The translations under genes and the position numbers were made by a program. From Escherichia coli (GTDB taxonomy: Bacteria > Pseudomonadota > Gammaproteobacteria > Enterobacterales > Enterobacteriaceae): a stretch of 64,000 nucleotides of DNA. The notes beneath the pieces were generated by a model. The model made no database searches. It had not been told where the DNA came from and saw only the letters and a program-made list of their open reading frames with translations. How positions within the stretch are numbered: the first letter of the stretch is position 1; every line of letters begins with the position of its first letter. The DNA lies in assembly GCF_051903065.1 (NCBI RefSeq), contig NZ_CP178438.1; one strand, given 5' to 3'. This document shows positions 1 to 64,000 of the stretch, piece after piece.

Positions 1-638
1 AAAGAAAGCTTCCAACTTTTAGCCCAATGATGGATAGCATAACAATCTTTTGTTATATATCTATAAAGTAATTGTGATCGTTTGGCACTACCATAAGGGT
101 TATATGGATAAAAATATTTATCAGAGTATATTGTGATATCTTTAATAGTAGAAATATCTTGTGAATCTATTTTTTTTACACCATGTAAGTCCAAAATATT
201 TTTTAAAAGAAAAGGAATTGTTTGCATACCATTTGCTTTTATGACAGCTGCTTTTAGCTCTTGGAAAAGCCAAAATTTGGGTTCACAACCCAAAATACCA
301 CAACTAGGCGTATCAATATCTTCTTCGCCGATAAATGCAATATTTTTTCGCAATGCAGAAATATCCCGTACTAATTCCATATCAGTATCGAGATATATAC
401 CACCAAAACGATATAATACATCACATCGGATCAAATCTGCAGCAAATGCAAACTTTTTCCTTTGGATCATTTCTTCAACAAAATCATTCTGACCAAATTC
501 CTTTCTATAAGAATCCTCATTCCATAAATAGCAATCGTAATTTACAGCATGTTCTTTCCACGACTCCATACAATCTAAATATATTTTAGGGATTTCACTT
601 TTACCAAGCCAAATATAATGAATTATTGCTGGTATCAT
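1..638 (-). CDS. Glycosyltransferase (DXD sugar-transferase-like), 3-prime end truncated by window edge; O-antigen cluster
   Basis: Manual minus-strand translation from ATG at 636-638 (MIPAIIHYIWLGKSEIPKIY...GGIYLDTDMEL...) appears open to the window start; ATGA start/stop overlap with the upstream gene; low GC. Not in the ORF track, presumably because no stop lies in the window. Confidence 0.5.
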   Translation of the reverse strand, partial: MIPAIIHYIWLGKSEIPKIYLDCMESWKEHAVNYDCYLWNEDSYRKEFGQNDFVEEMIQRKKFAFAADLIRCDVLYRFGGIYLDTDMELVRDISALRKNIAFIGEEDIDTPSCGILGCEPKFWLFQELKAAVIKANGMQTIPFLLKNILDLHGVKKIDSQDISTIKDITIYSDKYFYPYNPYGSAKRSQLLYRYITKDCYAIHHWAKSWKLS

Positions 639-1501
639 AACGATTTTCCTTTAACTTTATTCTTGATTTTTACAAGAAAAAGACATGTAATAAATAAAAC
701 GAAAACAGTAAATTTTGTCTTTTTCTTTACAACTATTAGATTACTAATATTAAAAATGGGAATAAAATGAAAAACGGTTTGTTTAATGACATTAATACCA
801 AGACCTTTTAGATTCAAGTTATTGATAACAAAAGCCATCGTGCCATTGATGTTTTTCCGCAAAAGATCAGTATAATTAGAAGTTAAACCTCCTGGTAAAT
901 ATTCACTATAATAGATGATCTCATTGAAATATTTAAAGTAGCCATTTTCTAAAATTGAATTCCAAACCAATGCCTCAGTTATAAAATTTTCACCATCAAA
1001 AACAGGAAATTGATTTTTAAGTAAAGAATCACGTTTTATGATTAATGCTTTATCTCCCTTTGTACCTGCAAACTTTTCCAGAGAAATATTTTCAATTGTT
1101 TCCGCTTTACCTACAATCTCTTTTGTAGTTTTATACCCCCTCAGGAAAACCATCCCTTTACATTTATCATCAACAATTGCCTGGATTTTTTCATTGGCTA
1201 GAGCAATAGCGTTGGGCGTTAATATATCATCACTATCAACAATAAATATCCAGTTAAACGACGAAATTTCTATCCCTATATTTAAGGCTGTGTGTTTTCC
1301 ACCGTTCTTCTTATATCTATATATGATTTTAAATGGGGATGTCGACGCTATTTTGTCAATAACCTCTTTTAAATTATCAGTAGAACCATCATCAATTATC
1401 ACCCATTCAAAATCATAAGATTGTTGTGACATTAAGGATTCATATAATTCATAGACTAACAAAGCTCGATTGAATACAGGAGTAATTACTGAAATTGACA
1501 T
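635..1501 (-). CDS. Family 2 glycosyltransferase (O-antigen cluster)
   Basis: 288-aa ORF; N-terminal ITPVFNRA...VIIDDGSTD and later DSDD motif typical of GT-A/GT2 enzymes; low GC; overlaps neighbours as in an operon. Confidence 0.75.
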   Translation of the reverse strand: MSISVITPVFNRALLVYELYESLMSQQSYDFEWVIIDDGSTDNLKEVIDKIASTSPFKIIYRYKKNGGKHTALNIGIEISSFNWIFIVDSDDILTPNAIALANEKIQAIVDDKCKGMVFLRGYKTTKEIVGKAETIENISLEKFAGTKGDKALIIKRDSLLKNQFPVFDGENFITEALVWNSILENGYFKYFNEIIYYSEYLPGGLTSNYTDLLRKNINGTMAFVINNLNLKGLGINVIKQTVFHFIPIFNISNLIVVKKKTKFTVFVLFITCLFLVKIKNKVKGKSL

Positions 1502-2793
1502 CTAACCCTTCCAAAATCATTAATCAAACGCCATGGGAAAATAATATACTTCAAACTCTGTAATTGCATTTTAAACATATTTTTAGTTTTTGGTATAAAT
1601 ATAAAAATCAAAAAGTTAGCAATAAAATAAGAAAGCAATGATACAGAAGCAGCGCCAACCGCTCCATATTTTGGTATAACAATGATATTCAAAGTTATAT
1701 TCAAAATTGCAGCAATAATGGTTTTTATCACTTCTAAATTAATATAATTCTTACTAAATAACCATTTAGATGAAAATGATCCTAAAAAAACAAAAACACC
1801 ACTCCACATATGAACCATTAATACTTGCGCCGATAAATCCATATTATCGCCATATAGTATTTTTATAATTATAGGTGACAGAGCAATCATAATAATTGCA
1901 CCATATATAGAGATTACACTTACAACTCCGCATATCCATTTCAAAAAGATAAATGATTCTTCCTCTCCTATTTTTTCAAGCTGAACAATTTTTGGAAAAA
2001 AAGCGTTCGCTATCAAACCTCCACACATAAACCAGATGGCTGATAACCTAAGAGCTGCACTAAATGCCCCAGCCTCTTTTGTACCTGTAAGAGACTCTAA
2101 TAAGATAACATCACACTGTGTAAATAGTGATACACTAATAGTTGATACAATGAGTTTACTCCCCATAAAAAAATACATTTTGACTAATTCTAAATCAATC
2201 GTCCATTTTGCTGAATAAGGGAAATAGAATTTGTATATAGTAAAACTAAAAAGAGCTTGAATTAAATAAAAGAAAACATAAGCATAAAAGACATACCAAC
2301 CAAAATATATACAACACCAAAGATAACCATATGAAACGGCCACACTACTTAGAATTGTGATAGCACGATATTTTGATTCAACCAATGCCGAATAATGAAA
2401 AAATATTACTTTAGCATACAAGCTAAAAAAATTAGCAACGATTAATATCGCCACGAATATAAAAGCGAACGGTATATCATAGTAAAAATAAATAACAATG
2501 GTAATAAAAGCAGATGCATATAATAACAGTCCTAAAAACTGTAAGAATAATGCACATCCAATCTCAGTGCCCGTTGATGATGGATTTTCAACAATTCTTT
2601 TAACTACGACTATATCAATGCCAAATAAAAATAACGATAGTAATATTTGTGAGATATTCATTATCGTTGCCCAACTACCCAAGATATCTAACCCATAGAT
2701 TCTTTTGATAGAAGCAAAAAGTGACAGCTGAAATACCAGCATGAACACTCGGTCACTCAACAACCAAAATAGGTTACTTAAGTATTTTTTCAC
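1486..2793 (-). CDS. wzx: O-antigen flippase Wzx (polysaccharide transporter family)
   Basis: 435-aa highly hydrophobic multi-span protein in an O-antigen operon; size and composition typical of Wzx. Confidence 0.7.
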   Translation of the reverse strand: MKKYLSNLFWLLSDRVFMLVFQLSLFASIKRIYGLDILGSWATIMNISQILLSLFLFGIDIVVVKRIVENPSSTGTEIGCALFLQFLGLLLYASAFITIVIYFYYDIPFAFIFVAILIVANFFSLYAKVIFFHYSALVESKYRAITILSSVAVSYGYLWCCIYFGWYVFYAYVFFYLIQALFSFTIYKFYFPYSAKWTIDLELVKMYFFMGSKLIVSTISVSLFTQCDVILLESLTGTKEAGAFSAALRLSAIWFMCGGLIANAFFPKIVQLEKIGEEESFIFLKWICGVVSVISIYGAIIMIALSPIIIKILYGDNMDLSAQVLMVHMWSGVFVFLGSFSSKWLFSKNYINLEVIKTIIAAILNITLNIIVIPKYGAVGAASVSLLSYFIANFLIFIFIPKTKNMFKMQLQSLKYIIFPWRLINDFGRVRCQFQ

Positions 2794-2796
2794 GTG

Positions 2797-4023
2797 CTAG
2801 TTACCTTCATTGATATAGTTAACACCTTTATCAATTGCCTCCAATATATAATCAATCATACCATACACACCCTCAGTAAATGGATGATTATTTAGGAAAG
2901 TAAACATGTTATTCCCTAAAGACACATTATACATTAAATACAAAAAAGGCACTAAATTTACTACATATAAACAAATAAGTAGGGCATATTTACTCCTACC
3001 TTTTCTCTCAAAAGCTTTTAGATAAGGTAAAATAAAGTAGGGATAAAAACCAAAAATAATCATACCCAATCTATTCGAAAGTGCTGGGAAAGGTAATAAT
3101 ATTAAGAATAGAAAACACTCCTTACAAAATAAAATCTTATTAAAATCATCACATTTACTTCTCTTCCCTATCATTATAATAAAGCATATATTTACGACTG
3201 TAATGATAATATAATTTAACGGCAAACGTGTGAATTTATCGTTCCCAGAAACTGAAGTGAATTTCGATAATAGCACAGAATAAATTGGCGTATTATAAAC
3301 CACAAAAAACACAACTAAAAGTCCAATAAGAATAGAAAAAACAATTTTTGCATATGAGTATTTTTTTGAACCAAAGATCATATAAACTGCATATATAAAA
3401 ACATTAACAACTGCAGACATGTGAAAAAAAACACTCAATAAAAAAAAGATATATTTTTTAAATGAACGCTCATTTATAGCATACAGAAAAACAACCACAG
3501 ATAAAACCTGTCGAAGAAAATATGATGTAACTTCTATAAATCCTAAGTTAAAAAAGAAAAGCGATAATAAAAAAAGTTTATATTTTTTTTCAACATCTTT
3601 AAGAATCTTGGATAAAAAAAAGACGATCAGAAAATAAGTAGAAAGTAAAAATACTTCATCATTGCCATCTGAAATATACCCAATAAATTTCATGATGGCT
3701 AAAAACATAAATTCCAGCCCATCACCAAATCTTGAATAGCCAAAAACATCAATTAAATTATAATTTAACTCATGGTAAACATGAAGATACTCTGCAATAT
3801 CTCCAAATGGTTTTAGTGTGGAAAAAAAAATAATAATAAACACCAATAGTGCATAAAAATAAAAATTACGCAATACTGGGTGTAACAATGGCGAGAGGGC
3901 ACCAATAAATATCAATACAACAAGAGGGTAAAAGAATGTTGCCAATAATAACAAAGGAATAAAATATACAACACAGTTATTATTTGACAATGAATTTTCA
4001 TTGCTGTTTTTATAAATATTCAT
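2797..4023 (-). CDS. wzy: O-antigen polymerase Wzy (polytopic membrane protein)
   Basis: 408-aa very hydrophobic, very AT-rich ORF between wzx and a glycosyltransferase; assignment by context and composition only. Confidence 0.55.
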   Translation of the reverse strand: MNIYKNSNENSLSNNNCVVYFIPLLLLATFFYPLVVLIFIGALSPLLHPVLRNFYFYALLVFIIIFFSTLKPFGDIAEYLHVYHELNYNLIDVFGYSRFGDGLEFMFLAIMKFIGYISDGNDEVFLLSTYFLIVFFLSKILKDVEKKYKLFLLSLFFFNLGFIEVTSYFLRQVLSVVVFLYAINERSFKKYIFFLLSVFFHMSAVVNVFIYAVYMIFGSKKYSYAKIVFSILIGLLVVFFVVYNTPIYSVLLSKFTSVSGNDKFTRLPLNYIIITVVNICFIIMIGKRSKCDDFNKILFCKECFLFLILLPFPALSNRLGMIIFGFYPYFILPYLKAFERKGRSKYALLICLYVVNLVPFLYLMYNVSLGNNMFTFLNNHPFTEGVYGMIDYILEAIDKGVNYINEGN

Positions 4024-4825
4024 ATCGGGAATATCCTTTTAGCAGAATAAATAATGCAGCTATTTTTTTAATTCTGCCGCATTTTTTTTTAAAAAGAAAT
4101 TTTTTCACCCAGAATATGAAGATATATAGTAACCCTAAATATCTACCACCACAGCGTACAAAAATAGCACTTCTATCAGATAGGGCATCTGTTTCATTAT
4201 AAATTTTTTTACCAGAACTTTCTATTGGATGCACAGTAATTGTGACAGGTATAAAAATAATATTATTTTTTGTTTTCATAAGATCCGTAACAAAAATCGG
4301 TTCTTCACCCGCTTTATATCTAGCCCCCAATCCGAAACACTCATCAAACCAAACATTACATTCCTGTATTTGATTCACATTAAGGCACATTTCTATTGAA
4401 GAAATGTTAAATGCTGACAATCTATTTAGCCTTTTCCTCATTAGCGGATATTTTTTCCTTAGTCTTCCGTCTTGCGTACAACTTTGAATTTGATAATGAT
4501 ACTTGCCTCTATCTTCGATTATTCTATCTTTTAGTTCATAAAGTCCATTAACAAGGTAAGCGACATCATCATCACTTATAATCATATAATCAACGCTTTT
4601 TTGAAATGCAGTAGCCAATAAAATGTTTCTGCTTTTACTTAACCCTTTACAGTATGTCGTTATTATTATTACATTGTTTTTCTTACAAATATCCCCATAT
4701 TGTTTTTGCTTATCAGTCACTTGATGTGAAATTATTATTAAAAATTCATCTGGTATATTTTTTATTTTTTCCCAAACCTGATTTATTCCATTATTTAATG
4801 TTGATATACCTATAGCTATTTTCAT
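4010..4825 (-). CDS. Glycosyltransferase, first gene of the O-antigen operon
   Basis: 271-aa ORF with DDD-containing GT-A-like N-terminal half; immediately downstream (in transcription sense) of the JUMPstart/ops element. Confidence 0.6.
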   Translation of the reverse strand: MKIAIGISTLNNGINQVWEKIKNIPDEFLIIISHQVTDKQKQYGDICKKNNVIIITTYCKGLSKSRNILLATAFQKSVDYMIISDDDVAYLVNGLYELKDRIIEDRGKYHYQIQSCTQDGRLRKKYPLMRKRLNRLSAFNISSIEMCLNVNQIQECNVWFDECFGLGARYKAGEEPIFVTDLMKTKNNIIFIPVTITVHPIESSGKKIYNETDALSDRSAIFVRCGGRYLGLLYIFIFWVKKFLFKKKCGRIKKIAALFILLKGYSRYEYL

Positions 4826-4858
4826 CTCGGTTATCTATTTTAGACCTATGAATATAAA

Positions 4859-4871
4859 TAACGCTACCGCC
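4859..4871 (-). promoter_or_regulatory. ops element (RfaH-dependent antitermination site) within JUMPstart upstream of the O-antigen operon
   Basis: Plus strand reads acgctaccgcc, the reverse complement of GGCGGTAGCGT, followed by cctggcttt-agctacc JUMPstart-like sequence; lies in the 5-prime leader of the minus-strand operon. Confidence 0.7.
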
Positions 4872-5156
4872 CCTGGCTTTACAGCTACCAGAGCACTGCA
4901 TGCATGTCTACGATGTGACGAGCGTTACCCACTCGCGCTTAACTCGAAAAATTCAAACGCTAATTGTCTTACCAATCCGCTCTGGAAACAAGGAAAATCC
5001 TGGAAAACTTTGACTAAAATCCTATTGCTAACTCGTTGTTATTCTGATTGTTTATATAAAACAACGGCAGGAATATTCGCAACAAATTACTTTCGCCACG
5101 AATCCTCACTGCCGTTATAATTTTCTTATCAACCGTTACATCCGGTCAGATTTTCA

Positions 5157-6050
5157 TTATTCGCTTAACAGCTTCTCAATCCCTTTACGGAACTTCGCCC
5201 CTTCTTTCAGGTTGCGCAGTCCATACTTCACAAACGCCTGCATATAGCCCATTTTTTTACCGCAGTCGTAGCTTTCACCAGTCATCAGCATTGCATCAAC
5301 GGACTGTTTTTTCGCCAGTTCAGCAATGGCATCAGTCAGCTGAATACGCCCCCATGCACCAGGTTGAGTGCGTTCAAGTTCCGGCCAAATATCGGCAGAA
5401 AGCACATAGCGACCAACGGCCATGATGTCTGAGTCCAGCGTTTGTGGCTGATCCGGTTTTTCGATGAATTCAACAATGCGGCTGACTTTGCCTTCACGGT
5501 CCAGCGGTTCTTTGGTCTGAATGACGGAGTATTCAGAGAGGTCACCCGGCATACGTTTTGCCAGCACCTGGCTACGGCCCGTTTCATTGAAGCGCGCAAT
5601 CATGGCAGCAAGGTTGTAGCGCAGCGGGTCGGCGCTGGCGTCGTCGATCACTACGTCTGGCAGTACCACGACAAATGGGTTGTCGCCAATGGCGGGTCGT
5701 GCACATAAAATGGAGTGGCCTAAACCTAAAGGTTCGCCCTGACGCACGTTCATAATGGTCACGCCAGGCGGACAGATAGACTGCACTTCCGCCAGCAGTT
5801 GACGCTTCACGCGCTGTTCAAGGAGAGATTCTAATTCATAAGAGGTGTCGAAGTGGTTTTCGACCGCGTTCTTGGACGCGTGAGTTACCAGGAGGATTTC
5901 TTTGATCCCTGCAGCCACAATCTCGTCAACAATGTACTGAATCATTGGCTTGTCGACGATCGGTAGCATCTCTTTGGGTATCGCCTTAGTGGCTGGCAAC
6001 ATATGCATCCCAAGACCCGCTACCGGTATAACTGCTTTTAAATTCGTCAT
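5157..6050 (-). CDS. galF: UTP-glucose-1-phosphate uridylyltransferase paralog GalF
   Basis: 297-aa ORF with the GalU/GalF N-terminal motif ([39 protein letters not shown]); position between the O-antigen and colanic-acid clusters. Confidence 0.92.
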
Positions 6051-6292
6051 TATTTTCCTACCTCTAAGTGGCTGATAGTGCGTAAATTATTGCCATAGAT
6101 TAGCCAAACGGTATGGCTATATACCAAAGCTTAGTTCCGCATAACTTTGATTAAACCTTGCGATAACACTACACACCATCAGCATCTGGGTTACTCGGAT
6201 TACTCGGAATTCCGCATACTGATAATTTAATCAGTACCTCTTTCCGAATAATCGTAGTCCAACCTGGTCCTTTTTTCTCTGACTCTTCTGCA

Positions 6293-7288
6293 TTACTCAG
6301 AAACAAACGTTATGTCGTCTTTTTTGGCATGGACGAATTCATACTGCAGAGTTCGATCCAGACCTTGCGACAGCGTATACGGTGCCACAAAACCTGAAGA
6401 ATGCACTTTCGTTGCGTCAAACTGTGTTGTTGCGCAGAATTTTTTCACGCGCACTGAGCTGACAGCGTATTTTTTGCCCGTAATTTTGCTCAGGATATCA
6501 AAGCAATATCCACCCAGCATTCCTAGTGGGTAAGGCAAGTGCATAGAAGGGATCTTTTTGTTCAGGCTTTGTTCAACTTCAGCAACCAACTGGTTCATGT
6601 TCAAGTCTGGCTTATCAACGTAGTTATAAACCTCATAACCTGCGGCAACATTCTTCAGTTTGTACTTGATAAACTCAACAATGTTTCCAACATACGCCAT
6701 GGACTTATAGTTAGTCCCTGCCCCCACCATCATAAACTTACCGCCAGCGATCTGTTTCAGCAAGTTATAGACGTTACCGCGGTTGCGTTCACCGAAGATA
6801 ACGGTAGGACGGATGATGGTTAATGAACGTTCTGTTGGTGCTTTGTTATACCATTCACGCAGCACTTCCTCTGCCTGCCACTTACTTTTGCCGTAGTGGT
6901 TGAAAGGATCGTGTGGATGGTTTTCGTCAGGGTTGTGTTTGTTCAAACCATAAACAGCAACGGAACTGGTAAAGATGATATTTTTAACGCCTTTTTTTTC
7001 CATGGCCGCCAACACATTGCGGGTACCCTGAACGTTGACATCATAATAGAGAGAAGTAGGGCTGACGTCATCGCGGTGTTCCGCTGCAAGTAGTACAACA
7101 GTGTCAAAACCGGCTAACGCCTGGTCGAGTGCCTGTTGATCACGAACATCGCCAATCTGTGTGATTTCTGGATAAAAGTGGCTCTGCTGTTTGTCCAGGT
7201 TCTTGATATTAAAGTCAGCAATTGCCGTTTCAAGTAGTCGGGTTCCTACGAATCCGGAAGCTCCTATGAGCAAAACGTTATCGTTCAT
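6293..7288 (-). CDS. gne: NAD-dependent UDP-N-acetylglucosamine 4-epimerase (Gne-type)
   Basis: 331-aa short-chain dehydrogenase/epimerase (MNDNVLLIGASGFVGTRLLE..., YGKSK active-site motif); position between galF and wcaM as in strains with GalNAc-containing O-antigens. Confidence 0.8.
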   Translation of the reverse strand: MNDNVLLIGASGFVGTRLLETAIADFNIKNLDKQQSHFYPEITQIGDVRDQQALDQALAGFDTVVLLAAEHRDDVSPTSLYYDVNVQGTRNVLAAMEKKGVKNIIFTSSVAVYGLNKHNPDENHPHDPFNHYGKSKWQAEEVLREWYNKAPTERSLTIIRPTVIFGERNRGNVYNLLKQIAGGKFMMVGAGTNYKSMAYVGNIVEFIKYKLKNVAAGYEVYNYVDKPDLNMNQLVAEVEQSLNKKIPSMHLPYPLGMLGGYCFDILSKITGKKYAVSSVRVKKFCATTQFDATKVHSSGFVAPYTLSQGLDRTLQYEFVHAKKDDITFVSE

Positions 7289-7445
7289 AAATCACTTTAG
7301 TCTGGTTGTTACGTAAGAAACACAAGATAAAGATGAGTACCTTCCCTGAGTAGTCAATGCTGCCCAGCCCCAGCTTTAACAGTTAGTGTGAGGATTATAA
7401 TCTTTTAGAACATTATATCCAGTAAGTTTATGAATGGTCGCAAAT

Positions 7446-8840
7446 CTACTCCCTCCGTTCCGGCAATCTAAAGTTAATCTTTTCCACATTAATAATATGG
7501 TGATTAACTCTGTCGATATCGACGGAGCTTTGCCCTTTTTCATTCACCGCATGAACATTTGCAAGAGATAGCAGTGTTTCTTTTTTCGCCATAAAGACGC
7601 CGCGAACGTCTTTGCGCATGTCAAAGTTCATGCTCAATGCGGGTCCAACAGAGGATTCCTGCATCACCTTGATATTACGCATAAAAAGATGTTGCGGTTT
7701 ATTGTGTAGCTCAAGCGACGCACGCTTCATCTCAATGTTAGTCAGTGCCACAAAGGAGACGGCATTCCCGGCGGAGATTTGGATGCCGCGCAATTTATAA
7801 GCAAGATGGGTGTTATCCAGTTGAATATTATTCACTCGGAAATTTTGCGGTATCGAGAGATATTTGCCTTTAATTACCCCATAGCCGATTAACATCCCGG
7901 CGCTATTAATCATTTCAATATTATCAATCACAAAATTGTCACAACCGTAAATAGCGACCGTCGCGTTATCAATACCTGCTTTCTTACTGAAATCCGGCGT
8001 GATATTGCGGGCTTTGATATTACGAATAACAAAATGTTTACCATTTTCAACATGGATCAACTGCCGACAATCCGATCCCGTGATATTCGCCACGACAAAG
8101 TTTTTCACTGCCTGATCTTCTGGGTAATTATTATCGTAAGTGCTTCCCGCAAGGCCTATGCCGATGCCCCAGTTGATTTTGCCGTTAGTACAGTTGATGC
8201 GCTCGATGACATGGTCGGAGATCAAAATATCACTGTCGTTAATTGCCACGTTCCATTCAATGGCGTCGCCCTGTAAGTCGCTGAACTTACAATTGGTGAT
8301 GTTGGCACCGATAATCTGGTTATGAAATCCCTGGCGTAAGATGGCGTAATTAGCGTGGCTAACGGTCAGGTTATCGATGGTCAGGTTGCGCATGACCCGT
8401 TTGTTTTTGCCGCCGATATAAATCTGCGTTACCGGACCAAAGCCGCTCATCGCCAGCCCTTTGATGGTGCAGTCAGAGCCACGCACATCCAGGGTGATGT
8501 TATGCATACTGCCGCCCTCCTCCCCTGTCACCTGGCTGCCGTCCTGTAAGACAAATCGCCCTCTGCCGTTGCCGCGCAGGCTTCCAAGGATGTGTAAAAT
8601 TTTACCGGGAGGGATAAAGATGCCGGTGTTGATATTGTCACAAACCAATCCGCCAGGCACGACGACCGTATGCCCTTCGCTGAAGGCTTGTTTAAATGAG
8701 GCGATCCAGTCGTGAGGGTTGTAGTCGTTAATGTTAACGCTTTGTCGGGCGGGAAGTGCGCGAGCAAAAGGGGTATGGAGGAAGGCAAGCGCGGAGCTTG
8801 CCGTCAGGAAGGTGCGTCGGGAGAGTTTTTTAAATGGCAT
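7446..8840 (-). CDS. wcaM: Colanic acid biosynthesis protein WcaM
   Basis: 464-aa ORF with signal-peptide-like N-terminus; last gene of the wca cluster; length matches K-12 WcaM. Confidence 0.9.
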
Positions 8841-8850
8841 GCGTTCTCCT

Positions 8851-10071
8851 CTATAAAGCCTGCAGCAAGCTGGCGAGTTCTCGATTAATCACCTGCTGGT
8901 TAAAATCGTGTTCGACTTTTTCGCGCGCACGTTTGACAACCGGAGCCAGTTCGTCGGTGTCCAGTTGGCTAAACGCAGCCAGTCGTTGCGCCAGTGCGCG
9001 AGCATCGTTCTCAGGCACCAGCCAGCCGGATTTATCGGCCTCCACCAGTTCAGGAATTCCGCTATGCAGAGTTGAAACCACCGGAATACCGACCGCCATC
9101 GCTTCCATTAGCGCCACCGGAATACCTTCCATATCGCCATCCGCGCCCGTTACCGATGGCAACAGGAAGACATCCGCGTCGTCGAGCATCGCTTTCACTT
9201 CGTGGCTCGGTTTAAAGCCCGGCATCTCCACCACATCTTCCAGTTGATATTGTTCGATGAGGGTGCGCAGGCGTCGTTCCCACGGGCCAATGCCGAGGAT
9301 GCGATAGCGAAATGCCACGCCCTGCTCTTTCAACTGACGGCAGGCTTCGATCGCCACATGCAGGCCTTTTTTCTCGGTTAAGCGTGCGACGGAAATGATT
9401 TCCAGCGGCGTTGCAGGCGCTTTCACCGGACGCGGGCTAAAGCGCGTCATGTCCACGCCCATGCGCGATACGGCGATTTTTTCCCTCGGGCAGCCCATTT
9501 TTTGCAGCCTTCCGGCCCACAAATCGCTTATCGGTAACATCAGGTCGCCACGGCGGAACAGTTGTTGATATTCGGGAGTGTAGTGGTTGAGCACTTCCCG
9601 ACTGGAGATATCAATACCGTGGAAGATGGTGGCAATTTTGCCGCGAATGACACCCAGTTCGCGTAGTTTTGCTGCGGTTACCCCCGCAGGGCCAAAATGA
9701 GCGATAAAGACATCAGCATGAAATGGTGTTGCGACCTGACCGCAAATGGCAGACAAAATCAGGTTCCGCGACTCGGCACCATAGCGTTTGAGGTTGAACG
9801 CCTGCCAGGTATTTTTACGATGAATGCCACGTAACGTCTGGCTGGCGCGGTGGCGCAGTTTCGCCACTTTGCCCGTAGGTTCGTCCTGTAACCAGCGGGT
9901 TCTGGCGGCAAGGTTGTATTTCGTCCATGCCGCGTGGGTGTTCTGGGTGTCGCCTTTTTGCAGCGCGACAATCTCCACCTCAAAGCCCATATCAATAAAC
10001 GCGGTAATTTGATTGAGGACGAAGGTTTCCGACGACAACGGAAATTTCAGTAAAAAGAAGCCGACCTTCAT
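8851..10071 (-). CDS. wcaL: Colanic acid glycosyltransferase WcaL (GT4)
   Basis: 406-aa GT-B-type glycosyltransferase; position and length as in K-12. Confidence 0.9.
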
Positions 10072-11348
10072 TTCACCTCCCCGATGCGTTCAAGCACAGA
10101 TTGCACCATCTGCATTCCTGTATAACGCTCACGACTGACAGCTTCATTAAGTCGTGCGTTCAGCGCCGGAAGTTGACCTAAGGTATCCGCAACCATCGCT
10201 TGCAGGCTACCGTCCAGTAAATGACGGATATCAATTGCCATCTCTGGCAGCCCCAGCTGCTGCATGATCCCGGCGGATTTATGTTCATAGTTGATGGCAA
10301 TCGCCGGAGTAGCAAAGTTCATTGAGATAATGGCTGAGTGCAGGCGCGTACCGACGGTGAGTTCACAGGCACCGAGAATTTTGCCCATTTCCAGATCGTT
10401 GAGTTCATCCATCACTACGTGGTAACGGGCAGGATCGCTGATGTGCTGGCGAAGATTGAGCGCCACCATGCGGTCGTCTTTGTTATAGCTGTCGATGCCC
10501 GTACAGGTGGAGAGCGCAATCACCTGATAGCCTTCGTCGAGAATGCGATTGACCACCCCGGCAAAGGCTTTTTCATACGCTTGTTGAGTGGTGCCGAGAC
10601 GTTTGTCGAACGGTGCCAGTTCGCGCAGGGTAATGGCCACCGTTTTCTGTTGTGCGGCAACGTCCAGCCAGTGTTGAACGGCATAGCTGGCAGTGAAGTC
10701 TTCGGTGTGGTGATCGACCAGCCACGCGGTATCGACGCCATGTTCCACTTTTGCGGTAGTGATATTGCTGCGTTTCATCAGATCAAGACTGACCGATTCG
10801 CGCAGGATCAGCGCGTCACAGTGACCAAAAACGTAGTTCGCCAGTTGGTTAAATTGCTCATCCTGGAAGGGACCGACGCTGTGACCAATCATAAACAGCG
10901 GCTTTTTCGCCATAAACGTGCAAAGCGCATGTTCAAACTGCGGCACGCCGTAGAGATCGACAAAAAACGATCCGCCGACCTGAATAATGGCGTCGTAACC
11001 TGACAGCAGGCGCACGAAGTCGGTGAATCCCTGGGCGATGGCGATATTACGCAGCTTGCCAGTGTCGGTGACGCGTGAGAGCAGTACCTGATGCTGGTAG
11101 CGGCGACGGAGGACTTTTTTAACGCGCCCGACAACGCCCGCCGCGCTGTTGTGTTGTTTCATTTGCAGGAACAGCGGATCGCCCATTACCGGGCGGTTGA
11201 GCAGCCAGGAAGAACTGACCGGATAGCGGCTCATCACGTCCACTTCGGCATGTGGATTGAGGATGTTGATGGCATCAAGTAAGCCGCGCAAGATGGCGCT
11301 GTCGCCACGATTGCCGCAAGTGTGGTTGCCCAGAATAAGTAATTTCAT
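10068..11348 (-). CDS. wcaK: Colanic acid pyruvyl transferase WcaK
   Basis: 426-aa ORF; 4-bp overlap with wcaL; length and position as in K-12. Confidence 0.9.
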   Translation of the reverse strand: MKLLILGNHTCGNRGDSAILRGLLDAINILNPHAEVDVMSRYPVSSSWLLNRPVMGDPLFLQMKQHNSAAGVVGRVKKVLRRRYQHQVLLSRVTDTGKLRNIAIAQGFTDFVRLLSGYDAIIQVGGSFFVDLYGVPQFEHALCTFMAKKPLFMIGHSVGPFQDEQFNQLANYVFGHCDALILRESVSLDLMKRSNITTAKVEHGVDTAWLVDHHTEDFTASYAVQHWLDVAAQQKTVAITLRELAPFDKRLGTTQQAYEKAFAGVVNRILDEGYQVIALSTCTGIDSYNKDDRMVALNLRQHISDPARYHVVMDELNDLEMGKILGACELTVGTRLHSAIISMNFATPAIAINYEHKSAGIMQQLGLPEMAIDIRHLLDGSLQAMVADTLGQLPALNARLNEAVSRERYTGMQMVQSVLERIGEVK

Positions 11349-11409
11349 TTTTTCCTCATAAATTTGATGCCAGGTGAGGCTGTGTTTGTTGTGTTCGTTG
11401 CCGTTTTTT

Positions 11410-11600
11410 GCCTGATGCGACGCTGGCGCGTCTTATCAGGCCTACAAGACCCGAGCACAGAACCGTAGGCCGGATAAGGCGTTCACGCCGCATCCGGCAT
11501 TCAGTGCCTGATGCGACGCTGACGCGTCTTATCAGGCCTACAGGTCCCGAGCACAGAACCGTAGGATGGATAAGGCGTTTTACGCTGCACCCGGCAACCG
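11410..11600. repeat. REP/BIME cluster (at least two REP units)
   Basis: Two copies of gcctgatgcgacgct..cgcgtcttatcaggcctac plus ggataaggcgtt-acgccgcatccgg units between wcaK and wzxC. Confidence 0.85.
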
Positions 11601-11623
11601 TTGTCGGAGCCTAAAACAACCAT

Positions 11624-13102
11624 TCACCCCGCCCGTAAAAGCATTTTCATTTTTTCGCTGCGACAAAACTGACGCTTCACTTCCACCACCAGCGGATGGC
11701 GCGACAGCACAATCATCACCACAAACGCCAGCACGCCCGCGGCTATTTGCACCGCCAGCAGCATCCCCAGCGCCAGTTGCCCTTTCAGCACAATGCCCAG
11801 CACATAACTGACCACCAGCGTCGGCAGCGAGAGATAAAACGGCAGCCACAAACTCAGGATGTACTGGCGATAACTGGAACCGAGCACCGGTTTAATCATC
11901 ACGAAATAGCTCAGAATGGTGTTGATAATCTGCACCAGCAGGAAGCCAAGCGTGACGCCGATTGCGCCAGCCATCTGCCCACCAATAACAATCGCCGGAA
12001 TAAACAGAAATGTTTTGAATACGTTGAATTTAAAGCTGATATCGACCCGCGCTTTCGCCATCAGCAGCGAACCAATCGGGTTACCCACTGAGCGCAGTAG
12101 CCCCACCACACACAGCAATTGCAGCACCGGAATAATGCTGTTCCACTTTTCGCCAAATACCAGCGGTACAAAGTTATTCGACACCACCATTAGCCCCAGC
12201 AGCGCCGGAAAGTTAATAATCCCCACCACCGAAAGCAGCTTGTAGAAGTTAATGCGCAGCTTTTCGGTATCGTCCTGAATTTTGGCAAACGCCGGAAACA
12301 ACACCCGGGTGATGATCGGGTTCAGCTTCATCGGCGGTACAACGGCCACGTTGTACGCCAGGTTGTATCCCCCTGCCACGCCCGCGCCGAGAATACGCGC
12401 CAGCACCAGCGTTGAAAGGTTGGTGTTGAGATAGTTGATGATGCTGTCCGCCGTCAGCCAGGCACCAAAGCGTAAGTTCGGTGCCACCGACGCCAGCGAG
12501 AAATGCAGACCGGGGCGATAAATTTTGCGGCCAAAGTAGCCAAACAGCAGCGTTCTCACCGCACTATTGACCAGATAACCGAGGATCGCGGTCATCGCCA
12601 GCGGCCAGAAATGGGCGCTAACCACCGTAAAAGTGAAGCCCGCCAGTACCGCGCTGGTTTCGATCATGCCGATTTTGTTGAACTCCAGCTCCTTTTGCAT
12701 CAACGCGCGGAACTGCTGCCCGTGGGGGATCACCACAAACGCCAGCGACAATGTTTTAATCAACGGTGCCAGGTCCGGGTTGTTCAGCACGTCACCAATG
12801 AGATCACTCAACAAAAACACCGCCACGCACACCACAAGCCCCAGCCCAACGTTCAGCCAGTACAGCGTGGTGAGTTCAAGGTGGCTGATTTCTTTTCGCT
12901 GAATAATCGAGTTAGCAATACCGAAGTCAGAAAGCGTATCTGCCAGCGCGATGATCACCAGCGACACGGTAAGCAAACCGAACTGGTGGTTGTCGATGAT
13001 CCGCGCCAGCACGGTCATCTGCACCAGCCCGAGACCGATGATGATCACCGTGGCAATCGCCGACCACTTCGCGCCGCTGATGGTTTTTTCACGTAAGCTC
13101 AT
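11624..13102 (-). CDS. wzxC: Colanic acid repeat-unit flippase WzxC
   Basis: 492-aa polytopic membrane protein; position and length as in K-12. Confidence 0.9.
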   Translation of the reverse strand: MSLREKTISGAKWSAIATVIIIGLGLVQMTVLARIIDNHQFGLLTVSLVIIALADTLSDFGIANSIIQRKEISHLELTTLYWLNVGLGLVVCVAVFLLSDLIGDVLNNPDLAPLIKTLSLAFVVIPHGQQFRALMQKELEFNKIGMIETSAVLAGFTFTVVSAHFWPLAMTAILGYLVNSAVRTLLFGYFGRKIYRPGLHFSLASVAPNLRFGAWLTADSIINYLNTNLSTLVLARILGAGVAGGYNLAYNVAVVPPMKLNPIITRVLFPAFAKIQDDTEKLRINFYKLLSVVGIINFPALLGLMVVSNNFVPLVFGEKWNSIIPVLQLLCVVGLLRSVGNPIGSLLMAKARVDISFKFNVFKTFLFIPAIVIGGQMAGAIGVTLGFLLVQIINTILSYFVMIKPVLGSSYRQYILSLWLPFYLSLPTLVVSYVLGIVLKGQLALGMLLAVQIAAGVLAFVVMIVLSRHPLVVEVKRQFCRSEKMKMLLRAG

Positions 13103-13103
13103 A

Positions 13104-14498
13104 TCAATATGCCGCTTTGTTAACGAAACCTTTGAACACCGTCAGGAAAACGATTTTGATATCGAACCAGACGCTCCATTCGCGGATGTACTCAAGGTCG
13201 AACTCGACGCGTTTTTCCATTTTCTCCAGCGTGTCGGTTTCGCCACGCCAGCCGTTAATCTGCGCCCAGCCGGTAATGCCCGGTTTCACTTTATGGCGCA
13301 GCATGTAGCCTTCAATGAGCTGGCGATACTGTTCGTTATGCGCCACCGCGTGCGGACGCGGGCCAACAATCGACATCCCCCCGGTCAGCACATTGATAAA
13401 CTGCGGCAATTCATCCAGCGAGGTGCGGCGCAGAAAGTTCCCCACTTTGGTGACGCGCGGATCGTTCTGCGTCGCCTGAGTCACCACTTTGTCGTTCTCC
13501 ATCACTTTCATGGAACGGAACTTCCACACTTTGATCGGCTTGCCATCCATGCCGTAGCGAGTCTGGCGGAAAATAACCGGCCCAGGTGAACTGAGTTTCA
13601 CCGCCAGCGCAATGCAGCACAGCACCGGGGAGATCAGCAGCAGGATAAGCGTCGCCAGCACAATGTCTTCCGCACGTTTTAGCAAGCGGTTAACCCCGGA
13701 AAGTGGCGTGTCATACAGCGGCACCACCGGAACGCCGTTCATCTCTTCGAGACGTGAATGGAGAATGTTGAAGGTAAAGACGTCGGGGATCAGCAGCACC
13801 GAACAGGTAGTGTCCGCCAATTGATGGACCAGTTTTTTCACTCGCGCGCCGTCGCACATTTGCATCGCGATATAGACGTTATGAATCTTGCCTGCTTTAG
13901 CATCCTCGACCAGCTGTTGCAGGTTACCCGCCCAGTCGTTAGAAACGCCGCCCGGTTTCGGGTCGTGGTAAACGCCCACCACTTCAAACCCTAACCACGG
14001 CTGGTTACGGAAGCTCTCCATCAGCATTTGCCCGGCGGCTAAATCCCCCGCCACCGCGACCATGCGCTTGTTATAGCCATGATTACGCAGCCAGCCCGCC
14101 CCAATGCGAATACACGAACGGCAAACCACCAGTCCGATGCTGGTCAGCCCATACCACGCCAGCCAGATTTTCAGTTGCGTGTCGAAATCATTGTTGAACG
14201 CCACCAGTCCGGCGCTGAAAATCACGCTTAAGGTCCAGTTTTGTAGCAGCAGGGCAAATTCTGTCGCTGCCCGAACACCGCGCCATGAGCGATAAAAATC
14301 GGTGATGCCGCCCAGCATCTGGAACACCACCAGCGTAATCAGCGCCACCAACAGGTGCATGTAGAGGAATGACAGTCCGCTCACTTCGCAAACCAGCCAT
14401 AGTCCGGCAAACATGATGGTGATATCTGAAAAGCGTTGCACCATAGAGATTAACGATGCATTGGTTTTCGCTCGCTCGCGCTTTTTTAGATTTGTCAT
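13104..14498 (-). CDS. wcaJ: Undecaprenyl-phosphate glucose-1-phosphate transferase WcaJ
   Basis: 464-aa ORF with the C-terminal polyprenyl-phosphate sugar-phosphotransferase domain (SLDELPQFINVLTGGMSIVGPRP). Confidence 0.92.
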   Translation of the reverse strand: MTNLKKRERAKTNASLISMVQRFSDITIMFAGLWLVCEVSGLSFLYMHLLVALITLVVFQMLGGITDFYRSWRGVRAATEFALLLQNWTLSVIFSAGLVAFNNDFDTQLKIWLAWYGLTSIGLVVCRSCIRIGAGWLRNHGYNKRMVAVAGDLAAGQMLMESFRNQPWLGFEVVGVYHDPKPGGVSNDWAGNLQQLVEDAKAGKIHNVYIAMQMCDGARVKKLVHQLADTTCSVLLIPDVFTFNILHSRLEEMNGVPVVPLYDTPLSGVNRLLKRAEDIVLATLILLLISPVLCCIALAVKLSSPGPVIFRQTRYGMDGKPIKVWKFRSMKVMENDKVVTQATQNDPRVTKVGNFLRRTSLDELPQFINVLTGGMSIVGPRPHAVAHNEQYRQLIEGYMLRHKVKPGITGWAQINGWRGETDTLEKMEKRVEFDLEYIREWSVWFDIKIVFLTVFKGFVNKAAY

Positions 14499-14552
14499 CG
14501 TTGTTCCTGTTATTAGCCCCTTACCCGCAATGGGGTAAGGGAAGATCCGACA

Positions 14553-15923
14553 TTACTCGTTCAGCAACGCCAGCAGAGTTCGCGTTCGCGCTTCCATCAG
14601 CGGCACATCACCGCGTGATTCCACATTCAACCGCACCACCGGTTCGGTGTTGGAGGAGCGCAGGTTAAAGCGCCAGTCGGCAAAGGTCATGCTGATGCCA
14701 TCGGTGCGATCCACCGCCAGCGCCTCACGGCTAAAATGCTGTTCCACGCGGTTAATCGCCTCAACGGGTTGCGCCAGTTTGCTGTTGATCTCACCGCTTG
14801 CCGGAAACGCAGCCATCCGGTCGCGTACCAGTTCGCCCAGCGTTTTCTCTTTCAGGCATACCAGTTCGGCTACCAGCAACCACGGGATCATGCCGCTGTC
14901 GCAGTAAGCGAAATCACGGAAGTAATGGTGGGCGCTCATTTCGCCACCGTAGATGGCGTCTTCCTTGCGCATCCGTTCTTTAATAAAGGCGTGTCCGGTT
15001 TTCGACATTACCGGGGTGCCACCTGCGGCAGTCACCACATCAACGGTGTTCCAGGAGAGACGTGGATCGTGGATGATCTTCGCGCCGGGATTTTTTTCGA
15101 GGAATGCTTCTGCCAGCAGGCCGACAATGTAATAGCCCTCGATAAACTGCCCTTTTTCGTCAAACAGGAAACAGCGGTCAAAATCGCCATCAAAGGCAAT
15201 GCCCATATCCGCGCCGTGTTTGATGACCGCATTGCGGGTGTCGTCGCGGCATTCCGGCAGTAGCGGGTTAGGAATACCGTTGGGGAAATTGCCGTCCGGC
15301 GTGTTGTGTACTTTGATTAATTCCACCGGTGCGCCGAGGGCTTTAAATCGGGCTTCGATGGCGTCCACCACCGGCCCCGCTGCGCCGTTCCCGGAGTTGA
15401 TCACCAGCTTGAGCGGCGTGAGGTTTTTGACATTGATATAACCGAACAGGTGATCAACGTAAGCGTCACGCAGGTTGATTTGCTGATAGCGACCGCGTTT
15501 GGTTTCATCGACGGGAGGAAAGTCGTTGGCTTCAGCCAGGCGCTGGACATCGCGCAGTCCGGTATCACCGCTGATCGGGCGAGCCCCTTCGCGCACCAGT
15601 TTCATGCCGTTATAATCCATCGGGTTATGGCTGGCGGTAACTTCGATGCCGCCATCCACGCCGAGATGGAACGTGGCGAAATAAATCTCTTCGGTGCCGG
15701 ACATGCCAATATCCAGCACATCGACGCCCGCATCCTGTAAACCTTTCGCCAGCGCCAGTTTTAAGGTTTCGCTGGTGAGGCGGACATCGCCGCCTAAAAC
15801 AATGGTTTTCGGTTTAAGAAATTCGCCATAGGCGCGACCAATACGCCAGGCAATATCTTCATTCAGTTCTTCGCCTAATTTCCCGCGAATATCATAGGCT
15901 TTAAAGCAAGTTAATTTTTTCAT
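14553..15923 (-). CDS. cpsG: Phosphomannomutase
   Basis: Track ORF is 472 aa; likely true start is the ATG at 15921-15923 ([14 protein letters not shown]..., 456 aa); phosphohexomutase motifs. Confidence 0.92.
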
Positions 15924-16012
15924 GTCGTTACCCTTTTTCAGGCAATAGTTGGCCCTGACCGAAGCGGCCAATTTTGTTTTTGTCGTTATTTACACCGCGG
16001 TTTCGCATTCAT

Positions 16013-16112
<100 letters not shown>

Positions 16113-16115
16113 CGT

Positions 16116-17552
16116 TTACACCCGTCCGTAGCGATCCGCGAAGCGCACCACATCATCCTCTTCGAGATAAGAGCCGGAGCGCACTTCAATTAAATCGAGC
16201 GGAATTTTCCCCGGGTTTTCCAGGCAGTGCGTCGCCCCCAGCGGTATATAAATGGACTCGTTTTCACCAAGCAGTTTGATATCACCGTCAATGGTGACTT
16301 TTGCCGTTCCCGCGACAACCACCCAGTGTTCCGCGCGGTGATGGTGCATCTGTACCGACAAGCCTTCGCCCGGTTTCACGGTGATGCGTTTCACCTGGTA
16401 GCGGTCGCCCGCGTCGATAGAGTCATATTTGCCCCACGGGCGATAGACTTCGCGATGTACCCGATGCTCATGGCGACCATCGGCTTTGATCTGCTCGACC
16501 ACTTTTTTCACATCCTGCACCGCGTTACGGTCGGCAATCAGCACCGCATCTTTGGTCTGCACCACTACCAGATCTTTCACCCCGACGGTGGTTACGAGGC
16601 CAGATTCGGCATACACATAGCTGTTTTCAGTTTTGTGATTAATCACATCGCCATGGCAAACGTTGCCCTCGGCGGTGTGGGCACTGATCTCCCATAAAGA
16701 GGACCAGGAACCGACATCGCTCCAGCCCGCATCCATCGGCACCACAACGGCATCTGCCGTACGTTCCATGACCGCGTAATCCACCGACTCTTCCGGGCAG
16801 GCCAGAAACGCTTCTTCATCCACGCGAATAAAATCGAGATCCGGATCGACGGCGCTCATCGCTTTTTCACAGGCATCGAGAATATCCGGGCGATATTTTT
16901 TCAGTTCTTCGAGATAGCGTCCGGCGCGGAACAGGAACATACCGCTGTTCCAGTAATATTCGCCGCTTGCCACATAGGCCTGAGCGGTTTCCAGATTCGG
17001 TTTTTCGACAAACTGCGCCACTTCAAAGGCCACCGTATCCTGCTCACCCGCCGACACTTCACCGCGACGAATATAGCCATAACCGGTTTCTGGTAGATCC
17101 GGCACGATGCCAAAGGTCACCAGCTTGCCCGCTTCGGCATACGGCATGGCATTACGCACGGCGGCACGGAACGCGTCTTCATCGGCAATCACATGATCCG
17201 CCGCCAATACCAGCATTAACGGGTCGCTCTCCGGGCTATGACGTTTTGCCGCCAGCGCCGCCAACGCAATGGCAGGTGCTGTGTTACGCCCTGCAGGTTC
17301 GAGAATAATGTTCTCGGTGAGTTTGTTCAGTTGACGCAGCTGTTCCGCGACAATAAAGCGGTGCTGCTCATTGCAAATCACCACAGGGCTTTCGCACTCC
17401 ACGCCGTTCAGGCGGCAGATGGTGGTTTGCAGCATGGTGAGATCGCCTTTCAGGCATAAAAACTGCTTGGGATAAAGTACGCGGGAAAGCGGCCATAAGC
17501 GGCTACCGGAGCCACCTGCCATCACAACTGGATAGAGTTTCGACTGCGCCAT
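16116..17552 (-). CDS. cpsB: Mannose-1-phosphate guanylyltransferase
   Basis: 478-aa ORF ([24 protein letters not shown]...) with C-terminal cupin domain. Confidence 0.92.
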
Positions 17553-17554
17553 AA

Positions 17555-18778
17555 TTATCCCCGAATATCATTTATAAATTGACGTAACACGTTCTCTTTA
17601 TCGAGCGTGCGTTCGGCATATTCACGTGCCACCGTGTTGTGTTTGGGCAGCAGGAGCGCCTGACGAATCCCCGCCACCAGCGCCTCAACCGATTCCGGTT
17701 CTACGCAAACCGCAATGCCCGGAAAGGTTTCGCAAAGCTGCCCCAGTTCTGTGTGGGCTTCTGCGGTAATCACCGCGTTACCGCCTACTGCCAGAATATT
17801 GGTCAGTTTCGACGGCAATACGGCATCTGCCGCGCCGCGTTTTTGCACCACCAGATGGCAATCGCCCATCTTCAGCAGTGCGGGTAAAGCGTCATACGAT
17901 TGCAGCGGGAAAAATTGCATGTTGTGCAGTCCACGCTGCTGCGCCATTTTTTCCAGCCGCGCTTTGCCGCCGCCCTGCCCGACAATGGCAAAAATCAGCG
18001 GTTCATCACGCAGGCGTTCGGCAGCTTCAATAACGTTTTCCAGCCCCTGCTTTTCACCAATATTGCCGGAGTAAAGAATGATTTTTTTGTTATCCGGCAG
18101 GCCAAGCTGGTTACGAAGAGCATCAACATCGGCGTCTGCAACATGCTGAAAACGGGCGATTTCCGACCAGTTGGGGAAGAAGATGACGTTTTCCGCCGCC
18201 ACGCCTTTTTCGATGGCTTTATTCATCATCGAACGCGAAATCGTGGAGACGTTATCGACGTTATGCAATCCGCTACGCTCAAACGCTGTTGCCAGCTGTG
18301 CCACTTTGCCGCCTTTGCCTTTTCCGGCAAGGCCCAGCCCCAGCATGGCGTCCACTTCGTAATCCTGAATATGCAGCACGGTACGCGCACCAGAGAGTTT
18401 CGCCAGCAGGCGCATTCCCGGCGTGCAAAACAGCGTTGGCACCACGCCGATAATACGATCCGGCTTCCAGCGACGTTGCGCCATCAACGGGAAAAAACTG
18501 CTGACGGCAAAACTGCCGAGATGCAACAGGCGTTTCAGGGTGCTCGGCTGTTTTGGCACATACAGCGGGCAGCGCCACACCGTGGCGGCCCCCTCTTCTC
18601 GTTTGTAGCGCCAGGCGGAATAGTTCTCGCCCACCTGCCACTGCGGGTAGTAAGGCGGTGCGGTAATGACCCGCACCTCATGACCTTGTGCCGCCAGCCA
18701 TTCCACCATCTCGCCGGTGTACTTGCCGATGCCGGTTAACTCCGGCGAGTAGTTAATGCCGTAGACCAGTATTTTCAT
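17555..18778 (-). CDS. wcaI: Colanic acid glycosyltransferase WcaI
   Basis: 407-aa GT-B glycosyltransferase; position and length as in K-12. Confidence 0.9.
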
Positions 18779-19257
18779 AATCCGGGTACTCCGGCACGCT
18801 TCTCAGCGAGAAAATAGGCGCGGCTGTTAGCGTGAACATTGTCACTGGCGAGCAGTGCGTCCGGCGTCAGCCAGCGGTAATCGTCATGCTGTTCATCCGG
18901 CAGTAACAGCTCTTCTTCAGCGACTCTGAAGCAAAAACCGAGCACCACATAGTGAGTGGTGAAATCCGTGCCAGAGAAGTTATCGTCATAAAAGTGCTGC
19001 CAGACACCGTAAAACTGGCCTGCTGTTATCGGCAGACGCAGCCCCAGTTCCGCCATCGTCAGCCGCTCAAATGCGGCCTCCAGCGTTTCGTCTTTCTGCA
19101 CGCGCCCTCCCGGCACAAACCAGTAACCCTGCGCCGGGCGGTTGGTTCTTTTGCCAAGCAGAAACTCGCCGCGACTGTTCTCAACAATAAAGTCGAGAGA
19201 GACAAGCGGGGTGGAGCGCACTACCGTGGCAAAGTCTTCCTGACGTAAAAACATCAT
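18775..19257 (-). CDS. gmm: GDP-mannose mannosyl hydrolase (Nudix)
   Basis: 160-aa ORF with a Nudix box region; position between wcaI and fcl. Confidence 0.9.
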
Positions 19258-20222
19258 TACCCCCGAAAGCGGTCTTGATTCTCAAGGAACCACTGGTAAG
19301 TGCTGGCAAGCCCCGCTTCCAGTGAGATTTCGTGATACCAGCCAAGCTGATGCAGGCGCGTCACATCCAGCAGTTTGCGCGGCGTACCATCCGGTTTACT
19401 GGCATCAAAAACCACCCGACCTTTGTAACCCACCACTTTGGCGATGGTTTGCGCCAGCTCGCGGATAGTGCAGTCAATGCCCGTACCGACGTTAATGTGC
19501 GACAGCATCGGCTGGGTGTTCTCCAGCCAGACTTCGTGCGCCAGCTCCATCACGTGAATGCTTGCCGCCGCCATATCATCGACATGCAGAAATTCGCGCA
19601 TCGGTGTACCGCTGCCCCACACCACCACGTCCGGTGCATTCTGTGCCGTCGCCTCGTGGAAGCGACGCAGCAATGCAGGGATCACATGCGAATTACTCGG
19701 GTGGAAGTTGTCATGCGGGCCATACAGGTTGGTCGGCATGACTGAGCGGTAATCGCGTCCATACTGGCGGTTGTAAGATTCGCACAGTTTGATCCCGGCG
19801 ATTTTGGCAATGGCGTAAGGCTCGTTGGTCGGCTCCAGCGTGCCCTGCAATAATTCGCTTTCTGCCATCGGCTGTTTTGCCAGTTTCGGGTAGATGCAGG
19901 ACGATCCAAGAAACAGCAGTTTGTTCACGTCGTTCTGATGCGCGGCGTGAATGATGTTGCTCTCAATCATCATGTTCTGGTAGATGAAATCCGCCGGGTA
20001 GGTGTTGTTGGCAACAATGCCGCCCACTTTCGCCGCCGCCAGATAGACCTGGTCAATGCTTTCGCTGGCAAAGAAATCATGCACGGCGCGGCTGTCCAGC
20101 AGGTTAAGCTCGTCGCGGGTGCGTAATACCAGTTCCACATCACCGCGCTGTTCGAGCTGCCGCCTGATGGCGGAACCGACCATCCCGCGATGGCCAGCAA
20201 TAAAAATGCGTTGTCTACTCAT
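19257..20222 (-). CDS. fcl: GDP-L-fucose synthase
   Basis: 321-aa ORF ([19 protein letters not shown]...) of the NAD-dependent epimerase/reductase family, downstream of gmd. Confidence 0.93.
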
Positions 20223-20224
20223 GC

Positions 20225-21346
20225 TTATGACTCCAGCGCGATCGCCACGTCGTAGCCGTGAGATTTCAGCAGAGAGTGTTTTTTCGCCGCTTCGAGGTCA
20301 TTAGCCACCATTTCAGACACCATCTCTCTGAGGGTGATTTCCGGTTTCCAGCCCAGTTTTTCGTGCGCTTTGGTCGGGTCGCCGAGCAGCGTTTCAACTT
20401 CTGCCGGACGGAAGTAACGCGGGTCAACGGCGATAATCACATCACCCGGTTTAACGCCCGGCGCGTCATGTCCGGTGACGGAAACCACAATGCCCTTCTC
20501 TTCAACACCCGTGCCTTCAAAGCGCAGTTTGATGCCCAGCTGTGCTGCCGCCATTTCTACGAACTGACGTACGGAGTACTGAACGCCGGTCGCGATAACG
20601 AAATCTTCTGGCTGTTCCTGTTGCAGCATCATCCACTGCATTTTTACGTAGTCTTTGGCATGGCCCCAGTCACGCAGGGAATCCATATTGCCGAGGTACA
20701 GGCACGACTCCAGCCCCTGGGCGATGTTGGCGATTGCGCGGGTGATTTTGCGGGTAACGAAGGTTTCGCCGCGGCGCGGGGATTCATGGTTGAAGAGAAT
20801 ACCGTTACAGGCATACATGCCGTAGGATTCACGGTAGTTGACGGTGATCCAGTAGGCATACAGTTTGGCGACCGCATACGGAGAGCGCGGATAGAACGGC
20901 GTGGTCTCTTTCTGCGGAATTTCCTGCACCAGACCATACAGTTCAGAGGTGGAAGCCTGATAGAAACGGGTTTTCTTTTCCAGACCGAGGAAGCGGATCG
21001 CCTCCAGCAGGCGCAGCGTACCCATCGCGTCGACGTCAGCGGTATATTCCGGTGACTCAAAAGAAACCGCAACGTGGCTCATTGCGCCCAGGTTGTACAC
21101 TTCATCCGGCTGTACTTCACGCAAAATGCGCGTCAGGTTGGAGGTATCACTCAGGTCGCCATAATGCAGATGGAATTTCGGGTTGCAGGTGTGCGGATCC
21201 TGATAAATGTGATCCACGCGCTCGGTGTTGAATGACGATGCGCGACGCTTAATACCATGCACCTCGTAACCTTTTTCCAGCAGAAACTCTGCCAGGTAAG
21301 AACCGTCTTGTCCGGTTACACCGGTGATGAGAGCGACTTTTGACAT
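20225..21346 (-). CDS. gmd: GDP-mannose 4,6-dehydratase
   Basis: 373-aa ORF ([32 protein letters not shown]...). Confidence 0.95.
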
Positions 21347-21373
21347 GTCTTATTCCTCTGTATTTTTTTGAAT

Positions 21374-21922
21374 TTATTCAGTTTCAACGCGTTTGCGTAT
21401 CACCACTGCGGGATTCCCCCGGCAAACCACATTTGCCGGAAGCGATTTAAAAACACTGCTTCGTGCACCCACGACGGTGCCGTCGCCAATCGTGACGCCT
21501 GGGGCAACAAAAACATCGGTTGCCAGCCAGCATTTCTCGCCAATCACAATAGGCGTGGCGTTAATGGTGAAATGTTGACTTGCATGGTCGTGGCTCCCGG
21601 TGCATAAATAACTTTTTTGCGATATCACCGAATGTGCGCCAATGGTTATTTCACCGAGGGTATATAAATTGACGTCATCGCCGACCCACGCGTAATCACC
21701 TAAGGTTAATTTCCACGGATAGGTAATTTTTACTGACGGACGAATAACTACGTTTTTTCCTATTTTTGCGCCGAATAAACGTAATAAAAATGTCCGCCAG
21801 CGATACAATACTTGTGGCGACCAGGCAAATAATGTTGCCTGTACTGCCCACCACAATTGCACTTTAATAGCGTTGCCGCCCCGGAACCCTTTCGGCACCG
21901 AGAACCCACTTAAATCCTGCAT
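21374..21922 (-). CDS. wcaF: Colanic acid acetyltransferase WcaF (hexapeptide-repeat)
   Basis: 182-aa ORF with left-handed beta-helix hexapeptide repeats. Confidence 0.9.
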   Translation of the reverse strand: MQDLSGFSVPKGFRGGNAIKVQLWWAVQATLFAWSPQVLYRWRTFLLRLFGAKIGKNVVIRPSVKITYPWKLTLGDYAWVGDDVNLYTLGEITIGAHSVISQKSYLCTGSHDHASQHFTINATPIVIGEKCWLATDVFVAPGVTIGDGTVVGARSSVFKSLPANVVCRGNPAVVIRKRVETE

Positions 21923-21937
21923 CGTTTTTCCTTATAT

Positions 21938-22684
21938 TTAGCTTTTGTTATATAAGGCTTTCGTCTTTGAGGTAGTACGCTGGCGTAAATGCCAGGATAG
22001 TTCTGCCCAGAAGCCAGGCACATGTAATATTTGCCGTTGGACTTTTTTGGCGTCAGCACACAATTCCATATTATTGGTGGTTGATACCCCACCCATAGAA
22101 AATTCAGACACCAGACCATTGAGTTTTTTAAATGCATAACCGGCTTTATACATTTTGGCTGCCAGCGCGTAATCAGAAGAAACTTTATATTCCAGGTCAT
22201 AACGCCATTTTTTCAAACCGGATACCGGGAAAAATATCGCCTGATGACTGGCGGGCAGGCTGTGATAAATATACCAACCCGGTTTGGCGCTACGTTTAAT
22301 TTTATGCCCGTCGCCAAAATCCAGCAGCGCATCGCCGGTGATCATCATGTTATCTTTTTGCATTTTTAACTTACGGACAAAATTTGCGGCATCCTGATGA
22401 AAAATATCGCCCGAGTTGAGAAACAACGCGAACTTGCCTTGTGCCATCGCAATGCCCTTGTTCATGGCGTCGTAGATACCGTTATCTGGCTCGCTGACAA
22501 AGCGTAGGTTATAGATACCATTGAGATTTTCCAGGTACTCACGGGTGCCGTCATTGGAACCGCCATCGACAACAATCCATTCGAAGCTGATATCGTCCGC
22601 CTGCGCCAGATGCGCCAGCGAGGCGTGTGTTTTGACTATCCCTTCGAGGTTACGAAACGCGACAGTGATTATGCTAAGCAACAT
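21938..22684 (-). CDS. wcaE: Colanic acid glycosyltransferase WcaE (GT2)
   Basis: 248-aa ORF with GT2 N-terminal motifs ([11 protein letters not shown]). Confidence 0.9.
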
Positions 22685-22694
22685 GTTCTTATTC

Positions 22695-23912
22695 TTACCT
22701 CGTAATATTTAACGCTTTTCGCAAAATAAACGGACAGACGATTAAAAATGCATATTCCGGGCTAAATATCGAACCGGTAAAAAACAGCGATACCGGAGTA
22801 AAAAGATATAATTGCACGCGAAAATTGCGGTTATCACCAAAAGCGTTGATCATCATTTTTATCACTTTCCCCATGTACCACAGCGATAAAAACACCGCGA
22901 ACCAGGAAAAATAAATAATCAGCAGATACAAACCATTGTCTATGGTTTTTCCGATATCCGCACCGTTAAATATTCCGAATGATGCGACATATTCATAAAG
23001 TGAGCCAAATCTGACTACACCGTCAATATGGGTCAAAGAATAACCGACCATCACCAGCGGACCGACAATACGATAATACGATGACGATCCTTCCGTACCT
23101 AAATCGCCCAGACGGGTGGAAATATAAGGAAACGCGATTACCACACCAACCAGGAATACAGCCAGAGAAATCAATGCTAACGGTAACTTTTTCTTAATCG
23201 CCTCTTTATTCAGATATTGAAATGCCCACTCCAGCAAATAAAACAGGATAAAGGTCATAACCCCTGAAAACGATCCGGATAATATTATCCCTGCGAGAAT
23301 CATAGCATCTGTTTTAGGCGTTTTGATACCAAACTGTTTGATGCTGAGCCAAATTGAGATTAATGCCAGAGCGAAAAATGCCGGTTCGAAATAAAGTGCT
23401 GTCGTGCGCTTGCCGCCGAATTTAATGAAATTCAGCACATAGCTGTTGCTGTAAATCAGATATTTCGAAATCGACTCCATAATACTGCTGCCACCGGTGA
23501 GGATAATTTGCGCCATCTCCACCGCCGCCAGCGCCACCACCAGCCCGACCACCAGATAAAAGAAACGTAATATCTTGCGATGGTTGTGTGGCGAAATTGT
23601 TTTAAAACGAATACTCCACACCATGCCAATAATGATCACAATATAGACAAACAGCATGGTTGAAGTGACGTATTTACTGGCATCCAGCGACTGACCAAAC
23701 AGATAGTTAAACGCCGTGAGTCCCGCACCAATCCCTAAGGCAATCATCAATTTTTTAACGCTGATGCGTTCTAAAAACAGCAGTAACAAGACAGGTAAAA
23801 AAGTGACGATAGTGATGGGGAAACTTTCACCAAGCTGGGCGATTTTGACGTTAACCAGCAGGTAGATCAGCGGCAGCAGCAGGTAGCTACAGATTCTGAT
23901 AGAAGTTGACAT
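22695..23912 (-). CDS. wcaD: Colanic acid polymerase WcaD
   Basis: Track ORF is 429 aa; the internal start [12 protein letters not shown]... gives the 405-aa polytopic membrane protein expected for WcaD. Confidence 0.85.
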
Positions 23913-25104
23913 ACTCCTCCAGCATCTGTTGTCCACTGTAGGCGGCGCGGCTGCGCTGGCTGAACTCAGCCAGCGTGGTACCAAATATCGCCTGCGCGAT
24001 TTCCGGTTTGCTTAACTGGACCAGTTGCAGCACGTCTTCTTCGCTGACGGTTTTACCGCCGGATTTTTGCAACACTTCACGCGCCGCGTCGCTATGGGTG
24101 GCAATCACCGGCACGCCAATTGATAACGCCTCACACAAAATCAGCGGGTAGTTATCGACACGAGAACTGAACACCAGCGCATCCATCTGATTGAGCGCGC
24201 TCATCAGCTTACGTTTGTCGGTTTCAAAGCCGTGATTGACCACGTTGCCAGCGGTGAACGGCGAGAACTTACCGAAGGTATGCAGTTCGATTTTGTCGTC
24301 CAGCGCCATCATCTCGCGCACCAGTTGCTGGTTAGTTTTGCCGTCGTAACGCAGGTCATGCGCTACCACCGCGATTTTCGGCTTGCCCTGAGTTTCGCGC
24401 ACCGGAGGCAGATCCGCCAGAATCGCTTCGGTTGCCATATCAATACCGTTATTGATAATCCGGCAACGCCCTGGACCGTACAGGCTATTGAAAGCGTCAG
24501 CCACATGCTGGCTGGGGGAAATAAACTGACAGCCCAGCGCCAGCATCTCAAGGAATAACTGGCGTTTGCCCGCCACCAGTTGGTGTGCGCGATCAATCTT
24601 CACCGGCGGATAATTATTTAAGGTCGGGCATTTCTGGCAGCCCGTTTTCCAGCCTTCACAACCGTCAGTAAAGGCGCAGCGCCCGGTAACGCTCCAGTGG
24701 TCGTGCAGCGTCCAGACCAGAGTGACATCCGGTTTGTGGTTTTTCACCTTTTCGCAAAAGCGCACCACGCTCTTAAGATTCAACCAGTAGCTGTGCAGCA
24801 CATGAAAATGCAGGACCACCGGACCCGGTGTGCGAGTAATGGTGCGATATAACTCATTGAAATTGCCGAACAGATCGCGATTAAACAGACGAAACAGGGC
24901 AATGTTCGCCATCGCAGTCATCCGCGGCGTATGTTTGATGACCTGCGGATAGTTTTGATGGCTGACGCTCTCTTTGCCGCCTTTGCCGTAGCCGTAGACA
25001 AAATGTGACGCCAGCCCCTGTTGCAGCGCACGCTGGTGGAGATCTAACGCCACACCTGCTGCCCCGCCTTCCGCCAGTCGCACATTAAATTGCAAAATAT
25101 TCAT
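23887..25104 (-). CDS. wcaC: Colanic acid glycosyltransferase WcaC (GT4)
   Basis: 405-aa GT-B glycosyltransferase; position and length as in K-12. Confidence 0.9.
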   Translation of the reverse strand: MNILQFNVRLAEGGAAGVALDLHQRALQQGLASHFVYGYGKGGKESVSHQNYPQVIKHTPRMTAMANIALFRLFNRDLFGNFNELYRTITRTPGPVVLHFHVLHSYWLNLKSVVRFCEKVKNHKPDVTLVWTLHDHWSVTGRCAFTDGCEGWKTGCQKCPTLNNYPPVKIDRAHQLVAGKRQLFLEMLALGCQFISPSQHVADAFNSLYGPGRCRIINNGIDMATEAILADLPPVRETQGKPKIAVVAHDLRYDGKTNQQLVREMMALDDKIELHTFGKFSPFTAGNVVNHGFETDKRKLMSALNQMDALVFSSRVDNYPLILCEALSIGVPVIATHSDAAREVLQKSGGKTVSEEDVLQLVQLSKPEIAQAIFGTTLAEFSQRSRAAYSGQQMLEEYVNFYQNL

Positions 25105-25589
25105 TTGATTACCTTCACTCGCGCTTTTTCTCCCACCACCAGCGCGTTGTCCGGGACAGAATCGAGCACCACGCTGCCCGCGCCCACGGTGACGTTGTTA
25201 CCAAGCGTGATATCACCAAGAATAATGACGTTGGCACCGAGTTCGACGCCGTTGCCAATGTGTGGACATGCCATGTTATCGGCACCACGATTGCCGATAG
25301 TGACGCCGTGGCGAATGGTAAAATCATCCCCCGCTACCACGTTTTTATTGATCACTACGGCGTAACCGTGATGGATAGTAAAGCGGCGGCCAATGGTCGC
25401 GGCAGCCTGGATTTCATAACCGAAAAAGCATTCGGTGATAATGCGATACAGCACCAGCAGCGGGGCCGCCCACAGATTGTTGAGAACGTTCTTTTTGCGC
25501 CACACCGAACAAAAATGAGCGACGCGATAGGCAAGAACCATGCAGCACGGGCGTAAACTCCAGCTGTTGGCGCGTAGATCTTCCAGCAT
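25101..25589 (-). CDS. wcaB: Colanic acid acetyltransferase WcaB (hexapeptide-repeat)
   Basis: 162-aa serine-acetyltransferase-like hexapeptide protein. Confidence 0.9.
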   Translation of the reverse strand: MLEDLRANSWSLRPCCMVLAYRVAHFCSVWRKKNVLNNLWAAPLLVLYRIITECFFGYEIQAAATIGRRFTIHHGYAVVINKNVVAGDDFTIRHGVTIGNRGADNMACPHIGNGVELGANVIILGDITLGNNVTVGAGSVVLDSVPDNALVVGEKARVKVIK

Positions 25590-25591
25590 AT

Positions 25592-26431
25592 TTAGCGCCC
25601 CCGAATACCATCAGCCAGACGTTTGCCGTTACGCACCGACAGCAGCGTCAGCAAAGTGCGCCAGGTCATGCGTTTATTGCGGATCTGGTAGAGGGTAAAC
25701 AGCTGATATTTTTTGCTGGCGCGGTCAAATTTGTCTTTGTGCTTGCGGTAAAAGTGGAAGTATCCGGAGAATTTTTTCGGTGACGAGGTGATCTGCATTT
25801 CACCGTGATTGATATGCAGGATCTGCGTCGCCTCTTCCACTTTCCACGGTTCGCCATACTCCACCACCATCCGCAGGAAGATGTCGTAATCCTGTGCCGC
25901 TTTCAGTTCGGTATCGAACAAACACTCTTTGAAACGCCATGCCCAGGTAAAGACCTGATTGCCAATGATATTGCGTTTATAGAACAGGCGGCGTGAGTAC
26001 GGCGATTTGGGATACAGTGGTAAGCTTGCCGGTTGGGAATAAACTTCTCCCTGGCATACGTAGTCGTTAGCGTACAAAAAGGCGTGAGTGACCAGTTGCT
26101 GTTTATGGGCGAGGAAGACGCTCAGACGGTTGGGTGTCCATTCATCATCATCATCGATCCCGGTGATGTATTCCCCTTGCGCCAGCATAATCGCCTGGTT
26201 ACGTACCGCGCAAGCCCCGCTGTTAATGTCGTTGTGAATGTAGGTAATACGCGGATCGTTGAGGGCGGTGACGTACTGTTGCAGTTGTTCCCAGGAGGTG
26301 GAGCAATCATCCACGATGATCATCTCCCAGTTGCTGTAGTCCTGGCGCATGACCGATTTTATCGCCCGAATCGCCAGTTGTTGGCGGTTCCAGGTCGGCA
26401 TATAGATTGAGATCAGCGGATTGTCTTTCAT
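25592..26431 (-). CDS. wcaA: Colanic acid glycosyltransferase WcaA (GT2)
   Basis: 279-aa ORF with GT2 N-terminus (ISIYMPTWNRQ...IIVDDCS). Confidence 0.9.
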   Translation of the reverse strand: MKDNPLISIYMPTWNRQQLAIRAIKSVMRQDYSNWEMIIVDDCSTSWEQLQQYVTALNDPRITYIHNDINSGACAVRNQAIMLAQGEYITGIDDDDEWTPNRLSVFLAHKQQLVTHAFLYANDYVCQGEVYSQPASLPLYPKSPYSRRLFYKRNIIGNQVFTWAWRFKECLFDTELKAAQDYDIFLRMVVEYGEPWKVEEATQILHINHGEMQITSSPKKFSGYFHFYRKHKDKFDRASKKYQLFTLYQIRNKRMTWRTLLTLLSVRNGKRLADGIRGR

Positions 26432-26465
26432 AGGTTGTTCTCCCGGCTTATGAGCTGGTTTGCTT

Positions 26466-26540
26466 GCCGGATGCGGCGTGAACGCCTTATCCGGCCTACG
26501 GGGCGGTGCGAATGCAGGCGTCGTTATTTCGCATCCGACT
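26466..26540. repeat. REP element(s)
   Basis: gccggatgcggcgtgaacgccttatccggcctac class REP between wcaA and wzc. Confidence 0.8.
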
Positions 26541-28686
26541 TATATTCGTATTCGTAATAGCCATAATCCTGATACGCGCTGGCGCGGCGGATGATGGAGT
26601 TCAGAATCACCCCTTTCACCGGAATACCGTTTTGCTCAAAGCGGCTCAGACTGGTTTCCACTTCTTTCAATGTGTTGACCGCATAACGCGCCACCATTAA
26701 CGTGGTTCCGACATGACGACCAACAATTGCGGCATCGGTCACTGCCAGAATCGGCGGCGTATCAATCAACACCAGGTCGTAGTTTTTACTCGCCCAGTTC
26801 ACCAGTTCGGCAAAGCGTTCGCTCATCAACAATTCAGAAGGATTTGGCGGTACCTGACCGCGCGGGATCAGGTCAAATTTGGCAATCGAAGTGGGTTTAG
26901 CAGCGGTAGTAATATCGCCCTGACCAATCAGAATTTCCGACAGGCCATTGACGTTATTGGTGCCCAACAGCTCGTGGGTGTAGCCTTTGCGCATATCGCA
27001 GTCGATCAACAACACGCGTTTATTGGTCTGGCTGATCACCGCCGCCAGGTTGGCGCAGACAAAGGTTTTACCGATTGACGGGCTAACCCCGGTCATCATC
27101 AACACATTGTTCTGCGCCTGCATCATCGCGAAGTGCAAACTGGTACGAAGACTGCGGATGGCTTCAATCGCCAGATCGGTTGGATTCCCCACCGCCAGTA
27201 GCTGGCTCTGTTTATAGCGTTTAACTCCTTTGATGGTTTTGACGCTATCGCGCGCTTTTTGCCACTCCGACAGAGGAATACTGGCATAGACGCTGATGCC
27301 ATGTTCTTCCAGCACCTGTGGGCTTTCGATGCCGCGATTAAACAACGAGCGCAGCAGTACACCCACGATAGAAAGCATCAGGCCGAGGATAATCGCCCCA
27401 AGGATAATCAGCCCTTTCTTCGGTTTCAGTACACCTGGCTGGGTGATTGCCGGGTCAACAATGCGCACATCGCCGACGGTGCTGGCTTCGGTGATTTTCA
27501 GCTCCTGCTCTTTATTCAGCAGTTGCATATAGACCTGCTGACCAGACTCGACATCGCGGGTCAGACGGACAATCTCCTGCTGGGTTTTCGGCATCGCCGT
27601 TACGCGACCGTTAAGTTTGGCTTTTTCGTCTTCCAGCGCCTGACGTTTCTCCAGCAGCGTGCGGTACGCCGGGTGAACTTTGGTGTAAAGTTTGGAGATT
27701 TCCGCCTCTTTAAAGGTTAGTTCGTTCAACTGCGCGTCGATGTTCACCATCGAATCGAGCACCGCTTTCGCTTCCAGCGGCAGATCAACGGAATCTTTAT
27801 CCTGACGGAAGGTATTCAGTTTGTTTTCGGCAACATCGAGGCGGCTACGTACTTCCGGTAACTGTTGCGCGAGGAAAGCGAGGCTTTTCGACGCTTCCGC
27901 CGATTTGCGCTCAATATTTTGTTCCTGATAGTTACGGGCGATGCTGTTAAGAATGTCGCGGATCTGTTCGCGATCTTCACCGGTATAAGTCAGGCTCAGT
28001 ACGCCTGCGTCTTTGCCGTTCTCCGTTACCGTCAGGCTGTTTTGCAGTTGGTTGATCATCCCCAGCGTGGAGTATTTGGTGATGGTAAACTCACTGCCCG
28101 GGCTGGCGTGAATAGCTTCAACCATCAGCGTGACGCCTTCTTTTGTCAGCATCTGGCCCGCTTGCCCACGGGCGCTAAAGCTGCCATCGCTGCTCAGAGT
28201 GTAGTTTTTATCGTCCAGCACATTAAGCGTAAACACCTGGTCCGCCATCTCTTTCGGGCGGTTAAAGGTAGTCACTTTCACCGTCTCGTTCTGCCGTCCC
28301 ATCAGGCGATCCCAGCCCGCACCGAAAATCGGGAACGTGTTTTTGCTCACCGCAATATCGAGGTCGAGATCGTCCACCGTTTTACCAAGCACCAGACGCG
28401 AACGAATCAACTGGATCTCGGCGTCCGATGCAGGCGGTTTGTTGGCTAATGCCGAGCCGATATCCTGTACTAACGAATTGCCGCTGTTTTGCTCGATTTG
28501 TACCAGTGCGTCGGCACTATAAATCGGCGTGGCGAAGAAGGTGTAAACCACGGCACAGACGGCAAATACAGCGGTGATGCCAATCACCCACCAGCGCGCT
28601 TCAATGACGGTGCCGACCAGGCGACCAATATCGATTTCATCACTGCCCGTTACCGGAGCGGCATGTTGTTTTACTTTTTCTGTCAT
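26524..28686 (-). CDS. wzc: Tyrosine autokinase / polysaccharide co-polymerase Wzc
   Basis: Track ORF is 732 aa; likely start MTEKVKQHAAPV... (720 aa); Walker A region and C-terminal tyrosine-rich tail (YQDYGYYEYEYKSD). Confidence 0.92.
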   Translation of the reverse strand: MTEKVKQHAAPVTGSDEIDIGRLVGTVIEARWWVIGITAVFAVCAVVYTFFATPIYSADALVQIEQNSGNSLVQDIGSALANKPPASDAEIQLIRSRLVLGKTVDDLDLDIAVSKNTFPIFGAGWDRLMGRQNETVKVTTFNRPKEMADQVFTLNVLDDKNYTLSSDGSFSARGQAGQMLTKEGVTLMVEAIHASPGSEFTITKYSTLGMINQLQNSLTVTENGKDAGVLSLTYTGEDREQIRDILNSIARNYQEQNIERKSAEASKSLAFLAQQLPEVRSRLDVAENKLNTFRQDKDSVDLPLEAKAVLDSMVNIDAQLNELTFKEAEISKLYTKVHPAYRTLLEKRQALEDEKAKLNGRVTAMPKTQQEIVRLTRDVESGQQVYMQLLNKEQELKITEASTVGDVRIVDPAITQPGVLKPKKGLIILGAIILGLMLSIVGVLLRSLFNRGIESPQVLEEHGISVYASIPLSEWQKARDSVKTIKGVKRYKQSQLLAVGNPTDLAIEAIRSLRTSLHFAMMQAQNNVLMMTGVSPSIGKTFVCANLAAVISQTNKRVLLIDCDMRKGYTHELLGTNNVNGLSEILIGQGDITTAAKPTSIAKFDLIPRGQVPPNPSELLMSERFAELVNWASKNYDLVLIDTPPILAVTDAAIVGRHVGTTLMVARYAVNTLKEVETSLSRFEQNGIPVKGVILNSIIRRASAYQDYGYYEYEYKSDAK

Positions 28687-28688
28687 TC

Positions 28689-29132
28689 TTATACCTGCTC
28701 TGCGTTCAATGCCTGCGCCCACTGGCGGGCAGACCGTTCAAGTAATGTGTACACCGCTGCAAACGTTTCCCGGCTTTTGCGATACGGATCGGGGATTTCA
28801 CATTCGTTATCCCAGTGACCAAACAGCATCACTTTGCCGCGCATCTCAGGTGCCATCTCGCATAAGCGTTCGATATGGCGCTTTTCCATGGTCAAAATCA
28901 GGTCATAGTTGCGACACAGGCGGCGGCTGATTTGCCGTGCACAGTGACCTTCCAGAGACAGTTGATGCTCTGCGGCAACGCTGATGGCGGTAGGATCAGC
29001 GCCCTTACCGACCAGCGCGCCGAGTCCAGCGGACTCCACTTTCAGCTCCGGGTGATAACGTTGCAGTAAGCGTTCCGCCGTCGGGGAACGGCAAATATTG
29101 CCGACACAGACAACTAAGATGTTGTTAAACAT
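28689..29132 (-). CDS. wzb: Low-molecular-weight protein-tyrosine phosphatase Wzb
   Basis: 147-aa ORF with the CVGNICRS P-loop motif. Confidence 0.92.
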   Translation of the reverse strand: MFNNILVVCVGNICRSPTAERLLQRYHPELKVESAGLGALVGKGADPTAISVAAEHQLSLEGHCARQISRRLCRNYDLILTMEKRHIERLCEMAPEMRGKVMLFGHWDNECEIPDPYRKSRETFAAVYTLLERSARQWAQALNAEQV

Positions 29133-29137
29133 GACGA

Positions 29138-30277
29138 TTACCAGTTATGAATGTCGCTGGCTGTATCCGTCATGTAACGGACACCGCTAATAGTTGGCAG
29201 CAACTGATTGATCAGACGGTTCCAGCGGGAAACCGGGGCGGTGGTGACATACACCACGTCATAAGGTTGCAGGCGGAATTCTGTCGCCATCACCAGCGAC
29301 GTGGCATCGGACATATCCAGCTGGTAGATATTGGCAATCTTGCCGTTACGCCCGCCCTCGCCTTTCAGCGGACGAATGACAAAGATGCCGCTGGCGTTGG
29401 AGGTGGTCATGTCGATGCCTTCAGCATTGCCCAGGGCTTCAGTCAGGGTCATGCCGCTAAAGTCCATTTTCAGGGTGCTCTGTTTCTTCACTTCACCCAT
29501 CACAAATACTTTCAGATCATCATTACGTGGCACGTAGAGAATATCGCCGGGGTAAAGCAGGCGATTCTGGTTGAGGTCGCCGTTTTGCATCAGCGCCTGC
29601 AAAGAAATGCGCTCTTCACGACCATTGTGTGTTAGCACCACGTTGCGCCAGTCAGCGGTGTCGGTCAGGCCACCTGCGGCGTTGATGGCATCGAGAATGG
29701 TCAGTGGTACGTTGGTAATCGCCTGTTGACCGGATTTATTCACCTGGCCGGAGATATAGGCTTTTTGCGAGCGGAAGGCGGCGATATTAACGTCCACCTG
29801 CGGGTCAGCGATGTACGTCGCTAAGCGCCCGGTAATATCACTGCGGATTTCAGCGAGCGTTTTCCCCACGACGTGAACCTTGCCGATATACGGGTAGAAC
29901 ATGGTGCCGTCAGGCTGTACCCAGTTGCCGGTGTCGCTGGAACTGCGGTACTGACCAGCTGGCGTGGTGAGTTCCGGGTGATCCCAGACGGTGACATTAA
30001 GAACGTCCCCCGGCCCGACGCGATACTGGTAATTCGCGATCTCGCTTTCCAGCGTCATATTGGGGCGCGCTACATTCGGGCGTGGGCGTAATTGGTCAAT
30101 CAGGCGCGGGGTCAGCGGATACACATTCACCATTTTGTCGAGATCGAAATCAGCGTCCTGCTGTTTGATGACGTCTTTGCCCATCGTCGACATATTGCTG
30201 CCCGGAAGTACTGTGCAACCGCTTATCAAGGTTACTGACACCAATAATGGCATCAATTTCATTTTGGATTTCATCAT
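29138..30277 (-). CDS. wza: Outer-membrane polysaccharide export lipoprotein Wza
   Basis: 379-aa ORF with lipoprotein signal (LISGCTV); first gene of the wca operon. Confidence 0.92.
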
Positions 30278-30454
30278 TGTTTATTTATCACTTTGGCAGA
30301 GTAATTATCCTGTGCACTATTAATAGCAATGTCGCAATGCACATTTACCTTGCAGTTAATTGAATAAAAATTTAACTGGCATCAGTCCTAAAAAAATTGA
30401 TTTCATCCGCAGGCTATTGACAGAATAATTCAGACTGGCTTTCAGGCATCCAGA

Positions 30455-30466
30455 CACGCTACCGCC
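30455..30466 (-). promoter_or_regulatory. ops element in the JUMPstart of the colanic-acid operon leader
   Basis: Plus strand cacgctaccgcc is the reverse complement of GGCGGTAGCGTG, followed by cctggctttttagctacc JUMPstart-like sequence, about 180 bp upstream of wza. Confidence 0.75.
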
Positions 30467-30678
30467 CCTGGCTTTTTAGCTACCAATACACTGATTTAGC
30501 TTAATTTTTAAAACCCTCTCAACATACAGTCGTTGATGAGAAAGGGTTATTGCGGAAATTAACTTCCGAATATAAGGTGACATTATGGTAATTGAATATT
30601 GGCTCTCCAATAATGCAGGAGGAAGTGTTACAGCTAACGGAATAGCAGGCAAGGTAACAATTCGGCAATTGGCTATTT

Positions 30679-30693
30679 TTAAGAATTATATTA
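30679..30693. promoter_or_regulatory. Candidate RcsAB box of the wza (cps) promoter
   Basis: taagaattatatta resembles the RcsAB box consensus (TaAGaatatTCctA), about 400 bp upstream of wza; match is approximate. Confidence 0.35.
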
Positions 30694-30934
30694 AGTGTCA
30701 TTCAATATGGTTTTTAGGAGTTTCTTTAGGTTGACAATATTTAATATTGCGTCTCCACATGCGATATTTCTTAAATAATGTTTTATTATTACCACTTTTA
30801 ATTCAGGGATAATGTGAGGTTATTACCCTCAAATAATATGAGATAAATAGTGCTACAACATTGCATTTTTGCCCCGATTTATCCATGATCGAATTGTGAC
30901 ATTTGTCATACAACGAATAGGTTTTGTACTTACT

Positions 30935-32518
30935 ATGGAATGGATTGCCGATCCGTCTATCTGGGCCGGGTTAATCACGCTGATTGTGATCGAACTGGTC
31001 CTCGGCATTGATAACCTAGTCTTTATTGCCATCCTCGCCGAAAAACTACCGCCGAAGCAGCGCGACCGCGCACGGGTTACCGGGCTGTTGCTGGCGATGT
31101 TAATGCGCCTGTTACTGCTGGCGTCAATCTCCTGGCTGGTCACCCTGACTCAACCGCTATTCAGCTTTCGCTCGTTTACCTTTAGCGCCCGCGACTTAAT
31201 CATGCTGTTTGGTGGTTTCTTCTTGTTGTTCAAAGCCACGATGGAGCTGAACGAACGGCTGGAAGGGAAAGACAGCAATAACCCCACGCAACGCAAAGGT
31301 GCGAAGTTCTGGGGCGTGGTGACACAAATTGTGGTACTGGACGCCATCTTCTCACTCGACTCGGTGATTACAGCCGTCGGGATGGTCGACCATTTACTGG
31401 TCATGATGGCCGCCGTGGTTATCGCTATCAGCCTGATGTTGATGGCCAGCAAGCCGTTAACGCAATTTGTTAACAGTCACCCGACCATCGTTATTCTCTG
31501 CTTAAGCTTCCTGTTGATGATTGGCTTTAGCCTGGTGGCGGAAGGTTTCGGCTTCGTCATTCCGAAAGGCTACCTGTACGCTGCCATTGGTTTCTCGGTG
31601 ATGATCGAGGCGCTCAATCAGTTGGCTATCTTTAACCGGCGACGTTTTCTTTCCGCTAACCAGACGCTGCGCCAGCGGACTACCGAAGCGGTAATGCGCC
31701 TGCTTAGCGGGCAAAAAGAAGATGCGGAACTGGACGCCGAAACCGCGTCCATGCTGGTGGATCATGGTAACCAGCAGATCTTTAATCCGCAGGAACGGCG
31801 GATGATTGAGCGGGTACTTAATCTTAACCAGCGTACCGTCAGCAGCATTATGACGTCGCGCCACGATATTGAGCATATCGATCTCAACGCGCCGGAAGAA
31901 GAAATCCGCCAGTTGCTGGAGCGAAATCAGCATACGCGGCTGGTGGTTACCGACGGTGATGACGCAGAAGATTTGCTCGGTGTTGTTCACGTTATCGACC
32001 TGCTACAACAGTCTCTGCGCGGCGAACCGCTCAACCTGCGGGTGTTGATTCGCCAGCCGCTGGTGTTCCCGGAAACCTTGCCGTTGTTACCTGCCCTGGA
32101 GCAGTTCCGTAATGCCCGCACGCACTTTGCTTTTGTGGTGGATGAGTTTGGCTCGGTGGAAGGGATTGTGACATTAAGTGACGTCACTGAAACCATTGCC
32201 GGTAACTTACCGAACGAAGTGGAAGAGATCGACGCCCGCCATGATATTCAGAAGAATGCGGACGGTTCCTGGACGGCGAATGGTCATATGCCGCTGGAAG
32301 ATCTGGTGCAATATGTGCCGCTGCCGCTGGATGAAAAACGTGAATATCACACCATTGCCGGGCTGTTGATGGAGTATTTGCAGCGTATTCCAAAACCTGG
32401 CGAAGAAGTTCAGGTAGGGGATTATTTGCTTAAAACGTTGCAGGTAGAAAGCCATCGCGTGCAGAAGGTGCAGATTATACCGCTGCGTAAGGATGGCGAG
32501 ATGGAGTACGAGGTGTGA
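30935..32518 (+). CDS. yegH: Inner-membrane protein YegH (TerC-family membrane domain plus CBS/CorC-type domains)
   Basis: Track ORF is 549 aa; likely start [13 protein letters not shown]... (527 aa). Confidence 0.88.
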
Positions 32519-32780
32519 TGGTATCGGTCATTTTACCCGATGCTGCGTAACGCCTTATAACTTCAGCAATGAAGCGTTGTCTGTGGTACATGGACATTAC
32601 AGCGGGGGGGTGGGTCCGGCTGTAAATCGCCGAATCGTTTCCTGTGGCCGGGGCAGCCCACATGGATGTGGGCTGAGGGCGCGTTTTACAGGGATAATGA
32701 GATGGACGCTCCAGATTTTACGGTATCAAAGTACCAGACTGGATCGTTGCAATACGTCCTGAAAAATTAGGAGCGTCCAC

Positions 32781-33806
32781 ATGAAAGTATCAACTCTTGG
32801 TATCGACCTGGCAAAGAACGTTTTTCAGCTTCATGGTGTCGATCATGAAGGCCATACTATTTTGCGTAAAAAGCTCACCCGGGCTAAGTTTGTTCAGTTT
32901 GTGATTCAACTGGAACCTTGTCTGATTGGCATGGAAGCCTGCTCATCCAGTCATTATTTTGCGCGATTATTCACCCGCTATGGTCATGAGGTAAAACTCA
33001 TACCTCCGCAGTATGTGAAGCCTTATGTGAAAACGAACAAGACGGATGCAGCAGATGCTGAAGCAATCTGCGAAGCGGTAACCCGTCCGAATATGCGTTT
33101 TGTTCAGATAAAAAACGAAGAGCAGCAGGCCGTTTTAGCGTTACACACTGAACGGGGAATACTTATCCGTGAGCGGATTGCCTGTGCCAATAGTTTAAGA
33201 GCCACACTTGCTGAGTTTGGTATTACGATTGCGGCCGGACAAAGCCATTTAACCCGTGAGCTGCCAGCCATTCTGGAGGATAGCGAAAATGGTTTATCTC
33301 CCTTTGTCAGAACCAGCATCTACAGACAGTCTAAACATATCCGGGAACTTGAAGAACAAGTTAAACAGGTAGAAGAAGCTCTGGCCTCCTGGTATAGAAC
33401 GCAGGAAGCCTGCCAGAGAATGGCCAAAATCCCGGGGGTTGGCATGCTAACGGCCACTTATGTGGTAGCAGCAGTGGGTAATGCCCGACAATTCAGTACC
33501 GCAAAGCAGTTCGCTTCATGGCTGGGGCTGACACCAAAGGAACATTCCAGCGGCGGGAAACAGCAACTGGGAGGGATCAGCAAACGTGGAGATGGATATT
33601 TCCGATACCTGCTGGTTCACGGCGCACGCGCACTTACCGCCTGGGTCAACCGAAACGGCGCGGTTGAGGAGAATTCCTGGCTTCAGGGACTCCTTGAGCG
33701 GAAGCACTACAATGTAGCTGTTGTCGCCATGGCGGCAAAAACAGCGAGGATCATGTGGTCAATGTTGTCACACAATACTGAATATCAACCTCGGCAGCTC
33801 GCCTGA
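32781..33806 (+). CDS. IS110-family transposase/recombinase (DEDD N-terminal domain plus Transposase_20 C-terminal domain)
   Basis: 341-aa ORF: N-terminal MKVSTLGIDLAKNVFQLHGVD and C-terminal IPGVGMLTA...GLTPKEHSSGGKQQLGGISKRGDGYFR motifs characteristic of IS110-family recombinases. Confidence 0.85.
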   Translation: MKVSTLGIDLAKNVFQLHGVDHEGHTILRKKLTRAKFVQFVIQLEPCLIGMEACSSSHYFARLFTRYGHEVKLIPPQYVKPYVKTNKTDAADAEAICEAVTRPNMRFVQIKNEEQQAVLALHTERGILIRERIACANSLRATLAEFGITIAAGQSHLTRELPAILEDSENGLSPFVRTSIYRQSKHIRELEEQVKQVEEALASWYRTQEACQRMAKIPGVGMLTATYVVAAVGNARQFSTAKQFASWLGLTPKEHSSGGKQQLGGISKRGDGYFRYLLVHGARALTAWVNRNGAVEENSWLQGLLERKHYNVAVVAMAAKTARIMWSMLSHNTEYQPRQLA

Positions 33807-33839
33807 CACAAGGTCAGTCAATCTGACGAGGTGCTGAAA

Positions 33840-34060
33840 AAAAGTTAACGTCCTGGTAGGTGCAGGTGACTTCAGAAGATGGCAAAACAGGTAAGACCGC
33901 AGGCAGGATACACCGAGAGGTAACAAGGGCAAGTTAGCCCGTAGAGGATGATTGGTACCTGCCTGGCGGATTTCATCATGGTTCGGGATAAAAATCCCAT
34001 CAGAAACCGGATATATGGCTGCACCTACCCGTTTTATTACATAACTGAAGAAAGCATTGC
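33840..34060 (+). ncRNA. Candidate IS110-family guide RNA (bridge/seek-type) in the 3-prime non-coding flank
   Basis: No ORF; long-range complementary 11-mers ggtaggtgcag (33855-33865) and ctgcacctacc (34021-34031) plus internal helices; inferred by analogy with IS1111-group elements. Speculative. Confidence 0.3.
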
Positions 34061-34297
34061 ATTCCGGGAGCGTCCATATATGTTACCTCGTGCCCGTACC
34101 CGATAGCCGCAAGGAATAAGATGAGGGAACCGCGCCAGCGGCGATTTACCGCCGGGAGCCCGGGTTGCCAGGGTGGTGGCGATTGAGCCACCCTGGCACG
34201 TTCACCGGCTTGAGCCTTCCATAGTAGCGAGGAACATCAAGTGAACGGAACAGCCTTCGATCTTACATATTCAGAATATAATGGTGCCGCCGCGAAC

Positions 34298-34336
34298 GCC
34301 TGATGCGACGCTTTACGCGTCTTATCAGGCCTACAG
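34298..34336. repeat. REP element
   Basis: gcctgatgcgacgctttacgcgtcttatcaggcctac just downstream of the asmA stop. Confidence 0.85.
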
Positions 34337-34354
34337 GACAGCTCACCAGGTAAC

Positions 34355-36208
34355 CTACATCTTCTCCAGCAACTTCTTCACATCTTTGCCATTGCGGGAA
34401 TCTTTATTCCGCTCGGCCCAGTCATTCAGGCGACGTTTCGCTTCGTCCTGTAGATGTTTGCGCAGCAGCTGGTCCACTTGCAGGCTGTAATTGAGTTGCT
34501 GCCAGTTGCCATAAACCCGCAGCGGTACTGGCGTTTCTTTGAGGAAATCAATCAGTTTACTTTCCCCGTTCCAGCCACCCACGACCCGAATATCAAACTG
34601 GGTGTCGCAGGTTTGATCTGCCAGATTCAACATGCCTTCCCCTGTCAACGCCAGCACAGGCGATTGACCTTGCATGTCGTTTAACGTCACGACGCCATCC
34701 TTCAACGTCAAATCGGTGGTAAAGCGGTCAAGACGCGTTACGTTATCGAAGTTTTCAGCGGCCTTCACATCACCACCATTACGTTCTACCGCTTGCTGAA
34801 TCATCTGCTGGAAGTTCATCCCTTGCATGCGCGTATCGGCCATTTCGACATGCGCCGTCCCCTGCCAGTTGTGGCGGAATGCGTCGGCATCTATGTCAGC
34901 ACCGGAGAAATCACCAGCCAGTGACATCTTTCCGGTCAACGAAATCGGATAGTTAAACGCCTTCAGAATGGTGCCAATCTCAACGTTTTCCAGCCGTGGC
35001 TGAAAGTTTATCCGCGGATTTATTGATGTCGCGTCCAGCGTGCCCGGCAGTGAAACCTGTCCACCGTTAAGTTTGCCCTGCAGTTGAGTAATTTCCAGCA
35101 AACCCGACTTGTTGGTCATTTGCGTGGCAACATCTGTAAAATTCATTCCGCGCCAGCGCACGTTACTGGCCTGCAACAAAATATCAGCCGTAAAGCCTTG
35201 CAGTCCCTGATAGGCCGGTTCATCAATACGCGAAGAAATAACCGGGCGCGGCAACGTTGATTGGCTCTGCCCCTGCTGCGCGGCACCGTTTTCACCATTC
35301 GCGGTTTCATTAAGCGGGATGAGGTTGTCAAGATTCAGTTGCGGGAATTGCAGTCTCAGCTGCCATTCCGGTTTCTCTGTCAGCGTGACCTGTGCTTGCC
35401 CGCTCAGCGTACTATCATTGGCGGTCAAACTAATTTGGTTAAATGAAAGGCGTTTATGTGACTCCTGCCACTGGGCCAGGAAACTCCCCTGCCCCTGAAT
35501 ACCTTGTTTTGGTAAATCGGCACCCTGCAACTGCCAGTTAATTTGTTCAATAGCCGCCGTTAAATCATGCGGATAATCAGAAGCATCTACCGTACCGTTA
35601 AGGGATATCGTGAGATCGCGCTGATCGCGATTAACCCGCCCGGAGAACTCAAATGAGCCACGATGTTGGGGATCTTGTTCCATTTGCAGGCGGATATTGC
35701 GGATTGTCACCTGCTCGTCATCTTCATGCTGGAACACCAGAACGCTGTCCGCCACCTTAAGACTGGATATATCAAACGACCATCCGCGATCGTCTGACAG
35801 ATCCGGCAAGGTATTGTCGCGCGGTGCAACCGGAGCGTCTTCACTGCGCACCGCTTCCGTCTGCGGCGTCAGTTGGATCACTGCCCCTTTTAGCATCACC
35901 TGCTTAACGCTCAGTTGATGACTCAGTAGTGGTAAAAGCGCCACGTCCAGACGCATGTTATCGGCGCGAACCAGTGGCTGGCTTGCGCCCTGGGCGGTGA
36001 GAGACATTCGCCCGGAGAGGATACTAAGCTGCGGCCAGACGTGCCAACGCAGTGGCCCGTCGAGCTGCAATTGATAACCGCTACGTGCAGCAACTTGCTT
36101 GACCATATAGTCGCGGAAATCATTCGGATTCACCAGCAACACTAACGCAGATAACCCGGCCACCAGCACGACCAGGAGTATCATCAGCGTCGTCAGAAAT
36201 CGTCTCAT
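34355..36208 (-). CDS. asmA: Outer-membrane assembly protein AsmA
   Basis: 617-aa ORF with N-terminal membrane anchor; position and length as in K-12. Confidence 0.9.
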   Translation of the reverse strand: MRRFLTTLMILLVVLVAGLSALVLLVNPNDFRDYMVKQVAARSGYQLQLDGPLRWHVWPQLSILSGRMSLTAQGASQPLVRADNMRLDVALLPLLSHQLSVKQVMLKGAVIQLTPQTEAVRSEDAPVAPRDNTLPDLSDDRGWSFDISSLKVADSVLVFQHEDDEQVTIRNIRLQMEQDPQHRGSFEFSGRVNRDQRDLTISLNGTVDASDYPHDLTAAIEQINWQLQGADLPKQGIQGQGSFLAQWQESHKRLSFNQISLTANDSTLSGQAQVTLTEKPEWQLRLQFPQLNLDNLIPLNETANGENGAAQQGQSQSTLPRPVISSRIDEPAYQGLQGFTADILLQASNVRWRGMNFTDVATQMTNKSGLLEITQLQGKLNGGQVSLPGTLDATSINPRINFQPRLENVEIGTILKAFNYPISLTGKMSLAGDFSGADIDADAFRHNWQGTAHVEMADTRMQGMNFQQMIQQAVERNGGDVKAAENFDNVTRLDRFTTDLTLKDGVVTLNDMQGQSPVLALTGEGMLNLADQTCDTQFDIRVVGGWNGESKLIDFLKETPVPLRVYGNWQQLNYSLQVDQLLRKHLQDEAKRRLNDWAERNKDSRNGKDVKKLLEKM

Positions 36209-36229
36209 GGTATCCTCAATGGGCCTGAA

Positions 36230-36811
36230 TTAGTCTTTATCGATTCGGCTGGCTACCGCGCCCTGCTGGTTGCGATATTTCGCATCTTCACGGCGGTTGT
36301 AAGGTCGCGCCGCCGGGCCGGAAAGCGGCTCAAAGCTCAGCGCACCAATTAACATGCCCGGACGTAGCGCCAGCGGCAGCTTACCGGAGTTGTAGAACTC
36401 CAGCACAATGCAGCCAGACCAGCCCGGATCGATGCGGTGCGCGGTGACGTGCACCATCAGCCCCAGACGCGCCAGTGAGGAACGCCCGTCCAGCCAGCCC
36501 ACCAGATCGGCTGGCAGCGTCACCGACTCCAGCGTCACCGCCAGCGCCAGCTCTCCTGGGTGAAGATAGAACGCCTCGCTTTCATCGAGAACGATCTCAT
36601 CGCTCATCACGCGGTCAAGCGCGGCGCTCACTTCATCTTTGGGACCGCTCAGATCGATAAACGCTGCCGTGTGACCACGGAAGGTACGAAATTTATTGCC
36701 CAGGCGCACATCCACCGTCGCGCCGTTAATACGCTCCACTGGCGGACGTGGGTTGATCGACAAACGGCCTTCATCAAGCCAGGCTTCAATATCTCGGTCA
36801 CACAGACGCAT
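36230..36811 (-). CDS. dcd: dCTP deaminase
   Basis: 193-aa ORF ([17 protein letters not shown]...). Confidence 0.95.
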
Positions 36812-36902
36812 GGCATTTTCTCCTTTCGCGCATCACTCCCTTAACGCCAATTACGTCAAGGGCATACCAGGTTATCACTGAACGGTACACAATTTATCAA
36901 GC

Positions 36903-37544
36903 TTATTCAAAGAACTGACTTATTTTCGCTTTCAATATATCGATCGCGATGCGGTTTTTCCCGCCGCGCGGCACGATAATGTCCGCATATTGTTTAGAAG
37001 GCTCAATGAATTGCAGGAACATCGGGCGCACGGTTTTTTGATATTGCGCCATCACGGAATCCATTGAACGCCCACGCTCGTTAACGTCACGCTTGATGCG
37101 GCGCATCAGGCAGATATCCAGCGGGGTATCAACGAAAATGGAGAAGTTAAGTTCGTCACGCAAACGCGCATCCGTCAGCAACAAAATGCCTTCGAGAATG
37201 ATGACCTTCTTCGGCTCAACCGTCACCGTTTCTTTCATACGCGTATGTTCAACATAGCTGTAAACCGGCAGGTCAATTGCCGAGCCGCGTTTCAACGCTT
37301 GTAAATGCTCAAGCAGCAGGCTGTGATCCATCGCGCTGGGATGGTCGTAGTTGGTCTTAACGCGTTCTTCCATCGACAGATGGCTTTGATCTTTGTAATA
37401 GCAGTCTTCGGGAATTACGCCGATGTGTTCATCACCGACTTGCTCACGTAATTCACGATAAAGGGTACTGGCAATAAGACTCTTGCCGGAAGCCGATGCG
37501 CCAGCGATACCGATAATGACGCACTGATGAGACTGATCAGTCAT
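36903..37544 (-). CDS. udk: Uridine/cytidine kinase
   Basis: Track ORF is 234 aa; likely start [22 protein letters not shown] (213 aa, P-loop). Confidence 0.93.
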
Positions 37545-37861
37545 ATATTTAGCGACCTGATTAACCTGGATGTTAGGAAGGGGGCGACGAAGCGCCAAAC
37601 GCGGCAATTATAGGGATTTCATCCGCCTGATACCAGTCGAATAGCGTTGCCGCGCGCTCAGAGTTAATTGTTGACAAAGAATTCCTGGTGGCAAATTACG
37701 TTGATTAGTTTTATGTAAGGTAAAAAATGTTATACGCAGTTGCGCAAATTATCCGCCTTTACGTCACTTTATGAGCAATTCGCATATAAAATGTAAAACT
37801 TTTGTACTAGCATAAACACAGAAACGAATACTGGCGACCTGGCCTTGCGGATAAAGCGGTA

Positions 37862-40800
37862 ATGAGCAAACAATCACAGCATGTATTAATTGCCCTGCCC
37901 CACCCGCTGCTTCACCTGGTCAGTTTAGGTTTAGTCTCGTTTATCTTTACCCTTTTCTCGCTTGAGCTTTCGCAGTTTGGCACCCAACTCGCCCCACTGT
38001 GGTTCCCGACGTCCATCATGATGGTGGCGTTTTATCGCCATGCCGGGCGCATGTGGCCGGGAATTGCGCTGAGCTGTTCGCTGGGAAATATCGCCGCATC
38101 CATCCTGCTTTTTTCCACCAGCTCGCTGAACATGACCTGGACGACTATCAATATTGTTGAAGCCGTGGTCGGGGCAGTGCTGCTACGTAAATTGCTGCCG
38201 TGGTATAACCCCTTGCAAAATCTGGCTGACTGGCTGCGTCTGGCACTCGGCAGCGCCATTGTTCCACCTCTGTTGGGGGGTGTTCTGGTTGTCCTGCTGA
38301 CGCCCGGAGACGATCCTCTCAGGGCATTTTTGATATGGGTACTGTCAGAATCCATCGGCGCTCTGGCACTGGTGCCGCTGGGATTGTTATTTAAACCACA
38401 CTATCTGCTGCGCCATCGCAACCCACGGTTGCTTTTTGAGTCGCTGCTCACGTTAGCCATCACACTGACGTTAAGCTGGCTTTCGATGCTGTATCTGCCG
38501 TGGCCTTTTACTTTCATTATTGTGCTGTTGATGTGGAGCGCCGTGCGCCTGCCACGAATGGAAGCCTTTTTGATCTTCCTTACCACGGTGATGATGGTGT
38601 CGCTGATGATGGCCGCGGATCCCTCCCTGCTTGCTACGCCGCGTACGTACCTGATGAGCCATATGCCGTGGCTACCGTTTTTGCTGATCCTGCTGCCCGC
38701 CAACATCATGACGATGGTGATGTATGCCTTTCGTGCGGAACGCAAACACATTTCCGAAAGCGAAACCCGCTTTCGAAACGCCATGGAATATTCCGCTATC
38801 GGCATGGCGTTAGTGGGCACCGAGGGACAATGGCTGCAATCCAACAAAGCACTCTGCCAGTTTCTCGGTTACAGTCAGGAAGAGCTGCGCGGACTCACCT
38901 TTCAGCAACTGACCTGGCCGGAGGATCTCAATAAAGATCTCCAACAGGTTGAAAAGCTGATAAGCGGTGAAATAAACACCTATTCAATGGAAAAACGTTA
39001 CTACAACCGCAATGGCGATGTTGTCTGGGCGTTGCTTGCCGTCTCTCTGGTGCGCCACACGGATGGCACGCCGCTCTATTTTATCGCTCAGATTGAAGAC
39101 ATTAACGAGCTAAAACGCACCGAACAGGTGAATCAGCAACTGATGGAGCGCATCACGCTGGCTAACGAAGCGGGCGGGATTGGCATCTGGGAGTGGGAGC
39201 TGAAGCCGAATATTTTTAGCTGGGATAAGCGGATGTTCGAACTGTATGAAATTCCTCCGCATATCAAACCGAACTGGCAGGTGTGGTACGAGTGCGTGCT
39301 GCCGGAAGATCGTCAACACGCCGAAAAAGTGATTCGTGATTCGTTGCAATCACGCTCGCCCTTTAAGCTGGAATTTCGCATTGCCGTGAAAGATGGCATC
39401 CGCCATATCCGCGCCCTCGCCAACCGGGTACTGAATAAAGAAGGCGAAGTCGAACGCCTGCTCGGCATTAATATGGATATGACCGAGGTTAAACAGCTTA
39501 ACGAGGCATTGTTTCAGGAAAAAGAGCGCCTGCACATTACGCTGGACTCCATTGGCGAAGCCGTAGTCTGTATTGATATGGCGATGAAAATTACCTTTAT
39601 GAATCCGGTGGCGGAGAAGATGAGCGGCTGGACGCAGGAAGAAGCATTAGGTGTTCCGCTCCTGACGGTGTTGCATATTACTTTTGGCGACAACGGGCCA
39701 TTAATGGAGAATATTTACAGTGCCGACACCTCACGTTCCGCGATCGAACAAGACGTGGTGTTGCACTGTCGGAGCGGCGGCAGCTACGACGTGCATTACA
39801 GTATTACGCCGTTAAGTACTCTGGACGGCAGCAATATTGGTTCGGTTCTGGTGATTCAGGACGTTACCGAATCACGCAAAATGCTGCGCCAGCTGAGCTA
39901 CAGCGCCTCCCATGATGCACTGACGCATCTCGCCAACCGCGCCAGTTTTGAGAAACAACTGCGTATCCTGCTGCAAACGGTAAACAGTACGCATCAGCGA
40001 CATGCACTGGTGTTTATCGATCTTGATCGCTTTAAAGCGGTGAATGACAGCGCCGGGCATGCGGCGGGCGACGCTTTGCTGCGCGAACTGGCGTCGTTGA
40101 TGCTGAGTATGCTGCGCTCCAGTGACGTGCTGGCGAGGCTCGGCGGTGATGAATTTGGTCTGCTGCTGCCAGACTGCAATGTTGAAAGCGCTCGTTTTAT
40201 CGCTACACGTATTATCAGTGCTGTGAATGACTATCACTTTATATGGGAAGGCCGGGTACATCGGGTAGGTGCCAGCGCCGGGATTACCTTGATCGATGAC
40301 AACAATCATCAGGCGGCAGAACTGATGTCGCAGGCTGATATCGCCTGTTATGCCTCCAAAAATGGTGGCCGGGGCCGGGTGACGGTTTACGAACCGCAGC
40401 AAGCTGCCGCACATAGCGAACGGGCGGCGATGTCGCTTGATGAACAGTGGCGGATGATTAAAGAGAATCAGTTGATGATGCTCGCCCACGGTGTCGCTTC
40501 GCCACGGATCCCGGAAGCGCGTAATTTGTGGCTGATTTCACTTAAGCTCTGGAGTTGCGAAGGCGAGATTATTGATGAACAAACATTTCGTCGTAGCTTC
40601 AGCGATCCGGCGCTTAGCCATGCTCTTGACCGCCGGGTATTCCACGAATTTTTCCAGCAGGCCGCAAAAGCGGTTGCCAGTAAAGGCATAAGCATCGCCC
40701 TCCCCCTTTCCGTTGCCGGTTTGAGTAGCGCCACGCTGGTGAATGATCTGCTTGAGCAGCTGGAAAATAGCCCTCTACCACCACGGTTATTACATCTGAT

Positions 40801-41179
40801 TATTCCGGCTGAAGCGATTTTAGATCACGCAGAAAGCGTGCAAAAACTGCGGCTGGCGGGATGTCGGATAGTGCTCAGCCAGGTGGGCCGCGATCTGCAA
40901 ATCTTCAACTCGCTGAAAGCGAATATGGCAGATTACCTGCTACTTGATGGTGAGTTATGCGCCAACGTGCAGGGTAATTTGATGGATGAGATGCTGATTA
41001 CGATTATTCAGGGGCACGCTCAGCGACTCGGGATGAAAACCATCGCCGGGCCAGTCGTTTTACCGTTAGTGATGGATACGCTTTCTGGCATCGGCGTCGA
41101 TCTGATTTATGGTGATGTGATTGCCGATGCCCAACCGCTGGATTTGCTGGTGAATAGTAGTTATTTCGCGATTAACTGA
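37862..41179 (+). CDS. dgcE: Diguanylate cyclase DgcE (membrane MASE1 domain, PAS, GGDEF and degenerate EAL)
   Basis: 1105-aa ORF; hydrophobic N-terminal third, GGDEF-type motif (RLGGDEFGLLL); length as K-12 YegE. Confidence 0.9.
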   Translation: MSKQSQHVLIALPHPLLHLVSLGLVSFIFTLFSLELSQFGTQLAPLWFPTSIMMVAFYRHAGRMWPGIALSCSLGNIAASILLFSTSSLNMTWTTINIVEAVVGAVLLRKLLPWYNPLQNLADWLRLALGSAIVPPLLGGVLVVLLTPGDDPLRAFLIWVLSESIGALALVPLGLLFKPHYLLRHRNPRLLFESLLTLAITLTLSWLSMLYLPWPFTFIIVLLMWSAVRLPRMEAFLIFLTTVMMVSLMMAADPSLLATPRTYLMSHMPWLPFLLILLPANIMTMVMYAFRAERKHISESETRFRNAMEYSAIGMALVGTEGQWLQSNKALCQFLGYSQEELRGLTFQQLTWPEDLNKDLQQVEKLISGEINTYSMEKRYYNRNGDVVWALLAVSLVRHTDGTPLYFIAQIEDINELKRTEQVNQQLMERITLANEAGGIGIWEWELKPNIFSWDKRMFELYEIPPHIKPNWQVWYECVLPEDRQHAEKVIRDSLQSRSPFKLEFRIAVKDGIRHIRALANRVLNKEGEVERLLGINMDMTEVKQLNEALFQEKERLHITLDSIGEAVVCIDMAMKITFMNPVAEKMSGWTQEEALGVPLLTVLHITFGDNGPLMENIYSADTSRSAIEQDVVLHCRSGGSYDVHYSITPLSTLDGSNIGSVLVIQDVTESRKMLRQLSYSASHDALTHLANRASFEKQLRILLQTVNSTHQRHALVFIDLDRFKAVNDSAGHAAGDALLRELASLMLSMLRSSDVLARLGGDEFGLLLPDCNVESARFIATRIISAVNDYHFIWEGRVHRVGASAGITLIDDNNHQAAELMSQADIACYASKNGGRGRVTVYEPQQAAAHSERAAMSLDEQWRMIKENQLMMLAHGVASPRIPEARNLWLISLKLWSCEGEIIDEQTFRRSFSDPALSHALDRRVFHEFFQQAAKAVASKGISIALPLSVAGLSSATLVNDLLEQLENSPLPPRLLHLIIPAEAILDHAESVQKLRLAGCRIVLSQVGRDLQIFNSLKANMADYLLLDGELCANVQGNLMDEMLITIIQGHAQRLGMKTIAGPVVLPLVMDTLSGIGVDLIYGDVIADAQPLDLLVNSSYFAIN

Positions 41180-41195
41180 GGCGTGCTTCCCCATC

Positions 41196-41280
41196 GCCTG
41201 ATGCGACGCTAACGCGTCTTATCAGGCCTACAAATCGCTCATTCCCCAGGCCGGATAAGGCGCTCGCACCGCATCCGGCG
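41196..41280. repeat. REP elements
   Basis: gcctgatgcgacgctaacgcgtcttatcaggcctac plus ggataaggcgctcgcaccgcatccgg between dgcE and alkA. Confidence 0.85.
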
Positions 41281-41287
41281 ACCAACG

Positions 41288-42136
41288 TCATGCTTTGTCT
41301 GGTTGCCAGCCTTCCGTATACCAGATATGCAACAGCGCATAAGAACGCCAGGGCTTCCAGCGTTCAGCATAACGGCGGATTTGTGCCGGTGTCATTCCCG
41401 GAAATCGCTGTTTAATCAGATAATCATCCGGCAGGAAAACATCTTTCGCCTGCCAGCCACGCAAAGCGAAATAATTCGCCGTCCAGCGCCCGATACCCGG
41501 AAAAGTTTGCAGCGTTTTCATCGCCTGCTCCACATCGCCCGGAATTGTCATTGGTAAGCTGCCCTCCAGCGCCGCATTTGCCAGATGAATCAGTGCCTCT
41601 GCCCGTTTCAACGGCATGCCTAACGCTTTTAATGCCTGCGGGTCGGCTGCTGCCAGCCGCTGAGGCGTGGGGAAGCAGATATACTCCGGAAAATCATCCA
41701 GCCGTTCGCCATAAAGCTGTGCCACTCTGGCGGTCAATTTTGCCGCCATCGCCACGCTCACCAGTTGGCCTAAAATCGCCCGCACGCCCTGCTCAAAAGC
41801 ATCAACACTGCCGGGTAAACGCAATCCGGGCCGCGCCGCGCCTAACTTGCCCAACGCACCGTTAACAATCTGCGGGTTACATTGCAGATCAAGCAGGCGG
41901 CTCATTTTCGCCAGACACTCAGCGGCAACGGGTTCTAAATCTGCACTTAAATTTATGTGCAGAGTATGGCGGGCTATATCCGGAATAGCAGTCACCACGC
42001 CGCGATATTCGCCCACCGCCAGACTACGGGCATAATAATCGTCAGCGACCGTTTCCACACCACTCACTGCACGGGCGGCGAGAAATCCCAACATCCACGA
42101 CCAGTCATACGGCGGCTGCCAGTTCAGGGTATACAT
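41288..42136 (-). CDS. alkA: 3-methyladenine DNA glycosylase II
   Basis: 282-aa ORF with a helix-hairpin-helix glycosylase core; position as in K-12. Confidence 0.92.
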   Translation of the reverse strand: MYTLNWQPPYDWSWMLGFLAARAVSGVETVADDYYARSLAVGEYRGVVTAIPDIARHTLHINLSADLEPVAAECLAKMSRLLDLQCNPQIVNGALGKLGAARPGLRLPGSVDAFEQGVRAILGQLVSVAMAAKLTARVAQLYGERLDDFPEYICFPTPQRLAAADPQALKALGMPLKRAEALIHLANAALEGSLPMTIPGDVEQAMKTLQTFPGIGRWTANYFALRGWQAKDVFLPDDYLIKQRFPGMTPAQIRRYAERWKPWRSYALLHIWYTEGWQPDKA

Positions 42137-42269
42137 CGCATCTCCTTATTCATCCGCTTTCAGCATAAACGTTATTCAGACGCTGCGCTTTGCTTTCATA
42201 TTCCGGTTGTCGCGACGGCAACATTTCGCTAAAGTCACGCCCCTTCTTCACCGGCATGGGGATTATTTC

Positions 42270-43622
42270 GTGTTTATTGGTTTTGATTACGGTACAGCAA
42301 ACTGTTCAGTGGCGGTCATGCGTGACGGTAAACCGCACTTGCTAAAAATGGAAAACGACAGCACGCTGCTGCCTTCAATGCTTTGCGCGCCAACGCGTGA
42401 AGCGGTAAGCGAATGGCTGTACCGCCATCATGATGTTCCGGCAGACGACGATGAAACGCAGGCGCTGTTACGTCGGGCGATTCGTTATAACCGTGAAGAA
42501 GATATCGATGTTACGGCGAAAAGCGTGCAGTTCGGTCTTTCCTCACTGGCACAGTACATTGATGATCCGGAAGAAGTGTGGTTTGTGAAATCACCAAAAT
42601 CGTTCCTCGGTGCCAGCGGCTTAAAACCGCAGCAGGTAGCGCTGTTTGAGGATCTGGTCTGCGCAATGATGTTGCACATTCGCCAGCAGGCGCAGGCACA
42701 GCTGCCAGAAACGATTACTCAGGCGGTGATCGGTCGCCCGATCAACTTCCAGGGGCTTGGCGGCGATGAAGCAAACACCCAGGCGCAGGGGATTCTGGAA
42801 CGCGCGGCGAAGCGTGCCGGGTTTAAGGATGTGGTATTCCAGTACGAGCCGGTCGCGGCTGGGCTGGATTACGAAGCCACCTTGCAGGAAGAAAAACGGG
42901 TGCTGGTGGTGGATATCGGCGGTGGTACGACTGACTGTTCATTGCTGCTGATGGGGCCGCAGTGGCGTTCGCGTCTCGATCGTGAAGCCAGCCTGCTGGG
43001 TCACAGTGGTTGCCGTATTGGCGGTAACGATCTGGATATCGCGCTGGCGTTTAAAAACCTGATGCCGTTACTGGGCATGGGTGGCGAAACCGAAAAAGGC
43101 ATCGCCCTGCCGATTCTGCCGTGGTGGAATGCGGTTGCCATCAACGACGTACCTGCGCAGAGTGATTTCTACAGTAGTGCCAACGGTCGTCTGCTTAACG
43201 ATCTGGTACGCGATGCCCGCGAACCGGAAAAAGTGGCCCTGTTACAGAAAGTCTGGCGTCAGCGTTTAAGCTATCGCCTGGTGCGTAGCGCAGAAGAGTG
43301 CAAAATTGCTCTTTCAAGCGTAGCGGAAACCCGCGCCTCACTGCCGTTTATCAGCGATGAACTGGCTACGCTGATTAGCCAGCAAGGGCTGGAAAGCGCC
43401 CTCAGCCAGCCACTGGCGCGGATTCTGGAACAGGTGCAACTGGCGCTGGATAACGCCCAGGAAAAACCGGACGTTATCTACCTGACCGGCGGAAGCGCCC
43501 GTTCTCCGCTGATTAAAAAAGCGCTGGCAGAACAGTTGCCGGGCATTCCGATTGCAGGCGGCGATGACTTTGGCTCCGTCACCGCCGGGCTGGCACGCTG
43601 GGCGGAAGTGGTGTTTCGTTAA
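42270..43622 (+). CDS. yegD: Hsp70-like (actin-fold ATPase) protein YegD
   Basis: Track ORF is 471 aa from an upstream ATG; the conserved sequence begins at the in-frame GTG 42270 (FIGFDYGTANCSVAV...), giving 450 aa. Confidence 0.85.
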   Translation: MFIGFDYGTANCSVAVMRDGKPHLLKMENDSTLLPSMLCAPTREAVSEWLYRHHDVPADDDETQALLRRAIRYNREEDIDVTAKSVQFGLSSLAQYIDDPEEVWFVKSPKSFLGASGLKPQQVALFEDLVCAMMLHIRQQAQAQLPETITQAVIGRPINFQGLGGDEANTQAQGILERAAKRAGFKDVVFQYEPVAAGLDYEATLQEEKRVLVVDIGGGTTDCSLLLMGPQWRSRLDREASLLGHSGCRIGGNDLDIALAFKNLMPLLGMGGETEKGIALPILPWWNAVAINDVPAQSDFYSSANGRLLNDLVRDAREPEKVALLQKVWRQRLSYRLVRSAEECKIALSSVAETRASLPFISDELATLISQQGLESALSQPLARILEQVQLALDNAQEKPDVIYLTGGSARSPLIKKALAEQLPGIPIAGGDDFGSVTAGLARWAEVVFR

Positions 43623-43634
43623 TTGAAAAATGGC

Positions 43635-45584
43635 TCAGCAGCGGCTTAAATCTGCCTGCGCCTGAGCCAGTTTTTCTGCCGCCTGACGTAACGGTTCCAT
43701 CAACGGCATGGTCCGTGCTGGAGCATGAAGGCGGAATCGCTGCAACTCTGTCGCGCCGACAGTCAACGCCGATTCCAGCCGATGTCGTTTGGCGGCCATT
43801 TTCGCCATTACCGCTTGTCTTTCTGCAGGCGTTACCGCTTCGTTCGGCCTGAACACAAAACGGCGTTCACAGCTCGCTTTCCAGTCGATGACCGCCTGGG
43901 TCAGATGATCACCAAACCCTTTAACTTGCTTAACCCCACGACGGGTAACATCCGCGGCTGTTTCAATACCAAAAGACCGTAACGCCGCTTTACGCGCAGG
44001 GCCAACGCCGGGAATAGAGGCAGCATCAATAAAAAATCCCTCCAGAAACTTCTGCTTCTGCCGTTCCCTTGCAGTGTCGTGAAGTGCTGCCAGAGCACGT
44101 TTTTCTTCTTCCGGTAACCCGAGAATTTCGTCCTTCATTTTTTCGAGCATCGTCCGTTTGGCGATAAAACCTTCCAGCCCGCCCAACTGTTGGATCTGGT
44201 TGACTAAATGGTCATAGTCCATTTTCGCGCGATTAAATGCCTCACGGCGTTGCTGGATTTCTGCTTTATAAGCTTTGCTTGTCAGACTGCCAATAATCCA
44301 GATAGCCGCCAGCACAGGAACCAAAATAATATAACGCGGTTCTGCCTGAAGGCCGCAAAGCAACAGCGATAACGCTGACAGTGCGATCTCAATCAGAATG
44401 ATGTATTCGCGCCGTAACAGGCCTAAAGGAAGCGGCCTGCCAGTCGGTTGGAAATGATCGGGTAATGGCAATTGCAATGCTGGCGGTGCTACTGACGCCA
44501 TCACCATCGCCCAGACTTTCGCCAGCACAAAATCACCGCCGGTGGTAATGACCTCTTCACCGAGATCAATAAAATAGATAACGCCTTGATTATCCAGCGT
44601 ACACCACGGGCAGTCAGTCAAATGAGCGGGGTAAACATGCATTGCTGAAACGGTACATTTCTTTAACTGTTGGCGTAGAGAGTCCAGTGCCGCTACCCAC
44701 GCTTTAGCCGTCGGACGCCCCGTTGCCACGCCACTTTCCGTGAATGCCTGCTGAAACATGGCTTCAACATCGCCCGGTAACATCGACAGCGGAATAGATC
44801 GTGGCGGCGGTTTTAAACCACGCCGCTGATTATCTGACGCGTAGGCATAACGGAAATGGGCAATATCCGTCTCCAGCGCATTACCCGCATCAGAGATAAG
44901 CGGCACACCAGAATAAGGATGCCGCCCACCAAACAAGACGTGAAAAATCAGCAACGCAAGGCCAAAATTATCGTGATTTTCTGTGCGTTCAAAACCGACA
45001 AATGATGGCAAGGTTTGTAGCTCTGGCGGCGTAAAATGCGACACGCCAACTTCGCATAAATGCAACGTTCCATTGGCGTTAATCTGAAAGGAGTCGCTGT
45101 CGATCAACACCACTTTGCTGTCGCGACCTACCATAAAGCTGTTCTGGTTTACGTCACCCACGACGTGCCCGTGCTCGTGAACCGTAGCAAAAGATGAAGC
45201 AATATTACGCGCAACATAGAGTAGAAAATCCCACGCACAATGAGGGTAACTCTGGCGACGATGTGCCGGGCTATAGATCATATGAATCGGTTCTTTACCA
45301 GAAACTTTTGGCATCATAAAACCGATAACTTTTCCGCCTCGTCCACCGTGAAGCGTTGCCTGCGGCCAGGCGACATAATTCAGCAACTGTGCATCAGCTG
45401 TCGCAGCCATAAAGGCAAGTTTGTCCTGTTTTAAGGCGGGTGGCGGCGTGTGATAAATCTTAGCGACGCTATCGACAAACTCCTCGATATCATAAACCGC
45501 GCCTTCGCCACCTTTGCCCAGTTCACGGCCTGGCGTAACGCACTCACCAGTAGCAGTATATAAAGTGGGTTTCATGGTAACCAC
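43635..45584 (-). CDS. yegI: Atypical Ser/Thr protein kinase YegI (kinase-like N-terminus, TM segment, C-terminal helix-hairpin-helix region)
   Basis: 649-aa ORF; lysine-containing kinase-like N-terminal motifs; membrane segment; overlaps the downstream phosphatase gene start. Confidence 0.85.
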   Translation of the reverse strand: MVTMKPTLYTATGECVTPGRELGKGGEGAVYDIEEFVDSVAKIYHTPPPALKQDKLAFMAATADAQLLNYVAWPQATLHGGRGGKVIGFMMPKVSGKEPIHMIYSPAHRRQSYPHCAWDFLLYVARNIASSFATVHEHGHVVGDVNQNSFMVGRDSKVVLIDSDSFQINANGTLHLCEVGVSHFTPPELQTLPSFVGFERTENHDNFGLALLIFHVLFGGRHPYSGVPLISDAGNALETDIAHFRYAYASDNQRRGLKPPPRSIPLSMLPGDVEAMFQQAFTESGVATGRPTAKAWVAALDSLRQQLKKCTVSAMHVYPAHLTDCPWCTLDNQGVIYFIDLGEEVITTGGDFVLAKVWAMVMASVAPPALQLPLPDHFQPTGRPLPLGLLRREYIILIEIALSALSLLLCGLQAEPRYIILVPVLAAIWIIGSLTSKAYKAEIQQRREAFNRAKMDYDHLVNQIQQLGGLEGFIAKRTMLEKMKDEILGLPEEEKRALAALHDTARERQKQKFLEGFFIDAASIPGVGPARKAALRSFGIETAADVTRRGVKQVKGFGDHLTQAVIDWKASCERRFVFRPNEAVTPAERQAVMAKMAAKRHRLESALTVGATELQRFRLHAPARTMPLMEPLRQAAEKLAQAQADLSRC

Positions 45585-46333
45585 AGCGCCAGTGCCAACG
45601 TTTTATCATCATCGGTACGCTCGTTTACCGCCGGGCTGGACAAAAACTGCTTTAACAATTCAGGTAATAAATCGAGCTGTTCCTGCGTTGCTGCCGCCAG
45701 TCCATTGAAAAAAGGGGTAAAGAAAGGCACATGCGGAGAATTATCCAACATATTTAACGCCAGTCGCTGGATACCATCCGTAAATGCTGCAACTTTATGC
45801 ACACGCTCAGTGCTGGTGAAAGTTTCCAGTCTGGAAACAGCATCTTCATCGCTAATGAAATGCGTCATATTGGCATATTCACCCACCATCGGCGTGAGCG
45901 GCAGTTCCAGACCACGACCAAAATCCACCACTACACCGCCGTCGCCAATTTGCATAATCAATGTGCCGTTAGCCGATGAAATCAATCCCAGAAACGTGCA
46001 GGCAAAATCGCGAACTGCTAATGCTTTGGCTTCTGCCTCGGCAAAAAGTCGTTGACGAATGGTCAGTACCATATTTGTGGCGAGGACATCATTAAGCCCC
46101 AATTCACCGTCCTGTACTTTTTGCACCATAAACGCCATCGCTTCATTGACGGCGAGCTTCGCGCCTTCTCCTCCCTGCGAAACGCTACCTGCGCCATCAG
46201 CAAGGAACATCACCAGTAATGGCTGCTGGTCATTTAGCCAGGCAACCTGCATCTGGCAGGCATCCTGACAAGGTAAATCAGCGCTAATGTGCGACGTTCC
46301 AACAGCGGATGCATAAACCAGACGCCAGCTCAC
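45572..46333 (-). CDS. pphC: PP2C-family protein phosphatase PphC (YegK)
   Basis: 253-aa ORF (…[20 protein letters not shown]…) consistent with an atypical PP2C fold; operonic with yegI and yegL. Confidence 0.8.
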
Positions 46334-46989
46334 ACTGACGTCCAGCCTTTTGGCGCTTCCAGCACAACTTCCGTTCCCGGCGTGGAGCGGGAAACCGAAC
46401 GCAGCGAACTGGATAACCAGCTAAACAGTTCACGGAATTGTAATCCCTGCAGTGGCAAAGGCTGACGAACGCTGATTTGTGCCAGAGTCTTCATATCCGC
46501 CCCCTGAACACCGATGGAAAAGAAGGCAAACTTCTTATCTTCTTCCCCCTGAAACACTTTGTTGGCGGCAGCCTGCCACTCATCGGTTGGTGCACCATCG
46601 GTGATTAGGAAAATCCACGGGCGATAATACGAAATACCATTTGCGCGGTACTCACGTTTCCTCTTTTCAACCATATCCAGGGCTTTGGTAATGGCGGCCC
46701 CCATAGGCGTATCCCCTTGGGCAAACAGGATGGGCGGGAAAAAGTTAGCGGCGCTGGTAAAGGGTTGTTCCACATGCACCGGGCCGAACGTCACAATGCC
46801 GAGTTCCACTCTTTTTAAAGCCAGCGGATCAGCAAGCAGTTCATCACGAAAGGTAACCAATCCGGCGTTAAGTTCATTAATGGGTCTACCGTTCATCGAA
46901 CCAGAAACATCCAGCAGCAGAATGCAGGGGCAACGTGGTTCCGGGTTACTGGCAGAATCGCTGGTGGCAAACATGATTTGTTCGCTCAT
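46330..46989 (-). CDS. yegL: von Willebrand factor A domain protein YegL
   Basis: 219-aa ORF with a vWA MIDAS-like motif (LLLDVSGSM). Confidence 0.85.
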
Positions 46990-47164
46990 AAGAAATCATT
47001 TCTTAGAGAATTATTGAGGTCCGGTATCATACCGACTGCAATAATGAAATAAGAGCAAACGAAGAAACTTTCAGAATTAGTCCCGGCGGCGCAGAAAATT
47101 TTGCTATTCGCCTCGCAAGAACGGAGAGCCGTCGATTGACACTAAGGGCGGAGTGACATAATTT

Positions 47165-47315
47165 CAGGAGTGAGGGTTAGGGAAAGGTTTCCCCCTCCCC
47201 CTGGTGTTCTTAGTAAGCCTGGAAGCTAATCACTAAGAGTATCACCAGTATGATGACGTGCTTCATCATAACCCTTTCCTTATTTAAGGCCCCTTCCTCG
47301 GGAGGGGCTTTCCCG
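47165..47315 (+). ncRNA. sibA: SibA antisense sRNA (antitoxin to ibsA); ends approximate
   Basis: ttgaca / cataat promoter-like elements around 47139-47163; antisense to ibsA; GC hairpin ccccttcctcgggaggggc followed by a T-rich run. Confidence 0.55.
47210..47269 (-). CDS. ibsA: Type I toxin IbsA (19 aa hydrophobic peptide)
   Basis: Minus-strand translation gives MMKHVIILVILLVISFQAY with an AAGGG Shine-Dalgarno-like sequence upstream. Confidence 0.8.
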   Translation of the reverse strand: MMKHVIILVILLVISFQAY

Positions 47316-47499
47316 TTTCAGCATCCCGCTGAAATCGTCGGCTTACCTCCTTTCGCCATGCATGCAGTCTATCGCTGACTTGCGGATAAAATAGTTTCCA
47401 GTGTGATTATTGCGTAACGTCTCGCAAAGAATATTTGCTGGCAGGATCGCAGACTGCAAAGCCTGCAGATTGACAATCTGACCGTGAAGGCATACTTTC

Positions 47500-47620
47500 A
47501 GGAGTGAGGGTTGAGCGGGGTTTCCCCCGCCCTGGTAGTCTTAGTAAGCTGGCCAGCTAATGACTAAGAGCACCACGATGATGAGTAGCTTCATCATGAC
47601 CCTTTTCTTATTAAAGGATG
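47500..47620 (+). ncRNA. sibB: SibB antisense sRNA, apparently lacking its native 3-prime hairpin
   Basis: ttgaca / catact promoter-like elements at about 47471-47497; homology with the sibA copy stops near 47618. Confidence 0.45.
47541..47597 (-). CDS. ibsB: Type I toxin IbsB-like (18 aa hydrophobic peptide)
   Basis: Minus-strand translation gives MMKLLIIVVLLVISWPAY; paralogous to ibsA. Confidence 0.75.
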   Translation of the reverse strand: MMKLLIIVVLLVISWPAY

Positions 47621-47763
47621 ACAAAATAATACAAATCACTTAAAAATCATCGCATTACACGAATTTGCGGTTAAATAATAGACTACAAAGTGCGACAAAA
47701 CGCAACATATGCAGTCACTATGAATCAACTACTTAGATAGTACTAGTGACCTGTAACAGAGCA

Positions 47764-47805
47764 TTAGCGCAAGGTGATTTTTTGTCCTCTTGCGCTAATT
47801 TTTTG
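47764..47805 (+). terminator. Rho-independent terminator-like hairpin
   Basis: Perfect 10-bp stem ttagcgcaag / cttgcgctaa with a 15-nt loop, followed by tttttt. Confidence 0.35.
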
Positions 47806-47961
47806 TCATCAAACATGTCGTTCTCCAGAGAAGCATAAAGCCTTGCAATCAAGTGCAAAGCTTTGTGTACCAGAGTTTTTCCTCATCAACTACCACAAGT
47901 ATCGATCGATTGAGACTTGGATGATAGACTTCATGCCTTTCAGAACTCATTGATTACATAA

Positions 47962-48324
47962 ATGTTAAAGCTATTTGCAAAGTACACCTCGATTGGTGTG
48001 CTGAACACACTTATACACTGGGTGGTTTTTGGTGTATGTATCTATGCCGCGCATACCAATCAGGCTCTGGCAAACTTCTCAGGTTTCGTTGTGGCTGTGA
48101 GCTTTAGCTTCTTCGCGAATGCAAAATTCACATTCAAAGCATCGACTACAACGATGCGCTACATGTTATATGTCGGGTTCATGGGAACACTGAGTGCTAC
48201 TGTTGGATGGGCTGCTGATAAGTGCTCGCTTCCTCCAATTATCACTCTTATCACCTTCTCCGCCATCAGCCTGGTGTGCGGTTTCGTCTATTCAAAGTTC
48301 ATTGTCTTTAGGGATGCGAAATGA
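47962..48324 (+). CDS. gtrA: Bactoprenol-linked glucose translocase GtrA
   Basis: 120-aa small 4-TM protein of the GtrA family; start codon of the next gene overlaps its stop. Confidence 0.85.
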
Positions 48325-49241
48325 AAATATCTCTGATTGTTCCTGTCTTCAATGAAGAAGATGCGATACCAATTTTCTATAAAACGGTACGTGAATTCGA
48401 AGAGTTGAAGCCTTATGACGTCGAAATTGTATTCATAAATGACGGAAGCAAAGACGCCACGGAATCAATTATTAACGTTCTGGCTGTTTCAGATCCGCTA
48501 GTTGTTCCGCTGTCATTTACACGAAACTTTGGTAAAGAACCAGCATTGTTTGCAGGGTTAGACCATGCAACGGGCGATGCTGTTATTCCTATTGATGTTG
48601 ACCTGCAAGACCCGATTGAGGTTATTCCTCATCTGATTGAAAAGTGGCAGGCAGGTGCCGATATGGTGCTGGCAAAACGTTCAGATCGTTCAACTGATGG
48701 AAGATTAAAACGGAAAACCGCTGAGTGGTTCTATAAGCTTCACAATAAAATAAGCAATCCAAAGATTGAAGAGAATGTCGGCGATTTCCGCCTGATGTCT
48801 CGAGAGGTGGTAGAAAATATCAAACTACTGCCAGAGCGTAACCTGTTTATGAAAGGCGTTTTATCTTGGGTTGGCGGTAAGACGGATGTTGTTGAATACA
48901 TCCGTGCTGAACGCGTTGCCGGAAGCACAAAATTCAATGGCTGGAAGCTATGGAACCTGGCGCTTGAGGGAATTACAAGTTTCTCGACCTTCCCCTTACG
49001 CGTGTGGACTTACATCGGCCTACTTGTTGCGGGACTCTCGTTCCTTTACGGGGTGTGGATGATTTTCGACACATTGGTGTTCGGTAATGCTGTCCGCGGA
49101 TATCCTTCTATTCTTGTATCTATTCTCTTTTTAGGTGGCATTCAGTTAATTGGTATTGGGGTGCTGGGAGAATACATCGGCAGAATTTACGTAGAAGTTA
49201 AAAATCGTCCTAGATATGTACTTAAAAAAATAAAAGGTTAG
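48321..49241 (+). CDS. gtrB: Bactoprenol glucosyltransferase GtrB (GT2)
   Basis: 306-aa ORF with GT2 N-terminus ([11 protein letters not shown]...FINDGSKD) and two C-terminal TM segments. Confidence 0.9.
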
Positions 49242-49246
49242 AGAAT

Positions 49247-50623
49247 ATGCGCATTTCAAAAAATGAAAAATACCTTTCATTGATTATGATAGCATTTTAC
49301 TTGCCATTTTTATTATCTGATTTACCTTTTAGGGACGATCTAAGCAGGACTTATTGGGGTTTTGTTGGGTTGTCTCAATTAGGTAGACCATTGGCAGACA
49401 TTGTTTATAGTTTGGTTGGATTTGGCTATGAGGGTGTTAACCTCAGCCCTATGCCTAAAATTATAGCGCTATTAATAATATTATCGTCTGCGATATTTTC
49501 ATACAGAACGCTATTCAACTCAATAGGAGCAACCGGGTTACTCTCTTTATCTATTTTCTTTGCAAATCCATTTATTATTCAAAATTTTGCATATCAGTAC
49601 GACTGTTTTCCAATGGCTTTATCTATTTTATTGGCGACATTATCTGTATTATATAGACCAAGATCAAGCTATTTTTATTTTCTTAGCGCATCATTTTTAT
49701 TAACTAGCGCAATATCACTTTATCAAGCATCTATATTTATTGCGGCATCTTTATATTTATGTAAGATCACTATTTATTTCGTTAACGATAGAAATCGCAG
49801 AGATGTTTTTATAGAATGCATGCTTACTCTTTTGTCTTCTTTTTTCTCTATTGCATGTTACATGGTGATTTTACTTTTTGTAGAAAATGGCGTGTCAAAA
49901 CGAGCTAGCATTACAGGGCCAAGTGGCGTTATTAGCAATATCGAGTTCCTTTTGGATAGGTTAAATAGCCTTTACCACTCGGTTTATATTTTTTTTATTA
50001 TTTTGTCATTAGTATTAATATTCTCTCTCTTGAGGATTTTTATCCTAAAAAGATATATCAATTTATGCGTGATATTACTAATACTTGTTGCGCTGCTAGT
50101 CTCTTCCCTACTCCCATCTGTCATCCTTAAGGAAGGGTTCGCCGGACCAAGAGTTTTAATGTCTATTTGTTCGGTATTTATATTTATATCTATCATTGCA
50201 ACCGGAAAAGAAAAATACGTATACGCCATGGTGTTATCTGTTTTAATGATGCATTCCATGTCTATTTCATACGCATTTTCAGGTGACATTAAGGCACAAT
50301 ACGATAGATACTCGATGATATCATCTCTTGTTTATAAAGATATTGATAATTACGTGTCGTCAAATACAGCAAAAATATACATTTCTTGCAAATCAACCCC
50401 ATCACAAAGAGAGTACGTTTTCTATAAATTCAACAATCACATAGCATGGCTCAACCCAGAAGAGGCTTGGGCTATCAGGTTTTTCATAAGAAATAATGGC
50501 GAGAGCAGGGTGGTGCACTCATGGGATGAATGCTTTGATATAAATGGAGGTAAGATCGTTAAAGAAAATGCATTTTATAAAATGGTTGAAAATAAAAATT
50601 CTTACTATTTCATAATGAAATAA
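49247..50623 (+). CDS. Serotype-specific O-antigen glucosyltransferase (GtrC-type polytopic membrane protein)
   Basis: 458-aa very AT-rich, highly hydrophobic ORF immediately after gtrAB; family call is by context and composition. Confidence 0.6.
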   Translation: MRISKNEKYLSLIMIAFYLPFLLSDLPFRDDLSRTYWGFVGLSQLGRPLADIVYSLVGFGYEGVNLSPMPKIIALLIILSSAIFSYRTLFNSIGATGLLSLSIFFANPFIIQNFAYQYDCFPMALSILLATLSVLYRPRSSYFYFLSASFLLTSAISLYQASIFIAASLYLCKITIYFVNDRNRRDVFIECMLTLLSSFFSIACYMVILLFVENGVSKRASITGPSGVISNIEFLLDRLNSLYHSVYIFFIILSLVLIFSLLRIFILKRYINLCVILLILVALLVSSLLPSVILKEGFAGPRVLMSICSVFIFISIIATGKEKYVYAMVLSVLMMHSMSISYAFSGDIKAQYDRYSMISSLVYKDIDNYVSSNTAKIYISCKSTPSQREYVFYKFNNHIAWLNPEEAWAIRFFIRNNGESRVVHSWDECFDINGGKIVKENAFYKMVENKNSYYFIMK

Positions 50624-50629
50624 ATATAG

Positions 50630-50663
50630 GCGGGGGGGGGGGTAACAATCCCCCGTCTTTTTT
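50630..50663 (+). terminator. Rho-independent terminator after the gtr operon
   Basis: G-run (11 G) pairing with ccccc across a taacaat loop, followed by tctttttt, 7 bp after the gtrC stop. Confidence 0.5.
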
Positions 50664-50849
50664 GCTACGGCAAGTGATTAATCGCAACAATTGATTATTA
50701 TTTATAACAAATGCGTCATCTACCGCTATTCGGGTGACATTTTCATTCCTTATCTAAAATACAATTAAATAATTAACAAATAATTAAACGAATTGCATGA
50801 AAAATACATTACCGAAAAGTTAGAATAGTGTGCGATTGAAAGTTAATAA

Positions 50850-53381
50850 CTATATAACGGATAGCGTTCTTATGTCATTGCTAGCTGGTGATGCCATAAC
50901 TATCTGTGTTACGTTAGCGCCAGACACCGTATACGTCAGAATTACGTTACCAACGGCTCCTATATTAAAGTTTTGTTTAGCTCCTGAGGTACCTATAGCT
51001 CTGGCATTCGTTAAAGTATACGTGCTTCCCGCAGTGAATCCTGTAGCAATTACAAATTGTTGACCAACTTTAAAAGGAACTGTCATTGTTGCGGATGTTG
51101 ACTCGACAGTAGCAAACGGCAGGCCAGGCTGTTTAACCCCCGTCACATCCCAGAACTCACAGTTACGCACCAATGCTCGACCAATTAAATCGCGAGTTAC
51201 AGGGAATGTTGTCTGGTCCTGTGATAAGAATGCTCCAACAATTTGCACGTTATCGAGCGTAATATCGTGTACTGTGGCCCCATCTATAGGACTTAACGTT
51301 GGTGATGCACTCCATAATTTACCACCCTTCATTTTGATACTTACAGGCCCGTTAGGGTCTGTCCCTCTAAAAGCGCGAATACTCTCAAATTTGCAATCTG
51401 TAAATTCATAGCTGCCGCGTTGGTTAGTTTCGAACAATGTATACGCCTCACCTGACACTCCGTGTCTTACATCACTGGCAACAACGCGCGGATTATGGCG
51501 GAATGATGCAGACGTGACAGAGAAAAATGGCGCGCAGACATCGTTAATAAGAATGTCTGTTGTATAACGCCCTGTAACAGCGCTCTCAGAGTCACTCATA
51601 TCCGAATATAGCGCTTTGAAGCGGGAGAAGTCTATGTTTAGACCTATTCCTGCACTTTTTGGTAATTGTCCAAAATCAAGCCCGTCAATAACAATTTTCT
51701 TAGGGAAATAAAGGGTGTTATCTCGAGCTACAGTTATTAATGTACCCGGATAAGTCAAGACGAAACCTGGATACATTTTAACATCTTTCAAGGTAACATT
51801 ATTGAATAACGTGGGGCTTATAGGCGACCCGCTACTAGGCCCTTGCCCAGCAGTAACAGCTGCGTTTATGATACCATTTCCGGGTGCGCCGCTGCGCAGG
51901 CCAGTTAACTTAATATTCTCCATGTATAAATCACCATCGAAGCCCCCCCCCAGCGTCAGAGCGAGTCGAAATAATATTACCAGGCTTATATGGTGAAGCA
52001 TTAAATATTGAATTGGTTACATACAAATCCCCGATACCAGAAGCGACGACACCATAAGTCCCAATATTACAGTCATTTATCTTTAAGTAGTTTTGGAAAG
52101 GTCTGTGGAAATCAATTCGACTAAGATCGCATCTTTCAAACCTTATATTGGCGCAATTATTGCTGCCTGTTGCCCCCCAGCCTTTACCATTTGCCGTTGC
52201 GTTTTTGATAGTGACATCCATAGAGTTAGATAGGGTTAAGGCGTATGCGTAGCTATCAACACCATCTATTAAGGCGTTTGCTATGGCTGGCGTGTATAAA
52301 CCATCAACTGTAACATCATAGCTTTCGTTAATTTCTATCCTGATATCATTAAAGTTTTGCGTTATCGGTCTGTTAATAAATGTCGTATTAACCAAGCGAA
52401 CTCGTGATGCTTGATTAATATAAATAATTCGATAATTCTTTGTAAGACTTTCGTCTATAGTCAATCCCTTAAGGTCTGCACATCTTTGCGTATTTTAAGT
52501 GCTTTAATTGATGTTGCGTTAGTTCCTAGGGCGTACTTAAGCGGGTTTTCAATGTATCCACGGTTATATACCCTGTTGAAATCTACGCGAGTTTGATTAA
52601 CGCCATCGAAAATAAACATAGGTTGAGATGTCGATAACTGAATGAAGCAACCGTCAAGGTCGGTATTAGAAGCCAAACCATCAAGATAGTTGCTACCTAT
52701 GTCGCGAGAGCCACTGGTGGACGTATTAACTCCATTAACTGGAGCCGAACCAGAACCGTATGTAACAGGGGCGACAGGCTGGCTAATAACAATTTGCCCT
52801 TTCCATGTAGCCGATGGTTTAAGCACACACCCGGTTAAATCCACATTTAAACTTTTAATATCAAGATAAGTATCACCATCTAGTAGAAAAGTTCCGTCAG
52901 ATTGCCTAACGTCTAAATTATTTGAATAAGCATAGTTCAGTGCCTTAGCTATGGCGGGAGCGTCATTTGTTACTCCATCACCAATAGCGCCAAACTCCTT
53001 CAACGTTACCCAGTATTTTACTTTCTCCAAGCTCTTTTGATATTGATCTGGGTCGTACTTCAGCACATTAGGAAAATAGAACTGCTGCGCACCATATGCA
53101 TCATAAACAGCCATAGAGTGGCCTTGCACAGTTACGAACTTGGCAATCTGTCCGTTATATACCGGATATCCAGCAGCGTTAATGATGATTGGTTGTGAAA
53201 CAGGAACGTGAGAACCATCCTCATTCTCCACATAAATCTGAATCTGGTTTTCAGGATTTACCGGGTCAGTGTCAATTTTTCCTATATAAATTTTGCCATT
53301 GGCAACCGCTTTAAAAGAACGTGCCATAGTGAAGAGTTGCGAAGGCATGCTTACCACAACATTTGCGGTGATATCTGTCAT
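50850..53381 (-). pseudogene. P22-like phage tailspike gene disrupted by at least two frameshifts
   Basis: Three consecutive minus-strand ORFs (52461-53381, 51931-52464, 50850-52001). The first begins [43 protein letters not shown], recognised from memory as the P22 gp9 head-binding domain; the others are beta-helix-like. One frame junction sits on a 9-nt homopolymer. Confidence 0.75.
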
Positions 53382-53505
53382 TTAATTTGCTCCAGATTCA
53401 AGGAATCGCCGCAGCATGGCTACGGTGAATTTTGTGCATAAAAAACCCAGCCGAAGCTGGGTCGTTGCGTTGGTTATCTGTAAGTAGTTATGTGCTTAGG
53501 TAATT

Positions 53506-54706
53506 TGTATTAGCTCAGACCTGATCTGACAGTTACCGGTTATTTATACAGGTATCTGTCAGATTACATCCGGCTTAAATTTTTCTCGGCCCAGATGCGC
53601 TTTCCATCAAGTAACGTTTCCATTGGCGTCCGCCCATTGCGCATTTTTCCCTGATGGGTTCGTTCATTATTATAGTGAGCCAGCCACTCATCAAGATCCG
53701 ATTGCAATGTATCGAGAGCTCCATACAACTTTTTACGGAACGTCACCTGATAAAATTCGTTCAGTATCGTCTTATGGAACCGCTCGCAGATGCCATTTGT
53801 CTGCGGTGACATCGCTTTAGTTTTCGTGTGGTCTATATCATTTATTGCCAGATATAGCTGGTAGTCATGCTGTTCCACCTTACCGCAGTACTCTGTTCCT
53901 CTGTCGGTCAGTATTCTCAGCATTGGCAGGTTTTGCGATTCGTAAAATGGCAACACACGATCATTCAGCAGGTCAGCAGCCGTGATCGGTGTTTTGGTTA
54001 CATACAGTTTACAGTGTGCGACCTTCGAGTAGGTGTCAACGAACGTTTGCTGATAAATGCGTCCGACTCCTTTCAGATTACCCACGTAGAACGTATCCTG
54101 AGAGCCCAGATAACCGGGATGTGCGGTTTCGATTTCACCACACGCTTCGTCATCGCTGGCTTTACGCTCCAGAACGACTATCTGTGCTTCTGTCAGCTCG
54201 ATACCGTCACGGGCTACTTTTTCCTCCAGTGCTTTCAGCCGCTTTTTGAAGTTCTCAAGGTTATGCCGCAGCCAGACAGAACGTACACCCCTTCCTGAGA
54301 TGAAGACACCTTGCTTACGTAGCTCATTGCTGGTCCGGTGCTGGCCATGCGCAGGGTACGCGATGGCATAATCAACAACGGCCCGCTCAGTTGCATCATC
54401 GGTACGATTTTTTAGATTGGGCGTTCGTCGAGTGCGGTTAATCAGTGCATCCACCCCACCTTCATCAGCCAGTTCGCGATAACGGTAAAACGTATCACGC
54501 GAGACGCCCATGATTTTGCAGGCCTTCGAAACATTGCGGAGTTCTTCAGCCAGATTGAGCAAACCGGCTTTGTGTTTGATGACGGGATTGTTAGTATGAA
54601 GCATGAGAGTTACCTCGTGTTTTGTATAAGGATTCGACACCCATATCAAAACCGGTAACTCTCAACCTTTCAAGGCTCAGTGTCAGATCAAGTCGCGACT
54701 AATACA
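53506..54706 (-). mobile_element. IS481-like insertion sequence (about 1.2 kb) with imperfect terminal inverted repeats
   Basis: Ends tgtattagctcagacctgatctgacagttaccggtt (53506-53541) and aaccggtaact...gtcagatcaagtcgcgactaataca (54650-54706) are inverted repeats with a 20-bp insertion in the right copy; encloses one transposase gene. Confidence 0.6.
53564..54604 (-). CDS. DDE transposase (integrase-core/rve domain with N-terminal HTH), IS481-family-like
   Basis: Track ORF is 361 aa from a TTG; likely ATG start at 54604 (MLHTNNPVIKHK..., 346 aa); HTH-like N-terminus and integrase-core-like central region. Confidence 0.75.
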   Translation of the reverse strand: MLHTNNPVIKHKAGLLNLAEELRNVSKACKIMGVSRDTFYRYRELADEGGVDALINRTRRTPNLKNRTDDATERAVVDYAIAYPAHGQHRTSNELRKQGVFISGRGVRSVWLRHNLENFKKRLKALEEKVARDGIELTEAQIVVLERKASDDEACGEIETAHPGYLGSQDTFYVGNLKGVGRIYQQTFVDTYSKVAHCKLYVTKTPITAADLLNDRVLPFYESQNLPMLRILTDRGTEYCGKVEQHDYQLYLAINDIDHTKTKAMSPQTNGICERFHKTILNEFYQVTFRKKLYGALDTLQSDLDEWLAHYNNERTHQGKMRNGRTPMETLLDGKRIWAEKNLSRM

Positions 54707-54754
54707 TGTACCCGTCATTCAGACGATTCCCGACAGTGTTTCATAATTCCTCCA

Positions 54755-54772
54755 TTTTTCTCCCTTATTGGC
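54755..54772 (+). promoter_or_regulatory. BaeR-binding box of the mdtA promoter
   Basis: tttttctcccttattggc matches the published BaeR box consensus TTTTTCTCCATDATTGGC at 16 of 18 positions, about 55 bp upstream of the mdtA start. Confidence 0.5.
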
Positions 54773-54825
54773 TGGCTACACTAGTATCATTCCGCGAAAC
54801 GTTTCAGGAAGAGAAACTCTTAACG

Positions 54826-56073
54826 ATGAAAGGCAGTTATAAATCCCGTTGGGTAATCGTAATCGTGGTGGTTATCGCCGCCATCGCCGCATTCTGGTTC
54901 TGGCAAGGCCGCAATGACTCCCAGAGTGCAGCCCCAGGGGCGACGAAACAAGCGCAGCAATCGCCAGCGGGTGGTCGCCGTGGTATGCGTTCCGGCCCAT
55001 TAGCCCCGGTTCAGGCGGCGACCGCCGTAGAACAGGCAGTTCCGCGTTACCTTACCGGGCTTGGCACCATTACCGCTGCTAACACCGTTACGGTGCGCAG
55101 CCGCGTAGATGGTCAGTTGATGGCGTTACATTTCCAGGAAGGCCAGCAGGTCAAAGCAGGCGATTTACTGGCAGAAATTGACCCCAGCCAGTTCAAAGTT
55201 GCATTAGCACAAGCCCAGGGCCAACTGGCAAAAGATAAAGCCACGCTTGCCAACGCCCGCCGTGACCTGGCGCGTTATCAACAACTGGTAAAAACCAATC
55301 TCGTATCTCGTCAGGAACTGGATGCCCAACAGGCGCTGGTCAGTGAAACCGAAGGCACCATTAAGGCTGATGAAGCAAGCGTCGCCAGCGCGCAGCTGCA
55401 ACTCGACTGGAGCCGCATCACCGCACCAGTCGATGGTCGCGTTGGTCTCAAGCAGGTTGATGTTGGTAACCAAATCTCCAGTGGTGATACCACCGGGATT
55501 GTGGTGATCACCCAGACGCATCCTATCGATTTGCTCTTTACCCTGCCGGAAAGCGATATCGCTACCGTCGTGCAGGCGCAGAAATCCGGAAAACCGCTGG
55601 TGGTAGAAGCCTGGGATCGCACCAACTCGAAGAAATTAAGTGAAGGCACGCTGTTAAGCCTCGATAACCAAATCGATGCCACAACCGGTACGATTAAAGT
55701 GAAAGCACGCTTTAATAATCAGGATGATGCGCTGTTTCCCAATCAGTTTGTTAACGCGCGCATGTTAGTCGACACCGAACAAAACGCCGTAGTGATCCCA
55801 ACAGCCGCCCTGCAAATGGGCAATGAAGGCCATTTTGTCTGGGTGCTGAATAGCGAAAACAAGGTCAGCAAACATCTGGTGACGCCGGGCATTCAGGACA
55901 GTCAGAAAGTGGTGATCCGCGCAGGTATTTCTGCGGGCGATCGCGTGGTGACAGACGGCATTGATCGCCTGACCGAAGGGGCGAAAGTGGAAGTGGTGGA
56001 AGCCCAGAGCGCCACCACTCCGGAAGAGAAAGCCACCAGCCGCGAATACGCGAAAAAAGGAGCTCGCTCCTGA
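54826..56073 (+). CDS. mdtA: Multidrug efflux RND membrane-fusion protein MdtA
   Basis: Track ORF is 455 aa and starts at an ATG formed at the IS terminus (54706); conserved start is [15 protein letters not shown]... (415 aa). Confidence 0.92.
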
Positions 56074-59000
56074 TGCAGGTGTTACCCCCGAGCAGCACAG
56101 GCGGCCCGTCGCGCCTGTTTATTATGCGTCCTGTGGCCACCACGCTGCTGATGGTGGCGATCTTACTCGCCGGGATTATCGGTTATCGCGCCCTGCCCGT
56201 TTCGGCGCTGCCGGAAGTGGACTATCCGACCATTCAGGTGGTCACGCTCTACCCAGGTGCGAGCCCGGATGTCATGACCTCTGCCGTTACCGCGCCGCTC
56301 GAACGCCAGTTCGGGCAGATGTCTGGCCTGAAACAGATGTCGTCGCAAAGTTCCGGCGGTGCGTCAGTTATCACCTTACAGTTCCAGCTAACATTACCGC
56401 TGGATGTCGCCGAGCAGGAAGTGCAGGCCGCGATTAACGCTGCGACCAACTTGTTGCCGAGCGATCTGCCTAACCCGCCGGTTTACAGCAAAGTGAACCC
56501 GGCAGATCCGCCGATCATGACGCTCGCCGTCACCTCAACCGCCATGCCGATGACGCAAGTGGAAGATATGGTGGAAACCCGCGTCGCGCAGAAAATCTCG
56601 CAGATTTCCGGTGTCGGTCTGGTGACGCTTTCCGGCGGCCAGCGTCCGGCTGTTCGCGTCAAACTTAACGCTCAGGCGATTGCCGCCCTCGGCCTGACCA
56701 GCGAAACCGTGCGAACCGCCATTACCGGCGCTAACGTTAACTCGGCAAAAGGTAGCCTCGACGGCCCTTCCCGTGCGGTCACGCTTTCCGCTAACGACCA
56801 GATGCAATCCGCCGAAGAGTATCGCCAGCTAATCATCGCCTACCAGAACGGCGCGCCGATTCGTCTGGGCGATGTCGCAACTGTAGAGCAAGGTGCAGAA
56901 AACAGCTGGCTCGGCGCGTGGGCGAACAAAGAACAGGCCATTGTGATGAATGTTCAGCGCCAGCCCGGTGCTAACATTATCTCCACCGCCGACAGCATCC
57001 GGCAGATGCTGCCACAGCTCACCGAGAGTTTGCCGAAATCGGTGAAGGTGACGGTACTTTCTGACCGTACCACCAATATCCGCGCATCCGTCGACGATAC
57101 CCAGTTTGAGCTGATGATGGCTATCGCGCTGGTAGTCATGATTATCTACCTGTTTTTGCGCAATATTCCGGCGACCATCATTCCCGGTGTTGCCGTGCCG
57201 CTGTCGTTAATCGGCACTTTTGCGGTTATGGTGTTTCTCGATTTTTCAATCAATAACCTGACGCTGATGGCGTTAACTATCGCCACCGGGTTCGTGGTCG
57301 ATGACGCCATCGTGGTGATCGAAAATATTTCCCGCTATATCGAAAAAGGCGAAAAACCGTTGGCGGCGGCGCTCAAGGGCGCAGGTGAAATCGGCTTTAC
57401 CATTATCTCGCTGACCTTCTCACTGATTGCGGTGTTGATCCCACTGCTGTTTATGGGCGATATCGTCGGGCGACTGTTCCGCGAATTTGCTATTACCCTG
57501 GCGGTAGCGATTTTGATCTCAGCGGTGGTGTCGCTGACCCTGACACCGATGATGTGCGCGCGGATGCTCAGCCAGGAGTCGCTGCGTAAACAGAACCGCT
57601 TCTCCCGTGCCTCGGAGAAAATGTTCGACAGGATAATCGCCGCCTATGGACGTGGACTGGCGAAAGTGCTGAATCATCCGTGGCTGACCTTAAGCGTGGC
57701 GCTCAGCACGCTGCTGCTTAGCGTTCTATTGTGGGTGTTCATTCCGAAAGGTTTCTTCCCGGTACAGGACAACGGCATTATTCAGGGCACTTTGCAGGCA
57801 CCGCAATCCAGCTCCTTTACCAATATGGCCCAGCGGCAACGCCAGGTCGCGGACGTGATTTTGCAGGATCCGGCAGTGCAAAGTCTGACCTCATTTGTTG
57901 GCGTTGATGGCACTAACCCGTCGCTGAACAGTGCGCGTTTACAGATCAACCTCAAACCGCTGGATGAACGTGATGATCGGGTGCAAAAAGTCATCGCCCG
58001 TCTGCAAACGGCGGTGGATAAAGTGCCGGGCGTCGATCTCTTCCTGCAACCAACGCAGGACCTGACCATCGATACTCAGGTCAGCCGCACCCAGTACCAG
58101 TTTACCTTGCAGGCCACGTCACTGGATGCGCTCAGTACCTGGGTGCCACAGTTGATGGAAAAACTCCAGCAGCTGCCACAGCTATCTGATGTCTCCAGCG
58201 ACTGGCAGGACAAAGGGCTGGTGGCGTATGTCAATGTTGATCGCGACAGCGCCAGCCGTCTGGGGATCAGCATGGCGGACGTCGATAACGCCCTGTACAA
58301 CGCGTTTGGTCAGCGGCTGATTTCCACTATTTATACTCAGGCTAACCAGTATCGCGTGGTGCTGGAGCACAACACCGAAAATACCCCAGGGCTTGCGGCG
58401 CTGGATACCATTCGCCTTACCAGCAGCGACGGCGGCGTGGTGCCGTTAAGCTCAATTGCCAAAGTTGAACAGCGTTTTGCGCCGCTTTCCATCAACCATC
58501 TGGATCAGTTCCCGGTAACGACCATCTCTTTTAACGTGCCAGATAACTATTCGCTGGGCGATGCGGTGCAGGCGATTATGGACACCGAAAAGACGCTGAA
58601 TCTGCCGGTGGATATCACCACGCAGTTCCAGGGCAGCACCCTCGCCTTCCAGTCGGCGCTGGGCAGCACTGTCTGGCTGATTGTCGCGGCGGTGGTGGCG
58701 ATGTATATCGTGCTCGGCATTCTGTACGAGAGCTTTATTCACCCGATCACCATTCTCTCGACGCTACCCACCGCAGGGGTCGGCGCGCTGCTGGCGTTAA
58801 TGATTGCCGGTAGCGAACTGGATGTGATTGCGATTATCGGCATTATTTTGCTGATCGGTATCGTGAAGAAGAACGCCATCATGATGATCGACTTCGCGCT
58901 GGCTGCTGAGCGCGAGCAAGGCATGTCGCCGCGCGAAGCTATTTACCAGGCTTGTCTGTTGCGTTTTCGTCCGATCCTGATGACCACCCTGGCGGCTCTG

Positions 59001-59195
59001 CTTGGCGCGCTGCCGCTGATGTTGAGTACCGGGGTCGGCGCGGAACTGCGTCGTCCGTTAGGTATCGGCATGGTCGGCGGCCTGATTGTCAGCCAGGTGC
59101 TGACGCTGTTTACCACGCCGGTGATTTATTTGCTGTTCGACCGCCTGGCATTGTGGACCAAAAGCTGCTTTGCCCGTCATGAAGAGGAGGCGTAA
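56073..59195 (+). CDS. mdtB: Multidrug efflux RND permease MdtB
   Basis: 1040-aa RND transporter; start overlaps the mdtA stop. Confidence 0.95.
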
Positions 59196-62100
59196 GTGAA
59201 GTTTTTTGCCCTCTTCATTTACCGCCCGGTGGCGACGATTTTACTGTCGGTTGCCATTACCCTGTGCGGCATACTGGGTTTCCGTATGCTGCCGGTCGCC
59301 CCGCTGCCGCAGGTCGATTTTCCGGTGATTATGGTCAGCGCCTCGCTGCCCGGTGCGTCGCCGGAGACAATGGCGTCTTCCGTTGCCACGCCGCTGGAGC
59401 GTTCACTTGGGCGCATTGCCGGGGTCAGTGAAATGACCTCCAGCAGTTCGCTCGGCAGCACGCGTATTATTTTGCAGTTTGATTTTGACCGGGATATCAA
59501 CGGCGCAGCGCGTGATGTGCAGGCGGCGATCAACGCTGCACAAAGTTTGCTGCCCAGTGGGATGCCCAGCCGTCCGACCTATCGCAAAGCGAACCCGTCG
59601 GATGCGCCAATTATGATCCTCACGCTGACATCCGATACTTATTCGCAGGGTGAACTGTACGATTTCGCCTCGACGCAGCTGGCTCCGACGATTTCGCAAA
59701 TCGACGGTGTCGGTGATGTCGATGTCGGCGGCAGCTCGCTGCCCGCCGTGCGCGTCGGGCTGAACCCGCAGGCGCTGTTTAATCAGGGCGTGTCGCTGGA
59801 TGACGTACGCACTGCCATCAGCAATGCCAACGTGCGTAAACCGCAGGGGGCGCTGGAAGATGGCACTCACCGCTGGCAGATCCAGACCAACGATGAACTG
59901 AAAACCGCCGCTGAATATCAGCCGCTGATTATTCACTACAACAACGGCGGCGCGGTTCGTCTGGGCGATGTGGCGACGGTGACCGACTCAGTGCAGGATG
60001 TGCGCAACGCCGGGATGACCAACGCCAAACCGGCTATTTTGCTGATGATCCGCAAGCTGCCGGAAGCCAATATTATCCAGACGGTTGACAGCATCCGGGC
60101 AAAATTACCGGAGTTGCAGGAGACCATTCCGGCGGCGATTGATCTGCAAATTGCTCAGGATCGCTCCCCCACCATTCGCGCCTCGCTGGAAGAAGTCGAG
60201 CAAACGCTGATTATCTCGGTGGCGCTGGTGATTCTGGTGGTGTTTTTATTCCTGCGCTCGGGTCGCGCCACTATTATTCCCGCCGTTGCGGTGCCGGTTT
60301 CGCTGATTGGTACGTTTGCGGCGATGTACCTGTGCGGATTCAGTCTCAATAACCTGTCGTTAATGGCGCTCACCATCGCCACAGGCTTTGTGGTGGATGA
60401 CGCCATCGTGGTGCTGGAAAACATTGCCCGTCATCTGGAAGCGGGGATGAAACCACTACAGGCCGCGCTACAAGGTACTCGCGAAGTCGGTTTTACGGTG
60501 CTGTCGATGAGTCTGTCACTGGTGGCGGTGTTCCTGCCGCTGCTGTTGGTGGGCGGATTGCCGGGCCGACTGTTACGCGAGTTTGCCGTGACGCTTTCTG
60601 TCGCCATTGGTATTTCGTTGCTGGTTTCCCTGACGCTAACGCCGATGATGTGTGGCTGGATGCTGAAAGCCAGCAAGCCGCGCGAGCAAAAGCGACTACG
60701 TGGTTTTGGTCGCATGTTGGTAGCCCTGCAACAAGGCTACGGCAAGTCACTGAAATGGGTGCTCAATCATACCCGTCTGGTGGGCGTGGTGCTGCTTGGC
60801 ACCATTGCGCTGAATATCTGGCTATATATCTCGATCCCGAAAACCTTCTTCCCGGAGCAGGACACTGGCGTGTTGATGGGCGGGATTCAGGCGGATCAGA
60901 GTATTTCGTTTCAGGCGATGCGCGGTAAGTTGCAGGATTTTATGAAAATTATCCGTGACGATCCGGCAGTGGATAATGTCACCGGCTTTACCGGCGGTTC
61001 ACGAGTTAACAGTGGGATGATGTTTATCACTCTGAAGCCACGCGACGAACGCAGCGAAACGGCGCAGCAAATTATCGACCGTCTGCGGGTGAAGCTGGCG
61101 AAAGAACCGGGGGCGAATCTGTTCCTGATGGCGGTACAGGATATTCGCGTTGGCGGACGTCAGTCGAACGCCAGTTATCAGTACACGTTGTTATCCGACG
61201 ACCTGGCGGCACTGCGCGAATGGGAGCCAAAAATCCGCAAAAAACTGGCGACGTTGCCGGAACTGGCGGACGTGAACTCCGATCAGCAGGATAACGGCGC
61301 GGAGATGAATCTGGTTTACGATCGCGACACCATGGCACGGCTGGGAATCGACGTACAGGCCGCCAACAGCCTGTTAAATAACGCCTTCGGTCAGCGGCAA
61401 ATCTCGACCATTTACCAGCCGATGAACCAGTACAAAGTGGTGATGGAAGTGGATCCGCGCTATACCCAGGACATCAGTGCGCTGGAAAAAATGTTCGTCA
61501 TTAATAACGAAGGCAAAGCGATCCCGCTGTCGTATTTCGCTAAATGGCAACCGGCGAATGCCCCGCTGTCAGTGAATCATCAGGGATTATCGGCGGCCTC
61601 GACCATCTCGTTCAACCTGCCGACCGGAAAATCGCTCTCAGACGCCAGCGCGGCAATCGATCGCGCAATGACCCAGCTTGGCGTGCCTTCCACCGTGCGC
61701 GGCAGTTTTGCCGGAACGGCGCAGGTGTTCCAAGAGACGATGAACTCGCAGGTGATCCTGATTATCGCCGCCATCGCCACGGTGTATATCGTGCTGGGTA
61801 TCCTTTACGAGAGTTACGTGCATCCGCTGACGATCCTCTCCACCCTGCCCTCGGCGGGCGTTGGAGCGCTGCTGGCGCTGGAGCTGTTCAATGCCCCGTT
61901 CAGCCTAATCGCCCTGATAGGGATTATGTTATTAATCGGCATCGTGAAGAAAAACGCCATTATGATGGTCGATTTTGCGCTCGAAGCCCAACGGCACGGT
62001 AACCTGACGCCGCAGGAAGCTATTTTCCAGGCCTGTCTGCTGCGTTTTCGCCCGATTATGATGACTACCCTGGCGGCGCTGTTTGGCGCGCTGCCGCTGG

Positions 62101-62273
62101 TATTGTCGGGCGGCGACGGCTCGGAGCTGCGGCAACCCCTGGGGATCACCATTGTCGGCGGTCTGGTGATGAGCCAGCTCCTGACGCTGTATACCACGCC
62201 GGTGGTGTATCTCTTTTTCGACCGTCTACGGCTGCGTTTTTCGCGTAAACCTAAACAAACGGTAACCGAATAA
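59196..62273 (+). CDS. mdtC: Multidrug efflux RND permease MdtC
   Basis: 1025-aa RND transporter paralogous to MdtB. Confidence 0.95.
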
Positions 62274-63689
62274 ATGACAGAGCTTCCCGACAGCACCCGC
62301 TGGCAATTGTGGATTGTGGCTTTCGGCTTCTTTATGCAGTCGCTGGACACCACTATCGTTAACACCGCACTCCCCTCAATGGCGCAAAGCCTGGGGGAAA
62401 GCCCGCTGCATATGCACATGGTCATCGTCTCTTATGTGCTGACCGTGGCGGTGATGCTGCCCGCCAGCGGCTGGCTGGCGGACAAAATCGGCGTGCGCAA
62501 TATTTTCTTTACCGCTATTGTGCTGTTTACCCTCGGTTCACTGTTCTGCGCGCTTTCCGGCACGCTGAACGAACTGTTGCTGGCACGCGCGTTACAGGGC
62601 GTTGGCGGCGCGATGATGGTGCCGGTCGGCAGATTGACAGTGATGAAAATCGTACCGCGCGAGCAATATATGGCGGCGATGACCTTTGTCACGTTACCCG
62701 GTCAGGTCGGTCCGCTGCTCGGTCCGGCGCTCGGCGGCCTGCTGGTGGAGTACGCGTCGTGGCACTGGATCTTTTTGATCAACATTCCGGTGGGAATTAT
62801 CGGCGCGATCGCCACACTGATGTTAATGCCGAACTACACCATGCAGACGCGGCGCTTCGATCTCTCCGGCTTTTTATTGCTGGCGGTTGGCATGGCGGTA
62901 TTAACCCTGGCGCTGGACGGCAGTAAAGGTACAGGTTTATCGCCGCTAACCATCTCCGTGCTGGTAGCGGTTGGCGTGGTGGCACTGGTGCTTTATCTGC
63001 TACACGCCAGAAATAACCACCGCGCTCTTTTCAGTCTGAAACTGTTCCGCACTCGTACCTTTTCGCTGGGCCTGGCGGGGAGCTTTGCCGGACGTATCGG
63101 TAGCGGCATGTTGCCCTTTATGACGCCGGTTTTCCTGCAAATTGGCCTTGGCTTCTCACCGTTTCATGCCGGACTGATGATGATCCCGATGGTGCTTGGC
63201 AGCATGGGAATGAAGCGAATTGTGGTACAGGTGGTGAATCGCTTTGGTTATCGTCGGGTACTGGTAGCGACCACGCTGGGTCTGTCGCTGGTCACCCTGT
63301 TGTTTATGACTACCGCTCTGTTGGGCTGGTACTACGTTTTGCCGTTCGTCCTGTTTTTACAAGGGATGGTCAACTCGACCCGTTTCTCCTCCATGAACAC
63401 CCTGACGCTGAAAGATCTCCCGGACAACCTGGCGAGCAGCGGCAACAGTCTGCTGTCGATGATTATGCAATTGTCGATGAGTATCGGCGTCACCATCGCC
63501 GGGCTGTTGCTGGGACTTTTTGGTTCGCAGCATGTCAGCGTCGACAGCGGCACCACACAAACCGTCTTTATGTACACCTGGCTTAGCATGGCGTTTATCA
63601 TCGCCCTTCCGGCGTTCATCTTTGCCAGAGTGCCGAACGATACGCATCAAAATGTAGCTATTTCGCGGCGAAAAAGGAGCGCGCAATGA
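62274..63689 (+). CDS. mdtD: MFS transporter MdtD
   Basis: 471-aa 14-TM-like MFS protein following mdtC. Confidence 0.92.
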
Positions 63690-64000
63690 AGTTCTGGCGA
63701 CCCGGTATTACCGGCAAACTGTTTCTGGCGATTTTCGCCACCTGCATTGTCTTGCTGATCAGTATGCACTGGGCGGTGCGTATCAGTTTTGAGCGTGGCT
63801 TTATTGATTACATCAAGCATGGTAATGAACAGCGATTACAACTGTTAAGTGATGCGCTTGGCGAGCAGTATGCGCAGCATGGTAACTGGCGCTTCCTGCG
63901 CAACAATGATCGCTTTGTCTTTCAGATCCTGCGTTCATTTGAACACGATAATTCGGAAGATAAACCCGGCCCGGGTATGCCACCACACGGCTGGCGTACT
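63686..64000 (+). CDS. baeS: Sensor histidine kinase BaeS, N-terminal part (runs off the window)
   Basis: ATG overlapping the mdtD stop (ATGA); manual translation [35 protein letters not shown]... Confidence 0.9.

Follow-up and report, generated by a model that had tools for sequence, protein, structure and literature searches.

The Escherichia coli O38 O-antigen locus: a galF-proximal cluster segment with a separately placed gnu, a predicted Gne-type epimerase beyond the window start, and a distant gtrABC module

The window analyzed here, a 64-kb stretch (64,000 nucleotides) of Escherichia coli DNA, opens within an O-antigen gene cluster. All of the genes that had been described for positions 1 to 7288 were present and all lie on the minus strand, i.e., three glycosyltransferase genes, wzx, wzy, the flanking gene galF, and an epimerase gene between galF and wcaM (Table 1). 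The first gene of the cluster is preceded by a JUMPstart leader with an exact ops match, and a scan for promoters and terminators across positions 4700 to 7600 gave counts within the shuffled expectation. The GT32 gene is cut by the window start; its complete form (L001, 8952-9638) encodes 228 amino acids (aa) and scores 47.7 bits against PF04488. NCBIfam scans of Wzx, Wzy, and the GT32 protein returned no match.

Table 1. Features of the O-antigen locus and of the gtr island in window coordinates
Feature	Position	Strand	Basis or remark
GT32-family glycosyltransferase gene, 5' 212 codons	1..638	-	Cut by window start; frame open from ATG at 638 to window edge
GT2-family glycosyltransferase gene, 288 aa	635..1501	-	PF00535, 87.3 bits; 286/288 identical to NCTC9038 protein
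wzx, O-unit flippase, O38 type, 435 aa	1486..2793	-	PF01943 (Polysacc_synt), 32.4 bits, above cut-off; RefSeq "O38 family O-antigen flippase"
wzy, O-antigen polymerase, O38 type, 408 aa	2797..4023	-	PF14897 (EpsG), 54.7 bits; RefSeq "O38 family O-antigen polymerase"
ORF1, first operon gene, predicted divergent GT-A (GT2-like) glycosyltransferase, 271 aa	4010..4825	-	RefSeq "hypothetical protein"
JUMPstart element with ops site GGCGGTAG (4864-4871), 5' leader of the O-antigen operon	4860..4898	-	Rfam RF01707, 58.8 bits (gathering score 35)
galF, conserved flanking gene	5157..6050	-	TIGR01105, 688 bits; GC 51%
gnu (formerly gne), predicted Und-PP-GlcNAc 4-epimerase, SDR, 331 aa	6293..7288	-	Between galF and wcaM
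wcaM, final colanic acid operon gene, locus boundary	7446..8840	-	Annotation of near-identical record
gtrA, gtrB, gtrC (120, 306, 458 aa), putative O-antigen glucosylation module in decayed prophage end	47962..50623	+	PF04138, PF00535, PF14264

Positions 1 to 7288 very probably contain two thirds of a known gene cluster, namely, the galF-proximal part of that for the E. coli O38 O antigen, together with a separately placed gnu, and the system appears to be a standard Wzx/Wzy-dependent one, as originally predicted. The O38 designation derives from the RefSeq annotation and from sequence identity to NCBI entries. Of 5426 complete genomes, only 12 had full-length matches to the cluster, among them the O38 reference NCTC9038, with 99.4 to 100% nucleotide identity to window positions 1 to 5150, and RefSeq labels wzx and wzy as "O38 family" in all 12 of them. 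Comparison of these two genes with known types, which had been proposed as a check, identified serogroup-specific O38 alleles (Wzx 433/435 and Wzy 403/408 identical to the NCTC9038 proteins). The O38 cluster is reported to be common to E. coli O38 and Shigella dysenteriae type 8 (PMC4379981; PMC8795385), which are also reported to cross-agglutinate (PMC8795385), and it has been reported in Escherichia marmotae too (PMC6650469). S. dysenteriae type 8 probably contains Glc, GlcA, and GalNAc, a composition on which none of the conclusions here are based.

The first gene of the operon, ORF1, scores only 17.8 bits against the Pfam GT2 model, which is under the cut-off and suggested a protein other than a glycosyltransferase. 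This was ruled out by its homologues, motif, and fold: homologues at 28 to 48% identity bear PF00535, the DDD motif (D85-D86-D87) is invariant, and the solved structures closest to the AlphaFold model (pLDDT 94.8) are those of TarP and of the fucosyltransferase WrtF, at an E value of about 1e-10. By homology and modeled fold, ORF1 is thus a GT-A glycosyltransferase, a description that may replace the label "hypothetical protein" which RefSeq gives to the first O38 cluster gene.

About 43 kb away from the cluster, gtrA, gtrB, and gtrC are contiguous on one strand, and gtrC (49247-50623) matches phrog_4829 (GtrC-like). All three family hits exceed the cut-off, and the set corresponds to the makeup of a GtrABC module, in which GtrA is a flippase, GtrB a GT2 bactoprenol glucosyltransferase, and GtrC the serotype-specific component. 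The order of the three genes beside a tailspike gene and their Pfam and PHROG families are those expected from P22/SfX-type gtrABC modules; unlike in these, the prophage is decayed and located between ibs toxins and mdtA instead of at a tRNA gene. Identity to the GtrC proteins of sequenced phages reaches at most about 34% in partial alignments. The module offers a possible second, independent route to altering the O antigen, in agreement with the two layers of O-antigen specification that had been proposed for the window, and could add a glucose side branch to the O38 O antigen in the periplasm, an effect predicted from the gene families. The strongest competing explanation, which we rate at somewhat less than an even chance, is that the island is no more than the inert relic of a prophage and that the window carries one functional O-antigen layer instead of two. 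The neighboring tail-fibre gene is indeed in fragments and abutted by an IS481 element, and the restriction of the gtrC allele to six O38 genomes (the only full-length matches to the module among 5426 genomes) could be clonal, given that their O-antigen clusters are 99.9 to 100% identical. Against decay of the module itself, all three genes are full length with family scores above the cut-off, and the gtrC protein cluster comprises 47 member sequences, one full-length member of which occurs on 164 E. coli contigs, which suggests maintenance of the gene.

In the complete-genome set, the gtrC allele is confined to one O38 sublineage, and the other O38 lineage has near-identical gtrAB genes with a different gtrC. 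A protein search for gtrC gave no match from S. dysenteriae 8 or E. marmotae, which would have favored O38 specificity; it returned only E. coli matches and a relative from Enterobacter hormaechei (90% identical). It is tentatively conceivable, albeit rather doubtful, that this allele recognizes specifically the O38 repeat unit, creating an unrecognized glucosylated O38 subtype. In that case, at least two chemically different O antigens would exist within E. coli O38, and the broken tailspike gene beside the module would be the relic of an O38-specific phage.

With respect to the sugar composition of the O unit, the part of the cluster within the window contains no nucleotide-sugar gene, as had been stated. 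The genes beyond the window start were read from the near-identical public genome NZ_AP045789.1 (E. coli 23CRST027) and not from the window itself; this genome has 4 mismatches to the whole 64-kb window and 1 mismatch across the 14150 bases compared. According to its annotated record and family scans, the complete gene order is galF, ORF1, wzy, wzx, GT2, GT32, galE-like, GT2, gnd, ugd, and wzzB, which places the cluster between galF and gnd. A galE-like gene of 343 aa (window positions -50 to -1081) starts only 50 bases outside the window and is followed by a further GT2 gene (-1084 to -1830), the fourth glycosyltransferase gene, and by gnd 137 bases further on. The original prediction of a cluster with nothing but glycosyltransferase genes, wzx, and wzy therefore does not hold for the cluster as a whole, and the rest of the operon towards gnd, where a search for sugar genes had been recommended, contains what had been named in advance as a refutation, here a galE-family gene with a cysteine at the position of Tyr299. 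Since the cluster genes overlap (e.g., by 4 bases between the GT32 gene and the GT2 gene upstream of it) or are separated by no more than 3 bases, and since their GC content is uniformly low (27 to 35%, including 34.5% for the galE-like gene, versus 51% for galF and gnd), they form a single operon.

The gene upstream of galF, which had been taken for a gne, is gnu as judged from its product, 330 of whose 331 residues are identical to those of the O157:H7 protein at the same wcaM-galF locus (Z3206; GlcNAc-P-P-undecaprenol 4-epimerase, Rush et al. 2010), with K99 for N99 as the single substitution. RefSeq names the product N-acetyl-alpha-D-glucosaminyl-diphospho-undecaprenol 4-epimerase, and its score against the GalE model is only 71.5 bits (cut-off 262). 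Its location outside the O-unit operon and upstream of galF is that of the clade D epimerase Gnu of Cunneen et al. (2013). The distinction between gnu and gne has been described (PMC3682973; PMC7685785), and in the older literature the gene upstream of galF appears as gne, a UDP-GalNAc 4-epimerase (e.g., in PMC4379981). Since the O157 counterpart acts on Und-PP-GlcNAc and showed no activity on UDP-GlcNAc (Rush et al. 2010, summarized in PMC3682973), Gnu is most plausibly not a nucleotide-sugar enzyme; it would set the first sugar of the unit and would not supply UDP-GalNAc. Rather than occurring in all strains whatever their O antigen, the gene is carried by only 1322 of the 5426 complete genomes; according to the literature, its presence or absence matches the O-antigen structure for 104 of 115 serogroups, and in 10 cases gnu or gne occurs without being predicted by the structure (PMC3682973). 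The epimerase upstream of galF predicts GalNAc in the O unit, so that this part of the original proposal is supported. [quoted passage not shown] A displaced housekeeping galE was ruled out by this low identity, by the GC content of the gene, and by its spacing of 1 to 2 bases to the flanking glycosyltransferase genes, and it is the same low-GC, operon-embedded character that sets the gene apart from E. coli galE. In an ungapped alignment over 337 residues, the protein has Cys where E. coli GalE has Tyr299, as is also the case in the Y299C mutant of the E. coli enzyme and in human GALE, which are UDP-hexose 4-epimerases with a Cys gatekeeper. The best match among solved structures is this Y299C mutant (1LRK, 392.6 bits versus 387.5 to 388 for the wild-type enzyme). 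[quoted passage not shown] The Cys gatekeeper is thus a Gne-type signature that predicts, and does not prove, acceptance of UDP-GlcNAc; the main product of the enzyme could be UDP-Gal.

An unlikely alternative is that the gene encodes an ordinary GalE and that GalNAc occurs only once in the unit, via Gnu. In its favor, GalE is the name given to the protein by RefSeq and NCBIfam, and enzymes with a Cys gatekeeper, human GALE among them, use both substrate pairs. Cunneen et al. advise that clade A genes be called galE by default, with gne kept for cases that give grounds for it (PMC3682973). Against this explanation stand the housekeeping galE that E. coli already possesses and the cysteine, which is expected to widen the pocket as in the Y299C mutant. 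The combination of gnu upstream with gne in the cluster also speaks against it, since this arrangement has been documented for O units that contain two GalNAc residues, e.g., in E. coli O86 (PMC3682973). The same two-epimerase layout (gne1 = gnu upstream of galF, gne2 = gne in the cluster) is present in O38, with the difference that gne is the first gene after galF in O86, whereas the clade A GalE/Gne homologue is the sixth of seven in O38. Finally, an O38 unit for which housekeeping nucleotide sugars suffice, so that the cluster needs no sugar gene of its own and the upstream "gne" supplies UDP-GalNAc, is highly improbable in spite of the older label of that gene (PMC4379981), the lack of a sugar-pathway gene in the visible part, and the at least 49 serogroups without pathway gene sets, which make such clusters common (PMC4379981), given the Cys299-containing galE/gne-type gene in the operon and the near identity of the upstream protein to an enzyme reported inactive on UDP-GlcNAc. 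What stands of this original claim is that multi-gene sugar pathway sets (rml, man/fcl, fnl, and similar) are absent anywhere between galF and gnd; the galE-like gene within the operon contradicts the remainder.

In the pathway that we infer from established knowledge of the protein families, including all enzymatic steps and the donor and acceptor specificities, WecA, which is encoded elsewhere, would form Und-PP-GlcNAc, and Gnu would epimerize it to Und-PP-GalNAc, so that the unit would begin with GalNAc. Four glycosyltransferases, three of them encoded in the window and the fourth, which resembles WbdN of O157, just outside, would extend the unit from UDP-sugars. The Gne-type GalE homologue would supply UDP-GalNAc (and possibly UDP-Gal) for a later residue, and the remaining donors would come from the housekeeping genes galU/galF and from ugd, which adjoins gnd. 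The unit would be flipped by Wzx and polymerized by Wzy, with the chain length set by WzzB, and RfaH acting at the JUMPstart/ops leader would carry transcription through the low-GC operon.

The O38 O-antigen cluster, the gnu/gne distinction, and gtr modules have all been published, and the finding is an ordinary one that matters little beyond correct annotation; it does illustrate that a cluster cut by the edge of a window cannot be called free of pathway genes. Compared with NCTC9038, the gene order is the same and nothing of substance differs, except that, owing to three 1-base indels, the NCTC9038 assembly has a split GT32 gene and a truncated last GT2 gene, both of which are intact in the genome that matches the window.

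The O-antigen cluster at the start of the window corresponds to that of serogroup O38. Window positions 1-5150 are matched over their full length, at 99.4-100% identity, in 12 of 5426 complete E. coli genomes; RefSeq names both wzx and wzy "O38 family" in all 12 of them, and the O38 reference strain NCTC9038 is among them. The cluster is already catalogued, its components all come from well-described families, and it is not unusual. All 184 O-serogroup clusters were sequenced by Iguchi et al. (PMC4379981), who found at least 49 serogroups without nucleotide-sugar gene sets, noted gne directly outside the galF-gnd interval, and matched the cluster of Shigella dysenteriae type 8 to that of O38, a correspondence confirmed in PMC8795385. 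The same cluster is present in E. marmotae with 99.4% identity (PMC6650469). In PMC7685785, structures are given as known for all serogroups but five, and O38 lies outside those five. Three 1-base indels affect the O38 cluster of the NCTC9038 assembly (locus L002, 7100-14150): the GT32 gene is split, and the last GT2 gene is cut short. They reflect either mistakes in the assembly or genuine pseudogenes. In strain GS04 (NZ_CP079772.1), the cluster carries an IS1 insertion.

Features of the O-antigen region and the gtr block; negative positions lie beyond the window start and were read from NZ_AP045789.1 (locus L001)
Feature	Position	Strand	Evidence or remark
wcaM	7446-8840	minus	annotation of matching record
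SDR-family 4-epimerase (gnu)	6293-7288	minus	
galF	5157-6050	minus	TIGR01105, 688 bits
JUMPstart with exact ops site	4860-4898	minus	Rfam RF01707, 58.8 bits (gathering score 35)
ORF1, first cluster gene	4010-4825	minus	271 aa
wzy	2797-4023	minus	PF14897, 54.7 bits
wzx	1486-2793	minus	PF01943, 32.4 bits
GT2 glycosyltransferase	635-1501	minus	PF00535, 87.3 bits
GT32 glycosyltransferase	638 to window edge	minus	open frame; full length 228 aa, PF04488
galE-family gene	-50 to -1081		343 aa; starts one base past GT32 end
GT2 gene	-1084 to -1830		248 aa
gtrAB	47962-49241	plus	gtrA, 120 aa, PF04138; gtrB, 306 aa, PF00535
gtrC	49247-50623	plus	458 aa, PF14264, phrog_4829
Tail-fibre/tailspike fragments	50850-51923, 51931-52464	minus	phrog_16586; both "hypothetical" in RefSeq
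Head-binding-domain pseudogene	53033-53381	minus	
IS481-family transposase	53564-54604	minus	

The cluster genes overlap or are spaced by at most 3 bases, and their GC content is 27-35%, compared with 51% in galF and gnd; tight packing and low GC are the usual mark of E. coli O-antigen operons. The original observation that the visible part holds at least three glycosyltransferases, Wzx, and Wzy is borne out, with ORF1 counted as one of the glycosyltransferases. RefSeq lists ORF1 as a "hypothetical protein", and its match to Pfam GT2, at 17.8 bits, is under the cut-off. PF00535 is present in homologues of 28-48% identity, 27 sequences all keep the DDD motif of residues 85-87, and the AlphaFold model (pLDDT 94.8, pTM 0.91), which ends in a pair of long C-terminal helices, resembles GT-A enzymes, among them the WrtF fucosyltransferase and TarP (E about 1e-10). 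Judged by homologues, motif, and predicted fold, ORF1 is a GT-A glycosyltransferase, and the count of at least three is therefore right. Two more exact ops sites (GGCGGTAG) are located on the minus strand at 30459-30466 and 31046-31053 and lie upstream of wza, heading the colanic acid operon; the whole window contains five exact ops matches, versus 1.3 expected by chance.

The window start cuts the cluster off, and the sequence beyond it contradicts the idea of a cluster without any dedicated sugar gene. NZ_AP045789.1 (strain 23CRST027, from human faeces, Ecuador) is collinear with the window and nearly identical to it, with 1 mismatch in the first 14150 bases and 3 in the other 50000, and could therefore be used to read this region. 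In this record, GT32 runs to window position -48, after which come a galE-family gene and a further GT2 gene, then a 137-base gap and gnd, ugd, and wzzB. The galE-family gene is a sugar-biosynthesis gene of the sort that had been named beforehand as refuting the original interpretation. It belongs to the operon, given its GC content of 34.5% and its close packing between glycosyltransferase genes. Its product scores 437 bits against the GalE equivalog model and shares 52% identity with E. coli GalE, and the gap-free alignment of 337 residues places a Cys at the position of Tyr299. Its top solved-structure match is the engineered Y299C mutant 1LRK (392.6 bits), compared with 387.5-388 bits for the wild type. 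According to evidence summarised by Cunneen et al. (PMC3682973), acceptance of UDP-GlcNAc is set by active-site size, and one substitution can switch it. On this evidence, we take the gene to be what O-antigen nomenclature now calls gne, with a predicted activity. The adjacent 248-aa GT2 protein has a full-length identity of 37% with the glycosyltransferase encoded first in the O157 cluster, which we take to be WbdN. WbdN transfers glucose onto GalNAc-PP-Und, and the similarity suggests that the 248-aa protein may be the second-sugar transferase acting on Und-PP-GalNAc.

The epimerase gene upstream of galF had been called gne, a label that is out of date, since its 331-aa product agrees in 330 of 331 residues with the protein that O157:H7 encodes at this locus, now Gnu. 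The NCTC9038 and O157:H7 copies share one RefSeq protein accession, and the RefSeq product is N-acetyl-alpha-D-glucosaminyl-diphospho-undecaprenol 4-epimerase. As reported from Rush et al. 2010 in PMC3682973 and PMC7685785, the O157 enzyme is inactive on UDP-GlcNAc and converts WecA-made Und-PP-GlcNAc to Und-PP-GalNAc, and its clade was renamed Gnu for that reason. The gene is not universal (1322 of 5426 complete genomes), and its presence or absence is as the structure predicts in 104 of 115 serogroups, as summarised from Cunneen et al. (PMC3682973). Since gnu does not occur irrespective of O-antigen composition, the prediction that the O unit contains GalNAc stands and can be narrowed: the O38 unit should begin with GalNAc. 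O38 shows the same layout as O86, for which PMC3682973 gives gnu upstream of galF, gne inside the cluster, and two GalNAc residues.

As far as gene content goes, with gtrA, gtrB, and gtrC all intact, it is fair to speak of two independent layers of O-antigen specification in the window; functionally, the second layer is a putative one. The complete gtrABC sequence was found in only 6 of the 5426 complete genomes, all six of them O38 with a 99.9-100% identical cluster; gtr-positive O38 strains include 23CRST027 and ECNB21-M121. Three genomes of a second O38 lineage (BL12, GS04, and BHD6; cluster identity 99.4%) have a gtrAB that is 99.4% identical to the copy in the window; in BL12, it lies inside an intS prophage adjoining a tRNA-Arg gene, and the third gene differs. 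Public protein data place the GtrC of the window in E. coli only, including one record named O38:H39, and the nearest relative outside E. coli, from Enterobacter hormaechei, is 90% identical. Clonal linkage and specificity for O38 would each account for this distribution of gtrC. A second gtrAB-like locus is present elsewhere on the chromosome in all six genomes with the gtr island (two places per record), and strain 23CRST027 may thus have a further module for O-antigen modification.

Downstream of gtrC are the tail fragments, the pseudogene, and the transposase, the whole block having the ibs toxins on one side and mdtA on the other; no tRNA gene is annotated in the surroundings of 50850-54604. 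The two tail-fibre fragments are consecutive parts of one gene, covering positions 432-609 and 618-956 of the phrog_16586 profile. We interpret the gtr block as the degraded end of a prophage resembling P22. Another mobile element, an IS110-family transposase gene, is located at 32781-33806 between yegH and asmA.

Follow-up and report, generated by a model that had tools for sequence, protein, structure and literature searches.

A 49-codon open reading frame between wza and yegH of Escherichia coli is very probably a chance reading of the opposite strand of the wza promoter

In Escherichia coli K-12, the promoter of wza and the colanic acid (cps) operon is reportedly activated by RcsAB, as described, it is said, by Stout in 1996 and by Wehland and Bernhard in 2000. 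Our analysis of a window of 64,000 nucleotides (the whole stretch of E. coli DNA under study) places a 49-codon open reading frame (ORF) at this same location: the locus shares with the K-12 promoter the JUMPstart/ops element, the transcription start site (TSS) 340 nt from the wza ATG, the −35/−10 spacing and the matches to the RcsAB consensus, all of which are conserved across the Enterobacteriaceae. No DNA difference from the K-12 promoter sets this locus apart; the ORF is a reading of the opposite strand of that promoter.

Two other kinds of described sequence provide comparisons for the ORF. Validated E. coli small proteins have experimentally supported translation, and many are single transmembrane helices. 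The ORF is like those of ≤50 aa (the Storz-laboratory type, NC_000913.3) in size (49 aa), in its intergenic location and in having an ATG with a Shine-Dalgarno (SD) sequence; it is unlike them in that its frame is not conserved beyond Escherichia, nonsense alleles are common, the peptide has no hydrophobic helix and the ORF is not annotated in MG1655. It also resembles the spurious or orphan 'hypothetical proteins' of AT-rich intergenic DNA, that is, it occurs in a single genus, belongs to no family, has non-genic codons, evolves at a non-coding rate and is called because of its ATG and SD; unlike typical spurious calls, however, parts of it are strongly conserved across genera. The apparent cross-genus conservation of these parts is explained by the putative promoter elements on the opposite strand (vide infra).

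The initial annotation had reported a 49-codon ATG frame with a strong SD in the wza-yegH intergenic region. Its coordinates and translation (MVIEYWLSNNAGGSVTANGIAGKVTIRQLAIFKNYIKCHSIWFLGVSLG) are borne out (Table 1), and its description of the SD (TAAGGTGA) is fair: the core, AGGTGA at 30575-30580, lies 4 nt 5' of the ATG and is complementary at all 6 bases to the 3' end of 16S rRNA. The predicted duplex (−8.3 kcal/mol) ranks among the top 5.5% for the 2164 ATGs of the window and is stronger than that of ~89% of the first ATGs of its long ORFs. The ORF is, then, intact, with a start codon and a ribosome binding site. The E. coli wza-yegH spacer in which it lies is 658 nt long and 34% G+C; the ORF is on the same strand as yegH and ends 200 nt from the yegH ATG. 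PGAP calls precisely this ORF in many E. coli genomes, under the name 'hypothetical protein' WP_162829205.1 (variants of the product are WP_162863342.1 and WP_165835430.1), and gene callers other than PGAP also annotate it; in K-12 MG1655, BLR(DE3) and other strains it is unannotated. The ORF is, therefore, already in the RefSeq annotation, by prediction alone.

Table 1. Positions in the window of the 49-codon ORF, the neighboring genes and the observed or putative elements of the spacer.
Feature	Position	Strand	Remarks
wza CDS	29138-30277	−	Outer-membrane polysaccharide export protein; first gene of the colanic acid operon
JUMPstart element with ops	30455-30493	−	wza 5' UTR; ops GGCGGTAGCGTG at 30455-30466
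SD-like taaggtga	30573-30580	+	Opposite strand is +37 to +44 of the wza 5' UTR
49-codon ATG ORF	30585-30734	+	TGA stop at 30732-30734; judged a chance ORF
wza (cps operon) TSS, K-12	30616	−	340 nt 5' of the wza ATG; transferred via the K-12 sequence
wza core promoter (putative)	30624-30652	−	Opposite ORF codons 14-23
Candidate −10, AACACT	30624-30629	−	Ends 7 nt before the reported wza TSS
Candidate extended −10, TG	30631-30632	−	Within the 17-nt −35/−10 spacer
Candidate −35, TTGCCT	30647-30652	−	Hexamer read from the sequence
Polymorphic site	30666	+	C, CAA (Gln28), open; T, TAA, ORF cut to 27 codons
RcsAB-box-like site A	30680-30693	either	10/14 to consensus; −64 to −77 of the wza TSS
RcsAB-box-like site B	30715-30728	−	10/14 to consensus, TCCTA half perfect; −99 to −112 of the wza TSS
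TTGACA	30731-30736		Invariant in all enterobacteria compared; contains the ORF stop
yegH CDS	30935-32518	+	TerC-family membrane protein

The position of the wza promoter follows from its transcribed leader. The JUMPstart element with ops (Rfam RF01707, 57.3 bits with a gathering score of 35, E = 2.3e-12) is in that leader upstream of wza and on the wza strand, so the promoter must lie at higher coordinates, where the ORF sits. In agreement with this, Supplementary Table S5 of PMC10469882 (sheet 3, EHEC vs MG1655 TSSs) gives the MG1655 entry 'wza -50, 340'; relative to this start, the ORF spans +32 to −118. A sigma-70 −35/−10 pair can be assigned at the mapped start at the level of sequence, and it is plausible that TTGCCT/TG-n-AACACT, with the hexamers read as in Table 1, is a weak sigma-70 promoter of wza with an extended −10. 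The core-promoter block is kept in 32 non-Escherichia sequences, with the consensus GAATTGTTGCAGCTAA..AAT..CAGGCAAGGTAACA. A promoter scan also matched a different pair on the minus strand (−35 TGGAGA at 30609, −10 CATAAT ending at 30582); this candidate for the wza promoter was rejected because it is absent outside Escherichia and misfits the reported TSS, and the idea that the ORF ATG is merely the complement of the CATAAT box was dropped along with it in favor of TTGCCT/AACACT.

Upstream of the putative core promoter, two sites match the RcsAB consensus (TaAGaatatTCctA; PMC4325325) at 10 of 14 positions: site A (TAAGAATTATATTA), within a deeply conserved block (TTTTAAGAtTaATATTAAG, 30677-30695), and site B (TAAAGAAACTCCTA on the wza strand), within the conserved block 30712-30736. 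The number of consensus matches in the spacer (three vs 1.6 ± 1.4 in shuffles) is not above chance for AT-rich DNA. The two 10/14 matches in conserved blocks support the proposal that the ORF overlaps a putative RcsAB box of the divergent wza promoter; the overlap is larger than proposed, that is, the ORF covers the whole wza promoter and not only the putative box. Site B (30715-30728) may be the wza RcsAB box that was reportedly defined experimentally by Wehland and Bernhard in 2000; a literature search with the exact wza box sequences returned nothing relevant.

Additional conserved sequences are found on both sides of the promoter. TTGACA is located at −115 to −120 of the wza TSS, and TGCGATATtTCttAA (30760-30774) is also conserved across genera of the Enterobacteriaceae; either could be a further regulator site, for the wza or the yegH promoter. 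In the wza 5' UTR, stretches at 30278-30330, 30350-30395 and 30414-30429 are conserved across genera besides JUMPstart (e.g., CTaTTGACAGAATAAT just 3' of ops), which suggests additional leader elements. On the ORF strand no known RNA element was found: apart from JUMPstart, which belongs to the wza strand, an Rfam search of 30150-31050 at E ≤ 1 gave just two microRNA matches, both meaningless.

For the comparison across genera we scanned one genome per species with Wza; this yielded 80 loci, including those of Escherichia, Citrobacter, Salmonella, Enterobacter, Lelliottia, Kosakonia, Phytobacter, Trabulsiella and others, most of which keep a homologous spacer. Thirty-eight spacers, 32 of them non-Escherichia, were aligned. 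Within the ORF, only four blocks are ≥80% identical to the window across the 32 non-Escherichia sequences: 30622-30637 and 30641-30660 coincide with the putative −10 and −35, 30677-30695 with site A, and 30712-30736 with site B and TTGACA. The DNA between the blocks varies freely, with 1-nt indels in many genera, and outside Escherichia the region of the ATG, the SD and the first ~10 codons cannot be aligned. The homologous frame lacks any ATG, GTG or TTG in 15 of the 32 non-Escherichia sequences; an ATG is present in only six, and their N-termini are unrelated and their stop positions differ. At the first, second and third codon positions, mean identity to the window is 0.60, 0.62 and 0.69, that is, the third position is the most conserved, which in this alignment is the reverse of a coding pattern. 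Such a pattern of conservation marks DNA to which proteins bind at a fixed spacing, and not a coding sequence. Conservation of the reading frame across the Enterobacteriaceae had been proposed as a check of the ORF; in relatives that keep the locus, frame, start and stop are not conserved, and neither a conserved frame nor a conserved start was found outside Escherichia.

Within E. coli, the spacer is present in 4831 of 5426 complete genomes. We typed codon 28 with 55-mers centered on 30666, so that every 28-base megablast seed includes that base; 4815 of the 4831 genomes could be typed, and the open allele (C) is present in 3575 and the nonsense allele (T; TAA28) in 1240. The TAA28 share is, therefore, ~26%, and the full-length frame is found in ~74% of complete E. 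coli genomes. Carriers of TAA28 include K-12 MG1655 and B (BLR(DE3)). The allele occurs on two haplotypes, with Ile24 (K-12, B and RM9088) and with Val24 (strain 7_56_38A; L087); its presence on two backgrounds implies, from the haplotypes, recombination or recurrent mutation at the site. Elsewhere in the genus the ORF is interrupted or its SD is impaired: one divergent Escherichia sequence (L004) carries both a stop (TAA) at codon 40 and a degraded SD (AAGATGG, −4.1 kcal/mol), another (L097) has TAG at codon 6, and in a third (L096) the SD is lost (AAGTTAG). Three divergent Escherichia sequences, that of E. whittamii and two others, have the full-length frame; in E. whittamii and L094 the 49 codons are retained with residues 38-43 replaced, in the spacer between two of the promoter blocks. 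The initial annotation had proposed that disruption of the frame in close relatives, or a missing ribosome footprint, would count against a gene; the TAA28 (1240 of 4815), TAA40 (L004) and TAG6 (L097) alleles disrupt the frame.

The substitutions within Escherichia provide no sign of purifying selection on a protein. In codons 2-49 we counted 41 distinct base changes over 18 haplotypes, distributed 12/19/10 by codon position; four are synonymous, a share of 10%, where uniform mutation would give 23% (P = 0.03 for a number this low). The ORF also diverges as much as the non-coding DNA that flanks it: identity to E. whittamii is 137/150 in the ORF vs 284/305 and 183/201 in the flanks, and the share of variable sites inside and outside the ORF is 4.0% and 5.9% in the E. 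coli sample and 14.0% and 14.8% in all Escherichia. Among the database variants of the 'protein' are some extended by loss of the stop, some with frameshifts and some fused to inserted DNA.

The length of the ORF is not beyond chance expectation. We shuffled the 658-nt spacer 2000 times with its dinucleotides preserved: 46% of the shuffles had an ATG ORF of 49 codons or more on either strand, and the median longest ORF was 47 codons. An ORF at least as long with an SD at least as strong was found in 1.65% of shuffles (for this single spacer). The E. coli genome has several hundred kilobases of intergenic DNA. With 1.65% per spacer, chance would roughly predict a handful to a dozen ORFs of such length and SD per genome. 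Two longer ORFs are present on the minus strand over the same DNA, one of 58 aa from a TTG (30476-30652) and one of 60 aa from an ATG (30519-30701) that begins upstream of the wza TSS; both look like chance and show how readily the AT-rich spacer stays open.

The codon usage of the ORF is also non-genic: its score (−0.26 bits/codon) is below that of every 49-codon window of the 32 long ORFs (mean 0.44), and its GC3 is 0.24 vs 0.58 in those 32 long ORFs of the window. No hydrophobic membrane-helix segment was found in the peptide (best 19-residue Kyte-Doolittle mean, 0.87). A single-sequence AlphaFold2 model is one long helix with a pLDDT of 66.8 and a pTM of 0.32, which is uninformative either way. 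No Pfam or NCBIfam family matches the product, even at E ≤ 10. A word-indexed protein search gave 23 clusters of unnamed proteins, every one from E. coli or Shigella; in this search and in an exhaustive phmmer search, all full-length relatives are from E. coli or Shigella.

With strong confidence, then, we interpret the ORF as a frame that is open by accident, antisense to the Rcs-controlled wza (colanic acid, cps) promoter, and non-functional as a gene. The position of the ORF relative to the mapped TSS, the pattern of its conservation, its polymorphic stops and its missing coding signatures are observed; we infer that no protein is made from it, or only traces without a selected function. 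In the proposed mechanism, the DNA of the ORF would work on the opposite strand, as the wza sigma-70 core promoter followed upstream by the two RcsAB-like activator sites and the TTGACA block. These elements would be held constant by selection on capsule regulation and would happen to carry no stop in the ORF frame. Next to the wza TSS, on its downstream side, where the DNA is poorly conserved, the Escherichia lineage would have gained an ATG preceded by AGGTGA; the gained ATG and SD would have closed a 49-codon ORF, which ab initio callers and PGAP then call. The initial annotation had left the choice between a small protein and a chance ORF in AT-rich regulatory DNA; the latter stands, and the former is disfavored by the polymorphic stops and by the lack of a conserved frame outside Escherichia.

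Three other explanations were weighed against an accidental frame. The ORF could be a young, Escherichia-restricted proto-gene for a microprotein that originated de novo opposite the cps promoter, with a weakly expressed plus-strand transcript as its template and about one quarter of E. coli doing without it. Its ATG and strong SD (−8.3 kcal/mol) at a workable spacing, the joint chance of length and SD in the spacer (1.65%), the intact frame in 3575 complete E. coli genomes and some other Escherichia lineages, and the PGAP annotation are what a proto-gene would have. However, such a gene would have to be reconciled with three independent premature stops and two SD losses within Escherichia, with the absence of purifying selection (4/41 changes synonymous, no third-position excess), with non-genic codon usage, with a peptide that has no hydrophobic helix (maximum 19-residue mean, 0.87) and a structure model of low confidence (pLDDT 66.8, pTM 0.32), and with plus-strand transcription: a promoter scan of 30200-31000 found no sigma-70-like promoter on that strand, and the mapped plus-strand TSSs are all downstream of the ORF. 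Also, neither the peptide, nor its DNA, nor the K-12 coordinates 213755x matched in the searchable supplements of the small-ORF/Ribo-seq studies covered (Hücker 2017, EHEC Sakai; Fesenko 2024; Stringer 2021 preprint; ids PMC5597208 and PMC11188072), a weak negative; the 'yegh' matches in these supplements are chance strings within other peptides. Beyond the start context, the microprotein has no positive support, and we regard it as improbable. We would give slightly less credence to the specific version in which the proto-gene is polymorphic, translated at a low level in the ~74% of E. coli with the full-length frame and silenced by a nonsense SNP in K-12 and B; if this version were true, the K-12 small-protein screens would never have seen the product because the SNP silences the ORF in that strain.

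The ORF could instead act in cis, as an upstream ORF or leader of yegH or as a translated antisense transcript that crosses the wza promoter and modulates capsule expression by transcriptional interference. Its position is what such an element would have: on the yegH strand, 200 nt before yegH, and directly over the wza promoter. The yegH TSSs in the accessible part of Table S5 of PMC10469882 are, however, past the stop of the ORF, at 30775-30896 of the window (in K-12, 39 nt before the yegH ATG, and in EHEC, 39-160 nt before it); no terminator- or attenuator-like hairpin was detected in 30200-31000, which is also where no plus-strand promoter was found; start, SD and frame are not conserved in genera that keep wza, yegH and their promoters; and nonsense alleles are common. 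(The searchable text of the MG1655 Cappable-seq supplement has no entries near 21374xx-21378xx.) With the mapped plus-strand starts lying beyond the ORF, a cis-regulatory role is less likely than the microprotein, and we consider it highly improbable. Finally, the ORF could be what is left of a larger gene, e.g., a piece of a cadherin-repeat adhesin: in the exhaustive phmmer search, cadherin-repeat proteins of 1400-4600 aa (P0024-P0047), each with 8-22 matched stretches, reach E-values as low as 1e-28, and a single repeat, with the cadherin motif V.Y.LS.DAGG.F.ID..TG.VTV, is identical to ORF residues 3-26 at 9 of 24 positions. But the 1e-28 values arise because 8-22 weak matches to near-identical tandem repeats are summed; the single repeat scores 26 bits with a pairwise E of 9e-5, which is meaningless against 1.8 billion proteins. 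Moreover, the ORF does not match Pfam Cadherin (PF00028) at E ≤ 10, the match spans only 24 of the ~93 positions of the Pfam profile, it is the conserved wza −10/−35 DNA that encodes the matching residues, and no remnants of flanking cadherin reading frame were seen in the related genomes compared; this explanation is effectively refuted. The use of phmmer with a short peptide against giant tandem-repeat proteins is a trap for homology searches with small ORFs.

With the ORF read as an accidental frame, its biological weight is small because the real feature, the Rcs-controlled colanic acid promoter, is already known. Its importance is for annotation: the probably spurious WP_162829205.1 and its variants are propagated in thousands of E. 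coli RefSeq genomes, and the partial conservation of the ORF across genera could be mistaken for constraint at the level of the protein. Should the ORF be translated, it would be a neat case of a polymorphic de novo gene that overlaps a promoter.

Several observations were made on the yegH side of the spacer. Published PhoB (TGTCACAATTCGATCATG) and CRP (TATGAcaaatgTCACA) sites in the spacer map to 30884-30912 (PMC10294691, PMC12871828); they overlap each other in the yegH promoter, and PhoB binding there is reported without a change in expression (PMC10294691, PMC12871828). A link of these sites to the ORF was considered and rejected, since they are outside it. An IS1 hot spot is located at ~30864: in strain 1448 (L093 701-1398) an IS1 is inserted between the ORF and yegH at about this position, and in strain KE51 (L098 2288-2985) an IS1 at the same place bounds a deletion that takes out colanic acid genes, from wza through a truncated glycosyltransferase gene beside wcaM. 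Insertions here remove or uncouple the capsule promoter, and some genomes lack the ORF region by an IS1-bounded deletion. Downstream of yegH, ~260 nt 3' of its stop, the window encodes an IS110-family RNA-guided transposase of 341 aa (32781-33806, plus strand; NCBIfam NF033542, 358 bits); no Rfam family, whether for a bridge or guide RNA or for any other, reached its gathering score in 32400-34400. In strain KE51 asmA follows yegH, and the IS110-family ORF in the window precedes that position.

What the first reader, a model, noticed from the sequence alone, without database searches (positions are those of the whole stretch)
32519..34297. IS110-family (DEDD recombinase) element inserted between yegH and asmA
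A 341-aa IS110-family recombinase gene with 260 bp of upstream and about 490 bp of downstream non-coding sequence sits in what I recall as a short yegH-asmA spacer in K-12. IS110-family elements lack classical terminal inverted repeats and (established knowledge) use an element-encoded RNA to choose their target and donor sites, with many members inserting at REP sequences; an intact REP lies at 34298-34336. Exact ends cannot be fixed from this window alone: the element may be about 1.4 kb (32690-34085) or fill the whole gap.
Basis: partly seen in the sequence, partly recalled or inferred. Interest (0 to 1): 0.65.

Follow-up and report, generated by a model that had tools for sequence, protein, structure and literature searches.

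The report
IS1111-type insertion sequence with bridge RNA
This is an intact 1,386-bp mobile element of the RNA-guided IS110/IS1111 kind, inserted in about 1% of E. coli genomes into a hairpin loop of a small conserved intergenic repeat between yegH and asmA; it is a clean example of a known kind, not a new kind.

Summary
A 341-aa IS110-family DEDD recombinase gene (32781-33806, +) lies between yegH and asmA.

An empty-site comparison fixes the element at 32695-34080 (1,386 bp). An AT dinucleotide is ambiguous at both junctions, and there is no other duplication.

It belongs to the IS1111 group, not the IS621-like group:
- 11-bp subterminal inverted repeats with 7-bp left and 3-bp right extensions
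- a short left (86 bp) and a long right (274 bp) non-coding region
- TTGCAT-16-TATAAT formed only when the ends are joined in a circle

The right non-coding region encodes a ~150-nt bridge/seek RNA (33881-34031). Its helices covary across relatives. Four loop segments match, in each relative, that element's own target flanks and own ends.

The target is not the nearby REP. It is the second AYGGAY-like hairpin loop (ACAGGGA|TGTTACCTC) of a ~214-bp repeat found about three times in nearly all E. coli. That repeat resembles the orphan Rfam motif TwoAYGGAY but scores below threshold.

The element sits at this locus in 76 of 5,426 complete genomes, and somewhere in 179.

Verdict: a new member of a known kind. 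The mechanism is inferred from comparison, not tested. Interest is modest.

The parts
32695..34080 (+). Complete insertion sequence, 1,386 bp (IS1111 convention; equivalently 32696-34079 flanked by the shared AT core)
   Evidence: Empty-site alignment: window 32300-32695 = L001 301-697 and window 34080-34500 = L001 696-1116. Copies of identical length with identical ends occur at other loci.
32695..32701 (+). 7-bp left terminal extension TAATGAG
   Evidence: The xAATGxx extension is conserved in relatives. The 7-bp-left / 3-bp-right rule for the IS1111 family comes from PMC11187229.
32702..32712 (+). Left subterminal inverted repeat ATGGACGCTCC
   Evidence: Perfect 11-bp inverted repeat with 34067-34077.
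32781..33806 (+). tnp: 341-aa DEDD recombinase (D9, E52, D89, D92; GLTPKEHS-S257-G258 motif)
   Evidence: Alignment with IS621 places its D11/E60/D102/D105 and the SG loop on invariant columns.
33881..34031 (+). Bridge/seek RNA gene: a target-binding loop followed by a donor-binding loop
   Evidence: Covariance model R1 scores 116 bits here, the only match in the 64-kb window, though this sequence was in the training set. Helices covary in 23 distinct relatives. The model also finds the RNA in elements not used to build it.
33900..33965 (+). Target-binding loop: closing helix CAGGCAGG (33900-33907) / CCUGCCUG (33958-33965), inner hairpin GGGC (33927-33930) / GCCC (33937-33940)
33917..33925 (+). 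Right-target guide GAGGUAACA, complementary to the top strand TGTTACCTC immediately right of the insertion point (34081-34089)
   Evidence: The same alignment position holds 5-11 nt runs complementary to each relative's own right flank (own mean 7.58 vs 4.16 for other elements' flanks; 0 of 20,000 permutations reach the own value). An independent element, L055, pairs 9 of 9.
33944..33950 (+). Left-target guide GAGGAUG, same sense as the left flank ..AGGGA|TG, so it would pair with the bottom strand
   Evidence: own mean 6.58 vs 4.04 for others; 0 of 20,000. At this locus the paired run is only 5 nt. It is 7 nt (one G-U) at the variant flank ACAAGGA|TG seen at the dusC site.
33970..33976 (+). 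Right-donor guide AUUUCAU, complementary to left-end positions 3-9 (ATGAGAT, 32697-32703)
   Evidence: It covaries with the left-end sequence across relatives, for example ATGACAT with AUGUCAU and ATGGAAT with AUUCCAU (permutation p about 0.012).
34009..34018 (+). Left-donor guide GGAUAUAUGG, same sense as the right end plus the first base(s) of the left end (CCATATA|T..), so it reads the circle junction
   Evidence: ATA, ACA and GTA right-end extensions covary with AUA, ACA and GUA in the RNA in all 14 aligned elements. The bases after it follow each element's first left-end bases (0 of 20,000).
34057..34062 (+). -35 hexamer TTGCAT of the junction promoter. The -10 TATAAT is assembled from 34079-34080 plus 32695-32698 only in the circular form
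   Evidence: TTGCAT-16-TATAAT at the joined ends. TTG is invariant at this place in 14 relatives. No sense-strand promoter-like site was found in the integrated copy.
34067..34080 (+). Right subterminal inverted repeat GGAGCGTCCAT (34067-34077) plus the 3-bp extension ATA
32620..32694 (+). Left half of the interrupted target: TwoAYGGAY-like repeat with outer-stem arm AAAUCGCCG, first hairpin CAGCCCAC-AUGGAU-GUGGGCUG, and the 5' arm GGGCGCG of the second hairpin
   Evidence: The uninterrupted copy L001 621-764 matches Rfam RF01731 at 31.5 bits (gathering score 43; E 0.013). Host DNA, not part of the element.
34081..34148 (+). Right half of the interrupted target repeat: TGTTACCTC, the 3' arm CGTGCCC, and outer-stem arm CGGCGAUUU

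Best explanation
This is an intact, probably transposition-competent insertion sequence of the IS1111 group of the IS110 family. It moves by RNA-guided recombination.

Inferred cycle:
1. The element excises as a 1,386-bp circle.
2. Joining the right and left ends creates a sigma-70 promoter (TTGCAT-16-TATAAT).
3. That promoter transcribes tnp and, downstream of it, a ~150-nt bridge/seek RNA (33881-34031).
4. The RNA has two internal loops. The first (target-binding) loop carries GAGGUAACA, which pairs with the top strand right of the crossover (TGTTACCTC). It also carries GAGGAUG, which pairs with the bottom strand left of the crossover (AGGGA|TG).
5. [quoted passage not shown]
6. The DEDD/Ser recombinase (D9, E52, D89, D92, S257-G258) bound to this RNA exchanges strands at the shared A|T. 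This inserts the element, without duplication and in one orientation, into the loop of the second hairpin of a conserved ~214-bp intergenic repeat.

Shown here: the anatomy, the precise junctions, the acquired status, covariation of the RNA structure, and covariation of guides with targets and donors across relatives.

Inferred: circle formation, promoter activity, RNA expression and processing, the chemistry, and current activity of this copy.
For: - **Acquired, with precise junctions.** The element is present here in 76 of 5,426 genomes. Empty sites align to both flanks with a 2-bp overlap.
- **Recurrent specific insertion.** The same 1,386-bp element sits at the same position and orientation in the other copies of the repeat (dusC-yohP, lysO-aqpZ) and in Kluyvera.
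- **Family.** NF033542 scores 358 bits, with PF01548 and PF02371. The DEDD residues and SG motif are invariant in the alignment with IS621.
- **IS1111 architecture.** There is an 11-bp subterminal inverted repeat with 7/3-bp extensions, an 86-bp left NCR against a 274-bp right NCR, and a 341-aa Tnp. All match the rules in PMC11187229.
- **RNA structure.** Across 26 matches (23 distinct sequences), 93.4% of cells are paired against 73.3% in shuffles. 24 of 30 pairs show compensatory changes. Slid controls give 29-41%.
- **Guides.** Each element's own flanks or ends pair better than other elements' sites. Mean runs are 7.58 vs 4.16, 6.58 vs 4.04 and 7.5 vs 5.83 (0 of 20,000 permutations each), and 6.58 vs 5.89 (p about 0.012). 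The right-target guide lies 5' of the left-target guide, as reported for IS1111-family seekRNAs.
- **Independent element.** L055, not used for the model, pairs 9 of 9 at the predicted guide position.
- **Off-repeat insertion.** A plasmid copy sits outside the repeat in CCGGAA|TGTTACCTCACAG. It shares with the chromosomal site only the bases that match the guides.
- **Promoter.** The junction promoter is present, and no sense promoter was found in the integrated copy.
Against: - Nothing was measured: no circle, no RNA and no transposition.
- The single-sequence fold of 33881-34031 is not unusually stable (z = -1.3). Support for the structure rests on covariation counted on an alignment fitted to the model, which leans towards that structure.
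- The left-target guide pairs with only 5 nt at this particular locus.
- The donor-guide covariation for AUUUCAU is weaker (p about 0.012), because left ends vary little.
- Copy number is low (at most 4 places per genome). Many occurrences could be vertical inheritance of a few old insertions, so current activity is unproven.
Confidence: 0.88

Rival explanations
1. It is an IS110-group (IS621-like) element that targets REP sequences. The nearby REP at 34298-34336 would be its landing site, and the element would fill most of the spacer.
For: IS621 does insert into the REP of this same spacer in another strain (L003). A REP-like match lies at 34259-34331.
Against: The empty-site junctions lie at 32694/32695 and 34080/34081, 217 bp from the REP. 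The long non-coding region is 3' of tnp, not 5'. 11-bp subterminal repeats are present. Model R1 does not match IS621. The protein aligns to IS621 only distantly (E 1e-7, C-terminal domain only).
Confidence: 0.01
2. The recombinase gene is an ancestral or domesticated resident of the locus, for example a Piv-like invertase, rather than a mobile element.
For: Piv invertases are relatives of this protein family (PMC11187229). Large inversions bounded by copies of the element exist.
Against: It is present at this locus in only 76 of 5,426 genomes, and uninterrupted sites exist. Copies at >=99% identity occur at other loci, in other genera and on plasmids. Element ends, junction promoter and donor guides are complete.
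Confidence: 0.01
3. It is a structurally intact but no longer mobile copy. The occurrences would reflect a few old insertions spread by descent and by homologous recombination of flanking DNA.
For: Only three chromosomal sites are used. There are at most 4 places per genome. The left-target guide matches this site poorly, at 5 nt. No sense promoter was found in the integrated state.
Against: The ORF, both ends and all four guide segments are intact. Copies are 99.2-100% identical across unrelated strains, which argues for recent spread. Insertions in Kluyvera and at a non-homologous plasmid site show independent transposition events.
Confidence: 0.1
4. Target choice is made by the protein recognising the DNA hairpin or shape of the repeat, not by RNA guides. 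The complementarities would be coincidental.
For: The target lies in the loop of a strong inverted repeat (GGGCGCG / CGCGCCC). Other IS1111 members also sit in foldable sites such as REP and attC.
Against: Guide-flank matching holds across 12 relatives with unrelated targets, and no permutation reaches it. It also holds in an independent element. The plasmid insertion lies outside any such repeat but keeps the guide-matching bases. Experimental reprogramming of IS1111-family seekRNAs has been published (PMC11187229).
Confidence: 0.04

Closest known systems
ISEc11 (IS1111 family, E. coli; seekRNA shown experimentally, PMC11187229)
   Same: Both have a ~340-aa DEDD/S(T)G transposase. Both have subterminal inverted repeats with 7-bp left and 3-bp right extensions. 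Both have a long 3' non-coding region that encodes the guide RNA. In both, the top-strand match lies 5' of the bottom-strand match and the two overlap at the insertion point. Both form a promoter at the circle junction. The ~150-nt RNA predicted here matches the reported 154-nt long seekRNA in size. It also falls at a comparable distance from the right end, inside the ISEc11 fragment (bp 1127-1397 of 1443) that complements in trans.
   Different: The length is 1,386 bp against 1,443 bp. The target is ACAGGGA|TGTTACCTC in a hairpin loop of a repeat, against the linear GTGAAAATACTG. Protein identity to L039 is about 40%. Nothing has been tested experimentally for the present element.
ISPa11 (IS1111 family, Pseudomonas aeruginosa)
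   Same: It targets a specific position in a repeated, foldable extragenic element present in many copies. It has a 3' seekRNA/bridge RNA.
   Different: ISPa11 targets Pseudomonas REP sequences with hundreds of sites per genome. This element targets a ~3-copy TwoAYGGAY-like repeat, so it stays at 1-4 copies.
IS621 (IS110 group, E. coli; bridge RNA with solved structures 8WT6 and others)
   Same: Both use a DEDD plus serine composite active site. Both have a two-loop RNA in which the left guides read the bottom strand and the right guides read the top strand, for target and donor alike. Both share a core at the crossover and form a promoter at the circle junction.
   Different: In IS621 the RNA lies in the left end, with the left guide 5' of the right guide. 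Its subterminal repeats are only 2-3 bp, its core is CT and its target is the E. coli REP. Here the RNA lies in the right end with the guide order reversed, the subterminal repeats are 11 bp, and the shared junction is A|T. Sequence similarity is marginal (E 1e-7).

Membership tests
IS110 family (DEDD transposases, sensu ISfinder) | Transposase with an N-terminal DEDD RuvC-like domain and a C-terminal Transposase_20 domain | tested here: met
   NF033542 scores 358 bits against a cut-off of 140. PF01548 and PF02371 are on record for the identical protein.
IS110 family (DEDD transposases, sensu ISfinder) | Catalytic D, E, D, D and the serine of the G--P----SG loop are present | tested here: met
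   D9, E52, D89, D92 and G258 fall on invariant columns with IS621 D11, E60, D102, D105 and G242. S257 aligns to S241, which is S or T in the relatives.
IS110 family (DEDD transposases, sensu ISfinder) | Site- and orientation-specific insertion without a target-site duplication | tested here: met
   Junctions and orientation are identical at three E. coli loci, three Kluyvera loci and one plasmid site. Only the AT shared by donor and target is ambiguous.
IS1111 group | Subterminal inverted repeats of about 11-13 bp with terminal extensions of 7 bp (left) and 3 bp (right) | tested here: met
   ATGGACGCTCC / GGAGCGTCCAT is 11 bp and perfect. With the AT ambiguity resolved as A|T, the extensions are TAATGAG and ATA. 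The rule comes from PMC11187229.
IS1111 group | The longer non-coding region lies downstream of tnp, and the transposase is 330-350 aa with the GL-P----S(T)G motif | tested here: met
   The 3' NCR is 274 bp against a 5' NCR of 86 bp. The protein is 341 aa with GLTPKEHSSGG.
IS1111 group | A circular intermediate whose junction creates an active promoter | not testable with these tools
   In silico only: joining the ends gives TTGCAT-16-TATAAT, and TTG is conserved in 14 relatives.
Bridge RNA / seekRNA systems | A conserved structured RNA in the long non-coding end | tested here: met
   A covariance model built from 13 relatives finds 26 matches, including elements not used to build it. 24 of 30 pairs show compensatory changes, with 93.4% of cells paired against 29-41% when partners are slid.
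Bridge RNA / seekRNA systems | Loop segments complementary to both strands of the element's own target, varying with the target. In the IS1111 type the top-strand match lies 5' of the bottom-strand match | tested here: met
   (0 of 20,000 permutations for both target guides). The order matches PMC11187229.
Bridge RNA / seekRNA systems | A second loop complementary to the donor (the joined element ends) | tested here: met
   GGAU(A/G)(U/C)A covaries with the ATA, ACA and GTA right-end extensions and with the first left-end bases. AUUUCAU covaries with left-end positions 3-9.
Bridge RNA / seekRNA systems | The RNA is expressed, binds the recombinase and is required for transposition | not testable with these tools
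   No expression or biochemical data were available.
IS621-like, REP-targeting IS110 group | Long 5' non-coding end encoding the RNA, and insertion into REP at a CT core | tested here: not met
   The 5' NCR is only 86 bp, the insertion lies 217 bp from the REP, and the junction is A|T. R1 gives no match in IS621.
ISEc11 (as the same element) | 1,443 bp and target GTGAAAATACTG | tested here: not met
   The element is 1,386 bp and its target is ACAGGGA|TGTTACCTC.
Rfam TwoAYGGAY (RF01731), for the target repeat and not the element | A score at or above the gathering threshold of 43 bits, with two hairpins whose terminal loops read AYGGAY | tested here: inconclusive
   Three E. coli copies score 31.5, 30.9 and 30.6 bits (E 0.013 to 0.11). 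The first loop is AUGGAU, which fits. The second is AGGGAU or AAGGAU, which fits 5 of 6 positions. An outer stem is present.

The most novel reading that the evidence does not exclude
The landing pad may matter more than the element. The ~214-330-bp repeat may be a true member of the orphan TwoAYGGAY class. It may also be a discrete movable or invertible module. It occurs in opposite orientations between yohP and dusC in different strains, is half-deleted in K-12, and is followed by a conserved ribosome-binding site and start codon with non-conserved mini-ORFs. On this reading the IS1111-type element has evolved its guides to read the second AYGGAY loop. That would give the first functional handle on a motif unexplained since 2010. 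It would also give a natural marker for a recurrent ~1.3-1.5-Mb inversion across the replication terminus.
Probability: 0.2. Interest if true: 0.55.

Novelty: new member of a known kind. Interest (0 to 1): 0.33.

Why it matters
As an element it is ordinary. IS1111-type insertion sequences with 3' guide RNAs are established, and RefSeq already labels this protein an 'IS110 family RNA-guided transposase'.

The analysis adds four things:
- **Exact ends.** The element now has exact boundaries.
- **A four-guide RNA map.** It covers both the target loop and the donor loop, and is supported by natural covariation. IS1111-type donor recognition is less well described than that of IS621.
- **A previously unreported target.** The element inserts into a specific loop of a low-copy, TwoAYGGAY-like repeat conserved in nearly all E. 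coli. No report of this target turned up in the text and supplement searches run here.
- **Ready test sites.** K-12 has two intact empty sites, so it is a ready recipient for a transposition assay.

Copies of the element also bound a large inversion across the terminus in many strains, which matters for reading E. coli genome structure.

Tried and rejected
- **REP as target.** Rejected by the empty-site alignment.
- **K-12 spacer as the empty site.** Rejected. K-12 lacks window-equivalent 32542-34096. This is a 170-bp deletion of host sequence (the interval minus the 1,386-bp IS) between 8-bp direct repeats, and it removes the target.
- **Rfam family for the RNA.** There was no match over 31500-35500 at E <= 1 for the bridge RNA region. 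The only hits were a REP-like naRNA4 match and a chance miRNA match.
- **First k-mer search for guides.** It produced a misleading left-flank match, CGTTTTA at 34030. This was dropped once the alignment of relatives showed where the guides sit.
- **Single-sequence folding.** For the whole 3' NCR z = -2.6. For the 151-nt RNA z = -1.3, which is uninformative alone.
- **ISfinder name or prior description.** The cluster names are generic. There were no sequence matches in the supplements of PMC11187229 or PMC11208160. A text search for the locus genes and a sequence-string search found nothing relevant. ISfinder itself could not be queried.
- **Finding ISEc11 itself for calibration.** The search returned a different 1,432-bp relative (L055). 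It was used as an independent test instead.
- **Elements left out of the guide test.** Relatives with undefined ends (L020 with Ns in its flanks, L024, L034, L038 and L048) were left out. L028 was included but matches poorly at the right-target guide.
Full report
**Observation.** The window holds yegH (ending at 32518, + strand) and asmA (34355-36208, - strand). An intact 341-aa ORF lies between them at 32781-33806. The protein matches NCBIfam NF033542, 'IS110 family RNA-guided transposase', at 358 bits against a cut-off of 140. The identical protein carries PF01548 (DEDD_Tnp_IS110) and PF02371 (Transposase_20) in the precomputed tables. Against solved structures it is only distantly related to IS621 and ISCro4 (E about 1e-7, C-terminal domain only). 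A multiple alignment with IS621 and three closer relatives puts D9, E52, D89 and D92 on the invariant columns of IS621 D11, E60, D102 and D105. It also puts S257-G258 on the S241-G242 loop. So the ORF is real, intact and catalytically complete.

**Acquired or ancestral, and where it ends.** The 2.2-kb region 32300-34500 was searched against 5,426 complete E. coli genomes. It is found whole in 76 of them, once at 100% identity in strain 23CRST027. In the rest only the flanks match. One class of genomes has an 816-bp version of the region. In its representative L001, window 32300-32695 aligns to 301-697 and window 34080-34500 aligns to 696-1116. The insertion therefore adds exactly 1,386 bp. An AT dinucleotide is common to both junctions and there is no other duplication. 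The uninterrupted site reads GAGGGCGCGTTTTACAGGG-AT-GTTACCTCGCGCCC. K-12 is not the empty site. It lacks the window equivalent of 32542-34096, a deletion between 8-bp direct repeats (TACCCGAT) that removes the target. The element itself is 32695-34080.

**Which kind of element.** The ends carry a perfect 11-bp inverted repeat: ATGGACGCTCC at 32702-32712 and GGAGCGTCCAT at 34067-34077. If the ambiguous AT is split as A|T, the repeats sit 7 bp from the left end (TAATGAG) and 3 bp from the right end (ATA). The non-coding region is 86 bp upstream and 274 bp downstream of tnp. These are the features that define the IS1111 group as opposed to IS110 proper, as set out by Siddiquee et al. (PMC11187229) and Durrant et al. 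(PMC11208160):
- subterminal repeats of 11-13 bp
- 7/3-bp extensions
- a long 3' non-coding region
- a 330-350-aa transposase with the GL-P----S(T)G motif

Relatives were fetched from 100,044 species genomes. Those whose ends could be defined show the same ATGGAC... subterminal repeats, xAATGxx left extensions and ATA or ACA right extensions. Joining the ends as in a circular intermediate gives TTGCAT-16-TATAAT, with the -10 hexamer split across the junction. The TTG is invariant in 14 relatives. No sense-strand promoter-like site is found in the integrated copy.

**The RNA.** Aligning the last ~200 nt of the 3' non-coding region of 14 relatives (40-52% protein identity, apart from one near-identical Kluyvera copy at 96%; unrelated insertion sites) shows a conserved scaffold broken by four variable segments. 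I built a covariance model from 13 of these sequences with a hand-drawn structure of six helices. It finds 26 matches in the fetched loci, including elements not used to build it. It finds one match in the window, at 33881-34031 (116 bits). On the resulting alignment:
- 93.4% of cells form standard pairs, against 73.3% in shuffles and 29-41% when partners are slid by 1-3 columns
- 24 of 30 pairs show changes on both sides

The alignment is fitted to the model, so these counts lean towards the structure, but the margin is large. The single-sequence fold recovers the main helices but is not unusually stable.

**The guides.** The RNA has two internal loops, each closed by a helix and holding an inner hairpin.

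In the first loop:
- The 5' strand holds GAGGUAACA (33917-33925). This is the exact complement of TGTTACCTC, the nine bases right of the insertion point.
- The 3' strand holds GAGGAUG (33944-33950). This has the same sense as the left flank AGGGA|TG, so it would pair with the bottom strand.

In the second loop:
- AUUUCAU (33970-33976) is complementary to left-end positions 3-9 (ATGAGAT).
- GGAUAUAUGG (34009-34018) has the sense of the right end running into the left end (CCATATA|T...).

In the other elements the same alignment positions carry different sequences that match their own flanks and ends. For example, AACGACATG pairs with CAUGUCGUU, and GAAGC|GA matches GAAGCGA. The right-end extensions ATA, ACA and GTA are mirrored as AUA, ACA and GUA in the RNA in all 14 aligned elements.

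A permutation test on 12 elements compared the mean paired run with each element's own site against other elements' sites:

| Guide | Own site | Other sites | Permutations reaching own value |
|---|---|---|---|
| Right-target | 7.58 | 4.16 | 0 of 20,000 |
| Left-target | 6.58 | 4.04 | 0 of 20,000 |
| Left-donor | 7.5 | 5.83 | 0 of 20,000 |
| Right-donor | 6.58 | 5.89 | p about 0.012 |

A further E. coli relative fetched afterwards (L055, 1,432 bp) has a 9-of-9 match at the predicted right-target position. The order, with the top-strand match 5' of the bottom-strand match and the two overlapping at the crossover, is the one reported for IS1111-family seekRNAs. It is the reverse of IS621. In IS621 the left guides also read the bottom strand and the right guides the top strand, but the left guide comes first.

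**The target.** Every chromosomal copy examined sits at the same position and orientation in copies of one repeat. The sites are yegH-asmA (this window), dusC-yohP and lysO(ybjE)-aqpZ, plus three sites in Kluyvera. A 214-bp version of the repeat is found in 5,404 of 5,426 E. coli genomes, with a median of three places per genome. K-12 has two intact empty sites. The uninterrupted repeat matches the Rfam motif TwoAYGGAY (RF01731) at 31.5, 30.9 and 30.6 bits in three copies. These scores are below the gathering score of 43. The first hairpin loop is AUGGAU. The second, AGGGAU, is where the element inserts (GGGA|UG). TwoAYGGAY is an orphan motif with no assigned function. I therefore call the repeat TwoAYGGAY-like and do not claim membership. 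The REP at 34298-34336 plays no part.

One plasmid copy, with an internal tnp deletion, lies outside any such repeat in CCGGAA|TGTTACCTCACAG. It shares with the chromosomal site only the bases that match the guides. This argues that the guides, not the hairpin, define the site. No other near-match to the 14-nt site exists in the window.

**Distribution.** The element occurs in 179 of 5,426 genomes at 339 places, at most four per genome, and almost always at >=99% identity. The 90%-identity protein cluster also has members from Enterobacter, Klebsiella and Kluyvera, and a 96%-identical partial copy was found in Citrobacter. The next relatives are only about 52% identical.

**Mechanism, and what is shown versus inferred.** Shown by sequence and comparison:
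- precise, duplication-free, oriented insertion
- the IS1111 architecture
- intact catalytic residues
- a conserved structured RNA whose four loop segments track each element's own target and own ends
- a promoter that exists only when the ends are joined

Inferred from the published IS621 and ISEc11 work:
- the element excises as a circle
- the junction promoter drives tnp and the RNA
- the recombinase-RNA complex pairs one loop with the target and the other with the circle junction
- strands are exchanged at the shared A|T through a phosphoserine intermediate

Whether this copy is active now is unknown. At this locus the left-target guide pairs with only 5 nt, against 7 at the variant flank found at the dusC site.

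**Comparison and novelty.** The element works like ISEc11 and ISPa11 and passes every sequence-level membership test for the IS1111 group. It is not ISEc11, which differs in length and target (1,443 bp; GTGAAAATACTG). Two ISEc11-like elements held here (339-aa transposases; L039 and L055) serve as comparators, and L039 is about 40% identical in protein. It is not IS621-like. I could not find a name or prior description, but ISfinder could not be queried. I rate it a new member of a known kind. The four-guide map and the TwoAYGGAY-like target are the new information. Interest is modest.

Noticed in passing
window 32620-32694 + 34081-34148 (interrupted); intact copies L001 621-764, L050 2037-2176 (+), L051 730-881 (-): A ~214-bp intergenic repeat occurs about three times in nearly all E. 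coli (5,404 of 5,426 genomes). It matches the orphan Rfam motif TwoAYGGAY at 30.6-31.5 bits, below the gathering score of 43. It has an outer stem AAAUCGCCG / CGGCGAUUU and two hairpins with AUGGAU and AGGGAU loops. Its function is unknown.
   Followed up: partly
window 32534-32541 and 34097-34104; K-12 loci L002 and L015: K-12's yegH-asmA spacer lacks the 5' half of this repeat, including the insertion target. The missing segment is bounded by 8-bp direct repeats (TACCCGAT). This suggests a microhomology deletion, or less likely an insertion with a target duplication.
   Followed up: partly
L003 (NZ_CP020933) 771-2047; hits H26-H29: The yegH-asmA spacer is a hot spot. One strain has IS621 inserted in the REP next to asmA. 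Four of the 30 genomes listed at even steps down the ranking carry a RelE/ParE toxin gene plus an HTH gene in place of most of the spacer.
   Followed up: no
L005, L007, L010, L011 (dusC-IS-aqpZ); L006, L008, L012 (lysO-IS-yohP): Many genomes have chimeric flanks around copies of this element. In one assembly, L007 and L008 lie on the same contig, 1.54 Mb apart and in opposite orientation. This implies an inversion spanning the replication terminus between two inverted copies. Whether it arose by homologous or element-mediated recombination is unknown.
   Followed up: partly
L009, L005, L007-L011 left flank; L054 1210-1235: Next to the element at the dusC site, the left flank reads TCTTACAAGGA. 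This differs at two bases from the usual TTTTACAGGGA and pairs better with the left-target guide. No exact uninterrupted copy of this variant was found in 5,426 genomes. The closest, in SK1144, has an extra T-to-C change at the crossover base. A lineage polymorphism is the simplest explanation.
   Followed up: partly
L054 (NZ_AP018784, strain SK1144) 1148-1419, against L051 607-877: In SK1144 the ~270-bp repeat between yohP and dusC lies in the opposite orientation to K-12 (89% identity), and the short flanking spacers are unrelated. Recombination between the repeat copies cannot produce this. The repeat may therefore be a discrete movable or invertible module.
   Followed up: partly
L050, L051, L054, L001: about 160-175 nt downstream of the insertion point within each repeat copy: Each repeat copy is followed by a conserved AGGAGCGCAACA(A/G)G-ATG (GAGGAACATCAA-GTG at yegH-asmA). 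This is a ribosome-binding site and start codon. It opens mini-ORFs of 3 to 27 codons whose sequences are not conserved.
   Followed up: partly
L052 (plasmid NZ_CP076707) 601-1919; L053 (plasmid pFII-FIB, NZ_MN783745) 2420-2849: One IncFIB plasmid carries a tnp-deleted copy inserted outside the repeat at CCGGAA|TGTTACCTC. Several F plasmids carry a diverged remnant (88-93% identity) made of a short internal tnp piece joined to the tnp 3' end and the whole bridge-RNA region. Model R1 still scores it at 99 bits.
   Followed up: partly
window 32702-32707 and 34072-34077: The core of the subterminal repeat, ATGGAC, itself fits the AYGGAY consensus of the target's hairpin loops. This is probably coincidence and was not tested.
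   Followed up: no
window 34259-34331 (+): A REP-type palindrome (GCCTGATGCGACGC...GCGTCTTATCAGGC) gives a sub-threshold match to Rfam naRNA4 at 33 bits against a gathering score of 59.5. It is an ordinary REP, intact and unrelated to the insertion.
   Followed up: yes

Follow-up and report, generated by a model that had tools for sequence, protein, structure and literature searches.

In elements of the IS1111 family, the subterminal inverted repeats (11-13 bp, perfect or nearly so) are flanked outwards by a further 7 bp at the left end and 3 bp at the right. The transposase has 330-350 aa and contains the motif GL-P----S(t)G, the longer non-coding region lies downstream of tnp, and insertion is specific and oriented (PMC11187229). 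In the seekRNAs of the family, a match to the top strand of the target comes first and one to the bottom strand second, and in ISEc11 a promoter is formed at the junction of the circle (PMC11187229). The IS110-group elements with a bridge RNA, such as IS621, have a DEDD recombinase and a structured RNA with target and donor loops; however, the bridge RNA of this group is located in a long left end and the STIRs measure only 2-3 bp (PMC11208160).

The transposase gene described here lies in a 64-kb window (the whole stretch of Escherichia coli DNA that was analysed; all positions refer to it, Table 1). Its product matches the Pfam families PF01548 (DEDD_Tnp_IS110, 2.1e-15) and PF02371 (Transposase_20, 1.1e-24), scores 358 bits against NCBIfam NF033542 (IS110 family RNA-guided transposase; cut-off 140), and is identical at 335 of 341 amino acids (98%, six substitutions) to ISEc81, taken from the ISfinder entry in the supplement of Siddiquee et al. 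2024. ISfinder places ISEc81 in the IS110 family, its host is likewise E. coli, and 335/341 is within the isoform range of that database. The motif GLTPKEHSSG is found at residues 249-258, with G249, P252, S256, S257 and G258 invariant across 16 relatives, and the 3' non-coding region measures 274 nt versus 86 nt for the 5' one. All five IS1111 family features of PMC11187229 are present in this copy; the long guide-bearing left end without a long subterminal repeat that marks the IS110 group sensu stricto was not found, the left end being 86 nt and free of target and donor guides. Judged by its sequence, the element is an ISEc81 isoform, that is, a catalogued, IS1111-type member of the IS110 family, and the finding is as such largely ordinary and of a kind already known. 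The searched literature mentions ISEc81 only in resistome surveys, with no mechanistic paper among them.

Table 1. Features of the ISEc81 copy and of the host repeat that surrounds it; the oblique in GGA/TG marks the insertion point.
Feature	Position	Strand	Remarks
Left half of host TwoAYGGAY-like repeat (target, outside the IS)	32620..32694	+	Uninterrupted in the empty sites of E66 and K-12 NCM3722
Hairpin 1 of host repeat	32654..32675	+	Stem CAGCCCAC/GUGGGCUG, loop AUGGAU
7-nt left terminal extension TAATGAG	32695..32701	+	Conserved as TAATGRN in relatives
IRL, left subterminal inverted repeat ATGGACGCTCC	32702..32712	+	Also 5' arm of leader helix P1
Leader hairpin P2 (GGUAU-CAAA-GUACC)	32722..32735	+	Highly conserved; 96% of cells paired, 4/5 pairs change on both sides
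Leader hairpin P3	32741..32759	+	Sequence variable, position conserved; 3/3 modelled pairs change on both sides
3' arm of helix P1, AAAATTAGGAGCGTCCA	32763..32779	+	Holds third motif copy (32770-32779) and Shine-Dalgarno GGAG (32770-32773)
Transposase/recombinase gene, 341 aa	32781..33806	+	Between yegH and asmA
Predicted bridge/long-seekRNA domain	33855..34029	+	Closed by GGTAGGTGCAG/CTGCACCTACC; fold z = -2.9
Target guide T, GAGGTAACA	33917..33925	+	Complementary to top strand of right flank TGTTACCTC (34081-34089)
Target guide B, GGATG	33946..33950	+	Same sense as left flank plus core (GGA/TG)
Candidate donor guide AUUUCAU	33970..33976	+	Complementary to left-end ATGAGAT (32697-32703), one G.U pair
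Candidate donor guide AUAUAUGG	34011..34018	+	Matches right end CCATATAT
TTGCAT, possible -35 of junction promoter	34057..34062	+	Read from sequence; 3/6 match
IRR, right subterminal inverted repeat GGAGCGTCCAT	34067..34077	+	Followed by 3-nt extension ATA (34078-34080)
Right half of host TwoAYGGAY-like repeat (target)	34081..34148	+	Inverted repeat with 32616-32632

The ends of the element were mapped by comparing empty and occupied sites at yegH-asmA (empty in strain E66, L002) and at lysO-aqpZ (empty in K-12 NCM3722, L091; occupied in L010). The empty yegH-asmA site of strain E66 reads ...TTTTACAGGGATGTTACCTCG..., and the occupied site reads ...TTTTACAGGGA, then TAATGAG...CCATATA, then TGTTACCTCG...; the junction at lysO-aqpZ is identical. 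The two empty/occupied pairs and nine occupied loci at no fewer than four sites agree on the order ACAGGGA, TAATGAG...CCATATA, TGTTACC, so that the ISEc81 isoform occupies 32695-34080 on the plus strand (1386 bp). A shared 2-bp AT makes 32694-34079 or 32696-34081 equally possible; with the placement chosen, the extensions beyond the left and right repeats measure exactly 7 nt (TAATGAG) and 3 nt (ATA). Of 5426 complete E. coli genomes, 175 contain the 1386-bp unit at 99% identity or more, in one to four copies each, and 76 genomes carry it at yegH-asmA. The fetched loci (yegH-asmA, ybaP-copA, lysO-aqpZ and the recombinant pairs dusC-aqpZ and lysO-yohP) show a single position and orientation within the host repeat, nine loci at four or more sites, and no true target duplication, with only the shared AT ambiguous. 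ISEc81 copies also mediate inversions between insertion sites. For annotation, the analysis settles where ISEc81 begins and ends, what it targets, how it is oriented and where its guide lies; pipelines label the element only as 'IS110 family RNA-guided transposase'.

The preliminary description of this DNA had reported a motif repeated three times in the element. Exact copies of GGAGCGTCCA were indeed found at 32703-32712 (minus strand), 32770-32779 (plus) and 34067-34076 (plus), with no other in the 64-kb window, where 0.09 would be expected by chance and none of 100 shuffles reached three matches. The coordinates given there were right to within one base: the ranges 32702-32712 and 32770-32780 were each one base too long for a 10-mer. 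Between the middle copy and the ATG at 32781 lies a single base, C32780. The proposal that the outer inverted pair are subterminal repeats of the IS1111 type was borne out, as IRL ATGGACGCTCC and IRR GGAGCGTCCAT are 100% complementary over 11 bp and stand 7 and 3 nt from the ends mapped with empty sites. All motif copies fall inside the element so mapped, and both subterminal repeats are unchanged in eight sampled E. coli copies.

The perfect palindromic stem noticed in the same flank was likewise confirmed at 10+10 nt, CAGCCCACAT (32654-32663) and ATGTGGGCTG (32666-32675) being 100% complementary with 2 nt between the arms. It is located, however, 20-41 bp to the left of the element start and is present in the empty sites, and hence belongs to the host target repeat; the label of upstream flank of the recombinase thus holds only in part, the hairpin being host DNA. 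By its sequence context, the perfect hairpin is part of the target and not a feature of the IS. Of 5426 E. coli genomes, 5425 contain the host repeat, which is about 230 bp long, has a median copy number of three and carries no annotation. Its left-flank sequence recurs at four or more independent IS sites, and the flanks of ISEc81 are identical in sequence and orientation at all nine fetched loci. The cognate target of ISEc81 in the repeat is GGGATGTTACCTC; neither this nor the hairpin has a further copy in the 64-kb window.

Two divergent uninterrupted copies of the host repeat were scored against Rfam RF01731 (TwoAYGGAY) and aligned over the full length of the model with 31.5 bits (E=0.012, L002) and 30.6 bits (E=0.0086, L091), both below the gathering score of 43. 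The alignment takes in the outer stem and two hairpins of the model, the palindrome of the preliminary description aligning to the first AYGGAY hairpin with an 8-bp stem and an AUGGAU loop; the repeat departs from the family in its score and in the second hairpin, whose loop is AGGGAU and whose stem is mismatched in E. coli. ISEc81 is inserted in the loop of this hairpin 2, between ACAGGGA and UGUUACC. The Jejubacter homologue of hairpin 1 (CAGCCAGAC-AAGGAU-GUCUGGCUG) shows compensatory changes, both hairpins do so in the Jejubacter, Serratia and Pectobacterium homologues of the repeat, and the rejoined flanks of the Serratia, Yersinia (ISYen1), Dickeya (ISEch3), Pectobacterium and Jejubacter relatives form like hairpins with compensatory stem changes. 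In the relatives the insertion point invariably follows GGA within an A(R/Y)GGA(Y) loop. The GGA loops of TwoAYGGAY have been proposed to be like CsrA-binding sites (PMC4333381), and those of the host repeat resemble such sites as well. That the ISEc81 clade targets the loops of TwoAYGGAY-like repeats, as these sequences suggest, is a modest side finding that seems to go slightly beyond the reachable literature; it links an orphan Rfam-like motif, which essentially every E. coli genome carries without annotation, to a mobile element.

Sequence matches and folding models point to the 274-nt 3' non-coding region as the site of the guide RNA, and we infer that this RNA is expressed. A consensus fold of the region in nine relatives has 17 of 43 pairs that change on both sides. 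In each relative, the segment at the position of guide T fits the right flank of that relative: Serratia TACAGACG, ISYen1 GAGCCGC, ISEch3 TTCGCCGCGT, Pectobacterium AGTACG and Jejubacter ACGGCA; two ISEch3 copies in one Dickeya genome moreover form a compensatory guide/target pair (TTCGCCGCGT/cgcggcgaa versus TTCGCGGCGT/cgccgcgaa). Relative L098, whose guide matches the flank weakly (6 nt with one wobble), was left out of the support. Guide B (GGAUG) stands downstream of T, after a GGGC..GCCC hairpin, and in the outlier relative L103, where the flank reads GGTGG followed by TG, the B position holds GGTGGTG. The order of the ISEc81 guides, T then B, is that of the seekRNAs, and both covary with the targets in relatives. 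Two further segments may recognize the donor. AUUUCAU covaries with the left end, which is ATGGGAT with AUUCCAU in L103 and ATGAAAT with AUUUCAU in L094 and L095; its role as a donor guide is tentative because RNAalifold places the segment in a helix. The other, AUAUAUGG, is proposed just as tentatively: L103 has CCATGTAT as its right end and AUGUAU at the corresponding position.

The middle copy of the motif, to which the preliminary description gave no role, most likely forms, as sequence and folding models suggest, the 3' strand of a conserved helix in the leader that covers the ribosome-binding site. The complementarity between the left repeat and the copy before the ATG reaches 17 nt (TGGACGCTCCAGATTTT, 32703-32719, with AAAATTAGGAGCGTCCA, 32763-32779), extending outside the subterminal repeat as GAUUUU/AAAAUU, and the leader folds at -30.2 kcal/mol (z = -3.4) with the outer helix P1 over GGAG and the inner hairpins P2 and P3. 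Relatives collected at 45-88% transposase identity share this plan: the extension TAATGRN, the left repeat RTGGNCNNCYCC, a spacer of 62-72 nt and, 1-4 nt ahead of the ATG, a complementary copy. Repeat and copy change together, ATGGACGCTCC occurring with GGAGCGTCCA, ATGGTCGCCCC with GGCGACC, GTGGACGGCTCC with GGAGCCGTCCAC, and ATGGACTCCTCC with GGAGGAGTCC. Of 42 distinct leaders, 41 have a minimum-energy fold in which the IRL zone is paired with the stretch before the AUG, and native duplexes average -17.2 kcal/mol versus -12.5 with foreign partners (0/10000 permutations as good). An alignment made from sequence only has 78% of cells paired, versus 36-43% with slid partners, and 14 of its 22 pairs change on both sides; a covariance-model alignment of 68 distinct sequences (A6) has 83.6% paired versus 31-38% and 18/22 such pairs, but it was fitted to the model and so leans towards the structure, and the covariation statistics of the leader ignore phylogenetic relatedness. 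The covariation of P1 alone would also arise from three protein-binding DNA sites.

The structure was derived by per-sequence folds, a column-vote structure and a covariance model; at almost every locus this model locates the leader immediately upstream of tnp. RNAalifold on the plain MAFFT alignment yields P2 alone, since that alignment does not bring the pre-AUG copies into line. Two of the eight sampled E. coli copies carry A78G in the Shine-Dalgarno sequence, with the pairing kept as G.U; many relatives have an A in this sequence that mismatches the IRL (columns 17:95), and their pairing is imperfect. An Rfam scan of 32000-35000 at permissive thresholds assigned neither the leader nor the 3' RNA to a family and returned only a sub-threshold REP-like naRNA4 match and a spurious miRNA match. 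From the models, the P1-P2-P3 fold most likely throttles transposase translation by occlusion of the ribosome-binding site. Simple occlusion does not account for how strongly the sequence of P2 is conserved. No description of the relation between IRL and the ribosome-binding site was found in the searched literature, although Partridge & Hall 2003 may have mentioned it; the left repeat doubling as the anti-Shine-Dalgarno arm of a conserved, covarying leader would appear to go slightly beyond what the reachable literature holds.

ISEc11 still moved with cargo inserted after bp 50, which suggests, by analogy, that transposition does not require the inner leader in cis. For the engineering of IS1111-type systems the leader could matter: because the subterminal repeat would double as the anti-Shine-Dalgarno arm, moving or editing the left end would be expected to change transposase expression.

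When the ends are joined, they read TTGCAT-16 nt-TATAAT with a perfect -10, in which TATAAT is made of 34079-34080 plus 32695-32698; the predicted circle junction is ...GCGTCCATATA joined to TAATGAGATGG..., and we infer a promoter there in the ISEc81 circle, for which that of ISEc11 is a precedent. A search of the plus strand of the integrated copy for a sigma-70 promoter found none. Transcription from the junction is predicted to start at about 32705, inside IRL, and the computed cost of opening the ribosome-binding site is 15-17 kcal/mol in read-through transcripts versus 11-13 kcal/mol in junction transcripts. IS10-type fold-back has its 5' arm upstream of the element's own transcription start, and only read-through transcripts are repressed. 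A clean switch of that type, acting on read-through transcripts only, was considered for ISEc81 and dropped as unlikely, since transcription is predicted to begin within IRL and junction transcripts would keep the hairpin.

The middle copy could instead be a third DNA site for the recombinase, serving autoregulation, an alternative end or modular circles that run from IRL to the internal copy, rather than a partner in an RNA helix. Its sequence is that of IRR, it covaries with the subterminal repeat in relatives as a repeated protein site would, and the wobble pairs in P1 do not clearly outnumber the mismatches; ISPpu9, moreover, uses internal copies of its end boxes for modular circles (PMC8450116; PMC12288879). 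We nonetheless consider this explanation unlikely. A third DNA site does not explain why the complementarity of P1 continues beyond the subterminal repeat-like core (GAUUUU/AAAAUU, columns 20-24 with 89-92), and the P2 and P3 hairpins that P1 encloses are conserved with compensatory changes, which points to a folded single strand. The copy, besides, is always within 1-4 nt of the ATG and over the Shine-Dalgarno sequence, the A78G variant of E. coli keeps its pairing through G.U, and binding of the recombinase to the subterminal repeats is itself putative.

The leader being a conserved structured RNA, and a few IS1111-like elements having upstream non-coding regions (PMC11187229), it could also be asked whether the 5' flank (32634-32780) encodes the guide or bridge RNA as in IS110-group elements, e.g., IS621, which had been raised as an alternative from the start. 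This now looks very improbable: half of that stretch, hairpin included, is host DNA, the 86-nt 5' region contains no target-complementary segment beyond chance 6-mers, and its sequence does not follow the target from one relative to another. The guides of the 3' non-coding region, in contrast, covary with target and donor, and the length asymmetry of the non-coding regions is of the IS1111 type. Since GGAG is a generic Shine-Dalgarno sequence and short repeats are common, the third copy might likewise be a ribosome-binding site that only by coincidence resembles the repeats; the palindrome, for its part, might be a hairpin of the IS that arose by chance or serves as a terminator. Such a coincidence is scarcely credible for a 10/10 match with an expectation of 0.09 per window that is conserved and covaries in more than 40 relatives; the palindrome was rejected as a hairpin of this kind, given that it lies in host DNA and in the empty sites, has no T-run after it and matches the Rfam hairpin.

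We are therefore left, with good confidence, with the explanation in which the outer repeats are the ends, the leader fold buries the ribosome-binding site, the guide RNA is in the 3' non-coding region and the hairpin is part of the host repeat. Between yegH and asmA, ISEc81 interrupts the loop of hairpin 2 of the host repeat, always in one orientation, and the outer two motif copies, as subterminal inverted repeats, define its ends. In the proposed circular intermediate, the joined ends would form TATAAT across the junction. The middle copy, which overlaps the Shine-Dalgarno sequence, would pair with the left repeat in the transposase mRNA to form helix P1, and P1 of the three-helix leader would bury the ribosome-binding site and keep transposase translation low. 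The structured 3' non-coding RNA would encode target and donor recognition, as in other IS1111 elements.

A bolder reading, which we put forward tentatively and with some doubt, holds that the IS1111-family leader is an undescribed three-helix riboregulator and that the clade targets the loops of TwoAYGGAY-like repeats. The closing helix of such a riboregulator would consist of the left subterminal repeat and the Shine-Dalgarno region, and the conservation of P2 (CGGCAUC..GUGCCAAAGU), far beyond what occlusion of the ribosome-binding site would ask for, may point to some factor that binds there, perhaps the recombinase or its RNA. If the targeting part is true, the ISEc81/ISYen1/ISEch3 clade inserts after GGA in CsrA-site-like structured repeats of Enterobacterales, and the orphan TwoAYGGAY motif gains its first biological partner.

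Among named elements, the closest relatives are ISYen1/IS1667 of Yersinia enterocolitica (68-69% aa identity) and ISEch3 of Dickeya dadantii (65%). Both have the identical subterminal repeat ATGGACGCTCC and the leader plan of ISEc81, and are inserted, as it is, after GGA in A(R/Y)GGA(Y) hairpin loops; their right-flank targets differ from that of ISEc81, and their guide segments differ to match. The experimentally studied seekRNA elements ISEc11, ISKpn4 and ISPa11 have in common with ISEc81 the subterminal repeats, the 7- and 3-nt extensions, the RNA encoded in the downstream non-coding region with a top-strand and then a bottom-strand match, and the circle-junction promoter, the last of these being putative in ISEc81 (PMC11187229); however, their transposases are distant from that of ISEc81, and the target of ISEc11 is GTGAAAATACTG, whereas that of ISEc81 is the GGA loop of a TwoAYGGAY-like hairpin. 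The IS621 group resembles ISEc81 in its DEDD recombinase and structured RNA with target and donor loops, but ISEc81 has a short left end, an 11-bp subterminal repeat and the RNA in its right end.

As to the leader, IS10 and IS50 show fold-back inhibition: in their transposase mRNAs, a sequence near the left end of the element base-pairs with the ribosome-binding site and so holds translation down. The 5'-UTR of ISPpu9 has a left-end-proximal sequence that pairs with the ribosome-binding site and limits transposase translation, as we propose for ISEc81, but this UTR is 245 nt long and ISPpu9 has the antisense RNA Asr9, whereas the ISEc81 leader is of about 80 nt (PMC8450116). ISEc81 would differ from IS10, IS50 and ISPpu9 in that the 5' arm of the helix is the subterminal repeat itself and the predicted start of its own promoter is inside this arm.

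The sequence split by ISEc81 belongs to a repeat of about 230 bp that carries no annotation. All but one of 5426 E. coli genomes (5425) carry it, with a median of 3 and a maximum of 8 copies per genome. It aligns to the entire Rfam TwoAYGGAY model with scores of 30.6-31.5 bits, which do not reach the gathering score of 43, and its two hairpin loops, ACAUGGAUGU and ACAGGGAUGU, look like CsrA-binding sites. When rejoined flanks were compared (loci L092, L094, L095-L097, L098, L099, and L102), the insertion point of ISYen1, ISEch3, and the Serratia, Pectobacterium, and Jejubacter relatives in all cases followed the GGA of an A(R/Y)GGA(Y) hairpin loop, and these loops belong to similar two-hairpin repeats. 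The TwoAYGGAY-like motif class seems to be the target of the entire ISEc81/ISYen1/ISEch3 clade.

In Dickeya dadantii (CP002038), two ISEch3 copies (L095 and L096) differ from a third (L097) at one base of the guide predicted in the non-coding region downstream of the transposase gene, TTCGCCGCGT and TTCGCGGCGT, respectively, and this difference agrees with the right target flanks, cgcggcgaa and cgccgcgaa. It is a natural compensatory guide-target change.

Some genomes carry the arrangements dusC-IS-aqpZ and lysO-IS-yohP (L001, L008, and L009), whereas an occupied site in another reads lysO-IS-aqpZ (L010), which implies that chromosomal segments were inverted by recombination, with either two ISEc81 copies or their target repeats as the recombining sequences. 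At yegH-asmA, 178 bp of the spacer present at the empty site of strain E66 are absent in most E. coli, including strain R1 (L003) and K-12. The absent stretch contains both hairpins of the host repeat and is flanked by the direct repeat TACCCGAT; it looks like a deletion that takes away the ISEc81 target at yegH-asmA. In some strains, the interval from the host repeat to asmA, just to the right of the IS, holds an HTH antitoxin-like gene and a RelE/ParE-type toxin gene, the latter truncated where it adjoins the repeat (L005 and L007; H35-H39). A REP-like element immediately ahead of the asmA stop scored 33 bits with Rfam naRNA4, under the gathering score of 59.5.

Coordinates of the features in the window and in fetched loci
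Feature	Location	Coordinates
Host repeat, interrupted by ISEc81	window	32620-32694 + 34081-34148
Host repeat, empty yegH-asmA site of E66	L002	521-664
Host repeat, uninterrupted, K-12 NCM3722	L091	821-960
yegH-asmA spacer segment linked to the 178-bp absence	window	32540-32694
Leader hairpin P2	window	32722-32735
Site of the GGGG variant of L001 and L008 (IS position 78)	window	32772
Promoter-like site, minus strand	window	32814..32786
REP-like element	window	34259-34331
Leader-model match	L065	2317-2409
Leader-model match	L056	1281-1369
Leader-model match	L048	3681-3781
Leader-model match	L026	473-564

The covariance model of the transposase mRNA leader also found four matches away from the position directly upstream of the matched transposase gene; possible sources are left ends, in tandem or on their own, and further IS copies. 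Across the inner hairpin P2 and the tail on its 3' side, the sequence CGGCAUC..GUGCCAAAGU is almost invariant among relatives whose transposases are just 45% identical (columns 35-53 of the leader alignment), and this conservation exceeds the need of a simple fold occluding the ribosome-binding site. GGGG replaces GGAG in the third motif copy in two of the eight E. coli copies sampled (L001 and L008); the variant is predicted to weaken the SD sequence while P1 pairing is retained through G.U. Within the first transposase codons, the opposite strand carries a promoter-like site, TTGCCA-17 nt-GATACT, recognized by its consensus match only, from which an RNA would be antisense to the leader and the ribosome-binding site. 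Such a putative transcript would recall RNA-OUT of IS10 and Asr9 of ISPpu9.

What the first reader, a model, noticed from the sequence alone, without database searches (positions are those of the whole stretch)
33807..34080. Structured non-coding region downstream of the IS110 recombinase: candidate guide RNA
No ORF covers this region. Perfectly complementary 11-mers ggtaggtgcag (33855-33865) and ctgcacctacc (34021-34031) lie about 155 nt apart, bracketing a region with further short helices. In IS1111-group elements the guide RNA is reported to lie 3-prime of the recombinase gene. If real, its loops would specify the insertion target, making the element a natural programmable recombinase.
Basis: inference. 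Interest (0 to 1): 0.6.

Follow-up and report, generated by a model that had tools for sequence, protein, structure and literature searches.

The report
ISEc81 guide (seek/bridge) RNA gene
The non-coding stretch after the transposase gene is very likely the guide RNA ("seekRNA" or bridge RNA) of the known E. coli insertion sequence ISEc81, whose loops match its insertion site; this RNA class and its presence in ISEc81 are already published, so the finding is real but ordinary.

Summary
An empty-site genome places the element at 32696-34079, with a 2-bp core AT at each junction. So 33807-34079 is exactly the 3' non-coding end of an IS1111-group element. Its transposase is 98% identical to ISfinder's ISEc81. 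Durrant et al. 2024 (Suppl. Table 5) already list ISEc81 with "Detected Bridge RNA End: RE".

A covariance model built from 9 relatives finds one hit in the window. It also finds full-length hits just 3' of the transposase gene in most of 80 distant IS1111 loci, and 26 of 31 pairs show compensatory changes.

One internal loop carries GAGGUAACA (33917-25), which is complementary to the top strand right of the insertion point. It also carries GAGGAUG (33944-50), which matches the left target plus core. Across 50 non-redundant elements these loops match their own flanks far better than other elements' flanks. A junction strand (34009-18) tracks the right-end tail. Expression and transposase binding were not tested.

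Side observation: the target is a TwoAYGGAY-like repeat hairpin.

The parts
32696..34079 (+). ISEc81 isoform (IS1111 group), 1384 bp, flanked by one copy of the core dinucleotide AT on each side (32694-95 and 34080-81)
   Evidence: Alignment with the empty yegH-asmA site of strain NCTC9112 (L001). The left flank ends at 32695, the right flank resumes at 34080, and the two overlap by 2 bp. The element is present at >=99% identity in 179 of 5426 E. coli genomes, at 339 places.
32702..32712 (+). Left subterminal inverted repeat ATGGACGCTCC, preceded by the 6-nt terminal extension AATGAG (32696-32701)
   Evidence: Exact reverse complement of 34067-34077. The same repeat is present in ISYen1, ISEch3 and the Serratia and Pectobacterium relatives.
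32781..33806 (+). Transposase gene (341 aa, DEDD type)
   Evidence: NCBIfam NF033542 'IS110 family RNA-guided transposase', 358 bits against a cutoff of 140. 335/341 identical to the ISEc81 transposase printed in the supplement of PMC11187229.
33855..33865 (+). It pairs with 34019-34029 and closes the whole RNA.
   Evidence: The inner 6 pairs are kept in 80% of cells across 77 distinct relatives, and 5 of the 6 pairs have changes on both sides.
33866..33896 (+). J1, a multiloop strand. It contains the most conserved sequence of the RNA (GAUGGCAAAACAGGUAAGACC). Role unknown; a protein contact is presumed.
   Evidence: Invariant block in alignment A2 and largely conserved in distant relatives.
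33897..33969 (+). Target-binding stem-loop. Basal stem 33897-33907/33958-33969, upper stem 33912-14/33954-56, apical hairpin 33927-30/33937-40. An internal loop carries the two target guides.
   Evidence: RNAalifold consensus. 99-100% of cells are paired, and 9 of 18 pairs have compensatory changes among 9 close relatives. 16 of 18 do so across 77 sequences.
33917..33925 (+). T guide GAGGUAACA, complementary to the target top strand T+GTTACCTC (34081-34089)
   Evidence: 9-nt perfect match. In relatives the homologous loop is complementary to their own right flank. Own versus non-cognate longest match is 6.92 vs 3.52 nt.
33944..33950 (+). B guide GAGGAUG, identical to the target top strand (A)AGGAT+G, so it would pair with the bottom strand of left target plus core
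   Evidence: GGAUG is contiguous at this site and AGGAUG at the dusC-side copies. The Citrobacter relative carries CUUAUUG next to a left target CACTATT. Own versus non-cognate is 6.02 vs 3.78 nt.
33970..33979 (+). J2 AUUUCAUCAU, a candidate donor guide complementary to the top strand of core plus left end (ATAATGAGAT). Of 10 positions, 8 are Watson-Crick, 1 is G-U and 1 is a mismatch.
   Evidence: Sequence inspection. The permutation signal is weak (5.80 vs 5.03) because left ends are conserved in the family.
33980..34008 (+). Second hairpin: stem 33980-83/34005-08 and stem 33985-89/33994-98
   Evidence: 98% and 91.5% of cells paired; 2 of 4 and 3 of 3 pairs have compensatory changes across 77 sequences.
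34009..34018 (+). J3 GGAUAUAUGG, a candidate donor guide. AUAUAUG is identical to the right-end tail plus core plus the next base, so it would pair with the bottom strand.
   Evidence: In relatives J3 tracks the bases after the right repeat, for example GUAU, GCAU, CUAU, AGAU and ACAA. Identity with the element's own right-end tail is 5.80 vs 3.59 nt for non-cognate tails, and the complementary sense gives no signal.
34019..34029 (+).
34057..34062 (+). TTGCAT, the -35 half of a promoter completed only in the excised circle. After 16 nt comes TATAAT, formed by T34079 + core AT + AAT 32696-98.
   Evidence: junction built in silico. This is analogous to the junction promoter reported for ISEc11 (PMC11187229). 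No sigma-70-like site was found on the + strand of the integrated element.
34067..34079 (+). Right subterminal inverted repeat GGAGCGTCCAT plus the 2-nt tail AT
32666..32695 (+). Left half of the target: the 5' stem and the AGGGAT loop of the second hairpin of a TwoAYGGAY-like repeat
34080..34100 (+). Right copy of the core AT, followed by the right half of the target (GTTACCTCGTGCCC, the 3' stem of the hairpin)

Best explanation
33807-34079 is the right-end non-coding region of ISEc81, an IS1111-group insertion sequence. It encodes that element's guide RNA (seekRNA in Siddiquee et al., bridge RNA in Durrant et al.).

Inside P1 is a stem-loop whose internal loop carries two target guides. GAGGUAACA (33917-25) pairs with the top strand to the right of the cut. 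GAGGAUG (33944-50) pairs with the bottom strand of the left target plus the core AT, so the two footprints overlap at the core. Together they specify about 14 bp, (A)AGGAT|GTTACCTC.

The multiloop strands J2 (33970-79) and J3 (34009-18) most likely hold the donor. J2 would pair with the top strand of core plus left end, and J3 with the bottom strand of right end plus core.

Inferred life cycle: the element excises as a circle. The joined ends create a strong promoter (TTGCAT-16-TATAAT) that transcribes the transposase gene and the downstream RNA. The RNA is processed, binds the DEDD transposase, and aligns donor and target for exchange at the AY core.

Shown here: the element boundaries, the identity of the element, the conserved structure, guide/target complementarity, and co-variation of guides with flanks. 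Inferred only: transcription, processing, protein binding and catalysis.
For: - Boundaries from the empty site put the whole region inside the element.
- The transposase is an IS110-family RNA-guided type and is 98% identical to ISEc81.
- There is an 11-bp subterminal inverted repeat.
- Among 9 relatives, 92.7% of cells are paired against 85.6% in shuffles and at most 49.5% in slid controls, and 11 pairs have changes on both sides.
- Model R1 gives a single window hit at 33851-34035 (190.8 bits). It gives full-length same-strand hits just 3' of the transposase gene in most of the distant loci searched.
- Across 77 distinct sequences, 91.1% of cells are paired against 68.8% in shuffles, and 26 of 31 pairs are compensatory.
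- The T guide matches the right flank perfectly over 9 nt.
- Relatives' T loops match their own flanks. Two ISEch3 copies differ by one base in the loop (GCC vs GCG), and their flanks differ by the matching base.
- In the permutation test over 50 non-redundant elements, the T loop scores 6.92 vs 3.52, the B loop 6.02 vs 3.78 and J3 5.80 vs 3.59. Wrong-strand and wrong-side controls are flat.
- The order T then B agrees with what PMC11187229 reports for IS1111 elements.
- Donor-binding bases in a multiloop agree with PMC11208160.
- Durrant et al. Suppl. Table 5 lists ISEc81 with the bridge RNA detected in RE.
Against: - There are no expression or binding data for this element.
- At this particular site the B guide has only 5 contiguous matches. 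It has 6 at the dusC-side copies.
- The J2/left-end signal is weak (5.80 vs 5.03).
- J2 and J3 can alternatively pair with each other, as in the RNAalifold consensus, so their donor-guide role is not settled.
- ATATAT is palindromic, so for ISEc81 alone the strand read by J3 cannot be decided. It is decided only by relatives.
- Alignment A3 was fitted to the model, so its pair counts lean towards the structure.
- Rfam 15 has no family that matches the region, so no curated external model was applied.
Confidence: 0.9

Rival explanations
1. Only the roughly 75-nt stem-loop 33897-33969 is the functional guide (a short seekRNA that selects the target). P1, J2 and J3 are then conserved for other reasons such as RNA stability, processing, or DNA-level transposase sites, and the donor ends are recognised by the protein through the subterminal inverted repeats.
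For: Siddiquee et al. found a predominant 82-nt RNA containing both target matches, and they emphasise end recognition by the inverted repeats (PMC11187229). The J2 signal is weak. J2 and J3 can pair with each other.
Against: J3 co-varies with the right-end tail in the sense predicted for a guide and not in the opposite sense. P1 is kept with compensatory changes. A longer 154-nt form was also co-purified for ISEc11.
Confidence: 0.25
2. It is a structured 3' UTR or terminator of the transposase mRNA with no guide function.
For: The region lies directly after the stop codon. A U-rich tract (34032-34038) follows the 3' arm of P1.
Against: The consensus scan finds no intrinsic terminator there. 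A terminator does not explain loops that are complementary to each element's own insertion site and change with it.
Confidence: 0.03
3. The inverted repeat is a chance match, or the region is a decayed coding remnant.
For: Short mechanical ORFs overlap the region.
Against: An inverted repeat of 11 nt or more appears in 0.33% of shuffles. There is covariation across 77 sequences. The ORFs are not preserved, and one of them crosses the element boundary.
Confidence: 0.01

Closest known systems
IS1111-family seekRNA (ISEc11, ISPa11, ISKpn4, ISPst6; Siddiquee et al. 2024, PMC11187229)
   Same: It is encoded in the long non-coding region downstream of the transposase gene of an element with subterminal inverted repeats. 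It has a stem-loop with a top-strand match placed 5' of a bottom-strand match, and the two overlap in the target. A junction promoter forms in the circle. The transposase is 330-350 aa.
   Different: ISEc81 itself was not tested in that paper. Its transposase appears there only in the phylogeny data. The target here is a TwoAYGGAY-like hairpin, not the ISEc11, REP or attC targets. That paper does not assign donor-binding segments, whereas J3 (and possibly J2) look like donor guides here.
IS110/IS621 bridge RNA (Durrant et al. 2024, PMC11208160; Hiraizumi et al. 2024, PMC11208158)
   Same: Two-part logic: one loop reads both strands of the target around a 2-nt core, and another part reads the donor ends. 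The recombinase is a DEDD plus Transposase_20 type. ISEc81 is listed in their Suppl. Table 5 with the bridge RNA detected in RE.
   Different: In IS621 the RNA lies in the left end, upstream of the gene, and the order of the two target guides is the reverse. The donor bases sit in a simple internal loop there, not on multiloop strands. IS621 also has only 2-3-bp inverted repeats.
ISYen1 (IS1667) and ISEch3
   Same: These are the closest named relatives, with 65-69% transposase identity. They share the same subterminal repeat ATGGACGCTCC and the same RNA scaffold at 160-190 bits. They share the same GGAY|G left target.
   Different: Their T-guide sequences and right target halves differ (GGCGCGGCTC and GCGGCGAA), which is natural retargeting.

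Membership tests
IS1111-group insertion sequence (IS110 family) | DEDD transposase with the IS110 N-terminal domain and the Transposase_20 C-terminal domain, 330-350 aa | tested here: met
   NF033542 scores 358 bits against a cutoff of 140. The protein is 341 aa. The representative of its 90%-identity cluster (P0001) carries precomputed PF01548 and PF02371. It is 98% identical to ISEc81.
IS1111-group insertion sequence (IS110 family) | Subterminal inverted repeats of 7-17 bp with short terminal extensions, and no target duplication beyond the core | tested here: met
   There is an 11-bp repeat at 32702-12 / 34067-77, with extensions of 6 nt on the left and 2 nt on the right, plus the core AT.
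IS1111-group insertion sequence (IS110 family) | The long non-coding region lies downstream of the transposase gene and the left end is short | tested here: met
   The left end is 85 nt before the ATG, and 273 nt follow the stop codon.
seekRNA / bridge RNA | Secondary structure conserved with covariation among homologous elements | tested here: met
seekRNA / bridge RNA | [quoted passage not shown] | tested here: met
   and (own vs non-cognate: 6.92 vs 3.52 and 6.02 vs 3.78, with flat controls).
seekRNA / bridge RNA | Segments match the donor (element ends) | tested here: inconclusive
   J3 tracks the right-end tail (5.80 vs 3.59). The J2 versus left-end signal is weak (5.80 vs 5.03). An alternative J2:J3 pairing is possible.
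seekRNA / bridge RNA | The RNA is transcribed, binds the transposase, and is required for circle formation and insertion | not testable with these tools
   No expression or biochemical data are available. Only an in-silico junction promoter was found.
seekRNA / bridge RNA | Match to a published covariance model of the class | not tested
   Rfam 15 gave no hit in the region, and the authors' models are not available here. Their own table reports a detection in the RE of ISEc81.
TwoAYGGAY RNA (Rfam RF01731), for the target repeat only, not for the finding itself | Match to the Rfam model at or above the gathering score, with two hairpins that have AYGGAY loops | tested here: inconclusive
   The match is full length (1-168) but scores 31.5 bits, below the gathering score of 43, with E = 0.002-0.009. 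Two hairpins with loops AUGGAU and AGGGAU are present.

The most novel reading that the evidence does not exclude
The ISEc81/ISYen1/ISEch3 clade has specialised on the 3' edge of an AYGGAY hairpin loop of TwoAYGGAY-like intergenic repeats. TwoAYGGAY is an orphan Rfam motif of unknown function, and the repeat occurs at a median of 3 copies in essentially every E. coli genome. The conserved GGAUG of the B guide reads the loop, and the variable T guide reads the species-specific 3' stem. This would give the first known biological interaction partner for TwoAYGGAY elements. It would also provide a natural series of retargeted guides, including a single-base guide/target co-change between two ISEch3 copies.
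Probability: 0.55. Interest if true: 0.4.

Novelty: already known. Interest (0 to 1): 0.2.

Why it matters
The scan's first stage recovered, from raw sequence alone, a real RNA-guided recombination system. That system, however, is already published: the RNA class was described in 2024, and ISEc81 is already tabulated as carrying a bridge RNA in its right end.

What this analysis adds is modest. It gives an explicit map of the ISEc81 RNA (P1, the target loop with T and B guides, and candidate donor strands). It gives the element's exact ends and its AY core. It shows statistically that the loops of about 50 related elements track their own flanks. It also notes that this clade lands in TwoAYGGAY-like hairpins. 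These details could help anyone choosing an IS1111-type system with a well-defined natural target series for engineering.

Tried and rejected
- **Rfam 15, evalue mode, on 32400-34400.** There was no family in the non-coding region, only a sub-threshold naRNA4/REP hit at 34259-34331 and a spurious mir-611 hit.
- **The single genome-contig scan.** Closer relatives had to be fetched one protein at a time.
- **Plasmid and E. coli hits H89/H90.** These were truncated fragments, not ISEc11, so no direct alignment with the experimentally mapped ISEc11 seekRNA was possible.
- **Guide sequences in the two papers' supplements.** Neither supplement contains them. Only the ISEc81 protein sequence and the table entry were found.
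- **RNAalifold's long J2:J3 helix.** I did not adopt it as the main model, because J3 tracks the right-end tail and the inner stem GGUU/AACC shows compensatory change. It is not excluded for the free RNA.
- **J3 pairing with the top strand of the right end (CCATATAT).** This was considered for ISEc81 and rejected from relatives, which give no complementary-sense signal.
- **Promoter or terminator inside the integrated element.** No + strand promoter and no terminator were found in the non-coding region.
- **A second, unoccupied target site in the window.** None was found.

Full report
**Observation.** The sequence shows GGTAGGTGCAG at 33855-33865 and its exact reverse complement at 34019-34029, with 153 nt between them. 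A perfect inverted repeat of at least 11 nt occurs in 0.33% of 3000 shuffles of this 275-nt stretch. The stretch as RNA folds to -85.4 kcal/mol, against -71.0 +/- 5.0 for dinucleotide shuffles (z = -2.88). Only mechanical ORFs of 50-63 aa overlap parts of it.

**Where it sits.** The window is E. coli chromosome, in the intergenic region between yegH (TerC family) and asmA. Strain NCTC9112 has the same intergenic region without the insertion. The left flank aligns up to 32695 and the right flank from 34080, with a 2-bp overlap, AT. The inserted element is therefore 32696-34079 (1384 bp), with a copy of AT at each junction.

It has an 11-bp subterminal inverted repeat, ATGGACGCTCC, at 32702-12 and 34067-77. 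The left end before the ATG is 85 nt. The ORF at 32781-33806 encodes 341 aa.

The protein matches NCBIfam NF033542, 'IS110 family RNA-guided transposase', at 358 bits against a cutoff of 140. It is 335/341 identical to the ISEc81 transposase printed in the supplement of Siddiquee et al. 2024. The element is present at >=99% identity in 179 of 5426 complete E. coli genomes, at 339 places.

**Structure.** I fetched the closest relatives: a relative with 88% transposase identity, one with 72%, ISYen1, ISEch3, and Serratia, Pectobacterium and Citrobacter elements. All but the Citrobacter element, whose right copy is degenerate, have the same subterminal repeat on both sides, and their non-coding regions align.

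RNAalifold and manual inspection give the following layout:
- A long conserved single strand, J1.
- A stem-loop at 33897-33969 with a large internal loop and an apical hairpin.
- A 10-nt strand, J2.
- A second hairpin at 33980-34008.
- A 10-nt strand, J3.
- The 3' arm of P1.

On 9 sequences, 92.7% of cells are paired, against 85.6% in column shuffles and at most 49.5% when partners are slid. Eleven pairs have changes on both sides.

A covariance model of this structure (R1) finds exactly one hit in the 64-kb window, at 33851-34035 (190.8 bits). [quoted passage not shown] On that alignment (77 distinct rows), 91.1% of cells are paired against 68.8% in shuffles. 26 of 31 pairs have compensatory changes, including 5 of the 6 inner P1 pairs. 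This alignment was fitted to the model, so it leans towards the structure.

**Target guides.** In the internal loop, GAGGUAACA (33917-25) is perfectly complementary to the top strand T+GTTACCTC immediately right of the insertion point. At the homologous loop position, relatives carry sequences complementary to their own right flanks:
- Serratia: 8 nt.
- Pectobacterium: 9 nt with one G-U.
- ISYen1: 7 nt.
- ISEch3: 10 nt.

Two ISEch3 copies differ by one base in the loop (GCC vs GCG), and their flanks differ by the matching base.

On the 3' side of the loop, GAGGAUG (33944-50) equals the top strand (A)AGGAT+G. It would therefore pair with the bottom strand of the left target plus core. It has 5 contiguous bases at this site and 6 at the dusC-side copies. 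The Citrobacter relative has CUUAUUG there and a left target CACTATT.

I then ran a permutation test over 50 non-redundant elements, scoring the longest exact match:

| Comparison | Own flank | Other elements' flanks | Share >= 7 nt (own vs other) |
|---|---|---|---|
| T loop vs right flank, complementary | 6.92 | 3.52 | 60% vs 0.9% |
| B loop vs left flank, identical | 6.02 | 3.78 | 36% vs 1.6% |

The four wrong-strand or wrong-side controls are flat. The order, with the top-strand match 5' of the bottom-strand match, is what Siddiquee et al. report for IS1111 elements.

**Donor side.** J3 (GGAUAUAUGG, 34009-18) contains AUAUAUG, which is identical to the right-end tail plus core plus the next base. 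In relatives J3 changes with the bases that follow the right repeat, for example GUAU, GCAU, CUAU, AGAU, ACAA and CACAUGA. Identity to the element's own tail is 5.80 against 3.59 for other tails, and the complementary sense gives no signal. So J3 would pair with the bottom strand of the right end plus core, which mirrors the B guide.

J2 (AUUUCAUCAU, 33970-79) is complementary to the top strand of core plus left end, ATAATGAGAT. Of 10 positions, 8 are Watson-Crick, 1 is G-U and 1 is a mismatch, and it is perfect against the ISEch3 left end. Its variants AUUCCAU and AUCCCAU go with left ends ATGGAAT and ATGGGAT. Because left ends are conserved, the permutation signal is weak (5.80 vs 5.03). J2 and J3 can also pair with each other.

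Donor-binding bases on multiloop strands are what Durrant et al. describe for many IS1111 orthologues. I treat the donor assignment as likely but not shown.

**Expression (inferred).** No sigma-70-like promoter lies on the + strand of the integrated element, and there is no terminator in the non-coding region. Joining the right end, one core and the left end in silico creates TTGCAT-16 nt-TATAAT. This is the same device as the ISEc11 junction promoter. The RNA would then be made as the 3' part of the transposase transcript and processed, as proposed for ISEc11.

**Comparison with the known.** All sequence-testable features of an IS1111-group element and of a seekRNA/bridge RNA are met. Expression and protein binding cannot be tested here. 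Rfam 15 has no matching family. The class was published in 2024 (PMC11187229, PMC11208160, PMC11208158). Supplementary Table 5 of Durrant et al. lists 'ISEc81 | Detected Bridge RNA End: RE | IS1111'. Three other papers mention ISEc81 only in lists of mobile elements. The finding is therefore real, correctly interpreted, and already known. The loop-level map is new detail, not a new kind.

**Side observation.** The uninterrupted target (L001 421-564) matches Rfam RF01731, TwoAYGGAY RNA, over its full length at 31.5 bits. This is below the gathering score of 43, with E = 0.002-0.009. The insertion point lies exactly at the 3' edge of the second AYGGAY-type loop (...UUUUAC AGGGAU | GUUACCU...), and the core AT/AC is the final AY of the motif.

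Reconstructed targets of ISEch3, ISYen1 and the Serratia and Pectobacterium relatives are also hairpins with this loop. Several of them have a second such hairpin about 28 nt upstream. The roughly 150-nt repeat occurs in 5425 of 5426 E. coli genomes, at a median of 3 and up to 9 copies, and is unannotated. No paper in the library links TwoAYGGAY to IS110 or IS1111 elements.

**Limits.** There are no transcript or biochemical data. The donor-guide roles of J2 and J3 are not settled. Membership of the target repeat in TwoAYGGAY is sub-threshold. The authors' covariance models were not available.

Noticed in passing
window 32620-32695 + 34080-34190; L001 421-564: The insertion target is a roughly 150-nt intergenic repeat that matches Rfam TwoAYGGAY RNA (RF01731) over its full length but below threshold (31.5 bits against a gathering score of 43). 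ISEc81 sits exactly at the 3' edge of the second AYGGAY-type hairpin loop. ISYen1, ISEch3 and the Serratia and Pectobacterium relatives land in the same kind of loop. The repeat is in 5425 of 5426 E. coli genomes at a median of 3 copies. No paper in the library links this motif to IS110 or IS1111 elements.
   Followed up: partly
window 34057-34079 + 32694-32698 (circle junction): Joining the right end, the core AT and the left end creates a near-consensus promoter, TTGCAT-16 nt-TATAAT, that does not exist in the integrated state.
   Followed up: partly
window 32703-32712 and 32769-32778: A third copy of the repeat core, GGAGCGTCCA, overlaps the Shine-Dalgarno sequence just before the transposase ATG. 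It pairs with the left inverted repeat in a -30 kcal/mol leader hairpin. This could block translation of read-through transcripts that enter from the flank.
   Followed up: partly
L089 vs L091 (ISEch3 copies in Dickeya), loop at about 1960 and right flank at about 2082: The two copies differ by one base in the T guide (GUUCGCCGCGU vs GUUCGCGGCGU). Their right flanks differ by the complementary base (ACGCGGCGAA vs ACGCCGCGAA). This is a single-step natural retargeting.
   Followed up: partly
L084, L087-L094 junctions: The two junction copies of the core differ in several relatives, with AT on the left and AC on the right, or AC/AC, or AT/AT. This pattern is expected if a donor core AT recombines with target cores AT or AC (AYGGAY).
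   Followed up: partly
window 32696 (first base of the left end) vs 33976 and 34017: Both J2 and J3 'expect' a G right after the core, but the left end starts with A in ISEc81 and in most relatives. ISEch3 has the G. The B guide also carries a G after the core, and that G matches the first base of the right target. This may be a handshake-type contact after strand exchange, but it is unexplained.
   Followed up: no
window 34030-34040: A U-rich tract (CGUUUUAUUA) follows the 3' arm of P1, and the close relatives also have a T-run shortly after P1. It might mark the 3' end of the RNA. The terminator scan did not call it.
   Followed up: no
L098 1745-1930 (E. coli plasmid, NZ_JBSQBR010000002.1): This is an orphan copy of the end of the transposase gene plus the guide-RNA region (168.7 bits), without an intact transposase gene. 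Its J3 is mutated (GGAUAUCUCG). It is a decayed fragment next to IS3 and Tn3 remnants.
   Followed up: no
L026 587-777 and 2582-2769: One Marinobacterium locus has a second, different guide-RNA hit upstream of the transposase gene, so two elements are probably adjacent.
   Followed up: no
window 34259-34331: A REP-type palindrome between the element and asmA gives a sub-threshold naRNA4 match (33.1 bits against a gathering score of 59.5). Elsewhere in the window, Rfam finds sibA/sibB-type SIB RNAs (47136-47612), two JUMPstart elements, algC RNA and a full naRNA4.
   Followed up: no
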